64,000 nt of DNA, taken from the NCBI GenBank assembly GCA_965205505.1, contig CBDBHB010000009.1, forward strand, positions 1,792,001-1,856,000. The letters run 5' to 3'. The position numbers and the translations under genes are program-made. The notes below the pieces were generated by a model. It did not search any database. It worked only from the letters and a program-made list of their open reading frames with translations, and was not told the origin of the DNA. Shown here in pieces: positions 1 through 64,000 of the stretch (position 1 is its first letter; each line of letters opens with the position of its first letter). Source of the stretch: Acidobacteriota bacterium. Its GTDB lineage: Bacteria; Acidobacteriota; UBA890; WLXD01.

Positions 1-744
1 CTCAAGGTGGTACTGGCTCGCGAAGCCGCGCTCGTAATCTGCCTGCCGCAACGAATCGATGATGTAGGTGCCGTAGACCGCGATCCCCACCGCGGCGGCC
101 ATGGCGAGCGCGCCGCTCGAGACTTTCTCGAAGTCGGCCTGCTGCGCCGCGGCCGCTGCCACCTCGGGATGCGCGCGGATCATCCACCAGCCGAAGGCGA
201 ACGGCCACGCAGCCATCGGCAGCGTATGCGCCAGCGTCCGCTTCCAACTCGCCGGCATGAACATGGCGTAGGCCACGATGATGAGCGCCATGTGCAGGCA
301 GAGCCGGAACCAGTGGAGCATCGTCATGGCGGCCGCTTCCCCGGCGATGGGCAACCGTGCTCCCTCGAGGACGAGGTTGTAATTCTGGAATGTCATCGCG
401 AGCACGGCGCCGGTGAAAAACCACCACTCGATAAGGCGCAGCGGGCCGAGCGGCGCCTCTTCCCGAATATAGAGGTAGGCGGTGGCCGCCCCGACCGTAA
501 GCCACACAAAAAGCGGCGGCAGCAGCGAAAAGTCCACGGCGAAGAAGACGTGGCGGGCCAGCCCGAAGCCCGACACCACGACGATCAGAGTGCCGAATGC
601 CCGCAGCCGGTTTTGCAGCGCATAGGCCAGCCGGGCTTTGAGCTGACTATCCTTCCTCCCCCCCATGCCGAAATGGCGGCAGAAGTTGTGCTGGCAATCG
701 CTATCGCCGGGGAGGGAGCTGTCGCCCCGCGGGTCGGTACGCAT
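1..744 (-). CDS. Multi-pass membrane protein, probably the N-terminal part of a membrane-anchored Ser/Thr protein kinase (runs off the window)
   Basis: Not in the ORF track because there is no stop in the window. Manual translation gives MRTDPRG...several hydrophobic helices...AVYGTYIIDSLRQADYERGFASQYHLE. The '...QY+LE' end resembles the start of a Hanks kinase domain after a membrane module; the kinase domain itself is not visible. Confidence 0.6.
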   Translation of the reverse strand, partial: MRTDPRGDSSLPGDSDCQHNFCRHFGMGGRKDSQLKARLAYALQNRLRAFGTLIVVVSGFGLARHVFFAVDFSLLPPLFVWLTVGAATAYLYIREEAPLGPLRLIEWWFFTGAVLAMTFQNYNLVLEGARLPIAGEAAAMTMLHWFRLCLHMALIIVAYAMFMPASWKRTLAHTLPMAAWPFAFGWWMIRAHPEVAAAAAQQADFEKVSSGALAMAAAVGIAVYGTYIIDSLRQADYERGFASQYHLE

Positions 745-984
745 CGATTCGGGCGTAGTTCGCATCACGGCTGACATTGGAGGGTCGTGAGGGTTCGTTT
801 CCGATCATGTTACCCGGAACTCGTAGGGCACCTGTGCCGTCATCGACTCGGCCGAATACATGGTGTAGCTCAACAGCGGGTGGGCTGCCCACCCTCTGGG
901 GCATGTCGATCAGGACGGCGACGCGATCGATATCTACGCTATCCTCCATCCGCCTCGAATCTCCACGACACTCAGGGTCGACCG

Positions 985-2960
985 ATGCGCCGTTCGCTGA
1001 CCGCTCTCTTGTGCGCCGCTTGTTTGCTCAGCGTCTCCGCCCCGGTGGTCCGGCCCCAGGAGACGGCGGAGCGTTTCCAGTGGCCGTCGTTTCGCGGCCC
1101 CTCGGCCTCGGGAGTCGCCGACGGTCAGAATCCGCCGACGGCGTGGGATCCGCAGACCGGACACAACGTCTTGTGGAGCACCCCGATCCCGGGGCTCGGG
1201 CACTCGAGCCCGATCGTCTGGGGAGACCGGATCTATCTGACAACGGCGGTCAGCGATGATCCCGATTCGATCTTTCGTACGGTACCGACGGTCGCCAGGA
1301 TCGCAGGTCCGACCGATCGCGCAACACTTGGTATGTCTACGCAATCGATCGACGCGGCGGCGAGGTGGTCTGGGTGCGCCAGGCGAGCAGCGGCAGCCCG
1401 AGCGTGCAGCGCCACCCCAAGAATAGCTACGCATCCGCAACCCCGGCGACCGATGGAGAGCACGTCGTGGTCTTGGTGGCTACCGGTGGCTTGTTTTGTT
1501 ACGACTTCGAAGGCGAGCAGCTGTGGAATGTCGATCTCGGACCTCTGGATTCGGGCGCCTCCTACGACACCGCCTATCAGTGGGGCGCCGCCAGCTCACC
1601 GATCATCTGGCAAGACCTGGTGATCGTGCAGGCGGATCAGCAGGAGGGCTCGTTCATCGCCGCCTTCGATATCGGCACCGGTGAAGAGGCCTGGCGGACG
1701 CCGCGCGACCTCATCTCATCGTTCTCGACGCCGACGATCCATGTCGGCACGGAGCGCACCGAGCTCGTGACCAACGGCGCCGGCACGATGCACGGATACG
1801 ACCCGGCGAGCGGCGAGGAACTTTGGAGGATGTCGGGCAGTTCTTTCAACACAACGCCGACGCCGGTCAGCGATCGAGGTCTCATCTACGTGACCAGCGG
1901 TTATCGCACGCGGCCGATCTTCGCCATCCGTGTGGGCGCCTCCCGCGACATATCGCTCGCCGACGGCGAGCGATCGAACCCGCACGTCGCCTGGAGCGCA
2001 CCACGCGATGGGCCCTACATCACCTCGCCGCTCGTCTACCGCGGCTACCTGTACGTGGTCTCGGCCAACGGCGTGTTGACGGTCTTTCAGGCGACCACAG
2101 GTGAGCGTGCCTACAAGCGGCGCATCGGCGACACGGGCGGCGCCTACAGCGCCTCGCCCATCGCCGCCGACGGTCGCATCTACCTGACCAGCGAGGACGG
2201 CGACATCTTCGTCGTCAGGGCCGGGCCCGAGTATGAGCTGCTGGCAACCAACCGCATGGGCGAGGTCTGCCTGGCGACGCCGGCGATCTCCGAAGGGCAG
2301 ATGTTCATCCGCACGACGGACCATCTTCTTGCTGTGACAGACGGCATCGCGCCCGAGGTTGCGGTGGCGGAGGGATCCTCGTCGACCCCGTTCCCCGCCG
2401 CGTTGGCGGCCGGGCTCACGCTACCCTTTGATTCCTTCGAAGATGGGGATCTGTTGGCGCACACCGGTGTTCGTTGGCAAACGTTCACCAACGGGGTATC
2501 CGCGGCAGCGCTGCGGCTCGTCGATGGCGGCGCCGCGGCAACCTCGAGCTCTGCCAGGCTCGACGGCGAGCTGGCGCTCGGTGCGGCGCGCGGGCCGCTC
2601 GCCCAGATGTACCTCCCGTTCGATCGTGGGGCGGTGCCGATCAACCTCGAGAACCTCGGCGGCGTTCGCTTTTATGCCCGCGGCAGTAGCTCCTTCGAAC
2701 TGACTTTCGGCTGCGCTGGCGGCGAGTTCGGCAAGGAGATCCCGGCGGCCGAGGAGTGGCGGCTAGTAGAGCTCGTCGCCAGCGAGTTGACGCTGGTGCC
2801 CGAACCGGCGACGCCGGTCGATTGGAGCGGCACCGATTGCCGCGGGCTATACTTCTCCCGCCGAGGCGACGCGAATCTCGGTGAATTCTGGTTCGAGGTC
2901 GACGAGATCACGTTCTACGGTGTCGACGCCTGGGAGTTACGGGACGGATCGTCGCCTTGA
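985..2960 (+). pseudogene. Secreted PQQ-like/BamB-type beta-propeller protein with a C-terminal CIA30-like domain; one frameshift near 1278
   Basis: Signal peptide [13 protein letters not shown], then WPSFRGP and [19 protein letters not shown] in frame 787. It continues as YGTDGRQ...[27 protein letters not shown] in the frame of ORF 1365..2960. Could be a sequencing indel. Confidence 0.8.
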
Positions 2961-2997
2961 ATGGCGGTTTCGACCGTGATCATCGTGGCACGGGTGG

Positions 2998-4101
2998 TCA
3001 GCAGCAGCCGAGATAGAGCGTGTTCGGCGCATCCGATCGGCCGGCCACAATGTCGGCAACGCCGTCGCCGTTGACGTCACCGATCGCCACCCCGTACATG
3101 GCGCCCTGGGCGTTGCCGAAGCGGGTCAATGTGAACCCGTCACCTGATCCGTCGTTGGTCAGGATGGCGCTCGGAGCCCCGGCGTTGCCGACCACGACAT
3201 CCTCGTCGCCGTCTCCGTCCAGGTCGGCCACAGCCAGCGAGAACACGACGTCGCCGCGGTCACCGATCGCCCTGGATTCCTCGAATGAGGCGTCGCCGCG
3301 GTTGATGTACAGTCGCGCCCCGCCCTCGACTTCATCACCCACGACGATGTCGAGGAGGCCGTCGCCGTCGATATCGCCGAGGGCCACCGCGCGGGTCGCG
3401 GAGCGCCTCGGGCCGACAGCGTGGCGCTCGTCGAAGCCACCGGCGCCGTCATTGACGAACAGGTAGCTTTGGCCCCCATCACGATGGGGTACGAACAGGT
3501 CGACGGACCCGTCACCGGTCAGATCACCGGCCGCTATCGTGGTGGCCGACTCGCCCGACAGCACATCGCAGGCGGGAAAGGCGCCGGTGCCGTCGTTGAA
3601 GCAAACGTAGTTGGCGCTGAGATTATCGGGCCCGCCGCGGTTGGCAACGATGATCTCGGGGCGCTCGTCGCCGTTCAAGTCGGCCACCGTGACGTTGCGC
3701 GTCGGCCACTCAGGATCGCCGAAGGTCCCGGCCAGGCTGAAATGGCCCTCGCCGTCGTTGAAGTAGACGCGCTTGTCGTCGGGGCGATCGTTGCCGACCA
3801 CCAGGTCGAGGTCGGCATCGCCGTCGAGGTCGGCGAGGGCCGCCGTGTAGGTCCGATCCGCCGATCCGCCGACCTCGTGGCGCTGCTCGAACCCACCGGC
3901 GCCGTCGTTGAGCAAGACGAAGTCGACCAGGGGCCAATGGCGTCCCTTGGCGAGGACGATATCGAGGTCGCCGTCGCCGTCGAGGTCGCCGAGGCTGGCG
4001 TTGGCGCTGGTCTCGGCGGTTTCCTCGAGCGCCACGCTTCGCAAGCTCTGACCGTTCGAGGCCAAAACAGCGAGCAGCAATCCGAAGACAGCTGAGTTCA
4101 T
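2998..4101 (-). CDS. FG-GAP/VCBS repeat secreted protein
   Basis: Signal peptide and about 7 repeats of the form (G/A)DLDGDGDLDxxxG; start at MNSAV with AGGAGG upstream. Confidence 0.9.
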   Translation of the reverse strand: MNSAVFGLLLAVLASNGQSLRSVALEETAETSANASLGDLDGDGDLDIVLAKGRHWPLVDFVLLNDGAGGFEQRHEVGGSADRTYTAALADLDGDADLDLVVGNDRPDDKRVYFNDGEGHFSLAGTFGDPEWPTRNVTVADLNGDERPEIIVANRGGPDNLSANYVCFNDGTGAFPACDVLSGESATTIAAGDLTGDGSVDLFVPHRDGGQSYLFVNDGAGGFDERHAVGPRRSATRAVALGDIDGDGLLDIVVGDEVEGGARLYINRGDASFEESRAIGDRGDVVFSLAVADLDGDGDEDVVVGNAGAPSAILTNDGSGDGFTLTRFGNAQGAMYGVAIGDVNGDGVADIVAGRSDAPNTLYLGCC

Positions 4102-4266
4102 CGCCCGTCCCTCCTGGCGCGTCCGACTTCCGTTCACCGGTTATCTCACGCCGAACTCTGCCAGCAGCTCCGTTGAGTTGACAATGCTCCCGGAACTCTT
4201 TGCAATATCACGGGACGATACTGCATTATCATGAAACGATATTGAATTTCATCGAGCTTGAGGCCC

Positions 4267-4353
4267 GGCCACTTCGCCCTCGAGGAGGACGGGACAGTCA
4301 TTGCCTCGCTCATGCGCGACTTCCTGGCCCGCCATCTCGAGGCCACCGACTGA
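4267..4353 (+). pseudogene. C-terminal remnant of an alpha/beta hydrolase
   Basis: GHFALEEDGTVIASLMRDFLARHLEATD* is the typical catalytic-His end of an alpha/beta hydrolase; no N-terminal part is present. Confidence 0.6.
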
Positions 4354-4392
4354 AACGAGAACACACCCCCTGCCCACGGTTGCGGCTCTTGC

Positions 4393-6009
4393 TCAATACT
4401 TGAGAGTCTCGCCTGGCAGCGGTGGGGTGTGACGGGGCAGACGGCGCGCTGCGGTACGCTGCTCGAACGCGTAGCCGAGTGCCAACAGACGCGGCTCGCT
4501 GAACGCGCGGCCCATGAATGACAGCGTCACCGGTAGCCCGGAAGTCGTGAAGCCCGCGGGGACGGCGAGAGCGGGAAAGCCCGCCAAGCTCGCGATGTTG
4601 GTGGGAGTGCTGCTCATAGTCGCGGTGAGCGCACTCCCGCCGACCAGCTGGGGCGGTGGATCGGCGTCGATCCGGGTGGGTCTGGTAGGAGATGTGGGGT
4701 AGACGATCGCGTCCAGCTCATCGACCTCGAATAGCCCGGCCACCATATCCCGAATCAGCGGCAAGCCATGGTTGCGTACGGCGAGATAGTCATAGTCGTT
4801 CAACGTGCCGGCTTCCGTTTCCCTTTTGAGCAGATGCCAGCGCGACGCGTTGGGAACATACCCCTCCGGTGACGGTGACCTGAGCATGGTCGACCGCCGA
4901 TACAGCTCTTCCACGGTCTTGGGATACTCCTCGTCCAGGGTTGCGAGATATTCGCCCATTTGCGGTTTGAACTCGGGAAGGCGCACCGTCCAATAAAGTT
5001 CCTCCCGGGAACGCAGGAGCCACTCCGGAAACTCCACCTCCACGATGGTCGCACCGGCCGCGCGCATCGCCTCCAGCGAGACTTCGACGACCCAATCCAC
5101 GTCCCCATCCTGTCCGAGGAACTGACGGGCAACCCCGATGCGAGCGCCGTCGAGAGCGTCGGCGTCGAGGTAGGCCGTGTAGTCACTCTCGACCCTGCCG
5201 GCGACCCCGGCGGTCGCTTCGTCGGCGGGGTCGACTCCGGCCAGTATGCCGAGGGAGACCGCCACATCGTAGACGTGGCGAGCCATGGGGCCAGCCATGT
5301 CGAAAGACAGGCCGAGCGGAATGATGCCGTCCCGGCTGAGGAGACCGTACGTCGGCCTCAGACCCACGATGCCGTTGGCAGACGCCGGGGCGCGGACGGA
5401 GCCACCCGTGTCGGTCCCCAGGCCGAGAGGCGCGTAAACGGCGGCGATGCCGGCTCCCGTGCCAATGGATGACCCCGAAGGTGACCGTTCGACGTCGTGT
5501 GGGTTCCGTGTCACTCCCCCGATGGAGCTCAAGGAGTCGCCCGAGGCGAACTCGCTCATGGTCGTCTTCGCCAGGATGACCGCCCCGGCGTCGCGCAGCT
5601 TCCGCACGAGAAACGCGTCATCGGGAGGCAGCGATCCGGCCAGCACGAACGACCCGCCAGTGGTCGGCATGTCATGCGTATCGAAGTTGTCCTTCAGGAG
5701 GACGGGAATGCCGTGCAGCGGTGACCGCGGTCCACTCGTCGCCCTCTCAGCATCGAGGGCTCGGGCTTCCGCCAACGCGCTCTGATTCAATGCCATCACC
5801 GCGTTCAGCTCGGGACCGGCATCGTCGAAAGCCGCGATACGTGCCAAGCTGAGCTCGATGAGCCTCTCGGACGTGAGCTTGCCGGAATCGAAGGCGGCGT
5901 TGATGGCCGTCGTGAGCTCGAATGTCCCTTCCCGGGGCTCTTGTGAGGCCTCGGAGACGCCCAACGAGAGCGCCATGGCGATGGGCGGTATCAGGTAACG
6001 ATGTCGCAT
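4393..6009 (-). CDS. Amidase signature family protein (secreted)
   Basis: LHGIPVLLKDN, PSGSSIGTG, GTDTGGSVRAPAS amidase signature motifs. Confidence 0.93.
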   Translation of the reverse strand: MRHRYLIPPIAMALSLGVSEASQEPREGTFELTTAINAAFDSGKLTSERLIELSLARIAAFDDAGPELNAVMALNQSALAEARALDAERATSGPRSPLHGIPVLLKDNFDTHDMPTTGGSFVLAGSLPPDDAFLVRKLRDAGAVILAKTTMSEFASGDSLSSIGGVTRNPHDVERSPSGSSIGTGAGIAAVYAPLGLGTDTGGSVRAPASANGIVGLRPTYGLLSRDGIIPLGLSFDMAGPMARHVYDVAVSLGILAGVDPADEATAGVAGRVESDYTAYLDADALDGARIGVARQFLGQDGDVDWVVEVSLEAMRAAGATIVEVEFPEWLLRSREELYWTVRLPEFKPQMGEYLATLDEEYPKTVEELYRRSTMLRSPSPEGYVPNASRWHLLKRETEAGTLNDYDYLAVRNHGLPLIRDMVAGLFEVDELDAIVYPTSPTRPTRIDADPPPQLVGGSALTATMSSTPTNIASLAGFPALAVPAGFTTSGLPVTLSFMGRAFSEPRLLALGYAFEQRTAARRLPRHTPPLPGETLKY

Positions 6010-6081
6010 GGTGGCCCCTTCGACGGTGAGAGCATGATCGTGTCGCGGCCGGTCAGGGTGCGGCGCCCTATCTGTCCCGGC

Positions 6082-6846
6082 TCAGGTGTAGCCCAGCGTA
6101 GCGGACAGCAGTGCCGCGGCGTCGCGGACGGCGGCGCCTGCACGGCTCCGCGCCTTGCCGTTGAGCCGCCCGGACGGTCCGCCAATCGATATGGCCGCTA
6201 ACGGACGCCCACCCGCATCGACGATCGCGGCGCCCACCGCAGTGAAGCCCAGCTCGAGTTCGTCGACGGCAGTAGCGTAGCCACGCTTTTTCGCCAGCTT
6301 CAGGTGCTCGTCAAGCCGCCGCTTGCTCGTCACCGTCTTGGAGGTCAGCCGCGACAACCGACCCGAGAGCAGCTCGGCGCGCTCGTCAGGCTCCAACGCC
6401 GCCAGCAACGCCTTGCCCGTGGAGGTGGCGTGGAGTGGCGCCGACAAGCCCACCTCATGACTCACGCCGACGAGTTGGCGCGCGACTACCTGGTCTACGA
6501 CCAAGACGCTACCGTTCGACAAGACATGGAGGGTGGCGGTCTCGCCACTGTCGGCCGCGAGGCTCTGTAGATGAGAGTGGGCGAGGGTGCGTAGCTGATC
6601 GGAGCGGCCAGCCCGCATTGCGAGTTGGATTATCCCAGGTCCGAGCCGGTAGGCGCCGCCCGGCTCCCGCGTCACCAGATCTTCACTTGCCAGCGCCGCG
6701 AGGAGGCGATACGTGGTCGTGCGAGCGAGGCCGACTTCGTTGGTCAGTGTGGCAAGATCCTCGTCGCCATGCTCGCTGAGCGCCTTGAGTAAGCGCACGG
6801 CGCGGAGAACTGACTGGGTGCCCGCGGGCGCCGGCCGCGAGCTCAG
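6082..6846 (-). CDS. IclR family transcriptional regulator (start uncertain)
   Basis: TQSVLRAVRLL..GLARTTTYRLL HTH; PLHATSTGKALLA and RGYA...ELELG..AVGAAI effector-domain motifs. The listed ORF's N-terminal extension overlaps the upstream gene. Confidence 0.9.
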   Translation of the reverse strand: MSSRPAPAGTQSVLRAVRLLKALSEHGDEDLATLTNEVGLARTTTYRLLAALASEDLVTREPGGAYRLGPGIIQLAMRAGRSDQLRTLAHSHLQSLAADSGETATLHVLSNGSVLVVDQVVARQLVGVSHEVGLSAPLHATSTGKALLAALEPDERAELLSGRLSRLTSKTVTSKRRLDEHLKLAKKRGYATAVDELELGFTAVGAAIVDAGGRPLAAISIGGPSGRLNGKARSRAGAAVRDAAALLSATLGYT

Positions 6847-6910
6847 ACGGTTGAGTCCAGCGCGACGATCCGGAGAGGTGCCGTGGCCTTCATGTACAGG
6901 CCGCCGCCGG

Positions 6911-8485
6911 CTAGCCAAGGTGCCCGCTCTTCCAGTCCGCGCCGATTCGCGCCGCGGCGTTCTTGCCGGGGATTCCGGTGATGCCGCCGCCTGGGTGGCA
7001 GCCGGGGCCACCCAGGTACAGACCGTGCACTGGGGTACGGTGGTCGTACCAGCCGGCGATGGGCCGCATGTACAGAAGCTGATCCATCGACATCTCGCCA
7101 TGATACGGATGCCCACCCGGGATACCGAGCTTGCCCTCCAGGTCGGCCGGCGTGGTGACGTCGACATGCTGGACCGAGGAGGCGAAGCCTGGCGCATGGC
7201 TATCGATCGCGTCGATCACCGACTTGGCGAGGTCGTCGCGCTTCGATTCCCAGCCCGAGTCGCTGAACACACGCGGAACGTATTGAACCCAAGCGTGCAT
7301 GACGTGCATTCCTGCCGGCGCCAGGGTCGAATCGGTAAGGCTGGGCACCGTGATGTCCACAATCGGTCGCTCCGGCAGGCGGCCGTATTTCATTGCGTCG
7401 AACGACTTCTCCAGATATGCGAGGCTGTCGCCGATCTGCACGCGCCCGGCCCAGGCCGAGTCATCGAGACCGGCTACCTGCGGCAAAGTATCGGCAGCGA
7501 TGCGCACAGCCGCGACAGTGCCGCGCATGCGTATGTTCTGTGCGGCGGCGACGTGGTCTGGGTCGAGCCATCCGGTGTCGAGCAACCCCGTCAGCGTGGT
7601 CCGCGGGTCGATCGCCGACATTATGGCCTGACAGGGGATCTCCTCGCCGTCGTCGAGAACCACTCCGACGGCCCGATCGTCGTCAACTCTAACTCGAGCC
7701 ACCCGCGCCGCGCTCCGCAACTCGGCGCCGGCCGCTCTCGCCGCCGAGGCGAGCGCGTCGGCGAGCCCGCCGCTGCCGCCCACCGCGAAGGTCGGTGCCC
7801 CGAAGAGCGGTCCACCCCAGGCAGGACGATGATAAAGAAGCGTGTAGCCGCCGCCCGGCGACCAAGGGCCGAGCCACGATGCCGCCAGCCCACGCCAAGC
7901 CACAGCGGCCCGCAAGCGTTCGTCGTCGAAGCGTTCCTCGACGATGTCGCGAAGCGACATCGTCAGAAGACGCATGGCCTGCGGCATATCGCGCCGGCCG
8001 AGACGGCGCATACGCCACCCCAGGGTCAGGAGCTCGAACACGGCGCCGACCCCGGCGGCTTCGATTTCGGGCAATGCGCCACCCATGACTGGCTCCAGGG
8101 CACGGGCTATGCGCGACAACAGCCCTTCGAACTCCTGATAGGCGCGCTGATCGGTCTCCGAAAGTTGCGACGATGCTCCGTCGCCGGCCAGCTGGAGGGG
8201 CTCTGACGCGCCGAGGATTGTCGTGTGCGCCGCGCCTGAAACCGTGCGCAGGCCGTGCTTCTTCAAATCGAGCTCCGACACCACCGACGGATGCAACATG
8301 TCGACCGTGGGGAACAGCATCGGCGCTCGTATCCCAGGGGCGAACTCCACGCTTGCCGCGGTGCCGCCGAATGTCTCCTGCGCCTCCAGAACAACGACCC
8401 GACGCCCGGCCCGCGCCAGATAGGCGGCGGCGGCGAGCCCGTTGTGGCCACCGCCGATCACAACCACGTCGTGGAAATCAGTCAT
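6911..8485 (-). CDS. Phytoene desaturase/PYROXD2-like FAD-dependent oxidoreductase
   Basis: VIGGGHNGLAAAAYLARAG FAD motif; C-terminal RTPVHGLYLGGPGCHPGGGITGIPG. Confidence 0.9.
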   Translation of the reverse strand: MTDFHDVVVIGGGHNGLAAAAYLARAGRRVVVLEAQETFGGTAASVEFAPGIRAPMLFPTVDMLHPSVVSELDLKKHGLRTVSGAAHTTILGASEPLQLAGDGASSQLSETDQRAYQEFEGLLSRIARALEPVMGGALPEIEAAGVGAVFELLTLGWRMRRLGRRDMPQAMRLLTMSLRDIVEERFDDERLRAAVAWRGLAASWLGPWSPGGGYTLLYHRPAWGGPLFGAPTFAVGGSGGLADALASAARAAGAELRSAARVARVRVDDDRAVGVVLDDGEEIPCQAIMSAIDPRTTLTGLLDTGWLDPDHVAAAQNIRMRGTVAAVRIAADTLPQVAGLDDSAWAGRVQIGDSLAYLEKSFDAMKYGRLPERPIVDITVPSLTDSTLAPAGMHVMHAWVQYVPRVFSDSGWESKRDDLAKSVIDAIDSHAPGFASSVQHVDVTTPADLEGKLGIPGGHPYHGEMSMDQLLYMRPIAGWYDHRTPVHGLYLGGPGCHPGGGITGIPGKNAAARIGADWKSGHLG

Positions 8486-8489
8486 GCGC

Positions 8490-10082
8490 TCAGGCCGTGT
8501 CCGCGATAATTCGTTGGGCGGCGAGCTGCCCGGGCGCGCCCATTATCCCGCCACCCGGATGACAGCCCGAGCCGCACATGTAGAAGCGCTTCAGGGGAGT
8601 GGTGAAGTCGGCGTATCCCGGCACCGGGCGCAGGAAGAACAGTTGTTCGAGCGTCAGCTCGCCGTGGAAGATGTTCCCCTGGGTGAGGCCCATCTGCTGC
8701 TCCATGTCCCAGGGCGATAGCACCTGCCGGTGCAGAATGATGTCCTTGATGTTGGGCGCAAACTCGGCCAGCGTGTCGATGACCGCGTCGCCGAACACTT
8801 CGCGGTTGTCCTCCCAGTTGCCTTCGGCGAGCTCGTAGGGAGCGTAGGCACAGAAGATCGACATGACGTGCTTGCCGGTCGGGGCCATCGTCGGATCGAT
8901 CAGCGACGGGATGACGATATCCATGTACGGGTTACGGGAGTGGCGCCCGTACTTGGCGTCGTCGTAGGCGCGCTCCAGGTGCTCGATATCGGGGCTGATC
9001 GAGATCGCCCCCGAGAGATAGGGAATACGTTGGTCAGCGGAAAGATGGCGCAGGCATGTCAGGTCGGGCAAAGCATCGAGCGACAGGTTCACCTTTCCCG
9101 AAGAGCCACGAATCTTGTAGCGGTCGATGTCGGTGCGGAAGTCCTCGGGAAGATGCTCCGGCTCGATGAGCTTCTGGAACGTGCGCTTCGGGTCGAGGCT
9201 CGACACCAGCACCTTGGCGTGGATCTCCTCGCCGCCCTCCAGCACCACGCCGGTGACACGGCCGTTCTTGACCAACACGCGTTCCACGCCGGCCTCGGTG
9301 CGAATCTCGGCGCCGTGTGCGCGCGCCGCCGACGCGATCGATTCCGACACCGCGCCCATGCCGCCGCGAGGCAATCCCCAGGCGCGGAACTCGCCGTCGA
9401 TCTCGCCCATGTAGTGATGCAGCATGACGTAGGCGGAGCCCGGCGAACGGGGGCCTAGGAAGGTTCCGATAATGCCGCTCGACGCCAGGGTGCCAAGCAG
9501 TGCCGGCGTCTCGAACCACTGTTCGACGAAGTCCGCCGAGCTCATCGTCATCAGTTTGGCGAGATCGTAGAGATAATCGGAGCGCTTGCCGAACGTGCGG
9601 GCGATCTCCGCCAGCTTCGCCAACGTTGCCGGCGCCAACGACGTGGGGTCGGGCGGCGTCATCGACAACATCGGCCGAACTGCCTTGCCGAGGTGATACA
9701 TGAGGTTGGCGAAATGCTCATAGGCTTCGGCGTCGCGGGCGGAGTGGCGCATCAACTCCATTCGCGTCTCCGCGGCATCGTGCCAGCGCATCAGGTGATC
9801 GCCGTTGCGCATCGGCGTCAGCGTGCCGTCCAGCGGCAGCAGCTCGAAGCCGTACTTGGGTAGCTCCAGGTCAGCGATGATCTGGGGTCGCAGCAAGCTC
9901 ACTACATACGAGCAGACGGTGTACTTGAACCCCGGGTAAATCTCCTCGGTCACCCCCGCGCCGCCGACGAGATGACGGCGTTCGAGCACCAGCACGCGCC
10001 GACCGGCGCGCCCCAGATAGGCAGCACAGGTGAGGCCGTTGTGGCCACCTCCGATGACAATGGCGTCGTAGGACTGACTCAT
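8490..10082 (-). CDS. Phytoene desaturase/PYROXD2-like FAD-dependent oxidoreductase
   Basis: IGGGHNGLTCAAYL, GNIFHGELTLEQLFFLRP, YMCGSGCHPGGGIMGAPG. Confidence 0.92.
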   Translation of the reverse strand: MSQSYDAIVIGGGHNGLTCAAYLGRAGRRVLVLERRHLVGGAGVTEEIYPGFKYTVCSYVVSLLRPQIIADLELPKYGFELLPLDGTLTPMRNGDHLMRWHDAAETRMELMRHSARDAEAYEHFANLMYHLGKAVRPMLSMTPPDPTSLAPATLAKLAEIARTFGKRSDYLYDLAKLMTMSSADFVEQWFETPALLGTLASSGIIGTFLGPRSPGSAYVMLHHYMGEIDGEFRAWGLPRGGMGAVSESIASAARAHGAEIRTEAGVERVLVKNGRVTGVVLEGGEEIHAKVLVSSLDPKRTFQKLIEPEHLPEDFRTDIDRYKIRGSSGKVNLSLDALPDLTCLRHLSADQRIPYLSGAISISPDIEHLERAYDDAKYGRHSRNPYMDIVIPSLIDPTMAPTGKHVMSIFCAYAPYELAEGNWEDNREVFGDAVIDTLAEFAPNIKDIILHRQVLSPWDMEQQMGLTQGNIFHGELTLEQLFFLRPVPGYADFTTPLKRFYMCGSGCHPGGGIMGAPGQLAAQRIIADTA

Positions 10083-10170
10083 CGTGTCAACAAGCTGCTA
10101 GTCGATCCGGAATCATTCCGGGTCAAAGTTCGCGAGGGTGGACGTGGGTTGAAGACATCATCACGGGGCC

Positions 10171-11361
10171 TCAGGCGCGCATGCGTGCCGGGCGGAAGAA
10201 GCCCTTGTCGACCACCGTCGCAGCGACGCGGCAGCGCCGGTACTGCACGGTTATCTCCATCTCGACGCGGCTACCAATCTTCGCAAGATCAGCGTCGAGG
10301 GTGGCCAGCGCGATGTACTTCTTCAGCAACTTCGACCATACCTTACTAGTCGCTCTGCCGACCTGTCGGCCCTCGTCCGAGTACACCGGTACCGGCTCAC
10401 GACACACCGTCATCGGCAGCTCGGGCATGAGGTCGGCCGCCATGAAGGCTTCCTCGAGCGGCTGCCACTCGATCTGGAGGCCGACGACGCAGCACCGTGG
10501 CCCAGCCTGCTTGGCTGCCCGCAGCGCCTTGCGTCCGACGAAGTTCCCGCTGTCGAGCTGGACCGCCCATCCGAGCCCGAGCTCGTAGGGTGTCACCAGG
10601 TCATCATCGGTGTGTGCGAACTCAGAGCTTACGTAGTCGACGCTGATGAGGATCAACCCGGCTTCGACGCGCGCGATGTCCATCGCCACCAGGCCACAGG
10701 GCGTGATCTGCCATGGCGCGCCGACCTCCATGAGGCGATCCCACACTGACACGGCTTCGTCGGCCGGGATCCAGATCTCGTAGCCGAGGTCTCCCGTGAA
10801 GCCGGTGCGTGAAACCGCAACGCCGACGCCGGCGATCAATGCGCGGGTACAGCGGAAGAACTGGAGGTTGCCGATCGCGCCATCGGTAGCCGCGTCGAGC
10901 ACGTCGCGAGAGTGCGGCCCCTGGAGCGACAGCATGGCGACCTCAGCAGAACGATCGGTTACCTCGACCTGATATCCGACCGCATTGCGCTGAATCCACT
11001 CCAACGCTGGTTCGGCCGCATAGAGCTCGAAGCGATCTTCCTCGTAGCGAAACACCGTGCCTTCCTGGCGCACCATCCCGCTGGGATCACACCACGGCGT
11101 GTAGATCACCTGTCCGACGCTCATTCTGGCCGCGTCGTGGGTCACGATCCGGTCCATCAGCGACGCGGCACCAGCGCCGGTGACCGCATACTTGTAGAGC
11201 GGCGACAGATCGATCAACGCTGCCGAGTTACGGATCGACGCGTACTCCGGCTGCACGAAGTCGTTGTACGAGCTGACGCTCAGGTAGCCGGACCACTGCA
11301 TCCAGTCGTAGCTGTGACAGAGCGGCTCGGTGCGGGGATGAAACGGTGTACCGATAGCCAT
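10171..11361 (-). CDS. GcvT-like aminomethyltransferase (folate-binding)
   Basis: IRNSAALIDLSPLYKY, SLQGPHSR, SRTGFTGDLGYEIW, ARVEAG motifs; start at MAIGTPFHPR. Confidence 0.92.
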   Translation of the reverse strand: MAIGTPFHPRTEPLCHSYDWMQWSGYLSVSSYNDFVQPEYASIRNSAALIDLSPLYKYAVTGAGAASLMDRIVTHDAARMSVGQVIYTPWCDPSGMVRQEGTVFRYEEDRFELYAAEPALEWIQRNAVGYQVEVTDRSAEVAMLSLQGPHSRDVLDAATDGAIGNLQFFRCTRALIAGVGVAVSRTGFTGDLGYEIWIPADEAVSVWDRLMEVGAPWQITPCGLVAMDIARVEAGLILISVDYVSSEFAHTDDDLVTPYELGLGWAVQLDSGNFVGRKALRAAKQAGPRCCVVGLQIEWQPLEEAFMAADLMPELPMTVCREPVPVYSDEGRQVGRATSKVWSKLLKKYIALATLDADLAKIGSRVEMEITVQYRRCRVAATVVDKGFFRPARMRA

Positions 11362-11884
11362 AATGAGCGCAGGCCTTCCAGTCAGAGGTTCAAATGCTAT
11401 GCCGCCGGCCTGGGAAGACGGGTTGCCGAGGAGGCGCGTCTCAAGTGTCACCCACGAACAAGTCGCTGTCGAACCCGCGCTCGACCGAGCCACTCAGCCT
11501 CGGCACGTGGCAGGATAATCTATCCGTGCGAGCATCGCCGACCAAGGCGTGCAGGAGAGATCCACACCTTGGTCATTGAACTCTGCGTGCTGCGGCTTGA
11601 CGTTGGCGTCAGCATCGATCAGGCGCGCCGTCTCGCCGGACCCGCATGGCGCTCCTTCCTGTTGGTGTACTCTTCCCGCCGTTTCTCCTAAGATACGGGC
11701 GTTGACCACATTGTGAATATTTTGGCTACTATGTGGAACAGTAGCACGAACGGTGGCGCGATTCCGGAGTGAACCGAGTCGCCTAGACAAGACGTGGTAC
11801 CAACCGGAGGTTAGGTCAGTGTCTGTAGGCAACATCGATGCGGCGCGTTCCGCTGCCGTGGCAGCCAAGGAGCAGCGGCAGCCG

Positions 11885-12862
11885 ATGCTCCTGCTAACGG
11901 AACGGGAGGTTCGTGACAGCGTCGATATGGCGCTCGCCATTGATGTTGTCGAGGGAGCGTTCAAGGCGCTGGAGCGCGACGAGGTCACACTGCCGCCGCC
12001 GATCGGCCTCGACATAGCTGCGGTCGACGCCGAGATTCATGTGAAAGGGGCGCACGTTCACGGTGCCGATCACTTTGTCTTCAAGATCGCATGCGGCTTC
12101 TACCGCAATCCGCAGATCGGGTTGCCCATGGCCAGTGGGCTGGTGCTCGCCTTCGACGCCAACAACGGTCGGCCTGCTGCTCTGCTGTTCGACAATGGCC
12201 ACCTCAGCGACATACGAACCGGTGCCGCCGGGGCAGTCGCAGCGCGGTATCTGGCGCCGCAGCAGGTTCGCCGCGTCGCCGTAATCGGTGCCGGCATTCA
12301 GGCACGCATGCAGCTTCGCGCGCTGGCCCAGGTACGCTCGATTCCCAGCGTGGCCATATGGAACAGGCACCCGGAGCGAGCGCAGCAATGCGCCACCGAG
12401 ATGACCGACGAGCTCGGCCTCGACATTCAAGTCGTTGACCGGATCGAAGACGCGGTTCAGGGCGCGAATGTGGTGCTTACGGTGACCGTCGCCCACGAGC
12501 CCTTGGTGCGCGCCGAGTGGATCGAGCCGGGTACGCACATCACCGCCGTCGGGTCCGATGGGCCGGAAAAGCAGGAGCTCGACGTCGAGCTGCTGCATCG
12601 TGCCGATCTCGTGGTCGCGGACCGGTTGTGCCAGTGCCTCGAGCTCGGCGAGATTCACCACGCCGTCGATGCTGGCCGATTGCGGCCTGAAGACTGCATC
12701 GAGCTCGGAGCCATTGTGGTGGGCAAGGCCCTGGGGCGTGAAACAGAGGAGCAGATCACGGTTGCGGATCTGACCGGCTTGGGCGTGCAAGACGCGGTTA
12801 TCGCCAGCGCGACATTGGCCGCCGCTCGTGAGAAGGGCTTCGGGACACCCATCCAGTCCTGA
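11885..12862 (+). CDS. Ornithine cyclodeaminase/mu-crystallin family protein
   Basis: LSDIRTGAAGAVAARYLA, IGAGIQARMQ, DLTGLGVQD. Confidence 0.92.
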   Translation: MLLLTEREVRDSVDMALAIDVVEGAFKALERDEVTLPPPIGLDIAAVDAEIHVKGAHVHGADHFVFKIACGFYRNPQIGLPMASGLVLAFDANNGRPAALLFDNGHLSDIRTGAAGAVAARYLAPQQVRRVAVIGAGIQARMQLRALAQVRSIPSVAIWNRHPERAQQCATEMTDELGLDIQVVDRIEDAVQGANVVLTVTVAHEPLVRAEWIEPGTHITAVGSDGPEKQELDVELLHRADLVVADRLCQCLELGEIHHAVDAGRLRPEDCIELGAIVVGKALGRETEEQITVADLTGLGVQDAVIASATLAAAREKGFGTPIQS

Positions 12863-12979
12863 CCCCAGGCAAGCAGCCGATCGGTGCACCGTAGCAGCTG
12901 CTGCAACACGGCACGGTCAACCTAGTCGCCCGAGCCTTCCGGTTGGTTGGCAATGCTCCAGTAAAGGAGAGATTCAAAG

Positions 12980-13735
12980 ATGGCCGGAGTTGAAGGAAGA
13001 GTGGCGTTGGTTACCGGCGCGGGCCGCGGCATCGGCAAGGCCACCACGGAGATTCTCACCGCGCGTGGGGCGCGCGTCATGGCGATCGCACGTTCAGAAG
13101 CGGAGCTGGTGGCTCTGGGCGTCGAGTACACCCTCGCTGATTTGGGCACGGTGGAGGGCTGCACGCTTGCCGTTGAAGAGACTACGGCAAGGCTCGGGCC
13201 GGTCGACATATTCGTGTGCAACCACGGAATCGGCTCAGCTCACGAGGTGGTGCTCTGGGAGCAGGACCCCGATGTCTGGTACGAATCCATGCGGATCAAT
13301 CTGGACGGGCCGTTCCATCTGTCCAGATTGTTGCTGCATGGCATGGTGAAACGGGGATACGGGCGCATGGTTTTCACCAGTTCGACTGCAGCCAACCTGG
13401 CCGAGCCAGCGGGCAGCGCCTACAACTGTTCCAAGACAGGTTTGCTGGGGCTGATGGGATCGGTTGCACAGGACGGCGGCGCCTTTGGTGTGACCTCGAA
13501 CGCCGTGCTGCCGGGCTGGGTCCGGACGGAGATGGCCGAGCGCTCAGCCAAGGCGGAAGCACTCGCCCGCGGTGTTTCACCGCAAGACATCTGGAAAGAG
13601 CGGGAGGCGATGTATCTGCCGGGCCGTGTGGTGAAGCCTGCGGAGGTGGCCGAGATGATCGCCTTCCTGGCTTCCGAGGAATCCAGCGGGGTCAGCGGCC
13701 AGGCGATCACTGTCGCCCTCGGGAACCCTTGGTAG
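12980..13735 (+). CDS. SDR family oxidoreductase
   Basis: TGAGRGIG, YNCSK catalytic motif, NAVLPGWVRT; AAGGAG RBS. Confidence 0.95.
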   Translation: MAGVEGRVALVTGAGRGIGKATTEILTARGARVMAIARSEAELVALGVEYTLADLGTVEGCTLAVEETTARLGPVDIFVCNHGIGSAHEVVLWEQDPDVWYESMRINLDGPFHLSRLLLHGMVKRGYGRMVFTSSTAANLAEPAGSAYNCSKTGLLGLMGSVAQDGGAFGVTSNAVLPGWVRTEMAERSAKAEALARGVSPQDIWKEREAMYLPGRVVKPAEVAEMIAFLASEESSGVSGQAITVALGNPW

Positions 13736-13788
13736 GAAGATCTTTTCCAGGTCCGACGACGGCCGAAAGCCCGCCAGGAGACCACCGG

Positions 13789-14147
13789 ATGAGAACTGTC
13801 GGTGTGTGGCGCACCTTCTGCGCCTCGATCGCGTTGATGAGCGCGATGCCGGCTTCGGTGGCTCAGGCGCAATCTCCTCCCATCGTGATCCGGGCAGAGA
13901 AGCTGTCCACGGTGGTGAACCCGCGCTTAACGCGGCGTGGGTTTTCCGAAACGGTGCCACCGAGACCGAAGCATTGAGGATGGTGACGCTCTATGCCGCC
14001 GAGATGATCGGCGTGGCCGACCTGGTGGGCAGCCTGGAGGTCGGAAAGGATGCCGATTTCATGGTCCTCGAGGGCCACCCCTTCGATTATCGCGCGTTGC
14101 CCCAGATGGTCTTCATCGATGGGAGGCTGGTCGTCGATGCGCGCTGA
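13789..14147 (+). pseudogene. Amidohydrolase remnant (signal peptide joined to the C-terminus, middle deleted)
   Basis: N-terminus MRTVG...AQAQSPPIVIRAEKLSTV abuts, out of frame, HGGE...EALRMVTLYAAEMIGVADLVGSLEVGKDADF...VFIDG. Confidence 0.8.
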
Positions 14148-14227
14148 CGTGAAGTAATCGTCGAAGGCCCGGGCATCGTGTGACCGACGTAAACAACCGA
14201 TTCATCCGCATCGAGGAGTTTCAACAA

Positions 14228-14865
14228 ATGAAAAAGTCACTCGTCATTTGTATAGCGCTGTTCCTGTGCGCCGGATCGGCCCTGGTCCAGGAGCCCGTCG
14301 ATCTCGACATGATCAACAAGATCCGGGACAAGGGCTTTAACCGGTCCCAGGTGATGGAAAAGCTTGCGCGTGCTGGCGGACGAAATCGGGCCGCGGCTGA
14401 CCGCAAGCCCGGGCATGCGGGCAGCCAGCAAATGGTCGGTTGACCAGTCACCGAGCCCCTCGTCAAAGCGGCCGATTACGACTTGTTGTCAGCCTATTTC
14501 AACCTCGACAACGGGTCCGGTAGGATCCGCGGAGTTTACGCTGAGGGTAACGCCGCCGCCCGAGCGATCGTTGAAGACTGGCTCGAGCCGTTTCATGATC
14601 TGGGCGCGACCCATGTCACGCTCAATAGAACCACCGGCACCGATCACGAGTCCTTCCAGCAGGTCGGCCTACCGGGCTTTCAGTTCATCCAGGACGCACT
14701 GGATTACGATACCCGCCTGCATCACAGCCAGCTCGATCTGTCTGACCATGTTTATGAAGACAACCTCAAGCAGGCGAGCGTCATCATGGCGAGCTTCCTG
14801 TATCACGCCGCATGCGTGACGAACGCATGCCCAGGAAGCCTGAGCCGGTGCCGTTCGCGAAGTAG
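14228..14865 (+). pseudogene. M28/carboxypeptidase Q-like peptidase remnant (large internal deletion plus frameshifts)
   Basis: EPVDLDMINKIRD.GFNRSQVM / LADEIGPRLTASPG joined to [15 protein letters not shown]...GTDH..F...[13 protein letters not shown]...HHS, spread over several frames. Confidence 0.85.
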
Positions 14866-14935
14866 CATCCCCGGATGTGCACCGGACGGCCGCGAATCGG
14901 TCGGATTTATCGAGGGAGTCAGGTGGTTGCGGCGG

Positions 14936-16297
14936 TCAACTTGCCTGCTTGGTGCCGTGCCATGATCCACGAGCCATGGCTCGAATGGCGTACACGATGA
15001 CCGAGGCGCCGATAAGCCCGGCGATGCTGATGGCTTCTTCGGCCGGCACTTGCAGGAGCAGCCAGCCGACGATGAGGCAGCTCAACAGCGGAATGAGCGG
15101 TCCGAATGGCAGTCGGAACTCGCCGGCTTTGGGCAGCCCGTCACGCTGGCGCAAGCGCAGCACGGCAAGGCTTACGCCGAGGTCGATGAGCAGCAGCGAC
15201 CCGGTGGCGAACACGGCCAGATACCTGAACGTGCCACTCAAGGCGAACGCGCACACGACAATTGCGAAGAAGGCCACGGCCAAATGCGGCGTCTTGTACT
15301 TCGGATGTACCTTCGACAGGAACCTCGGTAGGTTGCCATCGAGCGATGTTGCGAAGATCACCCGTGGGGCGCCCAGCATGTCCCCGCTGATGGCGCCGTA
15401 TATCGAAATGACAACCCCCGCCATCAGCATCGTGCCGCCCCAGCCGCCGAACACTTCGACCGCAACCGCCACCAGCGGCGCTTCAGTTTGGTTTGCAAGC
15501 TCCGGCCCGAGCACGCCCTGAGCCACCGTTTGTAACCCAATGTAAAGCACAAGAAGACCGCCGATCCCGATCAATAGCCCCATCGGCACGGTCTTCGATG
15601 GGTTCTTGATTTCTCCACTGGCGTTCAGAGCGCATTCCGCCCCGCTGAAGGCAAAAAACAGCATGATCGCGCCGGCTCCGATTTCTCCAACGGAAGGCCA
15701 TTCGGGGATCACAAGATGCTCCAAGTTGATGGCGAACAGCCCGGCGACCAACAGCAGTAGCAGCGGGACCAACTTGGCCAGCGTGTTGAACACGTACAGT
15801 CGCACACCCGCCACGACGCCCCTGATGTTCACGACGGCCATGAAGGTGAACAAGGCGATGATGAACACCGCACGAGCGATGCTGTTGCCAAGAATCGGAA
15901 ACGCGATGGTCATTACTTCAACCATGGCGACGGTGATTGCTGCATCCGCCAGAGCCGAGTAGCCGAACCAGAACAGTATCGACGCGATGAATCCGGCAAA
16001 CGGTCCGAACGCCACTTCGACATAGGCGTAGGAGCCGCCACTGCAGGTTATGCGGCTGCCGACTTCCGCGAAACACAGGAAGACCAACCCCACGGCGACC
16101 GAACAGACGAGGTAGGCAACAATCGCCGCAGACCCCAGCTCTGCTGCGATGCGGCCCGGCAGGACGAAGATCCCACCGCCGACCACCATGTTCACGACGC
16201 TGAGGCCAAGTGCGCCGGCTCCGATGACGCGCAGCAGCCCCTCACCTTGCGCCCTTCCAGGGCCGGCCGCTTTCGGCAATGCGCCGTCTCTTCTCAT
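14936..16297 (-). CDS. APC family amino acid permease
   Basis: [37 protein letters not shown]; about 12 transmembrane segments. Confidence 0.93.
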
Positions 16298-16349
16298 CGG
16301 AGCTCGTACAGGACCCGATCGATCAACCAGAGATGCTCACGCAGCGGGC

Positions 16350-17327
16350 CTACGCAATGATTCGCTTGAACACTTCCAGGTCGATATTTCGTCCACAGGC
16401 CACTGCGACCACCTTCTTGCCCTTGAAGCGCTCTTTGTGCTTGAGGAGACCGCCAACCGCCAGGGCCCCCGAACCTTCGACCACCAATCGATGCTGCTCG
16501 AACAGAAGGCGGATGGAGTCTTCGATCTCTGCTTCGGTCAGCAGCATGATCTCATCCACATATCGCTGACACAGATCCAGCGTGATGCTGTCTAGATCCA
16601 CGCCGCCGGCGCAGGTGTCCGCCAGCGTTCGGAAGGTCTCCATCTCGACCATCTTGTTGGCTCGCATGGACTCATACATCACGGGGGAGTTCTCCGGCGA
16701 GACGCCGAAGGCCTCTATTGCGGGGTTGTGGGACTTGAGCCAGCCCGCTGACCCGGTCAGCAATCCCCCACCACCGCAGGCGAAGAGGGCGGCATCCAGG
16801 TCAGGAAGCTGTTGGGAGATCTCGTACCCGCAGGTTCCCTGTCCGCCGACCACGATGGGATCGTTGTACGGCGACACGTAGACCTTGCCGTCGTCTTCTG
16901 CAACGCGCCGGGACTCCTTCTCCGCGTCCCAAGCTCGTTCGCCGTGGATGACCAGGTCCAGGCCGTGGGACCGCAACAGCTCCAGACGTGATGGCTCGAG
17001 ATCCTCGCCCACGTAGATGGTGGCGCGGCGTCCTCGGATCCTCATGGCCTCGGCAACGGCCAAGGCGTAGTTGCCTGTCGAGGCCGAGACCACCCCACGG
17101 TCCAGTTCCTTTTCCGTTAGCGAGAGGATCTTGTTGATCGCGCCGCGGAACTTGAACGAGGAGGTTCTCTGCATCGAGTCCAGCTTGAGCCAGACATCGC
17201 CCTCGATCGCCTTGCTGAGGTACAAGGAGTACTCCAGAGGTGTGGGCGAGAGGTGGTCCTGGCACCTCTCGATGGCCTCCAGGACCAACTGGGGTACATC
17301 CAGCTGCTGTTGAACTTCGATAGTCAT
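16350..17327 (-). CDS. Threonine/serine dehydratase family PLP enzyme
   Basis: QRTSSFKFRGA, SASTGN, CGGGGL, VVEGSGA, CGRNID. Confidence 0.92.
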   Translation of the reverse strand: MTIEVQQQLDVPQLVLEAIERCQDHLSPTPLEYSLYLSKAIEGDVWLKLDSMQRTSSFKFRGAINKILSLTEKELDRGVVSASTGNYALAVAEAMRIRGRRATIYVGEDLEPSRLELLRSHGLDLVIHGERAWDAEKESRRVAEDDGKVYVSPYNDPIVVGGQGTCGYEISQQLPDLDAALFACGGGGLLTGSAGWLKSHNPAIEAFGVSPENSPVMYESMRANKMVEMETFRTLADTCAGGVDLDSITLDLCQRYVDEIMLLTEAEIEDSIRLLFEQHRLVVEGSGALAVGGLLKHKERFKGKKVVAVACGRNIDLEVFKRIIA

Positions 17328-17739
17328 GATCGTGACCTCGCTCGCGGTTGATCGCCCCGGCGAGCAGCGTTGACGTGAAGAGTGGCGTTGGCTCAGTGGG
17401 CGAGATCGTTCTCGGTCAGATTAGCTAGTGAGATGTAGGTGGAGGGTTGAATCCCTGAACCACGAACACATGGTTGGGCGTGTCTCGCGCCCAACTCAAG
17501 AAGATAAAGTCTCCACTGACTCGATCGAAGTCCGCACCCCACGCGCGTGGTGCCTGGCTGAGGAACTCGCGCCGGGTTCCGATTACAGGGTCTCCCTCTG
17601 AGTTTGCATCATAGACCGCGAGCTGCTCAGCCTCAGGGGCAACGAAATCCGGGCCCACCTGCACGCAATTTGCAAGACGCGTCGTTGACTCGACGGTACC
17701 CTCGGAGCAGCTCTTGTCTTCGCGGAGTCGGCCTCGTGG

Positions 17740-18933
17740 TCAGTCGTCGAGCAAGAGCTCGTGAGCCCGAGCACTGACGCGAACCACGTCCTGCACTGCT
17801 CCTTCGTCCATCAAGACGGCTTGCTCCGCGAGGTTCACCGTGGGGCACACATGCTTCGGCACCAGGTGCAAGGGCGTGCCGCGCGCCGGGCGCGCGCCGC
17901 TCGTCACGTGGAGCGGCAGGTGCTCTTCACTCGGCGGTTGCGCAACAAGGTGGTGATGCCCAATGACGAAGGCGCAGGGATCACCATCTTCCGCGGCGAT
18001 CGACTTCACTCCCGCGTCGCAGGTGACGAGCGCCGCGCTCGGGTGGCTGACCACGCGCGTGAACAGGGTGGCTGCGGGCGTGAGGGCGAGCTCGGGATTC
18101 GCCTGTTCGCCGTTCAAGTCGTGAAAGACGACCGTGCCCGGCGACATGCGGTGGCGTGTCTCCCCGAGCTCCGCGAAGCGCTCGAAGGCCAGGGCGTGTA
18201 GAAACGTCGGCGTGCCGCTGGTGATGATCTCGGGCACCGAATGTCCCGCAGACTCGAGCGCAGAGACAAGCTCGAGCAGTCTGTCGTAGCACTCGAAAGC
18301 TGCGCGCCTGCGATCCGCGCTGGCAAGATCGTACAGGTGCCCGTCGTAGAGGTGCACGCCGCGGAAGCGATCGCCTGCAGCCCGCGCGACGGCCAGGATC
18401 TCTTCGGCGTCGGCCATCGGTATGCCGGTGCGGTTCATGCCGGGGTTGACGTCGACGAACACGGACAGCTGTGGCGCAATCTCCGCGATGCGGCCCGGCT
18501 CCTCGCAAAGTACCGACAGACGCGTCTCGGGGTGTTGTTCGGCGATGCGGCCGAGGCGCACGAGGGCCGGGCCGACGAGCGGATAGGCGAGCAGGCAGTC
18601 GCCATCTTCGATGCCCTCTTGCCTGAAAGCGTCCGCCAGGAGCGCCGCCTCGCGGGTGGTCGCGCACTTGAAGTTGCGTACACCCATGCGCGCCACCTCC
18701 GCAAAGACCTGGGGGATCTTGGTGGTCTTGACATGTGGGCGCCAGCGATTGGCATCGCCGCCAGCGCAGTCGATCACGCGACGCAGGTTGTCGCGCACCT
18801 TGTCGAGGTGTACGACCAGCGCGGGGCTGAGCACGCGCCGAGCGAAGTCGTCCGGCAGGGCGTAATCGGACTCGTGGAGCGTTTCGAAACGGGTGGCAAC
18901 GCGCTGGACCGCAGGCTCCACACCGCTGCCCAT
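17740..18933 (-). CDS. D-threonine aldolase/DSD1-like PLP enzyme (alanine racemase fold)
   Basis: WRPHVKTTK, DVNPGMNRTG, HLYDGH, SEEH, HVCPTVNL. Confidence 0.9.
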   Translation of the reverse strand: MGSGVEPAVQRVATRFETLHESDYALPDDFARRVLSPALVVHLDKVRDNLRRVIDCAGGDANRWRPHVKTTKIPQVFAEVARMGVRNFKCATTREAALLADAFRQEGIEDGDCLLAYPLVGPALVRLGRIAEQHPETRLSVLCEEPGRIAEIAPQLSVFVDVNPGMNRTGIPMADAEEILAVARAAGDRFRGVHLYDGHLYDLASADRRRAAFECYDRLLELVSALESAGHSVPEIITSGTPTFLHALAFERFAELGETRHRMSPGTVVFHDLNGEQANPELALTPAATLFTRVVSHPSAALVTCDAGVKSIAAEDGDPCAFVIGHHHLVAQPPSEEHLPLHVTSGARPARGTPLHLVPKHVCPTVNLAEQAVLMDEGAVQDVVRVSARAHELLLDD

Positions 18934-18935
18934 GG

Positions 18936-19832
18936 CTACTCGACGACCGGATTCGTGAGGATGCCGAGTCCTTCGATCTCGACCTCCATCACATCGCCCG
19001 CGCGAAGGTAGACGGGAGGCTTGCGCGCGAAGCCAACGCCGGCGGGCGTGCCGGTGGCGATGACATCGCCGGGCTCTAGCGTTGTGAACGCGGAGAGACT
19101 CGAGATGAGCTCAGGCACCTGGAAGATCAGCTGGTCCGTGCTCGAGTTCTGCAGCGTCTCGCCGTTCAAGCGGAACTGGATCTGGAGGGAGTGCGGATCC
19201 GCAATCTCGTCGCGCGTAACGATGGTTTCGCCCGTCGGGCAGAACGTATCGTAGGACTTTCCACGCTGCCACTGTCCGTCGGCGAACTGGAAGTCGCGTG
19301 CGCTGACGTCATTGATATTCGTGTAGCCCAACACGTAGTTCATGGCGTCAGTCGTCGAAACGCGGGACGCGCGGCGACCGATCACGACACCGAATTCAGC
19401 CTCGTAGTCGACCTCGACGCTTCCAGAGGGGATGCGCACGTCGGCACCCGGGCCAACGACGCAGCTCGAGAACTTGGAGAACACGAGCGGGCTTGTGGGG
19501 ATGTCCATGCCGCTCTCTTCAGCGTGATCCCGGTAGTTCAGGCCGATGCAGATGACTTTGGACGGACGCGGGACCGGCGCGAGCAACTGAACGGAATGGC
19601 GCGCGATCAAGGCGCCCTGCGAGCGCAACGCAGCGGCGTTGGAATCGGCGCTGGCGACTAGCGCGATAACGGCAGCGTGAGCTGCGCTCGTTGTGTCGAA
19701 CCAGTCGAGGTAGCACTCAGGTCGCAGCAGGTCTGCGACTTCGCCCGATGCATCGAGAACTTCGTCGCCAACGAGGGCGCCGAATCGGGGAGTGTCGCCG
19801 CTAGCGGAGCGGAGGAAGCTGACGAGTCTCAA
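18936..19832 (-). CDS. Fumarylacetoacetate hydrolase family protein
   Basis: CIGLNYRDHAEE, DYEAE, NDVSARDFQ, GKSYDTFCP, GDVIATGTPAGVG. Confidence 0.95.
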   Translation of the reverse strand: MRLVSFLRSASGDTPRFGALVGDEVLDASGEVADLLRPECYLDWFDTTSAAHAAVIALVASADSNAAALRSQGALIARHSVQLLAPVPRPSKVICIGLNYRDHAEESGMDIPTSPLVFSKFSSCVVGPGADVRIPSGSVEVDYEAEFGVVIGRRASRVSTTDAMNYVLGYTNINDVSARDFQFADGQWQRGKSYDTFCPTGETIVTRDEIADPHSLQIQFRLNGETLQNSSTDQLIFQVPELISSLSAFTTLEPGDVIATGTPAGVGFARKPPVYLRAGDVMEVEIEGLGILTNPVVE

Positions 19833-19935
19833 GGGAGGTCCGTTCGGAGGAGTAGGGCGTGAAGCGCTCGCGGTGCGTGGACACCGACAACGAGGGTCAG
19901 TGCGATGTGCGCGGTTCGGGAGGGGCCTGTGGTCA

Positions 19936-20688
19936 TTAGATCACCAGTTCGGTGCGCAGGCTACGCACGTCCATTTCGAATTCGATGCCGATCACCGGCG
20001 GCCGGGTGTGATGCAGTCGAACAGCATGGCGACGTGCCGGGCCGAGTCGCTTCCAGAGAAGCTCGTTCAGTAGCAGGTCGACCGGGTGACAGGTATAGAC
20101 ATCCACCGCGTTGACCGATGCCCATGTGCCACCGAGTCCGGTCAGCCGTTCTTCCATAGCGTCCATGACGTGCGCTGCTTTCTCGAGCATGGCACGGGGA
20201 TCGACTTGACCCCGGCGGACAATGGCTGCCTCGTCGAGGCTGCCTTCCCGCAACTCTCCGGCGCCGGCGACCACCAGCGTCGCGGGCCGATCGGCCGCAG
20301 CCTCGACGGTGTAGGAAAAGGCGTGCAGCGTCACGTTACTCGGAGGGTCCTCGACCGGCGCGACATTGGTGCGGGCGACGGGATTCGCACCGTCAACGTA
20401 GAGATCCCAGGACGCGAGCACCTCACAGTATTCCCGGTTGAAGTCGATGAACCCCTGCATTGTGAAGGGTGCGGGTGACCGAAGCTCCATGCCGCAGAGG
20501 GCGTGGCGGTCTCTTGCCATTTCCCGCAGCTGCGTTTCGACGCGGTCAAAACCCGTCCGCCAGGGCAAGGGCTCGGCCAGCGTGGCACGCACGATCTCCC
20601 ACCCGTCGTCCGCGACGACACCGCACGAGTAGGGGGCAATGCCCTTGAGGAATCTGTAGTGCCCTTCGGGTTTGTGTATGAGCATCAT
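19936..20688 (-). CDS. CnbZ-like (2-amino-5-chloromuconate deaminase-like) protein
   Basis: YRFLKGIAPYSCGV, CGMELRSPAPFT..GF..FN..Y, NPVARTNVAP, RPPVIGIEFEMDVR. Confidence 0.75.
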   Translation of the reverse strand: MMLIHKPEGHYRFLKGIAPYSCGVVADDGWEIVRATLAEPLPWRTGFDRVETQLREMARDRHALCGMELRSPAPFTMQGFIDFNREYCEVLASWDLYVDGANPVARTNVAPVEDPPSNVTLHAFSYTVEAAADRPATLVVAGAGELREGSLDEAAIVRRGQVDPRAMLEKAAHVMDAMEERLTGLGGTWASVNAVDVYTCHPVDLLLNELLWKRLGPARRHAVRLHHTRPPVIGIEFEMDVRSLRTELVI

Positions 20689-20715
20689 GAATTACGAATC
20701 GTCACCGGACCACCG

Positions 20716-20831
20716 CCCAACTTGCCGTAACCAGGCCCGCCACACTTCCACCACGGGAGGGCCGACGCCGGAGGTGGCCAGTCCCGCGGCCACCCAGCAA
20801 TATGCAACGAACCTCTGTTACAGGAAACTAG
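20716..20831. mobile_element. Degenerate composite MITE remnant (family-1 end followed by a family-2 end) at the kal stop codon
   Basis: 20716-20756 matches the family-1 end (gccgtaaccag..ccacactt.caccacgg). 20800-20831 (atatgcaacgaacctctgttacaggaaactag) matches the family-2 TIR plus CTAG. Confidence 0.7.
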
Positions 20832-21217
20832 AGGCGCTTCTTGGTCTCGGGAACCACTGTCGTGCCTATGGCCCGACACACGAGGACAGGGTCCTTCAGC
20901 ACATCCGCGGCCGAATCGTTCACATCCGGCCGAATGCCGATGACCTTGTAGGCTTCGAATTCACAACGTCGCGACGTGTTACCGATCTTGATGATGCGGC
21001 CCTTGGCCTCGATAAAGTCGCCGCTGTAGACAGGGGCCAGAAACTCCACTTCATCGTAGCTGCGAAACAGGCCCTCATCGCCGTCCTGTTGGATGGCGAG
21101 CTCGGTGATCAAATCGCCGAAGAGCTCGAGCACCTTGGCGCCGGCTACCAGGGTTCCACCGTAGTGGGCATCGCGGGCTGACATGCGCACGCGCAACACT
21201 GCCTCTTTCGGCATCAT
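20828..21217 (-). CDS. kal: 3-aminobutyryl-CoA ammonia-lyase-like hotdog-fold protein
   Basis: [57 protein letters not shown]; overlaps the ligase stop codon (ATGA). Confidence 0.85.
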
Positions 21218-23301
21218 TCCTCTCCTTTTTCGTCCTTGGTGACGGCCAGGGCGTCCACAGCCACGGCGCGGCCGCCCGTGATGATGACCGGATTGGCCTC
21301 AATTTCGAGCAGCCGATCCGCAAGATCAAATCCGATCCACGAGAAGCGATCCACCGCTCCAGCCAGCGCACGCAGCTCCGACTTCGACAGATTGGCTGAA
21401 GCTTGAGCCGACGCCTCGGCAGCGGCGTCCTTGGCCTCGCCCTGGCGGAGCGGAAGCATGCGGAACTTCGAAACACCCGAAACGTTGCCGCCGCCGGGCC
21501 GTACAGTTATCGCCGGTCCGTAGACGGGATCCACGGTTACGCCGACCAAGAACTCCGTCCCTGCCGGGAGCTGTTCCTGAACAAGCAGACTGCCGCCGAT
21601 GCCGAGCTCCCGTGCGCGATCCAGCACTTCTTGGGCGGCCACCTCGACTTCCGCCGGTGACTCGAGCCGCAGCTTTACGAGACCCTCGCGCGCCTTGTGC
21701 GACACCTGGGCACAGACGAGCTTCACCACCACACGGCCGCCGATCTGCTCGGCGCGATCCGCCGCCTGCTCGGCAGTATCCGTGACGAGCTCGCGGGGCC
21801 GCTCGATGTCGTACGCGGCAAAGATCCGGGCGCTGGCTGTCTCATCGAGCACGCCCTGGGGGATCGAGATGTCGGGCCTATCGACGCTGCGCTTGGAGGT
21901 GGGTCGCTGCTGTCGAGAAATGCTGATCAGGCCAGCAATCGCGATGGCCGACGCGGCGTGGCCTTGCAGCACGGTGACACCATGTTCAGCTAGCAGCGTC
22001 GCCGTGCGTGGAGGATACGAGAACGGGGTTGCGAGCACGGAGATGACAGGCTTGCCACTCGAACGCTGTACCTCCGCCGCGTGCTTCAGGATCACGTTGA
22101 GCAGGGAGCCGTCCGGATCGCGGCGACTGGGCGCGACGTCGATTACGACCATACCCACCGCCGGGTCAGCCGCCAACGCGTCGATCGTGCCGCAGTAGAT
22201 CGCGCTGTCGAAGACCGCCTGGCCGGTTACGTCGAGCGGATTCCGGGGCTCGGTGAAGTCTGGCAGGATCTCCCGCAGCGCGGCGGTTGTTTCCCGGCTG
22301 AATTCACCGAGAGTGACCTCGGCATCGTCGAGTGCATCGGCGAAGAGTGTGCAGTTCCCGCCGGACTGCATGGCGACGGCGACGGTGCCACGAATGCGTG
22401 CTGGGGAGCTCTCGAGCAGGAGGGCGGTCTCGAAGAGTGCGATGGGGTCGTGAACCACCACGGCGCCGCGTCGACGCAGGAAGGCGTCGCGCAGTGTCGT
22501 ATCGTCCAGAAGCTCTCCGGTGTGCGCAATCATCGACCGACGCGCGGCTTCAGCCGCCACGCGTGGGCAGCACACCACAACGTGCTTGCCCGCCTGCGCC
22601 ATGGCGTCGAGACCTCTCTCCAGACGGGATACGTTGCGGACCGTCTCGACGTAACACGCGACGACGGAGGTGGCCTCGTCGGTTGCGGCCCAGTGGAGCA
22701 TGTCTCCAATGTCGAGGGTGGCCTCCACGCCGACCCCGGTGACGAGTCGCAGGCCGACACGGCGATCGCCTGCCATGTGCGCGAATGTCCATGCCGTGGT
22801 GCCGCTCTGGGAGAACATCGAGATCGACCCGACGCTGCAGCTCGGAGGCATCTCGGCCCCGTAGCTCGCGACACGATCGCGATAGTTGATGAAGCCCTCG
22901 ACGTTGGGTCCCAGCACGGCGACGTTGCTCGCCTTGGCGACGGCGACGAGCGCCTCCTGGATCTCGGCGCCTTCGCTTCCAGCGTCTCGGAAGCCGCTGG
23001 AGACCACCATTGCCGCCGGGATACCGGCCGCGCCACACGCCGCTACGGCGTCGACGGCCGCGCTGGCGGGGATCGCTATAATCGCCAGGTCGACTTCGTG
23101 GCGAATCTCCGCGAGGCTCTTGTAGGCATCCCGGTCCCAAACGCTCGGCCGTCTCGGGTTGACCGGAAAAATCTCGCCCCGGAATCCGAAGCTCTGGAGA
23201 TTGTTGTAGATCTCGAGCGTCCAGGAGCTGGCACGATCGCTCGCGCCGACGATCGCAATCGTCCGGGGATTCAACAGTACATCAAGCTGGGTCGTGTTCA
23301 C
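21214..23301 (-). CDS. Acyl-CoA synthetase (NDP-forming, acetate-CoA ligase family)
   Basis: [33 protein letters not shown]-terminal ATP-grasp HKAREG...EIEANPV...AVDAL. Confidence 0.9.
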
Positions 23302-23512
23302 GGGGTGAGTTTCTCTGCGTTGGACTTGGCTGACGCGCTATCGGCGAAACTGCCCGCCGTCGAAGGAGTCGAGCAACGATCGAGAATCGGCTGGCCAGCG
23401 GCGCGCAATCCCACATGTGGTGGCGGAACCGCGGTGGCCTCCTAGATCCTGCAAATCGACGCCGAGATTGCTTGGCCTCAGCTGCTAAGAACCGACTTAT
23501 TTGACAGTACCC

Positions 23513-24118
23513 TCAGAGCAGTTCGACGACGATTTCAGTTGGTCCACCGGGCGCATTGATCGCCCAACCAGGCCCCTCCAGGTCGTAAGGGCACGAGGAG
23601 ACGGCACAGATGAGCTCCATGCGGGCCTTGAGCACGACGTAGCCGCCGGGCTTGACCACGGGCGCAACCGGCGTATTGAACATGAATCCGTTCTCCACCG
23701 TCGTGTTGGTGAAGAGGTTCACCGCGAGGGGGGTCATGGTGATCTCGTGGCCAACTTCACGCATGGCGATCTCGAGGTTTTCGGCGCAGCTCCTGTGATG
23801 ACCCTCGACGCCGAACTGCTTGTACCGGATAGCGTCGCAGGGGGCGATGATCAGGTCATGGATGCCATCGGCTCCGTCCTCGACAAAATCGAGCATCGGC
23901 TGCCGGAGGCGACTGAGGAAAGTGTCGCCGACTCGTGGGTGCAGCGAGCGTGTCGGCATCCAGGTGTGCGGCGGCGACAACCACTCGCTGATGTCGTCGG
24001 CGCGGAAGGCGAAGAGGTCGGCGGACTGCTGCCCCTTGGGGGTGATGATGCGCAGGTGCTGGCCCTCGGTGACGTGAAACGCGCGGCCCTCCCCGGCTGG
24101 AACAACCAGTGTTTCCAT
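23513..24118 (-). CDS. DUF1989 / urea-carboxylase-associated family protein
   Basis: GQHLRIITPKGQQSADL, HDLIIAPCD..RY, SCAENL, VNLFTN, AVSSCPYD. Confidence 0.85.
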   Translation of the reverse strand: METLVVPAGEGRAFHVTEGQHLRIITPKGQQSADLFAFRADDISEWLSPPHTWMPTRSLHPRVGDTFLSRLRQPMLDFVEDGADGIHDLIIAPCDAIRYKQFGVEGHHRSCAENLEIAMREVGHEITMTPLAVNLFTNTTVENGFMFNTPVAPVVKPGGYVVLKARMELICAVSSCPYDLEGPGWAINAPGGPTEIVVELL

Positions 24119-24260
24119 GTGCTTGAATCTCTCTTTCGCCGTGATGTCCAGACGATCGTCGAGACTAACAACTGCTACCGGTCTCCATGTGGTTGCATCA
24201 GTCTGCGTTTGGCGCCGCCGCGAGCCGCTATCTTGACACCGTTTCCCAAGCGACGTCGTC

Positions 24261-24389
24261 ATGGTCGGTGTAGCCACAGCGCTTTCGGTGGGTGGTCCTG
24301 GCGCCATCTTCTGGATGTGGGTGATGGCGCTGTTACGCGCCGCCCAACCTGGCGCAGTCTTGTCGCGCGTTTTGATCGAAGACGTTTGA
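24261..24389 (+). pseudogene. Fragment of an alanine/glycine:cation symporter (AGCS)
   Basis: MVGVATALSVGGPGAIFWMWVMALL is the AGCS signature GGPGAxFWMW; the fragment is isolated. Confidence 0.75.
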
Positions 24390-24402
24390 AAGGAAGTGTC
24401 CA

Positions 24403-25863
24403 ATGTCTATTCGAATTGCTTCGCTGTTGATCGTTCCTGTGTCTGTTTTGTTCTGTTCCTGTAGCTCTGAAAGAGACGCAGCATCGACCGAAACGGCGAC
24501 GACCGAAGCACAAGCGCAGGAAGAGGACGACCTGAAGGAATGGAATCATCGGATTCGTCGGGACAAATTCGACATCGTCCTGCCTGAAGTCATGCGGAAG
24601 AACGATGTCGACATGTGGATTCACGTGATGAGAGAGGCCATTCCGGATCCCTTCGGTGCGGAAGACTTGGGGAGTACCTCCGGTGTTTTCATCTTCACGG
24701 ACCGTGGCGGCGACCGGATCGAACGGGCGGTTCTCGGACGTCGCTGGGGAGCTTCGCATGCCGGAGAAACATGGAGGGTGACTTGGGAGACTGAGTCGGT
24801 CGAGGAATCGGGAGCCTACGACATACTCCACGATCCGGTTCTGGTGAAGCAGCCGCCGGGAGGGCCGGAGACGGAATATGACTATCGATTCCAGGGCCTC
24901 GGAGAATTCGTCCAAGCACGCGATCCCGAACGCATTGCTCTCAATTTCAAGTTCGACCTGGGGCCCTATCCCACCACGACACGAGCACAAGACGGCCTCT
25001 CGTATACGGACTACCTGCTATTGGCCGCGGAGCTCGGCGAAAAATACGCCAGCCGGATCGTCTCGTCTGAATTCGTGATGATGGAGTACATAGCCACACC
25101 GGTGCCAAGCGAGATCGAGTTGCTCAAGAAGCTGCGCGCGGCCGAGGTTGAGCGTGTAAAGAGCACCTTTGAGGAGATCGTGCCGGGCGTAACAAGGAAT
25201 CGCGACGTGGGGTTGACCGTTTTTCGCCGTAGAGGCACGGGAGTCTCACAAAGGGGACGGACTCCAGGTCACCAGGATGTTGCGATCCAGGGAGGCGACA
25301 TCGTTGCCGCCCCGAGCCAGGGAATGTATGCCTATGTGCTGCGTGAAGGAGAGACGGAACCGCCTCCAGAGATCAAGGAAGTCTGGGCAGAGTACCGAAG
25401 AATCGATCAGATCCTGGCAGAGAACATCAAGGTGGGCCTTACCCCTCGTGAAATAGTCAAGAACTACACGGCGATACTCGAAGAGGAAGGGATAATTCTC
25501 AGGGACGAGCAGTTGCATTTGTTCACCCCAAGGAACGAGTTTTCCGCTTATACCGCAGGCTTTGAGCCTCACAAGACCCACCTCAATATCGACTGTCATG
25601 GCATGGGGAAAGGAGCGCGCGCCAGGACCTTCGAGAACTATTTTGGCCCGAGGATTGGCTCTAACGGTCCCGAATGGATGTGGGACATACCGCTCCCACC
25701 CAATCACCACTTCGTTCTGGAGTACTTCATCTATATGCCGTGGGCTTCCAGCGAACACGAAGACCAATATTTACTCTGGTGGGATCATGAGCAGGCGATT
25801 GCCACCGAAAGTGGAGTCGAATACTTGTCTCCGCCACAAGAGGAGCTCTATCTCATCGAATAG
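24403..25863 (+). CDS. Xaa-Pro aminopeptidase (M24)-like lipoprotein
   Basis: Lipobox-like LFCSC; IRRDKFDIVLPEVMR.NDVDMWI, RDPERIALN, AYVLREGETEPP, HGMG. Confidence 0.75.
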   Translation: MSIRIASLLIVPVSVLFCSCSSERDAASTETATTEAQAQEEDDLKEWNHRIRRDKFDIVLPEVMRKNDVDMWIHVMREAIPDPFGAEDLGSTSGVFIFTDRGGDRIERAVLGRRWGASHAGETWRVTWETESVEESGAYDILHDPVLVKQPPGGPETEYDYRFQGLGEFVQARDPERIALNFKFDLGPYPTTTRAQDGLSYTDYLLLAAELGEKYASRIVSSEFVMMEYIATPVPSEIELLKKLRAAEVERVKSTFEEIVPGVTRNRDVGLTVFRRRGTGVSQRGRTPGHQDVAIQGGDIVAAPSQGMYAYVLREGETEPPPEIKEVWAEYRRIDQILAENIKVGLTPREIVKNYTAILEEEGIILRDEQLHLFTPRNEFSAYTAGFEPHKTHLNIDCHGMGKGARARTFENYFGPRIGSNGPEWMWDIPLPPNHHFVLEYFIYMPWASSEHEDQYLLWWDHEQAIATESGVEYLSPPQEELYLIE

Positions 25864-25922
25864 AGGCGAGACGGTCAGGAGATCCTCTTCAACGCCCACC
25901 GCCATCGACTCGCTCGACCTCA

Positions 25923-26115
25923 CCAATACTGTTGGTGAGGGACGTGGTTGCGTCTGCCAACTATTAGCTACGAACGCTTCTGGGGCGAGCCTCCAGGCTT
26001 TTGTATCCTTTCACGTGACGATTACCACTTGATGCTCGGTCAAGTCGAAGACCCCAAATTTATCGTTCCACACTACGAAGCGGTACGAAAAATGTGGAAC
26101 ATATATTTCTGGGTG
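25923..26115 (+). pseudogene. VOC/glyoxalase family remnant truncated near the IS3
   Basis: PILLVRDVVASANY* / ERFWGEPPGFCILSRDDYHLML...WNIYFWV, with an internal stop and deletion. Confidence 0.65.
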
Positions 26116-26218
26116 ACCTTCCAACTGGCCCCAACTCACCGTGACCTGCCCGCCAATAATCGGGCCAGTTTGAGAGTTAGGAATTGAGGCTCTCAGGAAG
26201 GCTCGGGAAGGGGGAGAA

Positions 26219-26497
26219 ATGGCCCGGAAGCGATACACGGTAGAGCAGATCATCGCCAAGCTCAGGGAGGCAGAGATCGAGCTGGCGCAAGGAGCCAAGA
26301 CGCCGGAAGCGTGCCGGAAGCTGGGCATCAGCGAGAACACGTAGTACCGGTGGCGTAAGGAGTACGGCGGGCTGAGGGTGGATCAGGCACGGCGACTCAA
26401 GGAGCTGGAGCGCGAGAACGGGCGGCTCAAGAAGCTGCTGGCGGAAACGATGCTCGACAACGCCATCCTCAAAGAGGTGTCGTCGGGAAACTTCTGA
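26219..26497 (+). pseudogene. IS3 transposase orfA with an internal TAG
   Basis: MARKRYTVEQIIAKLREAE...GISENT*YRWRKEYGG, TAG at 26342-26344; slippery GGGAAAC at 26485-26491. Confidence 0.9.
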
Positions 26498-26520
26498 GCC
26501 CGGCGCGCCGGAGCCGGGCA

Positions 26521-27378
26521 GTGCGACACGCACAGCAGTCGCAGGGGGTGTCGGAGAGGCGAGCCTGCCGAGTGCTGGGCCAGGTGCGCTCGACGCAGCA
26601 ATATCGGCCCAAGGCGCCTGGAGACGAAACACCGCTGGTGAAGCGAATGACCGAACTGGCGACGCAGTACGGACGCTACGGGTACCGTCGGATCACGGCT
26701 CTGATGGAACGCGAAGGGTGGCGGGTGAACCACAAGAGGATCGAACGGTTATGGCGTCGTGAAGGACTGAAGGTACCGAAAAAGCAGCCCAAGCGCGGAC
26801 GCTTGTGGCTCAACGATGGATCGTGCGTGCGGCTGAGGCCGGAAAGGAAAGATCACGTGTGGGCCTATGACTTCGTGCACGAACGAACTCACGACGGGCG
26901 AGCGGTTCGTCTGCTGACGATCGTGGATGAGTACACCAGGGAGTGCTTGGCCATCGATGTGGCGCGCAGGCTCAACTCCGAGAACGTGTTGGATCGACTC
27001 GCTGAGCTGTTCGTGAACCGTGGTGTTTCCGACCACATCCGCTCCGACAACGGACCGGAGTTCACTTCTCGGGTAGTGCGTGGCTGGCTCGAGCGGGTCG
27101 GTGTGAAGACGTTGTTCATCGAGCCCGGCTCGCCGTGGGAAAATGGCTATGTGGAGAGCTTCAACGGCAAGCTACGCGACGAGCTGCTGAACGGGGAGAT
27201 CTTCTACACGCTCAAGGAGGCGCAGAGCTTGGTGCAAGCCTGGCGCCGCAAATACAACCAGGTGCGGCCACACAGCTCGTTGGGCTATCGGCCGCCTGCA
27301 CCGAAAGCGACGTTGTTGCAGCCGGCTACGCTCCGCTCCGCCGGCTGCAACAACCTCTTGCCAGCACCGATTCTATGA
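26521..27378 (+). CDS. IS3 transposase orfB (DDE/rve)
   Basis: YGYRRI, WAYDF, IRSDNGPEF, PGSPWENGYVESFNG, RPHSSLGY. Confidence 0.95.
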   Translation: MRHAQQSQGVSERRACRVLGQVRSTQQYRPKAPGDETPLVKRMTELATQYGRYGYRRITALMEREGWRVNHKRIERLWRREGLKVPKKQPKRGRLWLNDGSCVRLRPERKDHVWAYDFVHERTHDGRAVRLLTIVDEYTRECLAIDVARRLNSENVLDRLAELFVNRGVSDHIRSDNGPEFTSRVVRGWLERVGVKTLFIEPGSPWENGYVESFNGKLRDELLNGEIFYTLKEAQSLVQAWRRKYNQVRPHSSLGYRPPAPKATLLQPATLRSAGCNNLLPAPIL

Positions 27379-27412
27379 GTTACGAAGTGGCCTCAACACT
27401 TGGGGCAGGTCA

Positions 27413-28108
27413 GATCATGCGAGCCGTCGCGAACGTGCTTGGCGCGGCTATCGAGCGACAGCAAGTCGACGAGCAGGTTCGGGAGAGGCGAACGCTGTTG
27501 TCGAATGTGCTGAACAGTGCCGCAGATGCGATCGTCTCGTTCGACGAGGAGTGGCGAGTCATGATCTTCAACGTCGAAGCTCAGAGGATCTTCGGCTACG
27601 AGGCCGACGAGATTCTGGGGCGATCTCTCGACCTACTCCTTCCGATCAACCCAAGCACAGCGCCCCGTGAGCTCTCGCGCGCTGAAGGGGACGCAACCGA
27701 GCCCGCCCTCGCGATGGGGGTTCTCAACTGCGTGTGTGTGGACGTCGTAAGGACGACAGCACGTTTCCGGTACAGGTCGGGGTTTCGAAAACGGTGGTGA
27801 GCGGTCGCCCGATCTTCACGGCGGTGGTGCACGAAGTTGCCGAGCGCGAAGGGCTGGCAAAGCAGCTACCTGTTGCGCAGAAACTCGACGCTGTCAGACA
27901 ACAGGCCGGGGACATTGCCCATGGTCTCAACAACCTGCTTACCGGCATTGCCGGCTTTGCCGACCTCGCGCAGGAGGCTGTCGGCCCGCAACATCCTGCG
28001 TTCGAGGACATCGCGGAGGTCATCAGGTCGGCAGAAAAAGCAGCGGCACTGACCCGAGAGCTAGTCGCGCTCGGCGGCCTGCAAGTGCTGCAGCGGGTGC
28101 AGAAGTAG
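27413..28108 (+). pseudogene. GAF-end/PAS/HisKA sensor kinase remnant
   Basis: AVANVLGAAIER, PAS (DAIV..FNVEAQRIFGY..EILG), a frameshift, then GRRKDDSTFPV and a degenerate H-box QKLDAV..IAHGLNNLLT. Truncated by the IS at the 5' end; no HATPase domain. Confidence 0.8.
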
Positions 28109-28189
28109 GCGACACATCCGCTTTCTGGCGGGACGCTGAGGGGCGGCGATAAGCTCAAAGCCCAACGGCGCGACGTGAGATGAGCCCAT

Positions 28190-29130
28190 TCATCCGGCGC
28201 GGGGTGGGTCACTGTCTAGGCAACCGCGGACGGCGCGTGCCAGGTCTGCCTTCATGAAGGGTTTACGGAGGACCGGAACCTGCATCTTCTCTACGCTGGG
28301 ATCATCCGTCACGCGGCTCGGGAAGCCCGACATGAGAAGCACCTTCACGTTACGCATCTTTGACTGCGCGATCGAGATGGTTTCGGCGCCGTCAAGAGCG
28401 CCAGGCATGATCATGTCGCTCAGGACGAGGTCGATCCGCCCTTGTGAGTCGATCAGCTCGATCGCCTTCTCGGCCAACACTCGGTCGCTGATATCTTGGA
28501 TGAAACCCACGGGGCGGCCGTATGAGCCGTCTTCCGCCGGGATCGCCACCTCCACTTCGCGCACTTGGAGCATTGGCCCGTTCACCGGAAGGAACCGGTA
28601 CTCGATGACCGCTTCAGATTCCCGGTTCAGGAGGAGGAAGTCCCAAAAACGATGGTAGCGCTCACGGTCGTCGGGATGGACGAACTCCAGATCGGCTTCT
28701 AGCAGGCCGTGGTGAAAGTGTGGTGGGTCTGGTTACGGGGGCATCGCCTGTGTCAGGCCGCCTTGCATCTGGCCCCAAATCGCCGTAACCCTTCGGGCAA
28801 CAGGGGATTGCGCGCGTATGCTGCGTCGTTCCTCGTCAACGATGGGGTTACCATCGCCTCCTCCTCTCTCCTTGCCTCCACTTCGCAAGACCCTGTCGCC
28901 AAACCCACCACACTTTCACCACGGCCTGCTAGAGACGTCACCCGCCGCATGTACTCTTCGACCGAGAGGCCGTGGAGTCTGGCCAGCTCTGGAGAACAGT
29001 AGAGCAACTTGTCCTCGACCAGGTCCCATTCCCAGTGACCCAACCTGGCGAGATGCTCGGTCTGTTCCGAGAGGTGCCGAGCTTTCCGGAGGTCGTCCAC
29101 GGAAACTCGGGTTCGATCGTCTGAGGACAT
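28190..29130 (-). pseudogene. PAS-receiver hybrid sensor remnant, interrupted by a MITE and internally deleted
   Basis: LARLGHWEWD..PAS, the MITE, VHPDDRERY..., then GFIQDISDRVLAE joined directly to the receiver (IDLVLSDMIMPG...LRKPF). Confidence 0.8.
28703..28928. mobile_element. MITE family 1, copy A
   Basis: TIR CAGGCCGTGGTGAAAGTGTGGTGGGT / ACCCACCACACTTTCACCACGGCCTG; CTAG duplicated at 28699-28702 and 28929-28932. Removing it restores ...VTS-LEADLEFVHPDD. Confidence 0.93.
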
Positions 29131-29399
29131 GAAGCTCCGCGCTCGATGAATTCTCACGAAGCGAAAAAGTTCTCGTCCCTGCCAATAACGTCGGCTGCTC
29201 CGCAATGGGAGGCTAATCTGCCGGCCGACTCGGGACAAGCGAACTCGGCTCGGCTCGGCTCGGCCTGGACTAGCCCGGAGAGTTTGCCGGCGTCCGTCTC
29301 ACCGGTGCCGGCGAGAACCCGGCCAATTGGCTTGGGATCGGCGGGGAAGGGAAGGAACAAGCGGGACGCGCCGCGAGTGGGGCAGTGGGCGTCGGGTGT

Positions 29400-30386
29400 T
29401 CAGTTGCCTTCCACGAAGCTTCTCAAGCTATTCAATAAGTTGTCCTCTACGTCGATTTCATCACAGTCAAGTCTTTGTGATCTGATCTTGTCGCCGCGCT
29501 CCCCTGGAATCAGGACTTCCTCGACTCCTTCAAGTCTCTTTGCCTGCTTTATTGCCTCAGTCATTTTGGTGGTTTCTTCGATAAAGCGCTGCATTCCAAT
29601 CATGGCGTCAGGGTTAATCGCTATTACAACGTTCCCATCGTTGTCGCTCTTGTTTAGAAAATCACCACCCACTAGGGCACCGCCTATGATCTGAACCATC
29701 AAGGCAAGCCCGGCGCCCTTGAATCCCTTATCAAACGGTCTTATCGCTCCTTTCATTATTTCAGCAGGGTTTGTTGTTTCATTTCCATCCTTGTCATAGC
29801 CAAGCCCTTCGGCTACTTGGACTCCTTGTGTTTTTGCCTCCACGAGGCCGAAAAAGGAGATACCTGATGATGACATGTCTAAAACAATCGGTTCGTGTTC
29901 AGTAGGAACACCCCAGGCTATTGGATTGGTACAAAACAAAGGCTCATAAGAGCCACTAGGAGGTACCATCGCATAAGGGTAGCTGGACATGGTAATACCA
30001 ACCAAACCTGCGTCCGCAATCCTGCGTGACCAGTAACCGATGGCGCCAGAGGACCCATCACCCGTATGTGTCCCTACTATTGCTATACCCATGTCCTTAG
30101 CTTTGGCTATGACCATGGTTACGGCTAGTTCCATGGCAATGGCCTCCATGGAATAGTTAGCATTGATTATTGCAGTAGCTGGAGTTTCAGTTTCTATAGT
30201 TGGGGGTTGTGCCTTGTCATGTCTTGGCATTCCGTCGCCAATCAACTTGACGATGCCTTGATCATTACCTCGCAGTTGGGCATACATAAGCATCTCTAAG
30301 ATTACGTGGGTATCGGCTTCTGAGTAGCCGTACTTGAGGATTGCCCGTTTGGACAGGTCTCTTAGTTCTTTGATTGAAAGCTTCAC
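29400..30386 (-). CDS. Ldh_2 family (malate/L-lactate/sulfolactate-type) oxidoreductase, AT-rich
   Basis: GTG start after AGGAG; AQLRG, CTNPIAWGVP, LDMSSS, GFKGAGLALMV, LIPGERG. Codon usage is visibly AT-richer than the flanks. Confidence 0.88.
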   Translation of the reverse strand: MKLSIKELRDLSKRAILKYGYSEADTHVILEMLMYAQLRGNDQGIVKLIGDGMPRHDKAQPPTIETETPATAIINANYSMEAIAMELAVTMVIAKAKDMGIAIVGTHTGDGSSGAIGYWSRRIADAGLVGITMSSYPYAMVPPSGSYEPLFCTNPIAWGVPTEHEPIVLDMSSSGISFFGLVEAKTQGVQVAEGLGYDKDGNETTNPAEIMKGAIRPFDKGFKGAGLALMVQIIGGALVGGDFLNKSDNDGNVVIAINPDAMIGMQRFIEETTKMTEAIKQAKRLEGVEEVLIPGERGDKIRSQRLDCDEIDVEDNLLNSLRSFVEGN

Positions 30387-30402
30387 AATCGTCTCCTGCT
30401 CG

Positions 30403-30673
30403 TGCTCCTGATCATAAGTACGGTGACGTTTGCAGGAGCGAGATGCGGGCGAGATCAAGGAAGGGTGAGGAAGGCGATGCCTTAGCCATCCTCGAGGAGC
30501 CCTGACGCCGAGATCGCCCGCATATCGCTCCTGCCCTCCGGGTGGCCGCGGGACCGGCCACCTTGGGCGTCGCGGCGCCTCGACGATACACCCAGCATCG
30601 CCCTCGTCGCCGCTCCTACAATTCGCCGCGGTCGCGCGCGCCACAAACGTCACCGTACTTATGATCAGGAGCA
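30403..30673. mobile_element. MITE family 3
   Basis: About 30-bp TIR TGCTCCTGATCATAAGTACGGTGACGTTTG / CAAACGTCACCGTACTTATGATCAGGAGCA; flanks CTCG and CTGT may be decayed CTAG; internal hairpin at 30432-30534 with a GGCGATG..CATC core. Confidence 0.8.
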
Positions 30674-30928
30674 CTGTGTTAGCGGTTGCTGTAATCCTCA
30701 ATTGCTCCTGCGCGCCATGGATCGGCTCCCGCAACCCCTCACCAGCGAGAAGGTCCAGCCTTGGGTGCGCCTCGGAGCCGCTCCAACCGACAGCCAGTAG
30801 GCGGGCAGCCAATGACCGCCTGGCTGGGCTACCTTACTTCAACGACGTACTGCACTAGGATGCCTTCGAGGAGTTCGAGCAGGTAGAGCTCGGTTCAGCG
30901 ACAAGAAGGGGGGGAATTCAGGGATCGC

Positions 30929-31965
30929 ATGGACGGGAGGGTGACCGAGGGAACGATCGCCGAGCAAGCGCGCGTCGAGAAGAGCAAGCTCAAGAAGGTC
31001 ATGGGGCCCCGCGACCTGGGCTTGGGCTTCCTCACCTGGGTCAACTACGGCTCGGCAACCGAATTCTCGCCGAGCACCGTGACCCCCACCTTCGGTGGAC
31101 TCTCCGACCTCATCCTGCTCGCGGCGGTTGCCTACGCGTTTGCTGGCCTCGAGGCGGCATCGGTGATGAGCGAAGAGGTGCAGGACCCCAGGCGCAACGT
31201 CCCCCGAGCGCTCGCCATCGCCGGTGTGATGGTGCTCGGCGTATATATCCTCATTTCCTGGACGATGATGACGGTGCTCCCGGCAGATCAGATCACGGGT
31301 CTGACGGGGCTGACCGACACCGCTCGAGTCGCCGGAACGAGGCTGGTCGGCGCCACGATGGGCGGCGTATTGGGCTCGCTGGTAGCACTCTGCCTCTGCC
31401 TCGCGGCGTTCGGAACGGTCAGCGCCTGGATGGCGACCTGCGCGCGGGTACCGTTCGCCGCCGGGCTCGACGGCTACCTACCGGCCGCCTTCGGAACCCT
31501 GCACCCGAAGTACGCTACCCCGCACGTGTCGGTGATCACGCTCGGCCTCGCCACGGCGGGGTTGATCATCCTCGGTAGCATGGGAGGCACCGCGCAGCAG
31601 ATCTATCGCATTTTCGTCAGCCTCGAGATCGTCACCTACTTCATCCCCCCTACATGTACATGTTCGCGGCGCTGCTCGTCATGCAGCGGCACCCGGTAGC
31701 GGAAGGTGTCCAGCGCGCGCCGTTCGCGCCCTATGGCGCCTACTTCGCCGGCGGTACGGGCTTTGTGGTAACCGCTGCGTCGCTGATCTTCGCCCTCATC
31801 CCGAGCGAGAGCGTCGCTGACCCGACGTTCTTCTACATCACCGTCTTCGGAACGCTGGCGGTGTTGACGATCGTCGGGGTGGGCTTGTACGTCAACGGCA
31901 AGTCGCGGCGGCAGCGTCTGGAGGCAGCTGCCCGGATCCAAGGGAGTAGCCGCCACGCGAGGTAA
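30929..31965 (+). pseudogene. APC permease remnant (internal deletion plus frameshift in a C-run near 31645)
   Basis: KLKKVMGPRDL jumps directly to the mid-protein region; AYAFAGLE..SEEVQDPRRNVP, LHPKYATP; the C-terminus is in another frame. Confidence 0.8.
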
Positions 31966-32128
31966 CCGGTCCACCGCGACTACCTTCTTCCCGTCGCTAG
32001 CGGCGCGCTTGCCTGCCTGACGGCGGCAATGCCAGCGTCGATCGGGGCCCAGGAACCGATGTGGATCTACAACGTCGACGCGTAGGCCGACTCCGGAGGC
32101 ATTCCGCGTCGTCGAGGGTCGCCTGGCG

Positions 32129-32326
32129 TTGTTTTCGGATCGGCCCCGGGGCAACACGCTGGCCGCCTTCGATCGCGTCCAGGACAAGAGCGCGATGCGC
32201 ATTCGCTTCTACGAGATCGGTGAGCGCTCATTCCGTTGGCGCTCCGCGCGCAGCTGGGACGCCGGCGAAACTTGCATCGAGGACTACCAGTACACGGACT
32301 GCGAGCGCGCGCAGTCCAGACCGTGA
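32129..32326 (+). pseudogene. C-terminal remnant of a hypothetical protein
   Basis: RIRFYEIGERSFRWRSARSWDAG looks like a protein C-terminus; a broken signal-peptide-like stretch lies just upstream. Confidence 0.4.
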
Positions 32327-32350
32327 AGCTAGCGCCACCTGACGCACCCG

Positions 32351-35300
32351 CTACTGTTGCTGATGGCGAGGGTACGTGAACCTCAGATCCGGATAGTCGG
32401 GCGGTGTCGGAATGGCGCGTGGGTCCTCGGCGATCTTCTGTAGCAGGTACTCGATGGCGGTGTCGAGCTGGGCATCTTCGCCGTTGAAGGTGGCGTGCGG
32501 CAGGTTGATTACCTCGATGTCGGGCACCACGCCCCACTGCTCGATCAGCCACTCGCCCTCGGGGCCGTACACGCCGCTCATCGGGGCTCGGGCCAAGCCG
32601 CCGTCGCTGAGACGATTCGACGACGAGAGCCAGATCTCACCGCCCCAGGTGCGGGTACCAATCACCGGGCCCATACCCAGGCGACGGAACCCCTCGGCAA
32701 AAGCCTCACCGTCCGAGGCGGTGTTCTCATCGACCAGCACCACCATGTGGCCGCGGAAGGCGTACTGCATGTTCCAGGTCGGCCGACCGACGCGACTCTT
32801 CCAGTAAAACCAGGCCGGTCGCATCAGCTTATCGAGGATGACGCTGTCGATGTTGCCGCCGCGGTTGCGGCGCACGTCGACGATCAAGCCCGGCCGATCG
32901 TGAACTGGGTAGAACTGTCGATACCAGGCGTTGATGTCGCTGGATCCCATCGCCCGCAGATGGACGTAGCCGATCTGGCCGGCGGCCGCCTCTTCAACCT
33001 CCAGCCGCCGCGAGTACTCCCAGTCGGTGTAGCGCAGGTTCAGCTCGTTGGCGGCGGGCACGACGATGACATCGTGGCCCTCCCCGCCAGCTCCGGATCG
33101 CACACGCAGCAGCACCTGCTGACCCTGCTGGTTTCGGAGCAACGCGCCGATGTGGCCTACCGACAGCGTGGCGACGCCGTTGACCGCTTCGATGACGTCA
33201 CCGTCGGCAATGTCCAGGTCGGGATCCGCCAGGGGCGACAGCTCGTCCGGGTAGTCCGGGTCACCCTGGTAGATGTGGTCGATGCGGTATCCCCCAGCGT
33301 CGGGGTCGCGGACCAGGCGAGCTCCGAGGCTGGCGACCGCCACGTCGTCGTCGCCCTCGCGAGTGTCACCGCCACGAACGCTGGTGTGCAACGCCGACAG
33401 CTCACCGATTACGCGACCGATCAGCTGGTTCAGCTCGGCGCGGGTGGTCACGCGGCCGACGAGCTCGAGGTATTTCTCCAACACCACGTCCCAGGCAAGC
33501 CCATGCATGCCCGGGTCGTAGAAATAGACGCGTTCGAGGCGCCACGCGTCGATGAAGATCTGCCGCCAGTCGGCCGCGACGTCGATCGAGAACGTCCACC
33601 CGCTGAGGTCCACCTCGTGGTTGGCAAGGCTGCCGTTTGCACTACTCGGCTTGGCATCGATGACGTAGATATCGCTGCTACGCCGCACCATCAGCTTCTT
33701 GCCGTCGGCCGACATCTCATAGTCGGCGATCTCCTCGAGAACCTGCTCAGGCTCAGGATCGTCATTGCCGATGGCCATGCCCATCAGATGCCCGCGGGAG
33801 CTGCCGGACTCGCGCGCCCGCCAGAACAGGGCGTCTTTGGTCACCGACAGATTCGCGTAGTTGCCGGGCTCGACCGGCACTTCCTTGACGCGCCGCGCGA
33901 TGCCGTTGAGGTCGACGGGCATGCTGCTGTCGCTCGAGTCTTCGGTCTCGCTATCGCCGTCTGGCGAGGCCGCCGCCGAGTCCCCGGCCGCTTCGAGCGC
34001 ACGGCTGATCTCGTCATCTGGCGTGAACGGCGAGCGCAGGCCGGCCCGCATGGAGATCTGGTAGATCTTCATCGTGCGGTCGAAGTACGGCTCGGGCGCA
34101 CGCGGCCCCCACGGGCTGCCGACCGATGTGCGCAGGTTGCGGTCGGACAGAAAGTACAACCAGTCGCCGTCAGGGCCGCAGGCCGGGCTGACGCTGTTGA
34201 CGCGGTCCGAGGTCAGCGCCGTCCGCGCCTCGGTGGCCACTTCGTACAGCCACAGTTGCGCGTAGGTGTTCATCGCGGCCTGTGCAAAGGCAAGCCAACC
34301 GCTGTCTGGTGACCAGGCAACGTCGAGGACCCCTTCGCGGTTCGTCGACACCAGGCGCTGCTCACCGGTACCCACTTCGAGCAGCCACAGTTCGTTGTTG
34401 TTGTCGCGATACACGACCCAGGAGCCATCCGGCGACGGCGTGCCCTGGAAGCGCAGCACCGCACCGTCATCGGTTATCGGCGTCTCATCGCCCACGCCGT
34501 TGGCCGGGATGGTGGCGAACTCGAGCTCGCCGCTGGCGTCCGTGAGGCCGAGCAGAGTGTCGCCATCGGGCATGAACACGACGTCGCGATAGCGCACGCC
34601 TTCGCGGCGCGAGGCGCGAACGAGTCGACCCGAGCCAGCAGGTGCCACGAACACCCGGCCGCGCGAGGTCAGCACGACGCTCTCACCGTCTGGGTGGATG
34701 TGCGCCGAGCTCAGGTAGTCCATCGGCTCGGTGACCCACTTTTCACGCAACTGATCAAAGTCGGACGCGAGGCTGATCGGCACCAGCTCATACGAGTCTG
34801 CGGCGATGTCATAGGTCCAGATATCGGCGCCGACCTGGTAGGCAATGTGCCCTTCAGAGAGCGTCGCTTCCTTCACGTCCCAGCCACTGTGCTGCGTGTG
34901 CTGCTGCAGATCGTCGCCCGACGGGCTCATCGACCAGATGTTCATCGTGCCGTCGCGTGGAGTCACGAAGTACACGCGGTCGTTCCACCACATCGGCGTG
35001 TGGCTCTCGCCGTCGTAGTCGTCGGTGAGCGGCTCAGCCTCGGCCGAGCCGGGCGCGTACTTCCAGATCTTGCGCGCCGTTCCGCCCATGTAGCGCTTGG
35101 TCACGTTACCGTGGAAGCCCGGGCGAACGAAGAAGAGGGTTGCGCCATCGTCGCCGTAGGTGGCCTCGCTGGCATCAGCCAACTGCACGACGGTGCGTGT
35201 GTTGGCGACCAGGTCGAGCTCGACCAGCTGGCGCTTCGGCAACGTTGAGTAGCTAGCGGTCGCGTACACCAGCTCGCCGGACGGCGTCCAACCGACGGGT

Positions 35301-35629
35301 ATCGAGGCGTCAGCCTCATAGGTCTGCCGCTTCGGCAGCCCGCCCGCCAGCGGCATCGTGTACACCTCGGTCACGCCCTCGTAGTTGCCGCCATAGGCGA
35401 GCGTGCGGCCGTCCGGGGAGATCGTCGGGTGGCTCTCTTCCTCTGCGTGAGTAGTCAGCCGCTGCGCCAGCCCGCCAGTCGTGCCGACCTTCCATAGGTC
35501 ACCTTCGGCCGCGAACACCAACGTGTCGCCGTGCAGCGTCGGATAGCGGTAGTACCCTTGCCTGCCCTCTTGCGACCAAGCAGCGGATGAGAACAGCAAC
35601 ACCGCAACAACTGCGACAACGCGACGCAT
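32351..35629 (-). CDS. Tricorn-like S41 protease
   Basis: Signal peptide; GYYRYPTLHGDTLVFAAEGDLW, beta-propeller repeats, PDZ, GYVHL, IVDVRRNRGGN, TASDGE (catalytic Ser), GTRTWGG, GVVPDIEV. Confidence 0.95.
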   Translation of the reverse strand: MRRVVAVVAVLLFSSAAWSQEGRQGYYRYPTLHGDTLVFAAEGDLWKVGTTGGLAQRLTTHAEEESHPTISPDGRTLAYGGNYEGVTEVYTMPLAGGLPKRQTYEADASIPVGWTPSGELVYATASYSTLPKRQLVELDLVANTRTVVQLADASEATYGDDGATLFFVRPGFHGNVTKRYMGGTARKIWKYAPGSAEAEPLTDDYDGESHTPMWWNDRVYFVTPRDGTMNIWSMSPSGDDLQQHTQHSGWDVKEATLSEGHIAYQVGADIWTYDIAADSYELVPISLASDFDQLREKWVTEPMDYLSSAHIHPDGESVVLTSRGRVFVAPAGSGRLVRASRREGVRYRDVVFMPDGDTLLGLTDASGELEFATIPANGVGDETPITDDGAVLRFQGTPSPDGSWVVYRDNNNELWLLEVGTGEQRLVSTNREGVLDVAWSPDSGWLAFAQAAMNTYAQLWLYEVATEARTALTSDRVNSVSPACGPDGDWLYFLSDRNLRTSVGSPWGPRAPEPYFDRTMKIYQISMRAGLRSPFTPDDEISRALEAAGDSAAASPDGDSETEDSSDSSMPVDLNGIARRVKEVPVEPGNYANLSVTKDALFWRARESGSSRGHLMGMAIGNDDPEPEQVLEEIADYEMSADGKKLMVRRSSDIYVIDAKPSSANGSLANHEVDLSGWTFSIDVAADWRQIFIDAWRLERVYFYDPGMHGLAWDVVLEKYLELVGRVTTRAELNQLIGRVIGELSALHTSVRGGDTREGDDDVAVASLGARLVRDPDAGGYRIDHIYQGDPDYPDELSPLADPDLDIADGDVIEAVNGVATLSVGHIGALLRNQQGQQVLLRVRSGAGGEGHDVIVVPAANELNLRYTDWEYSRRLEVEEAAAGQIGYVHLRAMGSSDINAWYRQFYPVHDRPGLIVDVRRNRGGNIDSVILDKLMRPAWFYWKSRVGRPTWNMQYAFRGHMVVLVDENTASDGEAFAEGFRRLGMGPVIGTRTWGGEIWLSSSNRLSDGGLARAPMSGVYGPEGEWLIEQWGVVPDIEVINLPHATFNGEDAQLDTAIEYLLQKIAEDPRAIPTPPDYPDLRFTYPRHQQQ

Positions 35630-35719
35630 GGTGAGTCTCCTTGATTTGGCGAGCGGGAGGATACTGTCAACGTAACGGAGATCATCGCAGAGTGCGGCCA
35701 TGATGGGTTCAGTCTGGCC

Positions 35720-35848
35720 GATTCGATCAACGAGATCGTGGCGATCATCGCCGGCGAGCACGGCAAGACCAAGCCGGACGCGCGCGGAGAGATCCAACGC
35801 GGGCTCGAAACCGTGGACTTCGCGTGCGGGATCTCGCAGCTGCTCAAA
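35720..35848 (+). pseudogene. N-terminal fragment of a GC-rich methylmalonate-semialdehyde dehydrogenase
   Basis: DSINEIVAIIAGEHGKTKPDARGEIQRGLETVDFACGISQLLK. Confidence 0.8.
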
Positions 35849-35966
35849 CTCACCCCACCCCTGTCTGGGAGCGCCATGGAACCCGGCCCTCGATTGGGCC
35901 ACACTACGAGATCGGCTATAATTACCGCCCGGTTACATCTAAATACCGTTCTCTTGGAGGTTAACA

Positions 35967-37550
35967 ATGTCAGAACAAGCTACTTCAACGTATTGTGCCG
36001 ACGGTGAGAGCCTCACATCACTGGCAGAACAACCCAAACAACTAAAATATTGCGTGAATGGTGAGTGGCTTACATCCAGCACTGAGACTTATATGGACTG
36101 CTACAACCCATCCACGGGCGAGATCATTGCTCAGGCTCCACAATGCACAGCAGAAGAAGTGAACTCAGCAGTCGCAGCAGCCAAGGCCGCTTATCCGGGA
36201 TGGTCTAATACCCCTGTGGTGCGACGTGTTCAGATCTTGTTCAAACTCAAGACACTACTCGAACAACATCTGGATGGGTTGACTGAGATACTCGCCCGAG
36301 AAATGGGAAAGGCTTGGGAAGAAGCAAAGGGAGACATCTTAAAAGTAATTGAAGTCGTCGACTTTTCCTGTGGTATGCCGCATCTCATGAAAGGGGAATC
36401 CCTGATGGATTGCAGCACGGATTATGATACGACTATGTATCATCATCCAGTTGGTGTTTTTGCTGGAATCGCCCCCTGGAATTTTCCCGCAATGATCCCC
36501 CAGGGTTGGATGGCTCCGATTTGTATCGCCGCGGGAAATTGTTTCGTACTGAAAGCCGCTAGCTTTGTTCCTCAAACATCAATGCGAATCACGGAACTAT
36601 GGTATGAGGCCGGGCTCCCCAAAGGCGTTTTGAACGTAGTAACCACCAGCCGGAATGAAGCGGAACTGCTACTCGAGCATCCTGATATCGCTGGTGTTAC
36701 TTTTGTGGGCTCAACCAAAGTCGGCCAGCATATTTACTCGACCGCCGCCGCGAATGGCAAACGGGTTCAAGCTCTGACTGAAGCCAAGAACCACGCCCTG
36801 GTCTTGGAAGACTGTGTCCTGGAAAGGACAGCCAGGGGAATTGTCAACGCGTTCTGCGGGTGTGCCGGCCAACGGTGCATGGCGCTTCCGGTTGTTTGTG
36901 TTGAAGAGAGTATTGCCGACAGGTTGGTTGAATCTCTGGTGCGACTCTCCTCCGAATTAACATTGGGACCGGCCTATGAACGAAGCACTGGCGTTGGACC
37001 GGTAGTGAACAAGGGCCATTTGAAATACGTCACTGATTGGATTCAAACGGGTGTTGACGAAGGGGCTACACTCGTTCTTGATGGCCGCAACCCTGACGTG
37101 CCGGGTTATGACAGTGGCTTTTATGTTGGACCAACCATCTTTGATCACGTGACCGAAGATATGACGGTTGGGCGGGATGAAGTCTTCGGGCCTGTTATCT
37201 GCGTAAAACGCATCCAAGACTTTGAAGAAGGCCTGGCCATTATGAACAACAGTGAGTTTGCCAATGGTTCGTCGATCTATACTCAAAGCGGCTATTACGC
37301 CCGTGAGTTTTCCAAACGAACTCATGGTGGCATGGTTGGTGTGAACGTTGGTATTCCAGTCCCTCTGGGAATCTTTGGTTTCACCGGACAGAAGAAATCA
37401 TTCTTTGGTGATTTACATACCATGGGAAAGGACGGTGTGAGGTTCTTTACCGAACTAAAGTGTGTCACCACTACCTGGTTTACGGAAGACATGGGATCGG
37501 ACAAGGTCAATACCTGGGACGGAACCATCGATGTTGGGTCGAACGACTGA
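35967..37550 (+). CDS. mmsA: CoA-acylating (methyl)malonate-semialdehyde dehydrogenase (MmsA/IolA), AT-richer than the host
   Basis: IAPWNFPAMIP, FVGST, AKNH, FCGCAGQRCMA, EVFGPV, GMVGVNVGIPVP, KKSFFGDLH; GGAGG RBS. Confidence 0.93.
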   Translation: MSEQATSTYCADGESLTSLAEQPKQLKYCVNGEWLTSSTETYMDCYNPSTGEIIAQAPQCTAEEVNSAVAAAKAAYPGWSNTPVVRRVQILFKLKTLLEQHLDGLTEILAREMGKAWEEAKGDILKVIEVVDFSCGMPHLMKGESLMDCSTDYDTTMYHHPVGVFAGIAPWNFPAMIPQGWMAPICIAAGNCFVLKAASFVPQTSMRITELWYEAGLPKGVLNVVTTSRNEAELLLEHPDIAGVTFVGSTKVGQHIYSTAAANGKRVQALTEAKNHALVLEDCVLERTARGIVNAFCGCAGQRCMALPVVCVEESIADRLVESLVRLSSELTLGPAYERSTGVGPVVNKGHLKYVTDWIQTGVDEGATLVLDGRNPDVPGYDSGFYVGPTIFDHVTEDMTVGRDEVFGPVICVKRIQDFEEGLAIMNNSEFANGSSIYTQSGYYAREFSKRTHGGMVGVNVGIPVPLGIFGFTGQKKSFFGDLHTMGKDGVRFFTELKCVTTTWFTEDMGSDKVNTWDGTIDVGSND

Positions 37551-37701
37551 GCTCCTAATATTTGGCGTTTGTCAGGTAATCTCGTTTCGTTGACGTTTCA
37601 TACATGCTGCAGCAGCAATACGACCGGCAGGTTTGACGCTGCGCGGTACGTGAGGACGGATCGGTAGAGCCCTCAGCTGCATGGGTATCTCTTTCTACGG
37701 T

Positions 37702-38292
37702 CCTCTCGAGGAGGGAGCTTCCATCGTCACGGACGGCCGCGGCCTGAGTGTTCCGGGTTGCGAAGGAGGCTTGTTCGTCGGCCCGACATTGTTCGATCAC
37801 GTCAAGCCTCCGATGCGAATCTATCGCGAGGAGATCTTCGGCCCAGTGCTGGCGATTGGGGCCATTTGCGGCGTTGGCCTTCCTCGACGATGGCTAGGGC
37901 ATCGCCAGTGTCAGGCCGCCTTGCATCTGGCCCCAACTCGCCGTAACCAGACCCACCACACTTTCACCACGGCCTGCTAGCACTTCACCGATGCCATCGA
38001 GCTGGTCAACAACAACGAATTCGCAAACGGAACCGCGATCTTCACGAACGATGGCGGCGCTGCCTGGCGCTTTCAGCAAGAGATTCAGGTGGGTATGGTG
38101 GGCATCAACGTGCCGATACCCGTACCGATGGCCTATCACTCGTTCGGTGGGTAGAAGAGCTCGCTGTTCGGCGCGTGTTCGATCTACGGTCCAGAAGGTG
38201 TGCACTTCTACACGCGACCGAAGGTCGTGACGACCCGCTGGGCCGACTCGTCTCAGCGCGGCGTCGATCTGGGCTTCCCACGCTCGCACTAG
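37702..38292 (+). pseudogene. C-terminal fragment of the GC-rich mmsA paralog, interrupted by a MITE half
   Basis: [29 protein letters not shown] | [54 protein letters not shown]; stop at 38152-38154. Confidence 0.88.
37851..37976. mobile_element. MITE family 1, half copy C
   Basis: Near-identical to the reverse complement of the left half of copy B (41204 onward); ends in the TIR followed by CTAG (37977-37980). Confidence 0.88.
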
Positions 38293-38389
38293 ATGAGATG
38301 AGAAGGCCAACCTCCTGAACGCAGTAGCCTGACGGCTCTGCAAACGTTTCTTCAAACGTAACGGGCTCGAAGCCCAAGGAGGTTGGCCG

Positions 38390-39436
38390 ATGACAAGTGT
38401 AACGATTGGACTGGACGTAAGCGACCGGTACAGCCGTATGTGCGTGCTCGACAGTAAGGGCAGGGTGATGGAGGAAGGGCGGGTGAGGACGAGCCCGGAG
38501 GGGCTGGCGAGGCGGTTCGGGTGCGAGGAGCCCGCTCGAGTAGTGCTGGAGGTTGGAACGCACTCGCCGTGGATGAGTGAGCAGTTGAAGCAACTGGGTC
38601 ATGAGGTGCTGGTGGCTAACCCGAGGCGGCTGAAGCTGATCTATGGCGAGCACGACAAGACCGACCGGTTGGATGCCGAGCACCTGGCACGAGTGGGCAG
38701 AATGGACCCAAAGCTGCTTAAGACGGTGCAGCATCGAGGCAGACAAGCGCGAGCGGATCTAGCCGTGATTCGGAGCCGAGATGCTCTGGTAAAGAGCCGC
38801 ACGCAGTTGGTGAGCCATGTGCGTGGTGCGGTCAAGTCGGCCGGTTGTCGTATTCCCAGGTGCTCGACGCCGGCGTTCGCGCGCACCGCGCCAGAGCACA
38901 TACCGGAGCGGCTCAAGGGAGCGCTCGAGCCGGTGCTTGAAACGATCGCCATGCTGACGGGCAACATCCAGCAATACGAGCGTCAGATCGCGCAGCTGTG
39001 CCAGGGGCGATACCCGGAGACACAGCAGCTCCAGCAAGTGGCCGGGGTCGGAGCTCTGACCGCACTGGCGTATGTGCTGACGCTCGAGGAGCCGGAACGG
39101 TTCAATACCTCCAGAGCCGTGGGCCCGTACCTGGGACTGAGACCGAAGAAACGGCAGTCGGGGGACAAGGACCCTGCGCTACGAATAACCAAGGCGGGCG
39201 ACAAAATGCTCCGACGCCTGTTGGTGGGCTCGGCGCATTACATCCTGGGCCCCTTCGGGCCCGATACTGAGCTCAGACGCTGGGGGCTCAAGCTGGCCGG
39301 ACGCGGTGGTCCTCATGGCAACAAAAAGGCAGCAGTTGCTGTCGCCCGTAAGCTCGCCGTTGTGCTGCACCGACTGTGGCTGAGTGGAGACGAGTACGAA
39401 CCGTTGCGCGCACCTGTAGAGGTTTCAGCAGCATGA
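38390..39436 (+). CDS. IS110/IS1111 DEDD transposase (recombinase)
   Basis: IGLDVS, VVLEVG, KTDRLDA (D-E-D-D), GVG, YLGLRP..RQSG (catalytic Ser), AVARKL; intact frame. Confidence 0.96.
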   Translation: MTSVTIGLDVSDRYSRMCVLDSKGRVMEEGRVRTSPEGLARRFGCEEPARVVLEVGTHSPWMSEQLKQLGHEVLVANPRRLKLIYGEHDKTDRLDAEHLARVGRMDPKLLKTVQHRGRQARADLAVIRSRDALVKSRTQLVSHVRGAVKSAGCRIPRCSTPAFARTAPEHIPERLKGALEPVLETIAMLTGNIQQYERQIAQLCQGRYPETQQLQQVAGVGALTALAYVLTLEEPERFNTSRAVGPYLGLRPKKRQSGDKDPALRITKAGDKMLRRLLVGSAHYILGPFGPDTELRRWGLKLAGRGGPHGNKKAAVAVARKLAVVLHRLWLSGDEYEPLRAPVEVSAA

Positions 39437-39682
39437 ACTAACCCGCAACCAGGAGGTCGGTAGGGCGACGCGACCCAACGGTTATCGATCTGACCGCCCG
39501 GTCCGGGCGACTGCGAAGGTCACTACGAGCTTCGAGCTCGGCAGCTAGATTGCAGCGCCTCGAATCGGGACGGACCCCAGAATGCACCGGACGACCTGAA
39601 TCCTCGTCCACCAGAGTGCGAATAGGAGCATGGCGTGCAGATCGATTCTTCGCTGGGCACCACATTGCCCTTGACCGAACTA
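39437..39682 (+). ncRNA. Putative bridge/seekRNA of the IS1111 element
   Basis: Structured 3' non-coding region with two internal loops whose guide-like segments match the insertion target and the circle junction (see findings). Boundaries are approximate. Confidence 0.72.
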
Positions 39683-39698
39683 GGCCTTCTCATAGAAG

Positions 39699-39996
39699 TG
39701 GCCTGTAACAGATGATCGTTGCATATCGCAGATGGGATTTGCGGGCGCCTTGGATCTGCGCCCTTGGCGACGTAACCAGACCCATCACACTTCCATCACG
39801 GCCTGCTGGACATCGTCCAGGAGCCGCAACGCCGATATCGCCCGCAACTGCCCATCTGTCCGGAGGATGGGGGCGAACTGGGCCCGTCTGCGGCGTTGCT
39901 CCTCCTCCAAGATGGGCAAACATCGTCTCGTCGGAGCGCCTGACATCCGGGCCCATTTCGCCACCACGATAGGCAACGATCATCTGTTACAGGCCA
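39699..39996. mobile_element. MITE family 2, with a nested family-1 end at 39748-39809
   Basis: TIR TGGCCTGTAACAGATGATCGTTGC / GCAACGATCATCTGTTACAGGCCA; right CTAG at 39997-40000; the left CTAG is restored when the IS is removed. Confidence 0.88.
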
Positions 39997-40126
39997 CTAG
40001 AGCCGCGAAGCAAGGGGAACGAGCCGATGACTTGCTCGGTACCTGGTGAGCGACGCGAGCGGGGATTAGGGTACAGGGAACGACTGCCAAACAACGTTCG
40101 GGAAACCAATCCGGAGGTGAAACCAG

Positions 40127-41119
40127 ATGAACCTCAGAAGCGGTCTGCTGCTTGTGTTCCTCGCTCTATTGGGCCTCGGAATCCCGTCGACCTGGGCCTC
40201 TTTGGGTCAGGGCTCGAGAGGCTCCCAGGACCAAAATCCCGAGCTACCCGCGTGGCAATGGCCATGGGAGAGAATCGAAGACGCCGTCGGCCAAGCAACG
40301 GCAGGTAAGGATCTCACTCCGGATCCCTGGCCGGGCGGCAACCGTGTTGCCGTGGCGTTGAGCTTTGACTTGGACAACGAGACTTTGTTCCTCAGCAGCG
40401 GTCAGACCTCGCCGGCATTGATGGCCGAAGGGGCGTATGGCAGTCGTGCCGGTCTGCCGCGGATTCTGGATGTGCTCGAGCGCTACGAGATTCCAGCCAG
40501 CTTCTTTATCCCGGCCGTGATCGCCCGCCTCAACCCTGACGCGATTCGTAACATTGTCGATGCGGGGCACGAGATCGGGCTTCACGGCTGGATCCACGAG
40601 GCCAACTCGGAGCTTAGCGAAGCCGAGGATCGCGAGTTGATGGGGCGCGCGATCCGGACGATCGAAGAGCTGACCTCCAAGAAGATCGTCGGCATCCGCA
40701 CCCCCTCATGGGACTACAGCGCCAACACTCCGAAGCTGATCGAAGAGTACGGCCTGCTCTACGACAGCAGCTTGATGGCTGACGACCGGCCGTATCAGTT
40801 GGTCTACAAGGGCAATCCCACTCCGATCGTCGAGCTTCCGGTGACCTGGATCCTCGACGACTGGCCCTACTTCTCGATGAGTGGGGGGGCATCGCTACGT
40901 ACGTTCATAACTCCGGAGGAGGTACTGGAGATCTGGAAGCTGGAGTTCGACCGCGCCTACGAAGAGGGGACGCTTTTCCTTCTGACCAACCATCCGCACA
41001 TCATCGGTCGACGTTCGCGTATCGTCGTGCTCGAGGAGCTCGTGCGGTATATGAGATCGTTCTCCGGTGTTTGGTTCGCGACCCACGAGGAGGTCGCCCG
41101 GGCCGTACAGATGTCGTGA
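40127..41119 (+). CDS. Polysaccharide deacetylase (CE4, PgdA/PuuE-like), secreted
   Basis: VALSFDLDNE, ASFFIPA, HEIGLHGWIHE, GIRTPSW, YDSSLMADD, TNHPHIIG. Confidence 0.92.
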   Translation: MNLRSGLLLVFLALLGLGIPSTWASLGQGSRGSQDQNPELPAWQWPWERIEDAVGQATAGKDLTPDPWPGGNRVAVALSFDLDNETLFLSSGQTSPALMAEGAYGSRAGLPRILDVLERYEIPASFFIPAVIARLNPDAIRNIVDAGHEIGLHGWIHEANSELSEAEDRELMGRAIRTIEELTSKKIVGIRTPSWDYSANTPKLIEEYGLLYDSSLMADDRPYQLVYKGNPTPIVELPVTWILDDWPYFSMSGGASLRTFITPEEVLEIWKLEFDRAYEEGTLFLLTNHPHIIGRRSRIVVLEELVRYMRSFSGVWFATHEEVARAVQMS

Positions 41120-41203
41120 CGTAGCCCCCGTCGTCGGCAACGTGAGCGCCTTGATCTCGTTTTCGAGTCAGCGCCGTCGATCCCGATTTCGATCGCCGCC
41201 TAG

Positions 41204-41474
41204 CAGGCCGTGGTGAAAGTGTGGTGGGTCTGGTTACGGCGAGTTGGGGCCAGATGCAAGGCGGCCTGACACTGGCGATGACCTAGCCATCGTCGAGGAA
41301 GGCCAACGCCGCAAATGGCCCCAAATCGCCGTAACCCTTCGGGCGACAGGGGGTTGCGCGCGTATGCTGCGTCGTTCCTCGTCAACGATGGGGTACCCAT
41401 CGCCTCCTCCTCTCTCCTTGCCTGCACTTCGCAAGTCCCTGTCGCCAGACCCACCACACTTTCACCACGGCCTG
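41204..41474. mobile_element. MITE family 1, complete copy B
   Basis: Perfect TIRs as in copy A; CTAG at 41200-41203 and 41475-41478; the second CTAG overlaps the comM stop codon. Confidence 0.93.
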
Positions 41475-43003
<1,529 letters not shown>

Positions 43004-43088
43004 AGGCCTCCTGGAGGGTGTAGACGGGGTCTTGTCGCGGGCCTCGGTCGGCAAAGTTCCTCGCCAGGAGACGGGCAGCGTAGGCTAG

Positions 43089-43564
<476 letters not shown>

Positions 43565-43600
43565 GCTGCGATGCGGCGCCCGCTAGGGCGGCTCCCCGTG

Positions 43601-45667
43601 CTATTGCCCGGTATTGATGGTGTCGCGGATTATCAACCGGTTACCGGGGAACAGCGTCGTGTTCGTGGCGATGCCGTTCCAGGCGCAGAGCTTCGCTACC
43701 GTCACGCCGAAGCGTTGCGCGATGCGGCCCAGCGTGTCGCCGCGCCGCACCGTATAGGTAGTGGCGATCGAGCTGCCGTCGGTGTGAAGGGTCAGCTTGT
43801 CGCCGGGATAGATGCGGCTCGACGATAGGCCGTTCCAGGCGCGTAGGTCGCGAAGTGACACTCCGTGCAGGCGTGCGATGGAGTCGAGAGTATCGCCGCG
43901 GCGCACGGTGTAGGCGAGCTCTTGTGTGCTGGCTGGACTCGAGGAGGCAGCACGATCGCGGGTGGCCGCAGCATCGGCAGGCTTGGCGGCCACGGCCGGC
44001 GCATTGCTCGTAGCACCGCCATAGTAGATGTCGAGGGTATCGCCCTGGCTGAGCCGATCGGACCGGAGCCCGTTCCACCGCTTCACGTCGGCCACCCTGG
44101 TGTCGTAGGCGCGTGCGATCAGCCACAGGCTCTCGCCCCGGCGAACGGTGTGCACGATCTTGTCGCCGCGCGCCACGCCCGAGCGTTGGACCAGCTCCGG
44201 GCGTACGCTGCTCGGCACCGCGACGCTGCCTGCCGCCTGCGCAACCGGAATCAAGAGCTTGGTGCCGGCACGAACGCGCCGCGGGTCGCGGATGCCGTTG
44301 TAGTCGGCGACGGCGCGCCAGGACAGACCGTAGTCGTCACCTATTTCCGATAGGGTCTCGCCGCGGCTGACAACATGCTCGACAACGCGCACGCGCTCGT
44401 CGACCGGGATGGCAGCGTAGGCAACGCGGAAGTCGCGCGCCCGGCCGGCGGGGACCCTCAAGGTGTACTCGGGAATCCTCGGCGTGGTACGGCGTAGCAG
44501 CTGTGGGTTCAGCTTCTGGATAGTCTCGAGCGTCGTGCCGGCGGCCTCGGCGATGACCTGGAGATCGGTCATCGAGTCGATGGTCACCTCGTCGAACACG
44601 AACGGTGGCTGCTCCTCGATCATGAAGTCGTAGCGCTCGGGCTCCGATCCGATGAGGATGGCGGCGAGGATCTTGGGAACGAACTCGCGCGTTTCGCGCG
44701 GTAGTGCCCGCGTGGCGGCCAGGCTCCAGAAGTCGGTGACGTTGGCACGCCGCAGGGCTCGCCCGACGCGGCCCTTGCCGCCGTTGTATGCGGCGATCGC
44801 CAGGTGCCAGTCTTCGAACTCGGCGTAGTAGTCGAGAATGAAGCGCGCGATGGCCGCCGTCGATTTCACCGGATCACGCCGCTCGTCGACGAAGTAGTCG
44901 ACGCGAAGGCCGTAGAGACGCGCGGTGGGCGCCATCAGCTGCCAGAGCCCCACCGCGCTGGCTCGCGATCGCACCACCGGCTTGAAGAGGCTTTCGATGA
45001 GCGGGATCCAGGCCAGCTCGGCGGGCACGCCGGCGTTGGCGAAGGTCTCGTTGATCAATGGTAGGTAACGCTGGGCGCGTTCGAGGCCGCCCTGGATGAC
45101 CTCACGGCGCTGAGTCGACAGGAACTTCACCGCTTCGATCACGCGCGGGTGGTCCGCTGGCACCGGGATGGTAAAGCGTGGCAGAGCCGGTAGCGTGTCG
45201 GCGAGGCGGGCACGGAGCATGTCGATCTCGGCGTTGCTGAGCACCGGGATCTCCTCGCTGGGGAGGTCGGGCGCGCTGGCTTCGACCGGGATCAGGTAGA
45301 CGTCGAGCTGTTCGGCGTCGACCCGGTTGACCACCCAATTGAAGGCGCTGCGGAATTCCGCCTCGTCGCCCTGCGGAATATCGGCCTCCATGAAAACGCT
45401 GATCGCGGCGTCGAAATGTTGCTGCGCGGCGGCTTCATCGCCGCCTCGAAGGGCGTAGATACCGAGACCGTAGTGACGGTCGGCCTCGACGCGGAGCTCT
45501 TCCACGGTGGGTTGGGGCGCTTCGATGGCCGTCGGCGGCACCAGCTCTGGCGGCGGTGCGGCGGCCTTGGAGCAACCCGCCGCGATGGCGGCAAGCAGAA
45601 CGAGTAGGGCAATGGCCGGTTTGCGACCCGCTGAGTCAGCGTCGCTGGAACAGGTCGTGTTCTTCAC
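43601..45667 (-). CDS. mltD: MltD-like lytic transglycosylase lipoprotein with LysM repeats (start approximate)
   Basis: Lipobox IAAGC; IPLIES, AVGLWQLM..TA, DERRDP, AAYNGG, LPRETREFVPK; four C-terminal (H/Y)xVxRG(D/E) LysM repeats. Confidence 0.88.
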   Translation of the reverse strand: MKNTTCSSDADSAGRKPAIALLVLLAAIAAGCSKAAAPPPELVPPTAIEAPQPTVEELRVEADRHYGLGIYALRGGDEAAAQQHFDAAISVFMEADIPQGDEAEFRSAFNWVVNRVDAEQLDVYLIPVEASAPDLPSEEIPVLSNAEIDMLRARLADTLPALPRFTIPVPADHPRVIEAVKFLSTQRREVIQGGLERAQRYLPLINETFANAGVPAELAWIPLIESLFKPVVRSRASAVGLWQLMAPTARLYGLRVDYFVDERRDPVKSTAAIARFILDYYAEFEDWHLAIAAYNGGKGRVGRALRRANVTDFWSLAATRALPRETREFVPKILAAILIGSEPERYDFMIEEQPPFVFDEVTIDSMTDLQVIAEAAGTTLETIQKLNPQLLRRTTPRIPEYTLRVPAGRARDFRVAYAAIPVDERVRVVEHVVSRGETLSEIGDDYGLSWRAVADYNGIRDPRRVRAGTKLLIPVAQAAGSVAVPSSVRPELVQRSGVARGDKIVHTVRRGESLWLIARAYDTRVADVKRWNGLRSDRLSQGDTLDIYYGGATSNAPAVAAKPADAAATRDRAASSSPASTQELAYTVRRGDTLDSIARLHGVSLRDLRAWNGLSSSRIYPGDKLTLHTDGSSIATTYTVRRGDTLGRIAQRFGVTVAKLCAWNGIATNTTLFPGNRLIIRDTINTGQ

Positions 45668-47468
45668 CAAACTCGTACGCCAGGGGAGTGATGATGGTCT
45701 GTGGGCCGATGCGTATGGTCTCGCCGCGGTCGAGCGCACGTCGTACGTCCGCTTCTGCAACGAAGTCGACAGGTGTAGCAACCGTTGCCCTTCCCGCCTC
45801 CCGCTCCTGGTCCATCGGTCGGTTTGTCGGAGTCGCCGCGTACGCCCCGCGCGATGACTCTGGCTTCGTCTTGCCCACGGTTGCAGAGTCACCGTGCTGG
45901 CATATAGGACAACCGCAGCTGTCCCCATGGGCGGCAGCTTTACCCACGCCCGGGATACTGGTTGCCGGAGCGATTATACCCCTGCCGCGCAGAAACTCAC
46001 CGACCTGCCCCTCCAGGTCGTCGTGGCGCGCCGCCGCTGCGATCGCCTCGGGTGCAGCCTCCCGCCGTTGCGCAGCGGCTCGCGGTGAGGTGGATGAGGA
46101 ACTGCGAAACGGTCGTTTCCCATACGCCAGGCGTTTGATGTTGATCAGGTGCTGGGGGCCAATGTTGTCGGAAGTGATGTTGTTGCCCCAGGACCCACAG
46201 CCCAGCGTCATCGATGGGAACAACCCGGTGGTCAGACCCACGGCGCCGACTGCGGCGACGGTGTTGACAAGTACACGATGCGCCGGTTTGTGCAGACCGA
46301 ACTCCAGCACCACGGAGTCATCCTGGGAATGGATCACCATCGTGTGTCCCTGGCCGCCGAACTCCAGCAGCTGCCGGCAGCGTTCGCAGCCCTCCTTCCA
46401 GTCCTCGACCTCGTAGAACGCCAGCACCGGCGAGAGCTTCTCGTGCGATAACGGATAGTCGCGCCCGACCCCATTCTGCGGGCACATCAGCACCCGCGTT
46501 CCGGTTGGCACATCGATGCCCGCAGCTTCGGCGACGGTCGCCGCGGTCTGGCCCACCAGCGCAGTGTTGACGAGCAGCTTGTCGGTGATCAGCACCGACG
46601 CCAGCCGCTCGCACTCGTCCGGCGACAGGAAGTGTCCGCCTTCGACCTGCACCGCGGCGACGACGCGGTCGCGAATGCCCCGGTCGCAGATGAGCGCCTG
46701 CTCCGACGAGCACAGCGTACCGTTGTCGAATGTGGTGCCGGCAATGATGTCGGCAACTGCCTGCTCGACGTCGGCGCTGCGCTCGACGTAGGCGGGCACG
46801 TTGCCAGGCCCGACGCCGTATGCCGGTTTGCCGGCCGAGTACGCCGAACGCACCATCGCCATGCCGCCGGTTGCCAGAATCACGTCGATATTGCGGTCGT
46901 GCATGAGCTCGCGCGTGCCTTCCATCGTCACCACCGTCATGCAGCCGATGATGTTTCGGGGAGCCCCGGCGGCAACCGTAGCCTCGTGCATCACGTCGGT
47001 GGCAGACTTGACGCACGCCTTGGCATTAGGGTGCGGTGACAGCACCACGCCGCAACGCGCCTTCAAGGCGATGAGAGTCTTGAACATCGCCGTCGACGTG
47101 GGGTTCGTGGTGGGGATGATCGCCGCCACCACACCCACCGGCTCGGCGATCTCCCGCACGCTCGCTGCCGAGTCCTCGCGGATCACCCCGACGGTACGCA
47201 TGCCGCGCATCGCCTCGACGACTTGCTCGAGCACGAAGTTGTTCTTGGCGATCTTGTCGTCGACGTTGCCGTAGCCGGTCTCCTCGACCGCCATCGCCGC
47301 CAGGCGGGCGCTCTCGCGCAGGCCTGCCGAGGCCATCGCTTCGACAATCGCGTCGACCTGTTCCTGCGAGGCCTGCTCCAGCTGTGCCTGTGCGGCGGCG
47401 GCGGCACGGGTGAGCGCGCGCACCTCGTGAATCGATCGCAGGTCGCGATCCAGGTCCGGCAGACTCAT
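45636..47468 (-). CDS. EutE/PduP-like CoA-acylating aldehyde dehydrogenase with C-terminal extension
   Basis: IPTTNPTST, LATGG, GVGPGN, FDNGTLCSSEQ, EKLSPVL, PSMTLGCG; about 150-aa tail. Confidence 0.92.
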   Translation of the reverse strand: MSLPDLDRDLRSIHEVRALTRAAAAAQAQLEQASQEQVDAIVEAMASAGLRESARLAAMAVEETGYGNVDDKIAKNNFVLEQVVEAMRGMRTVGVIREDSAASVREIAEPVGVVAAIIPTTNPTSTAMFKTLIALKARCGVVLSPHPNAKACVKSATDVMHEATVAAGAPRNIIGCMTVVTMEGTRELMHDRNIDVILATGGMAMVRSAYSAGKPAYGVGPGNVPAYVERSADVEQAVADIIAGTTFDNGTLCSSEQALICDRGIRDRVVAAVQVEGGHFLSPDECERLASVLITDKLLVNTALVGQTAATVAEAAGIDVPTGTRVLMCPQNGVGRDYPLSHEKLSPVLAFYEVEDWKEGCERCRQLLEFGGQGHTMVIHSQDDSVVLEFGLHKPAHRVLVNTVAAVGAVGLTTGLFPSMTLGCGSWGNNITSDNIGPQHLINIKRLAYGKRPFRSSSSTSPRAAAQRREAAPEAIAAAARHDDLEGQVGEFLRGRGIIAPATSIPGVGKAAAHGDSCGCPICQHGDSATVGKTKPESSRGAYAATPTNRPMDQEREAGRATVATPVDFVAEADVRRALDRGETIRIGPQTIITPLAYEFGEEHDLFQRR

Positions 47469-47537
47469 CGACGAGGCCTACGCCCCGACGGTTCGTTCAG
47501 GCGCCCCCGCATTGCTCGAGGCCTGACTCCGGGTCGG

Positions 47538-47846
47538 CTACTTCTTCTTCGGGTCCGGCTGCAGGTCGGTTGCCGGCAGGATCTTCTCGACTTCATCGTG
47601 TGGTCGCGGGATGACGTGCACGGCCACCAGCTCGCCGACACGCCGCGCCGCGGCTGCTCCGGCGTCGGTGGCAGCCTTCACCGCTCCCACGTCGCCGCGC
47701 ACCATCACGGTGACGAATGCGGCGCCGATCTGCTCGCGCCCGATCAGCTGGACGTTCGCCGCCTTCACCATTGCGTCGGCTGCTTCGATCGAGGCAATCA
47801 GACCGCGGGTTTCCACCATGCCCAGCGCTTCGTAGGAAATTGACAT
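47538..47846 (-). CDS. BMC-H bacterial microcompartment shell protein (EutM/PduA-like)
   Basis: [37 protein letters not shown]. Confidence 0.96.
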
Positions 47847-48097
47847 GCGTCACTCCATGCAGGGGCCGCACCCCGCTGGCCCCGTATATTTCCGGCTTCC
47901 TCGAGCCCGTGAACCCACAGCCTGCTCGGGCCGCGAATCCGACCTGCCGGAACGGCCGGAAGGTAGCATGGGAGTGCTGCTAGCGGTAGACTGGGCCGTC
48001 ACGGCCTAAGGGGACGGGAGGCCGTAACCGCGCGCGATTCGGCTGGCCACCACCGCCCTTGCTTCCCCGCGACCGCGATACTTTTCGGAGGAGTTTC

Positions 48098-49003
48098 ATG
48101 CCCACACCGTTGTTCCGTGAGCGCCCGCGGCCAGCACTGACCGTCTTCGCCCTCGCTCTTGTTGCCGCCGTGGCCTCTGCTGCCTGTGCCGCTGACGAGA
48201 CGCTGCAGGTCGACGTCCAGGTGCAGCTAGACCTACCCGAGAGCGTGGCGCTCGGAGAGCCGTTGGATATCGGGTTCGTATGGACGCCGGCCAGCGAGTT
48301 CGGCGCTCCTGCCGACGACTACCGGGTCTTCGTCCACATGATCGATCCGGACGGAAATATTCTTCTGCAAGACGATCACTACCCGCCCCAACCTACCAGC
48401 CAGTGGCGTGCAGGCCAGGTCGAGGAGTACAGGCGCTGGTATGACCCGCCGAACTCGATCGAGGCCGAGTACCTGGACTTCGTGGTCGGTCTCTACTCAG
48501 CGGACATGCGTACTCGCATCCGCGACACCGACGGTGACTGGGTAGAGGGTGTGCAGGTACATCGCGTGACGGTGCGCGCCGACGACGTTTCGGGGATTCC
48601 GCTCTACATGGAAGGCTGGCATCCTCCGGAGCGAGTCGAGGAGCCCGGGCCGCGCGAGCCGCGCGAGTGGCGCTGGAGTCAGCAAACTGCCCGCGCCGTG
48701 TTCACCAACCCACACAAGGATGCGGTATTGCATCTGCGCGCACACGGGCCGTTCGACGAGGTCGGCGCGCAGGTAGTGGTGCTCCGCATCGGCGACAACG
48801 AGGTGGCCAACGTCGCGGTCAACGGCGCCGATGAGTTTCTCGAGCGCATCGTGATCCTGGCCTCGGCCATGGGTGACAACGAGTGGGTGGAGCTGAACCT
48901 CGAGGTGACGCCAGCTCTGGTGCCGCAAGAGCTCGATCCGAGCTCGCAGGACGATCGTGAGCTGGGGCTGCAAGTGTTTTCGATGTACCTGTCGTCCTCC
49001 TGA
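48098..49003 (+). CDS. Hypothetical exported protein
   Basis: GGAGG RBS, signal peptide, DYRVFVH..QDDH.P..TSQW, WRWS, RELG motifs; function unknown. Confidence 0.75.
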   Translation: MPTPLFRERPRPALTVFALALVAAVASAACAADETLQVDVQVQLDLPESVALGEPLDIGFVWTPASEFGAPADDYRVFVHMIDPDGNILLQDDHYPPQPTSQWRAGQVEEYRRWYDPPNSIEAEYLDFVVGLYSADMRTRIRDTDGDWVEGVQVHRVTVRADDVSGIPLYMEGWHPPERVEEPGPREPREWRWSQQTARAVFTNPHKDAVLHLRAHGPFDEVGAQVVVLRIGDNEVANVAVNGADEFLERIVILASAMGDNEWVELNLEVTPALVPQELDPSSQDDRELGLQVFSMYLSSS

Positions 49004-49027
49004 AACGGTGGTGGGGCTGCCGTCTCA

Positions 49028-50158
<1,131 letters not shown>

Positions 50159-50317
50159 CTACGCGCCCGGCGCGCTGCCGGGTCCGGCGGTCTTCTCGGG
50201 ATGCTCGAACGTCGAGTCGCCCGTCGAGAACACCTTGCGGAAGCAGAAGATCACCAGGCCGAAGATGAAGACCCAGGCGAGGATCAGGAACGTCCAGCCT
50301 GCTGCGGTCATGCCCAT
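50159..50317 (-). CDS. Small single-TM protein, MetS-like NSS transporter small subunit
   Basis: Not in the ORF track (52 aa). MGMTAAGWTFLILAWVFIFGLVIFCFRKVFS...; GGAG RBS, directly after the NSS gene. Confidence 0.75.
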   Translation of the reverse strand: MGMTAAGWTFLILAWVFIFGLVIFCFRKVFSTGDSTFEHPEKTAGPGSAPGA

Positions 50318-50332
50318 CAGCGTGCTCCCGGG

Positions 50333-51913
50333 TTAGGCCGCGTCAGCGGTCGAGTGGTTGCGCCAGGCGTAGGAAACAGCGACGCAGAAAGCCAGGAAGA
50401 TGCCGATCATTGTTAGCCGGGCGGCGCGCACGTAGGGTACGAAGTCCGGGTTGACGCCCTCGTAGCGGAGCACCGGCGGCAGGATCTGGAGGATCCAGCT
50501 GCCGAGGATCACCAGCAGCATCGCTGGCGTCACGTACTTGATGATGAAACGGAAGATCACCGGCACCTGCAGATCGGCACCGGTGGTGAGTTCCTTCCAG
50601 CCCTTGTCGATGCCGAATACCCAGCCAAACAGGATGATCTCGATGGTGGCGAACACCACCAGGCCGAAGGTGCCGGCCCAGAAATCGAACTCGCTCAGAA
50701 AGCCCTGCTGGTTGTAGAAGATCACCGGCTGACAGCCCACGAAGACGATCGCGCCGAGCACCACCGCGGCCTTTTGCCGGGTCATGCGGAACTCCTCCTG
50801 CAGAAACGCCATGATCGGCTGGCCCATGGCCAGCGACGAAGTAATGCCGGCGAAGAACAGCAGGGCAAACCACATTGCCCCAAAGAACTGCCCCGCCGGA
50901 ATCTGTTGGAAGAGCGTTGGCATGAGCGCGAACGGCAGGTCGAAGCCGCTGCTGGCGAGCTCCAAAGTCCGGTCGAGCCCGAAGAAAGCCACCGCGGCGG
51001 GAATCGCCAGCGTGCCACCAAGCACCACCTCGGCAAACTCGTTGGTCGCCGCCGTTGCCAGGCCGGTCAGGGCGACGTCGTCCTTCTCGCGCAGATAGCT
51101 GGCGTAACAGTGAATCGATCCCAGGCCCAGGCTGAGGGTGAAGAACACCTGGCCGGCTGCCGCCAGCCACACGGTGGGGCTGGTAAGCAGCTCCGGCACC
51201 GGGTTCCAGGTGAAGCCCATACCAGCGCTGATGCTGTAGTCCGGCAGCGCCGGGTCCGGAGTCCCCAGGGTAAGCACTCGGATGACAAGCACGATGGCGA
51301 ATATGAACAGCGTCGGCAGGGCGATCCGGGCGACCGCCTCGATGCCCCCCGACACGCCCTTCGAGAGAATCCAGACGTTGGCCAACAGGGTCACCGCGAA
51401 CAGCACCCAGGCCCAGGTCACCGACGTGAAGTAGGTGATCCCGGCGCCCGACACGGCCGGATCGCTCATGTCGATGGGGATGCCGTGGTAGCTGCGCAGG
51501 AAGGCCAGCATGGGCTCGAACTCGGCTGCACCCCAGTACGAGCCGGTGGCGGTGAAGATGGTGTAGCCGAGCGACCACGACTCGATGTAGGTGTAGTAGA
51601 TCATCACCACGAGCGGCATGAACAGGCCCAGCACCCCCACGTACTTCGCCGCCGGGTGGTCCCAGATCCTGGCCATCATGCCGGGCGTCGAAGAGTGCCC
51701 GTAGCGGCCGCCGTAGCGCCCGATCGACCACTCCACCCACATCAGCGGAATGCCCAGCAGCAAGAAGCAGATGAAGTAGGGGACCATGAAGGCGCCGCCG
51801 CCGTTCGACGCGGCCTGAACCGGGAAGCGCAGGAAATTGCCCAGCCCGACGGCGTTGCCCGCCATTGCCAGGATCAACCCGACCCTGGTGGCCCAGCGTT
51901 CTCTGTCAGTCAT
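50333..51913 (-). CDS. LeuT-like neurotransmitter:sodium symporter (NSS) family transporter
   Basis: RERWATRVGLILAMAGNAVGLGNFLRFP, GGGAFMVPY, AAAGQVFFTLSLG, FFAGITSS. Confidence 0.96.
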   Translation of the reverse strand: MTDRERWATRVGLILAMAGNAVGLGNFLRFPVQAASNGGGAFMVPYFICFLLLGIPLMWVEWSIGRYGGRYGHSSTPGMMARIWDHPAAKYVGVLGLFMPLVVMIYYTYIESWSLGYTIFTATGSYWGAAEFEPMLAFLRSYHGIPIDMSDPAVSGAGITYFTSVTWAWVLFAVTLLANVWILSKGVSGGIEAVARIALPTLFIFAIVLVIRVLTLGTPDPALPDYSISAGMGFTWNPVPELLTSPTVWLAAAGQVFFTLSLGLGSIHCYASYLREKDDVALTGLATAATNEFAEVVLGGTLAIPAAVAFFGLDRTLELASSGFDLPFALMPTLFQQIPAGQFFGAMWFALLFFAGITSSLAMGQPIMAFLQEEFRMTRQKAAVVLGAIVFVGCQPVIFYNQQGFLSEFDFWAGTFGLVVFATIEIILFGWVFGIDKGWKELTTGADLQVPVIFRFIIKYVTPAMLLVILGSWILQILPPVLRYEGVNPDFVPYVRAARLTMIGIFLAFCVAVSYAWRNHSTADAA

Positions 51914-52011
51914 GCGCAGGCTCCCGTACTGGGAAAAACCGCCGAGAATTCAGGCCCCGAACGGGGCTTTGTCGGCCTGAGATCGCCGGCTACTATAGCA
52001 AATAAACCTGT

Positions 52012-52040
52012 TTGACTGGTCAGAAGGCACGGGCTATAAG
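52012..52040 (+). promoter_or_regulatory. Sigma70-type promoter for tRNA-Phe
   Basis: TTGACT (52012-52017), 17-nt spacer, TATAAG (52035-52040). Confidence 0.6.
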
Positions 52041-52119
52041 GTCTCGGTCCGTGGGTAAGATTGCGCTGCATCGAGTCCGATGCGCCCGGACCGCAGACCC
52101 CCCGCCAAACGTCGTTGGT

Positions 52120-52192
52120 GGGCTCGTAGCTCAGTCGGTAGAGCGAGGGCCTGAAAAGCCCTGCGTCGGTGGTTCAATTCCGCCCGAGCCCA
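52120..52192 (+). tRNA. tRNA-Phe (GAA)
   Basis: Acceptor stem GGGCTCG/CGAGCCC, D arm AGCTCAGTCGGTAGAGC, anticodon loop CTGAAAA, T arm GGTTCAATTCC; CCA not encoded. Confidence 0.96.
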
Positions 52193-52563
52193 CCTCAATA
52201 ACCCCGCGCTTTCCTAGCTATTTCGGGGTTTCAGCACTACCCGCAGGCGACACCCGTTTCCACCATACGGGGTCATACGGGACCATATTTGACCCCAAAA
52301 CTGGCACCAAACTGACACCACACCTGGTGAGGGGTTCGTTTCACCCGGTCTTGGCGTCGAAGTGAAGCGCCTGGTTGCCGTCTGGATCCTTCTTCGTTGT
52401 CTCGGCCGCTGGCTCCGGGGACGCTGTCCCGAATGTGGCTCGGGCCCTCCTGACTACCTCGGCATCGGAGAACCTCGTGCCCTCGGTGTGGCTATCCGTC
52501 CGACTGGGGGTGGGGCTAATGGGGCGCCGACGCAGTATGTGTGGACGGTCGGTTGCGCTGGTC

Positions 52564-54726
52564 TCAGTGCGCCAGCAGAAGAACCTCGCGTACCTTGCGC
52601 GCCAAGGCCTCCGGTGTGAACGGCTTGCGAAGGAAGTTGGCGCTCTCCAGCCGAGAGCGGCTGGGCCCCTTTTTGTAACCGGACATGAACAGTACCGGGA
52701 GATCTGGCCGGTCGGCGCAGATGCGATCGTCGAGCTCGATGCCGCTCATCGTGGGTAAGACGACATCGGTCAGCAGCAAATCGATAGCCTCGCCGTGCTC
52801 ATTGTGGATTCGAAGTGCCTCCTCGGGACCAGGAGCCCGGAGCACTCGGTAGCCTTCTTGTTGGAGGGTGCGTTCCGCCACGTCGGCTACCGCGTCGTCG
52901 TCTTCTACCAAGAGGATGGTCTCGTTTCCGCGAATCGTCCTCCTGGAGTCCGCTGGCTGGGCAGGCAGTGTCGCGGGTTCGTTAGTCGAGGGCAGATAGA
53001 TCGTCACGGTCGTGCCCAGGTCGAGGACGCTGTCGAGGAAGATGTAGCCACCGGTCTGTTTGACGACTCCGTAGACCATGGCGAGCCCCATCCCCGATCC
53101 CTCGCCTTGTGGCTTGGTGGTGAAGAACGGGTCGAAAACATGGAGCAGAGTCTGCGGGGCTATTCCGCTGCCCGTATCGGATACGCTCAGTAGGCAGTAG
53201 TCGCCGGCATCCACCACCACTCCTTCCCTGGTGAAGGAGGAGTCGAACGTCTCGGGGCGGGTACCGATGGTCAGGATTCCCCCGTCCGGCATGGCATCGC
53301 GGGCATTGACGACGAGGTTGACGATCACCTGTTCCAGCTTACCTCGATCCATCCACACGTTTCCGAGTTCCGGGTTCGGGGCCAGGACGAAATCGAGGTA
53401 CTCCGGAAGCAGTCGCTGCAGCATCGGCTCGAACTCTTCCACGACGCTGTTCACCTGCAACACTGCCGGCTCCAGCGTCTGCTGGCGGCTGAACGCGAGT
53501 AACTGCCGGGTCAGTGTCGCCGCTCTTTCTGATGTCTTGAGGACTTCGGTGATGTCCTCGTAAGCAGGATGCTCCGAGCTCATGCTCTCCTGCGCGAGGC
53601 TAGCAAAGCCCGTAATGCCCGTGAGCAGGTTGTTGAAGTCGTGGGCCACCCCGCCCCCGCCGGCTAGAGTGCCGATAGCTTCCATCTTTTGCGATTGACG
53701 GGCCCGCTCCTCGAGGATTCGCCGCTCCGACTCCAGTTGCTTCTGGTTCGCAAAGGCTAGAGCTGCAAGGACAAGAACCAAGAACAGCATTAGGAACTCT
53801 CGATTTAGCCTCGCGTCCGGACTGAACATCCCTGTCCAGTAGCCGCCGAAATGGAATAGCGGGAGCACCACGAGAAACAGGATCGGCGAACCTCCAAGTC
53901 TTGCTGGAGTCTGTCGAGCGACCCGATTGTCGTCTTCGGCAGGCGCTTGTTGGGGACTTGCGTAGTGCCGCAATCGTGCGGCTGCGATGATCGGCAGGTA
54001 GGGCACGGCAGATTCGTGGAGGTTTCCCTCGGGTATAAACGGCCATACGCCCCAAGTCGACAGGAGATCGAGAGAGCCCAGGACCACCCACAGACCCGAC
54101 GCCACTGCCAACGTGGCGTAGAGGTTTCTCCAACGAATGCTTCCGCACGTTCCGCTGAGATACGCGAAAGTTCCAGCGACCAAGCCATCGAGAGCGACGT
54201 ACATGAGTAGATTCGGCACGTAGGGTTCAGTACTGTGCCCGGCCGTTGTCTGAATGAGAAAAACGTAGGTTACTGATCCCAGTACGAAGACAAGGCTTGC
54301 GGCGGATGTAATCCAATACCGTGGGTTGCCGCGGCTCCATCCGGACTTTAGGTGAGGGTTCGCTGCAACCGCCAACAAAATCGCTGCATAATTCAGCAAA
54401 GTCAGAGATCCCTCGGCGGTCTCGAGCTTGGGTGCCTCAACATTGGGTGCGAGGACATGCAAGGACTCGACGACCACCCAGGCCGCGAACCCAAAGGCGG
54501 CCAATAGCCAAAACCTTCGTTCCTCTGGGTGCTTGATCTGTCTCACTCCGTACAGAAGTGCCCAGACCGCGAGGACGGAAAAAACGAGGTCGGCGTCTTC
54601 ACTGAGGTTGGCCAGCTGCGGGCTCGACAGCCACGGTATCCAGTACACCAGAACGAGGCCGGTGTAGAGGAGGCCCGTGATTCTGATTATTGGGTCGGCC
54701 TTGAGATGGGCCCACACGCCAGGCAT
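52564..54726 (-). CDS. Membrane-bound hybrid sensor histidine kinase (HisKA-HATPase-REC)
   Basis: Multi-TM N-terminus; [40 protein letters not shown], receiver LLTDVVLP, KPF. Confidence 0.92.
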   Translation of the reverse strand: MPGVWAHLKADPIIRITGLLYTGLVLVYWIPWLSSPQLANLSEDADLVFSVLAVWALLYGVRQIKHPEERRFWLLAAFGFAAWVVVESLHVLAPNVEAPKLETAEGSLTLLNYAAILLAVAANPHLKSGWSRGNPRYWITSAASLVFVLGSVTYVFLIQTTAGHSTEPYVPNLLMYVALDGLVAGTFAYLSGTCGSIRWRNLYATLAVASGLWVVLGSLDLLSTWGVWPFIPEGNLHESAVPYLPIIAAARLRHYASPQQAPAEDDNRVARQTPARLGGSPILFLVVLPLFHFGGYWTGMFSPDARLNREFLMLFLVLVLAALAFANQKQLESERRILEERARQSQKMEAIGTLAGGGGVAHDFNNLLTGITGFASLAQESMSSEHPAYEDITEVLKTSERAATLTRQLLAFSRQQTLEPAVLQVNSVVEEFEPMLQRLLPEYLDFVLAPNPELGNVWMDRGKLEQVIVNLVVNARDAMPDGGILTIGTRPETFDSSFTREGVVVDAGDYCLLSVSDTGSGIAPQTLLHVFDPFFTTKPQGEGSGMGLAMVYGVVKQTGGYIFLDSVLDLGTTVTIYLPSTNEPATLPAQPADSRRTIRGNETILLVEDDDAVADVAERTLQQEGYRVLRAPGPEEALRIHNEHGEAIDLLLTDVVLPTMSGIELDDRICADRPDLPVLFMSGYKKGPSRSRLESANFLRKPFTPEALARKVREVLLLAH

Positions 54727-54952
54727 TCGAACCCTCGGTTAGCAGCGGTAATAGCGCCAAGTCTGTCCCGCGCCGAGAGGCACCACCACCCCAGTACTCG
54801 CGCAACCCGACTGGAGCCAAGGCCGGGAGCGCGACCTGATGACAGGGTAGCGGACGCCCGGCCGTCGGCGGCCGACTGGCAAGAAACTTCCACTCTTTAC
54901 CCAGCCTGAACCCCCGTTTCCGTTTGGGGCTAGCCGCGGCGTATACTCTTGC

Positions 54953-55441
54953 GTGGTGGAATCGCGAGTGGCCAGCCGCGATAACAGAATGACTCTGGTG
55001 GGCGGCCCCAACCTGGGCTCCTTCGAGGCGGCCAAGCCGCCACTGCTCGAGGCCGTGGAAACTCTGGAGGCGGAGCTCGGCCCCGAACACCTACGAGTTG
55101 CGGGTGCTCTGAAGTCGCTTGGCAGCCTCTACACGTACGAGGCAGACTACGAGCGGGCGCAGATGTCGCTCGAACGGGCTCTGACGATCTACCAGGCGTC
55201 CGAAGGGGTCGACCGGTTCGATCTGGCGAGCGTGCTTCACATGCAGGGTGAGTTGTTGCTCGACCAGGCCCGTTTCGAGGAGGCGGGTTACAAGCTACGA
55301 ACTGCCTTGGAGATCTATGAGGAAGTGTCGGCCGAGACCCTTGACCAACCGCTGTTCGGTGAGCTCCCCGGACGACGAGAGCGGCGGCTAGCCTCCGTGT
55401 TATCGAGCCTGGGCCACCCAGCTCGCTACGTGTTGCTCTGA
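54953..55441 (+). CDS. Tetratricopeptide repeat protein (probably a fragment)
   Basis: LGPEHLRVAGALKSLGSLY...YERA...ERALTI repeats of kinesin-light-chain type. Confidence 0.6.
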   Translation: MVESRVASRDNRMTLVGGPNLGSFEAAKPPLLEAVETLEAELGPEHLRVAGALKSLGSLYTYEADYERAQMSLERALTIYQASEGVDRFDLASVLHMQGELLLDQARFEEAGYKLRTALEIYEEVSAETLDQPLFGELPGRRERRLASVLSSLGHPARYVLL

Positions 55442-55559
55442 GCCGTGTAAGGTACAGCGCGATGCACAACGATTGGGCGCTGCATTGTGTGGGGGGCCGC
55501 AAGAAGAAGCGGATGGGAACGGCGCCGCCTAAACACCTGTATCCACGAAGGACACGAGC

Positions 55560-57581
55560 GTGACCGACAAATTGCCGGATCAGCAGTTCCGGGAACTCGA
55601 GCTTTTGTACAGGGACGCGCCGATCGGTCTCTGCGCCCTGGACGTGGATCTCCGGTACCTTCACATCAACAGCTTCTTGGCCGCGATCAACGGGTTCTCC
55701 GTGGACGAACATCTGGGACGGACGATCGCCGAGGTAGTTCCCGAAGTTGCGGCGGGCGTCGAAACGCAGCTTCGCCAAGTGATCGGTACGGGGGAACCGA
55801 TTCTCGAGGGGAGGGTGGATGCCGAGACTCCGGCTAGTCCGGGCATCGTCAAGAAGTATCTACACAGCTACTATCCGAACAAAGGCGCCGACGGCAAGGT
55901 CATTGGGGTGAGCTGCGTCGTGCAGGACGTTACCGAGCGCCTGCGGGGCGAACAGGCGCGGCGAGAACGCGAGGAGTATCTTCGCTGGATCGTGGAGACT
56001 GTTCCTAGTGGAATCGAAGAGATCGATGTTTCCGGCACCATCATCTTCGCCAATACTGGTCTTCACGAAATGTACGGCTATGCGGCGGGAACTCTGATCG
56101 GAAAGTCGATCCTGGATATGGTCGTACCGGACAACGAGCGCGACGAGTTGCGCGAACGTCTGGTGTACTTACAGGCGGAACAGCCTCCTAGCGACACCTA
56201 TTTCGGAAAGAAGAGAAAACGGCAGGGAGAAGTCATCGACGTCCAGGTCGACTGGACCTACGTGAGGAATGAACAACAGCAGGTGACGGGATTCGTATCG
56301 GTCATCACCGACGTCACCGAACGCCAACGGGCTGAGGAAGATCGTCATAGGCTCGAGTCCCGGATCCAAAATGAACTGGAAGAACGTGTTGAAGAACGCA
56401 CGAGCCAGTTAAGAGCCGCCCATAAACAGCTTCGCCAGTCGCAAAAGTTAGAGGCAATCGGTCGACTGGCCGGCGGGGTTGCCCACGACTTCAACAACAT
56501 GCTCACGGCCATCATTGGTAACGCCGCGCTTCTGTTGAGCGACGATCTGCACCTCGCCGACATACAGCGCGAAGAGGTCGAGGCGATCAGGGGAGCCGCC
56601 GAACGTGCCGGCTCTTTGACCCAGCAGCTCCTGGCCTTCAGCCGTCGGCAGATGCTGATGCCCCAGATACTCGATTTGAACGCCTCCGTGGTCGAGATGG
56701 GAAAGATGCTCCGCCGCATGATCGGCGAGGACGTCGAGTTGATCACCGAGCTCGACTCTGCACTGGGCAACGTGAAAGCCGACCCGGGACAGGTCGGGCA
56801 GGTGATCATGAACCTCGCCCTCAACGCCCGGGACGCGATGCCCGAAGGCGGTGAGCTCAAGATCGGGACGGCGAGCCTGGATGTGGACGCGGCCGATGCG
56901 CGCTTGCAGGACGGCATGATGCCGGGCCGCTACGTGATGCTGGTGGTGAGCGACACGGGTTGCGGCATGGACGTGGAGACCCGGGAGAAGATCTTCGAGC
57001 CCTTCTTCACCACCAAGGGCACCGGCGAAGGGACGGGCTTGGGGCTATCGACGGTCTACGGGATCGTGAAACAGAGCGACGGCTTCATCGGCGTTGATAG
57101 CGAGCCGGGGCTTGGCACGACGTTCAAGATCTATCTGCCGCGTGTCGATGAGGTCACCGAGCCGCTCGAACCCAGGACGGACCCGGTCGAGTTGCGGCAA
57201 GGCACGGAGACCGTCCTGCTGGTGGAGGACGAAGAGATGGTGCGCGCCCTGGTTGGCGACGTCCTCGAGAGGAACGGGTACAGGGTTCTGGAGGCGCCGG
57301 GGGGGCCCAAGGCCATCGAGATCGCCGAGCAGCACGAGGGGCATATCAACCTGTTGCTGACTGATGTGGTCATGCCGGGAATGAGCGGTCGTGAGCTGGC
57401 GGAGGAGTTGACCAGGCTGAGACCGGAACTGAAGGTGCTGTATATGTCGGGCTACACGGCAGAGGCTCCCAGCGACCGTGGCCTGTCGAATCAGGGGACG
57501 CCTTTCCTTCAGAAGCCGTTCACGCCGCCCGCGCTGATGCAAAGGGTGCGCGACTTGCTGGATCTTCCCGGAAACGGGTAG
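55560..57581 (+). CDS. PAS-PAS hybrid sensor histidine kinase (HisKA-HATPase-REC)
   Basis: Two PAS domains; [40 protein letters not shown], receiver LLTDVVMP. Confidence 0.95.
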
Positions 57582-57687
57582 AGGGCAGTGGGCTCCCGAA
57601 TGGATACCTACTGAGCATGATCGCAGACCATGTGAGCATGGCTGGTAGGCGGATCGCGGTGGTAGGAACGAGCCCCGACAGCTCGGT

Positions 57688-59763
57688 TCACTCGCTGTCG
57701 CGCAGCCGGGGCAGCGCGAAGGCGACTAGGCTGCTGCCCGACGGGGCGCCGTTCTTACCGCCGCCGCAGGCGATGACGATGTACTGGCGGCCGGCGATGC
57801 TGTAGACGGACGGCGTCGCGTTGCCGGCGGCTGGCAGCAGCGTTTCCCAGAGCAACTCGCCAGTGAGCGCTTCGTAGGCGCGGAACTTGTTGTCGAAGTT
57901 GGTTGCGCCGATAAACAGCAGGCCGCTGGCGGTGACTACCGGACCGCCGTAGTTGTCGCTGCCGGTGTCGGTCAGCCCCTGCTCCACCAGCTCGGGGAAC
58001 TCGCCGAACGGAATCTTCCAGCGGATCTCGCCGCTGTTCAAATCGATGGCGTTGAGCGTGCCCCACGGCGGTGTGATCGCGGGGTAGCCATCGGGATCCA
58101 GAAAAATGGTGTAGCCGTTGCCGCGGTACGGCAGCCAGGTCGGGGCGCCAGTGGCGGCCGGATCGGCACCGTGGTCGATTCCGGTAATGAGGAACTCGAC
58201 GATGTGGTTCGTGTCGATATCGTCCAATTGGGGGAAGCCCGGCATCGTTCCGGTCCCCTGGCGGATCAGCGCGGTGAGCTCTTGGCGCGAGAAACGCTCA
58301 CCGATGTTCTCCAGCGACGGCATTGCCGCCGAGCCCGGCCGATTCTCGCCGTGGCAGCTTGCGCAGTTCATGTTGTAGAGGGAGGTGTCGTTGTTCGGGA
58401 TGAGCTGCATGATCCACGGCATCTCGTTGGAGTTGACGAAGAGCAGGCCGCTGTCCGGGTCGAACGCCGCCCCGCCCCATTCGCCACCGCCGTCGAATCC
58501 CGGGAAAACGATCGTGCCTTCGAAGCCCGGCGGCTCGTACATCCCTGACTTGAGGGCTCTGAACCGCTCGAGCACAGCGGCGTGCGCCTCCGGCGTGCGT
58601 TGCGTCAGCATGTCCTCGGTAAGCCCCTGGCGGGCGAAGGGCGGGGGCATGACCGGGTGCGGCTGACTGGTCGCCAGCAGCTCGCCGGGAACCGTCGCCG
58701 CTGGCACGGGTCGCTCCTCGATCGGGAACAGCGGATCACCGCTGCGGCGGTCGAAGACGTAGACGTAGCCGGTCTTGCTGATCTGCGCCACGGCGTCGAT
58801 CCGACTGCCGTCGCGCATCACCGTGACCAGACTGGGCGCCGCCGGAAAATCCCAATCCCAAACGTCGTGGCGGACGGCCTGGAAGTGCCACACGCGTTTG
58901 CCGGTGCGTGCGTCGAGCGCCAGCACGCTGTTGGCGAACAGGTTGTCGCCGTGTCGGTTGGAGCCGTAGAAGTCGAAAGACGCCGAGCCCGTCGCCGCGA
59001 ACACCATCCCGGTGGAGGGATCGACGGTTACGCCGGCCCAGGCGTTGGCGCCGCCGGAGATCTCGTACGCTCCTGCCGGCCAGGTATCGTAGCCGAACTC
59101 GCCGGGCGCGGGAATGGTGTGGAACATCCAGCGCAGCTCGCCCGTGGTCACGTCAAAAGCGCGGATGTGGCCCGGTGCGGCGGGTAGCGTTTCCGGAACG
59201 CTGCTGCCCATGATGAGCAGGTCTTCGAAGACCTGGCCCGGCGTGCTGGCGCTGACGCTCAGCCCCTCTGCCGGCCGCCCGAGGCCCTCACGTAAATCGA
59301 CCCACCCTTCTTGTCCGAACGTGTCGATTGGCTCGCCGGTTCGCCGGTCAAGCGCCCGAAGATAGCTACGTGCGGCGATGAAAACGCGATCCTCGTGCAC
59401 CGTCACCCCGCGGTGTCGCGCCCTCCCCTGCGGCGCACCGGTCGCGGCGATCGGATCGAACGTCCACAACAGGGCCCCGGTTGCTGCGTCCAGCGCGATG
59501 ACCTTCAGCGTCGGCGTAGTGGCATAGAGCGCCCCGTCGACGACGATCGGGTTGCTCTGCATCTCCGAGCCCTCGAAGGCGTCCTGCGAGTCGTAGGTCC
59601 ACACCACCTCGAGCTGGCCGACGTTGTCCTTGGTGATCTCGGTAAGGGGCGAGTAGCGAATATTGTCGATGCCGCCGTTCACTGGCCAGTCGACGTCGTC
59701 CGGAGGCCCGCAGGCTGCGACCAGGAGGCACGATGCGATCAAGCTCCAATAGTGGATCCTCAT
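57688..59763 (-). CDS. PQQ-dependent (glucose/quinate-type) dehydrogenase lipoprotein with an inserted c-type cytochrome
   Basis: Lipobox VAAC; RYSPL.EI..NV, GGANAW, WHFQAVRHDVWDWD, CASCH heme motif, PPWGTL.AIDL, GGPVVTASGL. Confidence 0.9.
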   Translation of the reverse strand: MRIHYWSLIASCLLVAACGPPDDVDWPVNGGIDNIRYSPLTEITKDNVGQLEVVWTYDSQDAFEGSEMQSNPIVVDGALYATTPTLKVIALDAATGALLWTFDPIAATGAPQGRARHRGVTVHEDRVFIAARSYLRALDRRTGEPIDTFGQEGWVDLREGLGRPAEGLSVSASTPGQVFEDLLIMGSSVPETLPAAPGHIRAFDVTTGELRWMFHTIPAPGEFGYDTWPAGAYEISGGANAWAGVTVDPSTGMVFAATGSASFDFYGSNRHGDNLFANSVLALDARTGKRVWHFQAVRHDVWDWDFPAAPSLVTVMRDGSRIDAVAQISKTGYVYVFDRRSGDPLFPIEERPVPAATVPGELLATSQPHPVMPPPFARQGLTEDMLTQRTPEAHAAVLERFRALKSGMYEPPGFEGTIVFPGFDGGGEWGGAAFDPDSGLLFVNSNEMPWIMQLIPNNDTSLYNMNCASCHGENRPGSAAMPSLENIGERFSRQELTALIRQGTGTMPGFPQLDDIDTNHIVEFLITGIDHGADPAATGAPTWLPYRGNGYTIFLDPDGYPAITPPWGTLNAIDLNSGEIRWKIPFGEFPELVEQGLTDTGSDNYGGPVVTASGLLFIGATNFDNKFRAYEALTGELLWETLLPAAGNATPSVYSIAGRQYIVIACGGGKNGAPSGSSLVAFALPRLRDSE

Positions 59764-60089
59764 CGCTCTGCTAGCGGTCGGTCGCGCCGACCGTTCTTGC
59801 CCACGTCTTTCCCGGTCTTGCGGGCCTCGATAAGTGCTTGGTGGAGTTGCCCCGGTTTCGTAGCCACCCGTGGTCCAGAAGTCGCCGCGCTGCCTGGATC
59901 GACCCATCAGTCAGGTTCCAGCCGGTGACACAGCTCGTAGTGCTGGCTGTGCTGATCGAATCGGGACAGTAGCTCTCGGGCGGCGGATGGCGGAGCGGCT
60001 ATGGGCGCTGGCGGTTTGCACGAGACTGCTTCCTCCTTGGGGATGTGGCCGGCGCCGGCGAGGGGCAACGCTGATGCCAGCCTTGATCA

Positions 60090-60151
60090 CCTTGCATCTG
60101 TGCCCTTGGCGGCGTAACCAGACCCATCGCACTCTCACGACGACCTGCCAG
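60090..60151. mobile_element. Degenerate MITE family-1 end
   Basis: ccttgcatctgtgcccttggcggcgtaaccagacccatcgcactctcacgacgacctgccag aligns with 39748-39809 and with the family-1 end. Confidence 0.65.
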
Positions 60152-60247
60152 AAGGAACGTCGATGGGCGCTGAGGCTACAGGCAGCGCACGAGCCGCGCC
60201 AGCAGGGTCTTGTGTGCCCCAGCGCCGTGCTCTACGCTTTGCCGACC

Positions 60248-60313
60248 ATGTGGAACGGTGAACATCACCATCACCATCACGGCCCCACGGGCCGGGGCGG
60301 TGGCGTGCGCTGA
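60248..60313 (+). CDS. hisL: his operon leader peptide
   Basis: MWNGEHHHHHHGPTGRGGGVR*, six tandem His codons upstream of hisG. Confidence 0.85.
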   Translation: MWNGEHHHHHHGPTGRGGGVR

Positions 60314-60343
60314 TCGTGTAACGCCGAACCAACAAGATCTTCC

Positions 60344-60380
60344 GCCGCGGCCTGTCGAGTTCGACGGGCCGCGGTTTTTT
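60344..60380 (+). terminator. his attenuator terminator
   Basis: Hairpin GCCGCGGCCTGTCGA-GT-TCGACGGGCCGCGG followed by T6, between the leader and hisG. Confidence 0.88.
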
Positions 60381-60407
60381 CGTGAGTACAAGATTTCGAG
60401 GTATCCG

Positions 60408-61271
60408 ATGATACGCATTGCCATGCCCAACAAGGGGCGCCTGGCTGAGCCGTCTCGCGAGCTCATAAAGGAGGCGGGACTCGCCTTCTCGCACATTAGC
60501 GGGCGAGCCTTGCAGGCGAAGCTCGGCGATCAGTTCCTGGCGCTGTTCGTACGTGCCAATGACATCCCGGAGTTCGTCGCCGACGGCGCCGCGGATCTCG
60601 GCATTACCGGCCGTGACCTGGTGCACGAGAGCGGGCGGTCGTTGCTCGAGCTGCTCGATCTGGAGTTCGGCCGCTGTCGCCTGGTGGTTGCGGTACGGGA
60701 CGAAGACGGCGTGCATTCGATCGAGGACATCCCGGATGGAACCCCGGTGGCGACGTCGTTTCCCTCTAGCAGCGAAGCCTTCTTCTCGGCGGCGGGCCGT
60801 CGCGTAAAGCTGGTGCCTGTTTCCGGGGCTGCCGAGATCGCACCGCACCTGGGCTTGGCCGACATCATCGTCGATCTGGTTTCCACCGGCTCGACGCTCA
60901 AGACCAACGGCCTGCGCGAGATCACCACCGTCATGGAGTCGAGCGCCGTGCTCGTGGGCCGACCGGGGGCCGCCGAGGGAAACGGTAGTGGCGCCGTGGT
61001 GCGCGATCTCACCGACGCCCTCGAGTCCGTGGTGCGGGCGAAGGACAAGCGCTACCTGATGGCAAATGTGCCGCGTGCGGCGCTCGACGAGGTGCGGCAG
61101 GTGCTGCCCGGGCTCGACGGCCCGACGATCATCGACGTGCTCAATGGCGGAGACCTGGTGGCGGCGCACGCGGTGATCGGTCAGAGCGAGGCCTTCGAGG
61201 TTATCGCTCGACTGAGGCAGCTCGGAGCCACCGGCATCCTGCTAACCAAGATCGAGAGACTATCGCCATGA
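60408..61271 (+). CDS. hisG: ATP phosphoribosyltransferase (long form)
   Basis: IAMPNKGRL, VRANDIP.FV, DLGITG, DLVSTGSTL, C-terminal regulatory domain. Confidence 0.96.
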   Translation: MIRIAMPNKGRLAEPSRELIKEAGLAFSHISGRALQAKLGDQFLALFVRANDIPEFVADGAADLGITGRDLVHESGRSLLELLDLEFGRCRLVVAVRDEDGVHSIEDIPDGTPVATSFPSSSEAFFSAAGRRVKLVPVSGAAEIAPHLGLADIIVDLVSTGSTLKTNGLREITTVMESSAVLVGRPGAAEGNGSGAVVRDLTDALESVVRAKDKRYLMANVPRAALDEVRQVLPGLDGPTIIDVLNGGDLVAAHAVIGQSEAFEVIARLRQLGATGILLTKIERLSP

Positions 61272-63763
61272 CGGTGCGCTCGTCGGCAAGTGAGCGCGGC
61301 TCCAAGGCGTCGTTGTTCGGGGTTAGCGGGCCGCTCGCCGGGCTGGACGCCACAGTACGACGGTGTTTGCTGGAGCGAGCGGGGGGCCGTGACGAGGAGA
61401 TCGTCGACGCTGTGCGCAACATCATCGCTGAAGTGCGGCGCGATGGAGACGAGGCTCTGAGGCGTCTGGCGCGACAATTCGATGGCGTGCAGTTGGAGCA
61501 GTTGGAGGTCGTACCTGCTGCCTGGAACCAGGCGCTGGAAGACCTCTCTGCCGACGCACGCGCCGCGCTGGAGCGCGCCTCCGAGGCAATCACAACGGTG
61601 CACGAGGCACAGCGCCCACGGCCGAGTGTTGTCGAGCCGCAAGTAGGCGTTCGGGTCGAGCGCCGCCCGGCACCGCTTCGACGCGTCGGTGCTTATGCTC
61701 CGGGCGGTCGGGCCGCCTACCCGAGCAGTGTCCTGATGTGCGTGATCCCGGCCCGCGTGGCGGGAGTCGACGAGATCATCGTGTGCTCGCCGCCGCGTTC
61801 TGATGGTACGCCGTCATCCGCCGTGCTCGCCGCCAGCCGGATTGCCGGTGCGGATCGGCTGTTCGCCGTCGGCGGCGCTGGAGCGGTCGCCGCGATGGCG
61901 CTGGGAACCGAAACCATTGCGCTGGTCGACAAGATCGTCGGACCGGGCAACGCCTGGGTCGAGGAAGCCAAGATGCAACTCGGAGCCGAGGTTGCGATTG
62001 ACTGTCCGGCCGGCCCTTCCGAACTGCTGGTGATTGCGGACGGCGATGCCGACCCCGGCCTGGTGGCCGCAGAGGTGCTGGCACAAGCGGAGCACGATCC
62101 ACGCGCGGCTGTGTGTGTGATGACCGACGACCGTGGTCTCGCAGAGGAGATCGACCAGGCCGTGACCGAAATGTCGAGTCGGATGGCGGCCGCGACGCGG
62201 GCCACGATCGAGGAGTCAGTGCTGGCGCGCGGCGCGCTGCTACTAGTGGGCTCGATGGAGGAGGCACGCGAATTCGCTGACGCGTACGCGCCCGAGCACT
62301 TGCTTGCCGTGGGTCGGCAGGCGGAGGAGGTTGCCGAACGCGTGCGCTATGTGGGTGCGGTGTTCCTCGGGGCGCACAGCTCGGTCACCTTCGGCGATTA
62401 CGCAAGCGGCTCGAACCACGTGTTGCCGACAGGCGGGCGTGCCCGCGCCTATTCGGGCCTGTCAACCGATGCCTTCATGCGCTGGACGAGCTTCCAACGC
62501 ATCGACAGTGCGGCCTCTGCGGCTCTCGCCACCACCGTGCGTACCCTGGCCGATCTCGAGGGTTTGCCGGCGCACGCCGCCGCCGCTGCGCGGCAAGGAG
62601 CGCCCGCCGCGCCGGCTCGAGGACCAGAGCGTGCCCAGCCTGCGTTCGAACCGGAGGACAAGCTCTGCCGGCCCGGGCACGCGCTCGATACCACCGAGGG
62701 CGTTCCTCAGGCTCGCGCCAACATACGACGGTTGCCGCTTTATGCCCCTGGGCGTCGAGACGCGGAGGTGGAGTTGAGCGACAACACCAGCCTGTTCGGG
62801 CTGGCACCCGCCGTGCGCGCCGGCCTTGCCGAGGTCGATGACGAGACGCTGTTGCGCTATCCAAGCGTGTACGGCGACGGACTCAAGCGGGCCCTAGCGG
62901 AGGAGCTCCGGGTGGGCGAGGAGTGCGTTGCTACCGGCTGCGGATCCGATGATCTACTGGATGCCGCGCTACGTGCCTTCGTCGAGCCCGGCGGCACCCT
63001 GGCTCACAGCGAGCCGACCTTCTCGATGATCGCCGCCTTCGCAGACGTCAACGACATTCGCCGCATCCGAGTGCCGACCGGCGCTGATTTACAACCCGAC
63101 CTCGAGGCGCTCGCGGTGCTGCACGCGCCGGCCACCTATTTGTGCCGCCCGGAGAATCCCGCCGGTGTACTCGCCAACCGCGAGGCGACGCAGCGCCTCG
63201 CTTCCCGACTTGCCGGAGTCATGTTGCTCGATGAGGCTTACATCGACTTTGCGCCCGAGCCTTCACTCGCACCTTGGGCAGCGACATCGCGCAATACCGT
63301 GGTGCTTCGAACGTTCTCGAAGATCGCCGGGTTGGCGGGGCTGCGCGCCGGCTACGCAGTGGGTCCACCGCAATTGGTGGCCGAGATCGAGCGAGCGCGA
63401 GGCCCCTACAAGCTCAACGCGCTGGCTGAGCGGTTGGCCATTCTCACGTTGCGCGCCGACGCCGAATGGCGGCGCGACATCGTGAGCCGCGTCTCGCGGC
63501 GCCGCGAGGCCCTGAGCGGCGAGCTCGAGGCACGAGGAATGCGCGTGTGGCCATCGTCTGCCAACTTCGTCCTGGCAGGCGTACCGGAAAGCGTCGACAA
63601 TGCTGTCGCGCTCGAGACGGCGCTGCGTGTTCGAGGCGTCGGCGTGCGCCCGTTTCCTGCACTTGCCGTTGGCCACTGTGTGCGCATTACCATCGGCCCG
63701 TCCGACCTCATGAAGCGGCTTCTAGACGCGATCGATGCCGTTCTCGAGGAGGTCGAGCGGTGA
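61268..63763 (+). CDS. hisD: Fused histidinol dehydrogenase (HisD) - histidinol-phosphate aminotransferase (HisC)
   Basis: HisD motifs YAPGG.A.YPSSVLM, KIVGPGN, AGPSE, QAEHD, PEHL, GDY.SGSNHVLPT; then without a stop, HisC motifs RYP, GSDD, LDEAYIDF, RTFSK..GLAGLR.GY, SSANF. Confidence 0.9.
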   Translation: MTVRSSASERGSKASLFGVSGPLAGLDATVRRCLLERAGGRDEEIVDAVRNIIAEVRRDGDEALRRLARQFDGVQLEQLEVVPAAWNQALEDLSADARAALERASEAITTVHEAQRPRPSVVEPQVGVRVERRPAPLRRVGAYAPGGRAAYPSSVLMCVIPARVAGVDEIIVCSPPRSDGTPSSAVLAASRIAGADRLFAVGGAGAVAAMALGTETIALVDKIVGPGNAWVEEAKMQLGAEVAIDCPAGPSELLVIADGDADPGLVAAEVLAQAEHDPRAAVCVMTDDRGLAEEIDQAVTEMSSRMAAATRATIEESVLARGALLLVGSMEEAREFADAYAPEHLLAVGRQAEEVAERVRYVGAVFLGAHSSVTFGDYASGSNHVLPTGGRARAYSGLSTDAFMRWTSFQRIDSAASAALATTVRTLADLEGLPAHAAAAARQGAPAAPARGPERAQPAFEPEDKLCRPGHALDTTEGVPQARANIRRLPLYAPGRRDAEVELSDNTSLFGLAPAVRAGLAEVDDETLLRYPSVYGDGLKRALAEELRVGEECVATGCGSDDLLDAALRAFVEPGGTLAHSEPTFSMIAAFADVNDIRRIRVPTGADLQPDLEALAVLHAPATYLCRPENPAGVLANREATQRLASRLAGVMLLDEAYIDFAPEPSLAPWAATSRNTVVLRTFSKIAGLAGLRAGYAVGPPQLVAEIERARGPYKLNALAERLAILTLRADAEWRRDIVSRVSRRREALSGELEARGMRVWPSSANFVLAGVPESVDNAVALETALRVRGVGVRPFPALAVGHCVRITIGPSDLMKRLLDAIDAVLEEVER

Positions 63764-64000
63764 GGGTTGCGCTACTGGACTTCGGCGTCGGTAACCTGCA
63801 CTCGCTCGGTAAGGCGCTGCAAGCCGGCGGAGCCGACGTGACGGTGTACACGGACGCCGCCGCGGCCTTACGGGAATCGGCGCTGGTGCTGCCGGGCGTC
63901 GGAGCCTTCGGCGCCGCCGCCGAGCGGCTCGGGGAGTCAGTTCACAGTATCCGGGAACGGCTGATTGATGGGCACCCTTGCCTGGGCATTTGCCTCGGCA
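63760..64000 (+). CDS. hisH: Imidazole glycerol phosphate synthase glutaminase subunit (partial)
   Basis: GTG overlapping the hisDC stop; RVALLDFGVGNLHSLGKAL, LVLPGVGAFG, LGICLG. Confidence 0.93.
   Translation, partial: MRVALLDFGVGNLHSLGKALQAGGADVTVYTDAAAALRESALVLPGVGAFGAAAERLGESVHSIRERLIDGHPCLGICLG

What the first reader, a model, noticed from the sequence alone, without database searches (positions are those of the whole stretch)
38281..39722. IS1111 element whose bridge/seekRNA appears programmed to target a MITE terminus
Seen in sequence: excising 38291-39696 gives CGCACT+AGTGGCCTGTAACAG, which restores the CTAG and TIR of the family-2 MITE and mirrors its other end (CTGTTACAGGCCA-CTAG). 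The 3' non-coding region has a stem (GGCG-A-CTGC...GCAG-CGCC) enclosing AGGTCACTA (39517-39525), a hairpin CGAGC-TTCGA-GCTCG, and CTAG (39545-39548). AGGTCACTA equals the bottom strand of the target (AGGCCACTA) with one U.G wobble, and CTAG is the target core. A second loop has CTCGTC (39603-39608), a CAC-CAGA-GTG hairpin and ATAGGAG (39622-39628), matching the circle junction ATAGAAG/GATGAG with wobbles. Established: IS110/IS1111 recombinases use a non-coding RNA with target- and donor-binding loops. Inference: this element is guided to the ends of another multicopy mobile element, a spreading safe harbour, and its target specificity can be read directly.
Basis: partly seen in the sequence, partly recalled or inferred. 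Interest (0 to 1): 0.85.

Follow-up and report, generated by a model that had tools for sequence, protein, structure and literature searches.

The report
RNA-guided IS1111 element targeting MITE ends
This is an ordinary but very clear member of the IS1111 group of RNA-guided insertion sequences, whose own guide RNA directs about 30 copies to the ends of a small parasitic repeat (MITE) in the same genome.

Summary
Window 38291-39696 is a 1406-bp IS1111-type element: a 348-aa DEDD transposase, 11-bp subterminal inverted repeats, 7-bp left and 3-bp right extensions, and a 260-bp 3' non-coding region. The genome holds 27 full-length and a few partial copies. Of 29 left junctions, 27 end in CT. Of 31 right junctions, 30 start AGTGGCCT and one starts AGTGACCT. 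27 of the 31 lie at the end of IS630-type MITEs. In 80 metagenome relatives (48-71% identical transposase), the ~10 nt after a conserved GACUGCG track the right flank, and the 4-5 nt before a conserved AGAUUGCAG track the left flank (0 of 10000 permutations each). So 39517-39525 and 39543-39548 are real target guides. ATAGGAG (39622-39628) is a real donor guide. CCCA at 39576-39579 is the better candidate for that guide. Within the genome, CTAGTGGCCT sites are 30 occupied to 109 empty, while the sister-MITE end CTAGTGTCCT is 0 to 87. This fits the U in the guide. The biology is known: seekRNA/bridge RNA, and IS4321/IS5075 targeting transposon ends. This is a new member of a known kind, of moderate interest.

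The parts
38291..39696 (+). Whole IS1111-type insertion sequence (1406 bp)
   Evidence: 27 full-length copies plus partial ones at 98.7-100% identity. Contig depth is ~187-220 inside against ~8 outside, with breaks at 38289 and 39697.
38289..38290 (+). Left target half-site CT (the T is the left half of the MITE's split TA duplication)
   Evidence: 27 of 29 left junctions end in CT. The empty orthologous site in G004 reads CTAG once.
38291..38297 (+). 7-bp left terminal extension AGATGAG. Its first two bases, AG, are the core shared with the target.
   Evidence: The 7 bp left / 3 bp right rule is from PMC11187229 (Introduction).
38298..38308 (+). Left subterminal inverted repeat ATGAGAAGGCC
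   Evidence: Perfect inverted repeat with 39683-39693. The same sTIR recurs in the metagenome homologs that have both ends.
38390..39436 (+). tnp, a 348-aa DEDD (RuvC-like) transposase/recombinase
   Evidence: Pfam PF01548 (1.1e-17) and PF02371 (5.5e-17). NCBIfam NF033542 'IS110 family RNA-guided transposase', 206.9 bits against a cut-off of 140. Contains the GL-P----SG motif GLRPKKRQSG at aa 249-258.
39484..39646 (+). Predicted bridge/seekRNA, closed by stem 39484-39492 / 39638-39646
   Evidence: Covariance model R1 scores 144.5 bits here and matches 77 loci. The structure is 71.8% paired against 62.0% in shuffles (0 of 500), and all 9 closing-stem pairs show two-sided changes.
39504..39516 (+). 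5' strand of the stem closing the target-binding loop (CGGGCG-A-CUGCGA). It pairs with 39550-39562.
   Evidence: helix 4: 82.8% paired, 7 pairs with two-sided changes, CUGC/GCAG invariant.
39517..39525 (+). Target guide complementary to the top strand (RTG-like): AGGUCACUA pairs with T-AG-TGGCCT, with one U:G wobble
   Evidence: In homologs the ~10 nt after GACUGCG match the reverse complement of the right flank. Own mean match is 5.96 against 2.91 for others, 0 of 10000 permutations. Invariant in 31 copies.
39526..39540 (+). Hairpin inside the target-binding loop (CGAGCU-UCG-AGCUCG)
   Evidence: Helix 5 is 72.7% paired with GC/AU/CG/UA exchanges.
39543..39548 (+). Target guide identical to the top strand (LTG-like): AGCU + AG core. 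[quoted passage not shown]
   Evidence: The 5 nt before the conserved AG-AUUGCAG equal the left flank in homologs: own mean 4.04 of 5 against 1.17, 0 of 10000 permutations. In this genome only CT is strict, and A at -4 is enriched in occupied sites (10 of 27 against 12 of 109, p=0.0025).
39576..39579 (+). Candidate donor guide (RDG-like) CCCA, opposite TGAG of the left extension with one C-A mismatch
   Evidence: Its second base covaries with the left extension across 43 unique homolog pairs: C with G 16, T with A 14, C with A 5, T with G 3. Fisher p=0.0008, not corrected for relatedness. This is the weakest of the four guides.
39583..39620 (+). Donor arm: stem UGCACC (39583-39588) / G-GUGCG (39614-39620) enclosing hairpin GGACGA (39589-39594) / UCGUCC (39604-39609).
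   Evidence: The stem is near-invariant with a few compensatory changes. A hairpin of 5 bp or more occurs at this place in 56 of 63 homologs, with many different arm sequences.
39622..39628 (+). Donor guide (LDG-like) AUAGGAG, equal to the IS right end plus core ATAGA-AG with one G:T wobble
   Evidence: The guide equals the element's own right end plus AG at 7 of 7 positions in 40 of 45 homologs. It changes with it (ATGGAAG 33, ATAGAAG 6, ATGGCAG 1).
39671..39676 (+). TTGACC, a conserved -35-like hexamer that could form a junction promoter after circularisation (inference)
   Evidence: TGAC[AGT] is conserved at this place in 14 of 15 aligned homologs. The junction-promoter concept is from passages of PMC12288879. 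Not tested here.
39683..39696 (+). Right sTIR GGCCTTCTCAT plus the 3-bp extension AGA
   Evidence: 8 of 31 copies carry T instead of A at 39692.
39697..39704 (+). Right target half-site AGTGGCCT (AG core, then the first bases of the MITE inverted repeat)
   Evidence: 30 of 31 right junctions. The remaining one is AGTGACCT.
39698..39997 (.). IS630-type MITE (300 bp) with inverted repeats GTGGCCTGTAACAG..., flanked by a TA duplication inside CTAG
   Evidence: 19 near full-length and many partial copies. The empty site in G004 has a single CTAG. A related autonomous element has a DDE_3 transposase and ends GTGTCCTGAGTCAG.

Best explanation
Window 38291-39696 is one of about 30 copies of an IS1111-group insertion sequence. 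Its DEDD recombinase is guided by an RNA of about 160 nt made from the 3' non-coding region (39484-39646). One internal loop of that RNA reads the target on both strands. [quoted passage not shown] A second set of single-stranded segments reads the element's own joined ends: AUAGGAG (39622-39628) and probably CCCA (39576-39579). Recombination at the shared AG dinucleotide places the element, always in one orientation, between the T and the A of the TA duplication that flanks IS630-type MITEs ending GTGGCCT. What is shown: element anatomy, copy number, junctions, guide-flank covariation in relatives, and single-base discrimination among MITE families. What is inferred from the published family mechanism: the RNA is made and bound by the transposase, a circle intermediate forms, and MITE ends act as a harmless landing site that allowed the copy number to rise.
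For: Family features are met (criteria read in PMC11187229).

Junctions: 27 of 29 left flanks end in CT. 30 of 31 right flanks start AGTGGCCT. There are 28 distinct left flanks, and 27 of 31 right flanks are MITE-end-like.

Relatives: 80 metagenome loci were retrieved, and 61 had both sTIRs by the first rule, each with its own flanks and nearly all with AG at the right junction. On 23 non-redundant targets, guide-flank matching beat every one of 10000 permutations for both target guides. The donor guide equals the right end in 40 of 45.

Structure: the model matches 77 loci and is supported against shuffles (0 of 500) and slid controls.

In-genome specificity: CTAGTGGCCT is 30 occupied and 109 empty, CTAGTGTCCT 0 and 87 (Fisher p=2e-7), CTAGTGACCT 1 and 2. 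This is as expected for a guide U that pairs with G or A but not T.

Order of guides: the top-strand complement lies 5' of the bottom-strand complement, as published for IS1111 seekRNAs.

Empty orthologous site: a same-genus genome has a single CTAG where this genome has CT-IS-AG-MITE-CT-AG.
Against: Nothing here shows directly that the RNA exists or binds the protein. RNA-library contigs cover the region, but such contigs can come from DNA. No circle-junction contig was seen. Rfam has no matching family, and model R1 did not match the one ISEc11 locus tried. Homology of this RNA to the tested seekRNAs therefore rests on architecture only. In this single sequence the 9-nt match is only modestly beyond chance (140 of 5000 shuffles). 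Left-flank pairing beyond CT is weak in this genome: positions -3 and -4 vary. The CCCA donor guide has a C-A mismatch with this element's own end, and its covariation test is not corrected for relatedness. 17 of the 27 full-length copies have a broken transposase frame.
Confidence: 0.9

Rival explanations
1. The association with MITE ends is incidental rather than a programmed safe harbour. The guide happens to match a 10-12-nt word, and that word is common only because a MITE family carries it. Copy number reflects target supply, not selection for harmless sites.
For: 4 of 31 occupied sites are not MITE-end-like but still carry AGTGGCCT or AGTGACCT. The word, not the MITE, is therefore what is read. 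Relatives target many unrelated words.
Against: 27 of 31 occupied sites are MITE ends. The family as a whole shows retargeting, so a guide matching a multicopy word would be favoured. The data cannot separate selection from supply.
Confidence: 0.3
2. The conserved AGTGGCCT belongs to the element itself (true right end further right, or an IS-plus-MITE composite), so there is no sequence-specific target.
For: The conserved sequence always lies on the same side of the IS, and 13 of 31 right flanks have an inverted copy of the end within 330 nt.
Against: The sequence after AGTGGCCT diverges into several MITE families and non-MITE DNA, with 23 distinct 45-nt right flanks. 109 CTAGTGGCCT sites exist without the IS. 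Relatives share the sTIR and extensions but have unrelated flanks. The 7/3-bp extension rule places the end at 39696.
Confidence: 0.03
3. Target choice is made by the transposase protein alone, and the matches in the 3' region are coincidental.
For: In this one sequence a 9-nt match with one wobble arises in 2.8% of shuffles.
Against: Guide-flank covariation at fixed structural positions across 23 non-redundant relatives (0 of 10000 permutations). Published experiments on family members, read in PMC11187229 sections 9 and 10.
Confidence: 0.02

Closest known systems
IS1111-family seekRNA elements (ISEc11, ISPa11, ISKpn4, ISPst6; Siddiquee et al. 2024, PMC11187229)
   Same: DEDD transposase of 330-350 aa, 11-13-bp sTIR, 7/3-bp extensions and a downstream NCR. 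The RNA carries a top-strand complement 5' of a bottom-strand complement, and the two overlap at the insertion point. Insertion is orientation-specific without duplication.
   Different: The transposase is only about 28% identical to the ISEc11 family transposase by tblastn. Model R1 does not match the ISEc11 locus. The target is the end of an IS630-type MITE, not a REP, an attC site or a short linear site. The RNA here is predicted, not shown.
IS4321/IS5075 (IS1111 family; Partridge and Hall 2003; title seen only in reference lists; the paper is not held)
   Same: An IS1111-family element that targets the terminal inverted repeat of another transposable element.
   Different: [quoted passage not shown] This one sits at the TA duplication/inverted-repeat boundary of a chromosomal non-coding MITE with about 140 available sites. 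Details of the earlier work are recalled, not read.
IS621 bridge RNA (IS110 group; Durrant et al. 2024, PMC11208160)
   Same: Two sets of guides for target and donor, each reading both strands and overlapping at a core dinucleotide. The RNA is about 150-250 nt and works with a single recombinase.
   Different: [quoted passage not shown] Here the RNA lies in the right end, the order of strands is reversed, the core is AG, and the donor guides flank a stem at a three-way junction rather than sitting in a simple second stem-loop.
ISPpu9 / REP-targeting IS110 elements (PMC12288879; Tobes and Pareja 2006, title only)
   Same: Insertion into a multicopy genomic repeat at an invariant AG dinucleotide (passages), and non-autonomous derivatives that share the ends.
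   Different: ISPpu9 is of the IS110 group, without sTIR, and targets REP palindromes, not the end of a transposase-mobilised MITE.

Membership tests
IS1111 group of the IS110 family | DEDD (RuvC-like) N-terminal domain plus PF02371 C-terminal domain, 330-350 aa | tested here: met
   PF01548 at 1.1e-17 and PF02371 at 5.5e-17. NF033542 at 206.9 bits, cut-off 140. 348 aa.
IS1111 group of the IS110 family | Subterminal inverted repeats of about 11-13 bp | tested here: met
   ATGAGAAGGCC / GGCCTTCTCAT, 11 bp and perfect. The same sTIR is in the homologs with both ends.
IS1111 group of the IS110 family | Asymmetric terminal extensions, 7 bp left and 3 bp right | tested here: met
   AGATGAG and AGA. 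With these ends the flanks of 31 junctions align on CT|AGTGGCCT.
IS1111 group of the IS110 family | Longer non-coding region downstream of tnp | tested here: met
   260 bp downstream (39437-39696) against 99 bp upstream (38291-38389).
IS1111 group of the IS110 family | GL-P----S(T)G motif in the C-terminal domain | tested here: met
   GLRPKKRQSG at aa 249-258. G249, L250 and G258 are invariant; P252 and S257 are at least 90% conserved among 39 relatives.
IS1111 group of the IS110 family | Site- and orientation-specific insertion without target duplication | tested here: met
   31 junctions share one target in one orientation, and only the AG shared by element and target recurs.
IS1111 group of the IS110 family | Circular intermediate with abutted ends and a junction promoter | not testable with these tools
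   No circle-junction contig in the 4 runs laid, all of them contigs. Only a conserved -35-like TTGACC was seen.
seekRNA / bridge RNA | NCR segments complementary to both strands of the target, overlapping at the insertion point, with the top-strand complement first in IS1111 elements | tested here: met
   39517-39525 and 39543-39548. Covariation in 23 non-redundant relatives, 0 of 10000 permutations each.
seekRNA / bridge RNA | Segments complementary to the element's own ends (donor guides) | tested here: met
The right-end guide matches 7 of 7 in 40 of 45 relatives and co-varies. The left-end guide is supported more weakly.
seekRNA / bridge RNA | RNA is transcribed, processed and bound by the transposase, and is needed for transposition | not testable with these tools
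   RNA-library contigs cover the region but are not proof of transcription.
seekRNA / bridge RNA | Match to a curated RNA family | tested here: not met
   No Rfam family matched credibly, even at E-values up to 10. Whether Rfam 15 holds a bridge RNA family is not known to me.
IS630-derived MITE (the target) | Short non-coding element with terminal inverted repeats, many copies, and a TA duplication in a CTAG target | tested here: met
   300 bp, with ends GTGGCCTGTAACAG inverted. 19 near full-length copies. The empty site in G004 has a single CTAG. The CTAG/TA preference of IS630 is recalled.
IS630-derived MITE (the target) | An autonomous partner with the same ends | tested here: inconclusive
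   One 1185-bp element encodes a DDE_3 + HTH transposase and ends GTGTCCTGAGTCAG, similar but not identical. No partner with GTGGCCTGTAACAG ends was found by the pair search.

The most novel reading that the evidence does not exclude
The element is a specialised 'parasite of a parasite'. Through a single guide base (a U that accepts G or A) it discriminates between two sister IS630-type MITE families, with 30 of 139 sites occupied against 0 of 87. It lands exactly inside the TA duplication that the MITE creates. Much of its spread is by non-autonomous copies: 12 of 27 full-length copies at different loci share the same 4-nt frameshift deletion yet keep intact ends and guide RNA. This implies mobilisation in trans by the 10 intact copies.
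Probability: 0.5. Interest if true: 0.55.

Novelty: new member of a known kind. Interest (0 to 1): 0.42.

Why it matters
It is a clean natural example in which an RNA-guided insertion sequence's target can be read from its own RNA and then checked against about 30 insertions and about 200 unused near-matches in one genome. It gives natural data on mismatch tolerance. A G:U or A:U pair is accepted at one guide position and T is rejected. Only 2 nt of the left flank are strict. The roughly 77 relatives with a shared scaffold and different guides form a natural reprogramming series for an uncharacterised clade of IS1111 bridge RNAs with an AG core. That series may be useful to people engineering these recombinases. 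It also adds MITE ends to the list of repeats used as landing sites (REP, attC, transposon ends). It does not change the understanding of the mechanism.

Tried and rejected
Rfam scan of 38000-40000 at E-values up to 10 gave only two chance-level lncRNA matches.

The genome-contig scan with the single protein gave one distant locus (43% identity, L031). The 40 nearest genomes gave only one useful relative (G011, 63-68% identical, split in two pieces). The metagenome scan with an alignment was needed.

The MAFFT alignment A2 misaligned the variable hairpins, so pair counts on it were weak for those helices. A covariance model and per-sequence folding were used instead. The model-fitted alignment leans towards the model's structure.

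I also looked at the 4-6-nt tail after that hairpin as a possible guide (some relatives have CTCATC there). By eye, from the outputs, it does not follow the variant left extensions (AGATGAA, AGATAAA, AGATTAG, AGATAAG), whereas the CCCA position does.

Reads: all four runs were contigs. No circle junction and no empty site at this locus were seen. Parts without cover mean nothing.

The ISEc11 locus (L144) was read to compare the RNA. I saw no shared primary-sequence motif and R1 did not match it. No conclusion is drawn beyond 'divergent'.

The repeat ...TTACGA|AGTGGCCTCAACACTT... (11 copies) was suspected to be a second IS aimed at the same word. It is simply the end of an IS3-family element that contains the word internally.

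Supplements of papers were not opened. The supplementary figures of PMC11187229 (seekRNA folds) and Supplementary Table 5 of PMC11208160 (per-IS bridge RNA predictions) might already include close relatives of this element. Two literature searches bear on prior reports of IS110/IS1111 insertion at MITE ends. Neither listed such a report among the papers shown, so 'not in print' is not established.
Full report
WHAT IS THERE

Window 38291-39696 is a 1406-bp element. Its one long ORF (38390-39436, + strand, 348 aa) carries the two Pfam domains of IS110-family transposases (PF01548 at 1.1e-17, PF02371 at 5.5e-17). It passes NCBIfam NF033542, 'IS110 family RNA-guided transposase' (206.9 bits, cut-off 140).

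The ends show the anatomy that Siddiquee et al. give for the IS1111 family (PMC11187229; Introduction and the section on family features read):
- an 11-bp perfect subterminal inverted repeat (ATGAGAAGGCC 38298-38308, GGCCTTCTCAT 39683-39693);
- a 7-bp extension on the left (AGATGAG);
- a 3-bp extension on the right (AGA);
- the long non-coding region (260 bp) downstream of tnp.

The C-terminal GL-P----SG motif is present as GLRPKKRQSG (aa 249-258). Rfam has no matching RNA family.

COPIES AND JUNCTIONS

The assembly that holds the window (5.98 Mb, 9 contigs, 64% G+C) contains 33 BLAST pieces of the element at 94.9-100% identity. The 27 full-length copies are at least 98.7% identical.
- 27 of 29 left junctions end in CT. 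One of the other two reflects an extra AGATG repeat.
- 30 of 31 right junctions begin AGTGGCCT, and the remaining one begins AGTGACCT.
- There are 28 distinct 45-nt left flanks among the 29, so these are independent insertions.
- 27 of 31 right flanks continue as a MITE-end-like sequence (AGTGGCCTG-TAACAG, -TAGCAG or -AGTCAG). 4 do not.

Public contigs laid on the region show a depth of about 187-220 inside the IS against about 8 in the left flank. Diverse loose ends appear at 38288/38289 and 39697, which are the same boundaries.

THE TARGET REPEAT

The repeat to the right of the IS is a 300-bp non-coding element (39698-39997) with inverted ends GTGGCCTGTAACAG. It has 19 near full-length copies and many partial ones.

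A genome of the same genus that lacks the IS (0 matches) has the orthologous locus with a single CTAG. This genome reads CT-[IS]-AG-[repeat]-CT-AG at that place. The repeat therefore duplicated TA inside CTAG. From recall, that is the behaviour of IS630-family elements.

One 1185-bp element in the genome has similar ends (GTGTCCTGAGTCAG) and encodes a DDE_3 plus helix-turn-helix transposase. The IS lies between the T and the A of the left TA duplication.

THE GUIDE RNA: COVARIATION IN RELATIVES

The transposase has thousands of relatives in metagenomes. The best 120 listed are mostly 59-93% identical, plus the window's own protein cluster and three truncated forms at 99%. A scan of metagenome contigs with an alignment of 39 of them returned 80 loci at 48-71% identity. 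61 elements (60 fetched loci and the window's own copy) had both sTIRs by my first rule. A few of those right ends were mis-picked and were re-derived. The sTIR and extensions are almost the same in these loci, but the flanks all differ. The right flank nearly always starts with AG.

Aligning the non-coding regions shows a fixed scaffold:
GACUGCG - about 10 variable nt - hairpin - 4-6 variable nt - AGAUUGCAGCGCC.

The first variable block is the reverse complement of that element's right flank. Examples: flank AGCACTCCAG with block CTGGAGTGCT, and flank AGCTGCGCC with block GGCGCAGCT. The second variable block equals the last 4-5 nt of that element's left flank.

On 23 non-redundant targets:
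- The longest exact match between the first block and the element's own right flank (core excluded) averaged 5.96 nt, against 2.91 for other elements' flanks.
- The second block matched the element's own left flank at 4.04 of 5 positions, against 1.17.
- Neither value was reached in 10000 permutations of the pairing.

In the window these blocks are AGGUCACUA (39517-39525) and AGCU+AG (39543-39548). Their order, with the top-strand complement first, is the one published for IS1111 seekRNAs. [quoted passage not shown]

DONOR SIDE

After a second conserved block (GAGUGCG-A) comes a 7-mer that equals the element's own right end plus AG in 40 of 45 relatives. It changes with that end: ATGGAAG 33, ATAGAAG 6, ATGGCAG 1. 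In the window it is AUAGGAG (39622-39628) against ATAGA-AG, with one G:T wobble.

The stretch between GCACC and GAGUGCG folds into a hairpin of 5 bp or more in 56 of 63 relatives, with many different arm sequences. In the window TCGTCC (39604-39609) is the 3' arm pairing with GGACGA (39589-39594).

A better candidate for the guide that reads the left end is CCCA (39576-39579), just upstream of the UGCACC stem. Across 43 unique pairs its second base follows the left extension: C with G 16, T with A 14, C with A 5, T with G 3. Fisher p=0.0008, not corrected for relatedness. Rare extensions are mirrored (TGAA with TTCA, TAAG with CTTA, TTAG with CTGA). In the window it has one C-A mismatch, so this assignment is the weakest.

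STRUCTURE

A covariance model was built from 25 sequences with my hand-drawn structure. It matched 77 loci, once each, and the window at 144.5 bits.

On the resulting alignment:
- 71.8% of cells pair, against 62.0% in shuffles (0 of 500).
- 36 of 47 pairs show two-sided changes.
- Slid controls pair at 36-42%.

That alignment is fitted to the model and so leans towards it. The closing stem (39484-39492 with 39638-39646) has two-sided changes in all 9 pairs. The RNA is thus predicted to span about 39484-39646. It has a target arm (stems, internal loop with the two target guides, inner hairpin) and a donor arm whose guides flank the UGCACC/GUGCG stem.

SPECIFICITY WITHIN THE GENOME

Site counts:

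| Site | Occupied | Empty |
|---|---|---|
| CTAGTGGCCT | 30 | 109 |
| CTAGTGTCCT (end of the sister MITE/IS630 family) | 0 | 87 |
| CTAGTGACCT | 1 | 2 |

The difference between the first two rows gives Fisher p=2e-7. No other single-base variant of the right half-site is occupied. The variable base lies opposite the guide's U, which can pair with G or A but not T.

On the left only CT is strict. A at -4 matches the guide and is enriched in occupied sites: 10 of 27 against 12 of 109, p=0.0025. The commonest empty context, CACT (41 of 109), is occupied once in 27, and that one is the window's copy. The guide segments are invariant in all 31 copies that include the 3' region, and one copy has a change inside 39622-39628.

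HOW STRONG IS THE SINGLE-SEQUENCE OBSERVATION?

A 9-nt pairing with at most one wobble to the 14-nt site arises in 140 of 5000 dinucleotide shuffles of the NCR. With free wobbles it arises in 755 of 5000. The junction series and the relatives make it so.

STATE OF THE COPIES

Of the 27 full-length copies:
- 10 keep the 348-aa frame.
- 12 share the same 4-nt deletion (38655-38658).
- 5 share a 1-nt deletion at 38799; one of these also carries the 4-nt deletion.
- One further copy, with other indels, also has a broken frame, which makes 17 broken copies in all.

The shared deletion at different loci suggests that defective copies were mobilised in trans. Gene conversion or assembly error in the 1-nt case cannot be excluded.

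WHAT IS NOT SHOWN

Transcription, processing and protein binding of the RNA are not shown. Neither are the circle intermediate and the junction promoter. Only a conserved -35-like TTGACC at 39671-39676 was seen. RNA-library contigs cover the IS but may derive from DNA.

COMPARISON WITH WHAT IS KNOWN, AND VERDICT

RNA-guided target choice by IS1111 and IS110 elements is established (PMC11187229; PMC11208160, passages). [quoted passage not shown] The last of these is known to me only from a title in reference lists, because the paper is not held. ISPpu9 recombines at an AG dinucleotide, as this element does.

This transposase is only 37% or less identical to any plasmid-borne family member, and about 28% identical to the ISEc11 family transposase. 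Its RNA scaffold is not recognised by Rfam.

My two literature searches listed no report of an IS110/IS1111 element aimed at MITE ends among the papers shown. That is not proof that none exists.

I file it as a new member of a known kind. It is correct, instructive, useful as natural specificity data, and not surprising to a specialist.

Noticed in passing
window 38655-38658 and 38799 (positions in the IS); copies listed: 12 of 27 full-length IS copies at different loci share one 4-nt deletion that breaks tnp, and 5 share a 1-nt deletion. All keep their ends and guide RNA. This suggests non-autonomous copies mobilised in trans.
   Followed up: partly
window 26142-27412: A 1271-bp IS3-family element (NF033516, 2.4e-71) with about 10 copies in the genome. 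Its right end contains AGTGGCCT internally, preceded by GA rather than CT, and is not used by the IS1111 element.
   Followed up: yes
window 37851-37980: A repeat of about 130 bp with more than 80 matches in this genome and many in three same-genus genomes. The orthologous locus in G004 lacks window ~37709-38079, which includes this repeat.
   Followed up: no
L142 (G000:C9:2198453-2199637): An apparently autonomous 1185-bp IS630-family element (381-aa DDE_3 + HTH transposase) flanked by CTAG, with ends GTGTCCTGAGTCAG. It is a likely relative of the transposase that moves the MITEs. The 87 empty CTAGTGTCCT sites are never hit by the IS1111 element.
   Followed up: partly
G000:C6:423090 and C6:513833: Two IS copies share the same 45-nt left flank but have different right flanks. 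Right-flank DNA beyond the MITE is shared between C6:424769 and C7:9643. These look like rearrangements or duplications mediated by IS copies.
   Followed up: no
G011:C1:3908161-3908607 and 3911298-3911885 (L039, L033): The closest relative in a named-rank neighbour genome (63-68% identical) is split into two pieces about 2.7 kb apart, as if something is inserted in it. Its guide block (ACGGACTCT) still matches its own right flank.
   Followed up: no
window 37681-37980: By eye only, the ORF here begins like the C-terminal part of an aldehyde dehydrogenase, similar to the intact 527-aa ORF at 35967-37550, and runs into the 130-bp repeat. It may be a gene remnant.
   Followed up: no
genome-wide: Many MITE ends abut head to head around one shared CTAG (for example ...CAGGCCACT|AGTGGCCTG...). 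MITEs therefore often insert into the CTAG created at the end of an earlier MITE. These palindromic sites are rarely occupied by the IS (1 of 27 occupied sites, against 41 of 109 empty sites).
   Followed up: partly
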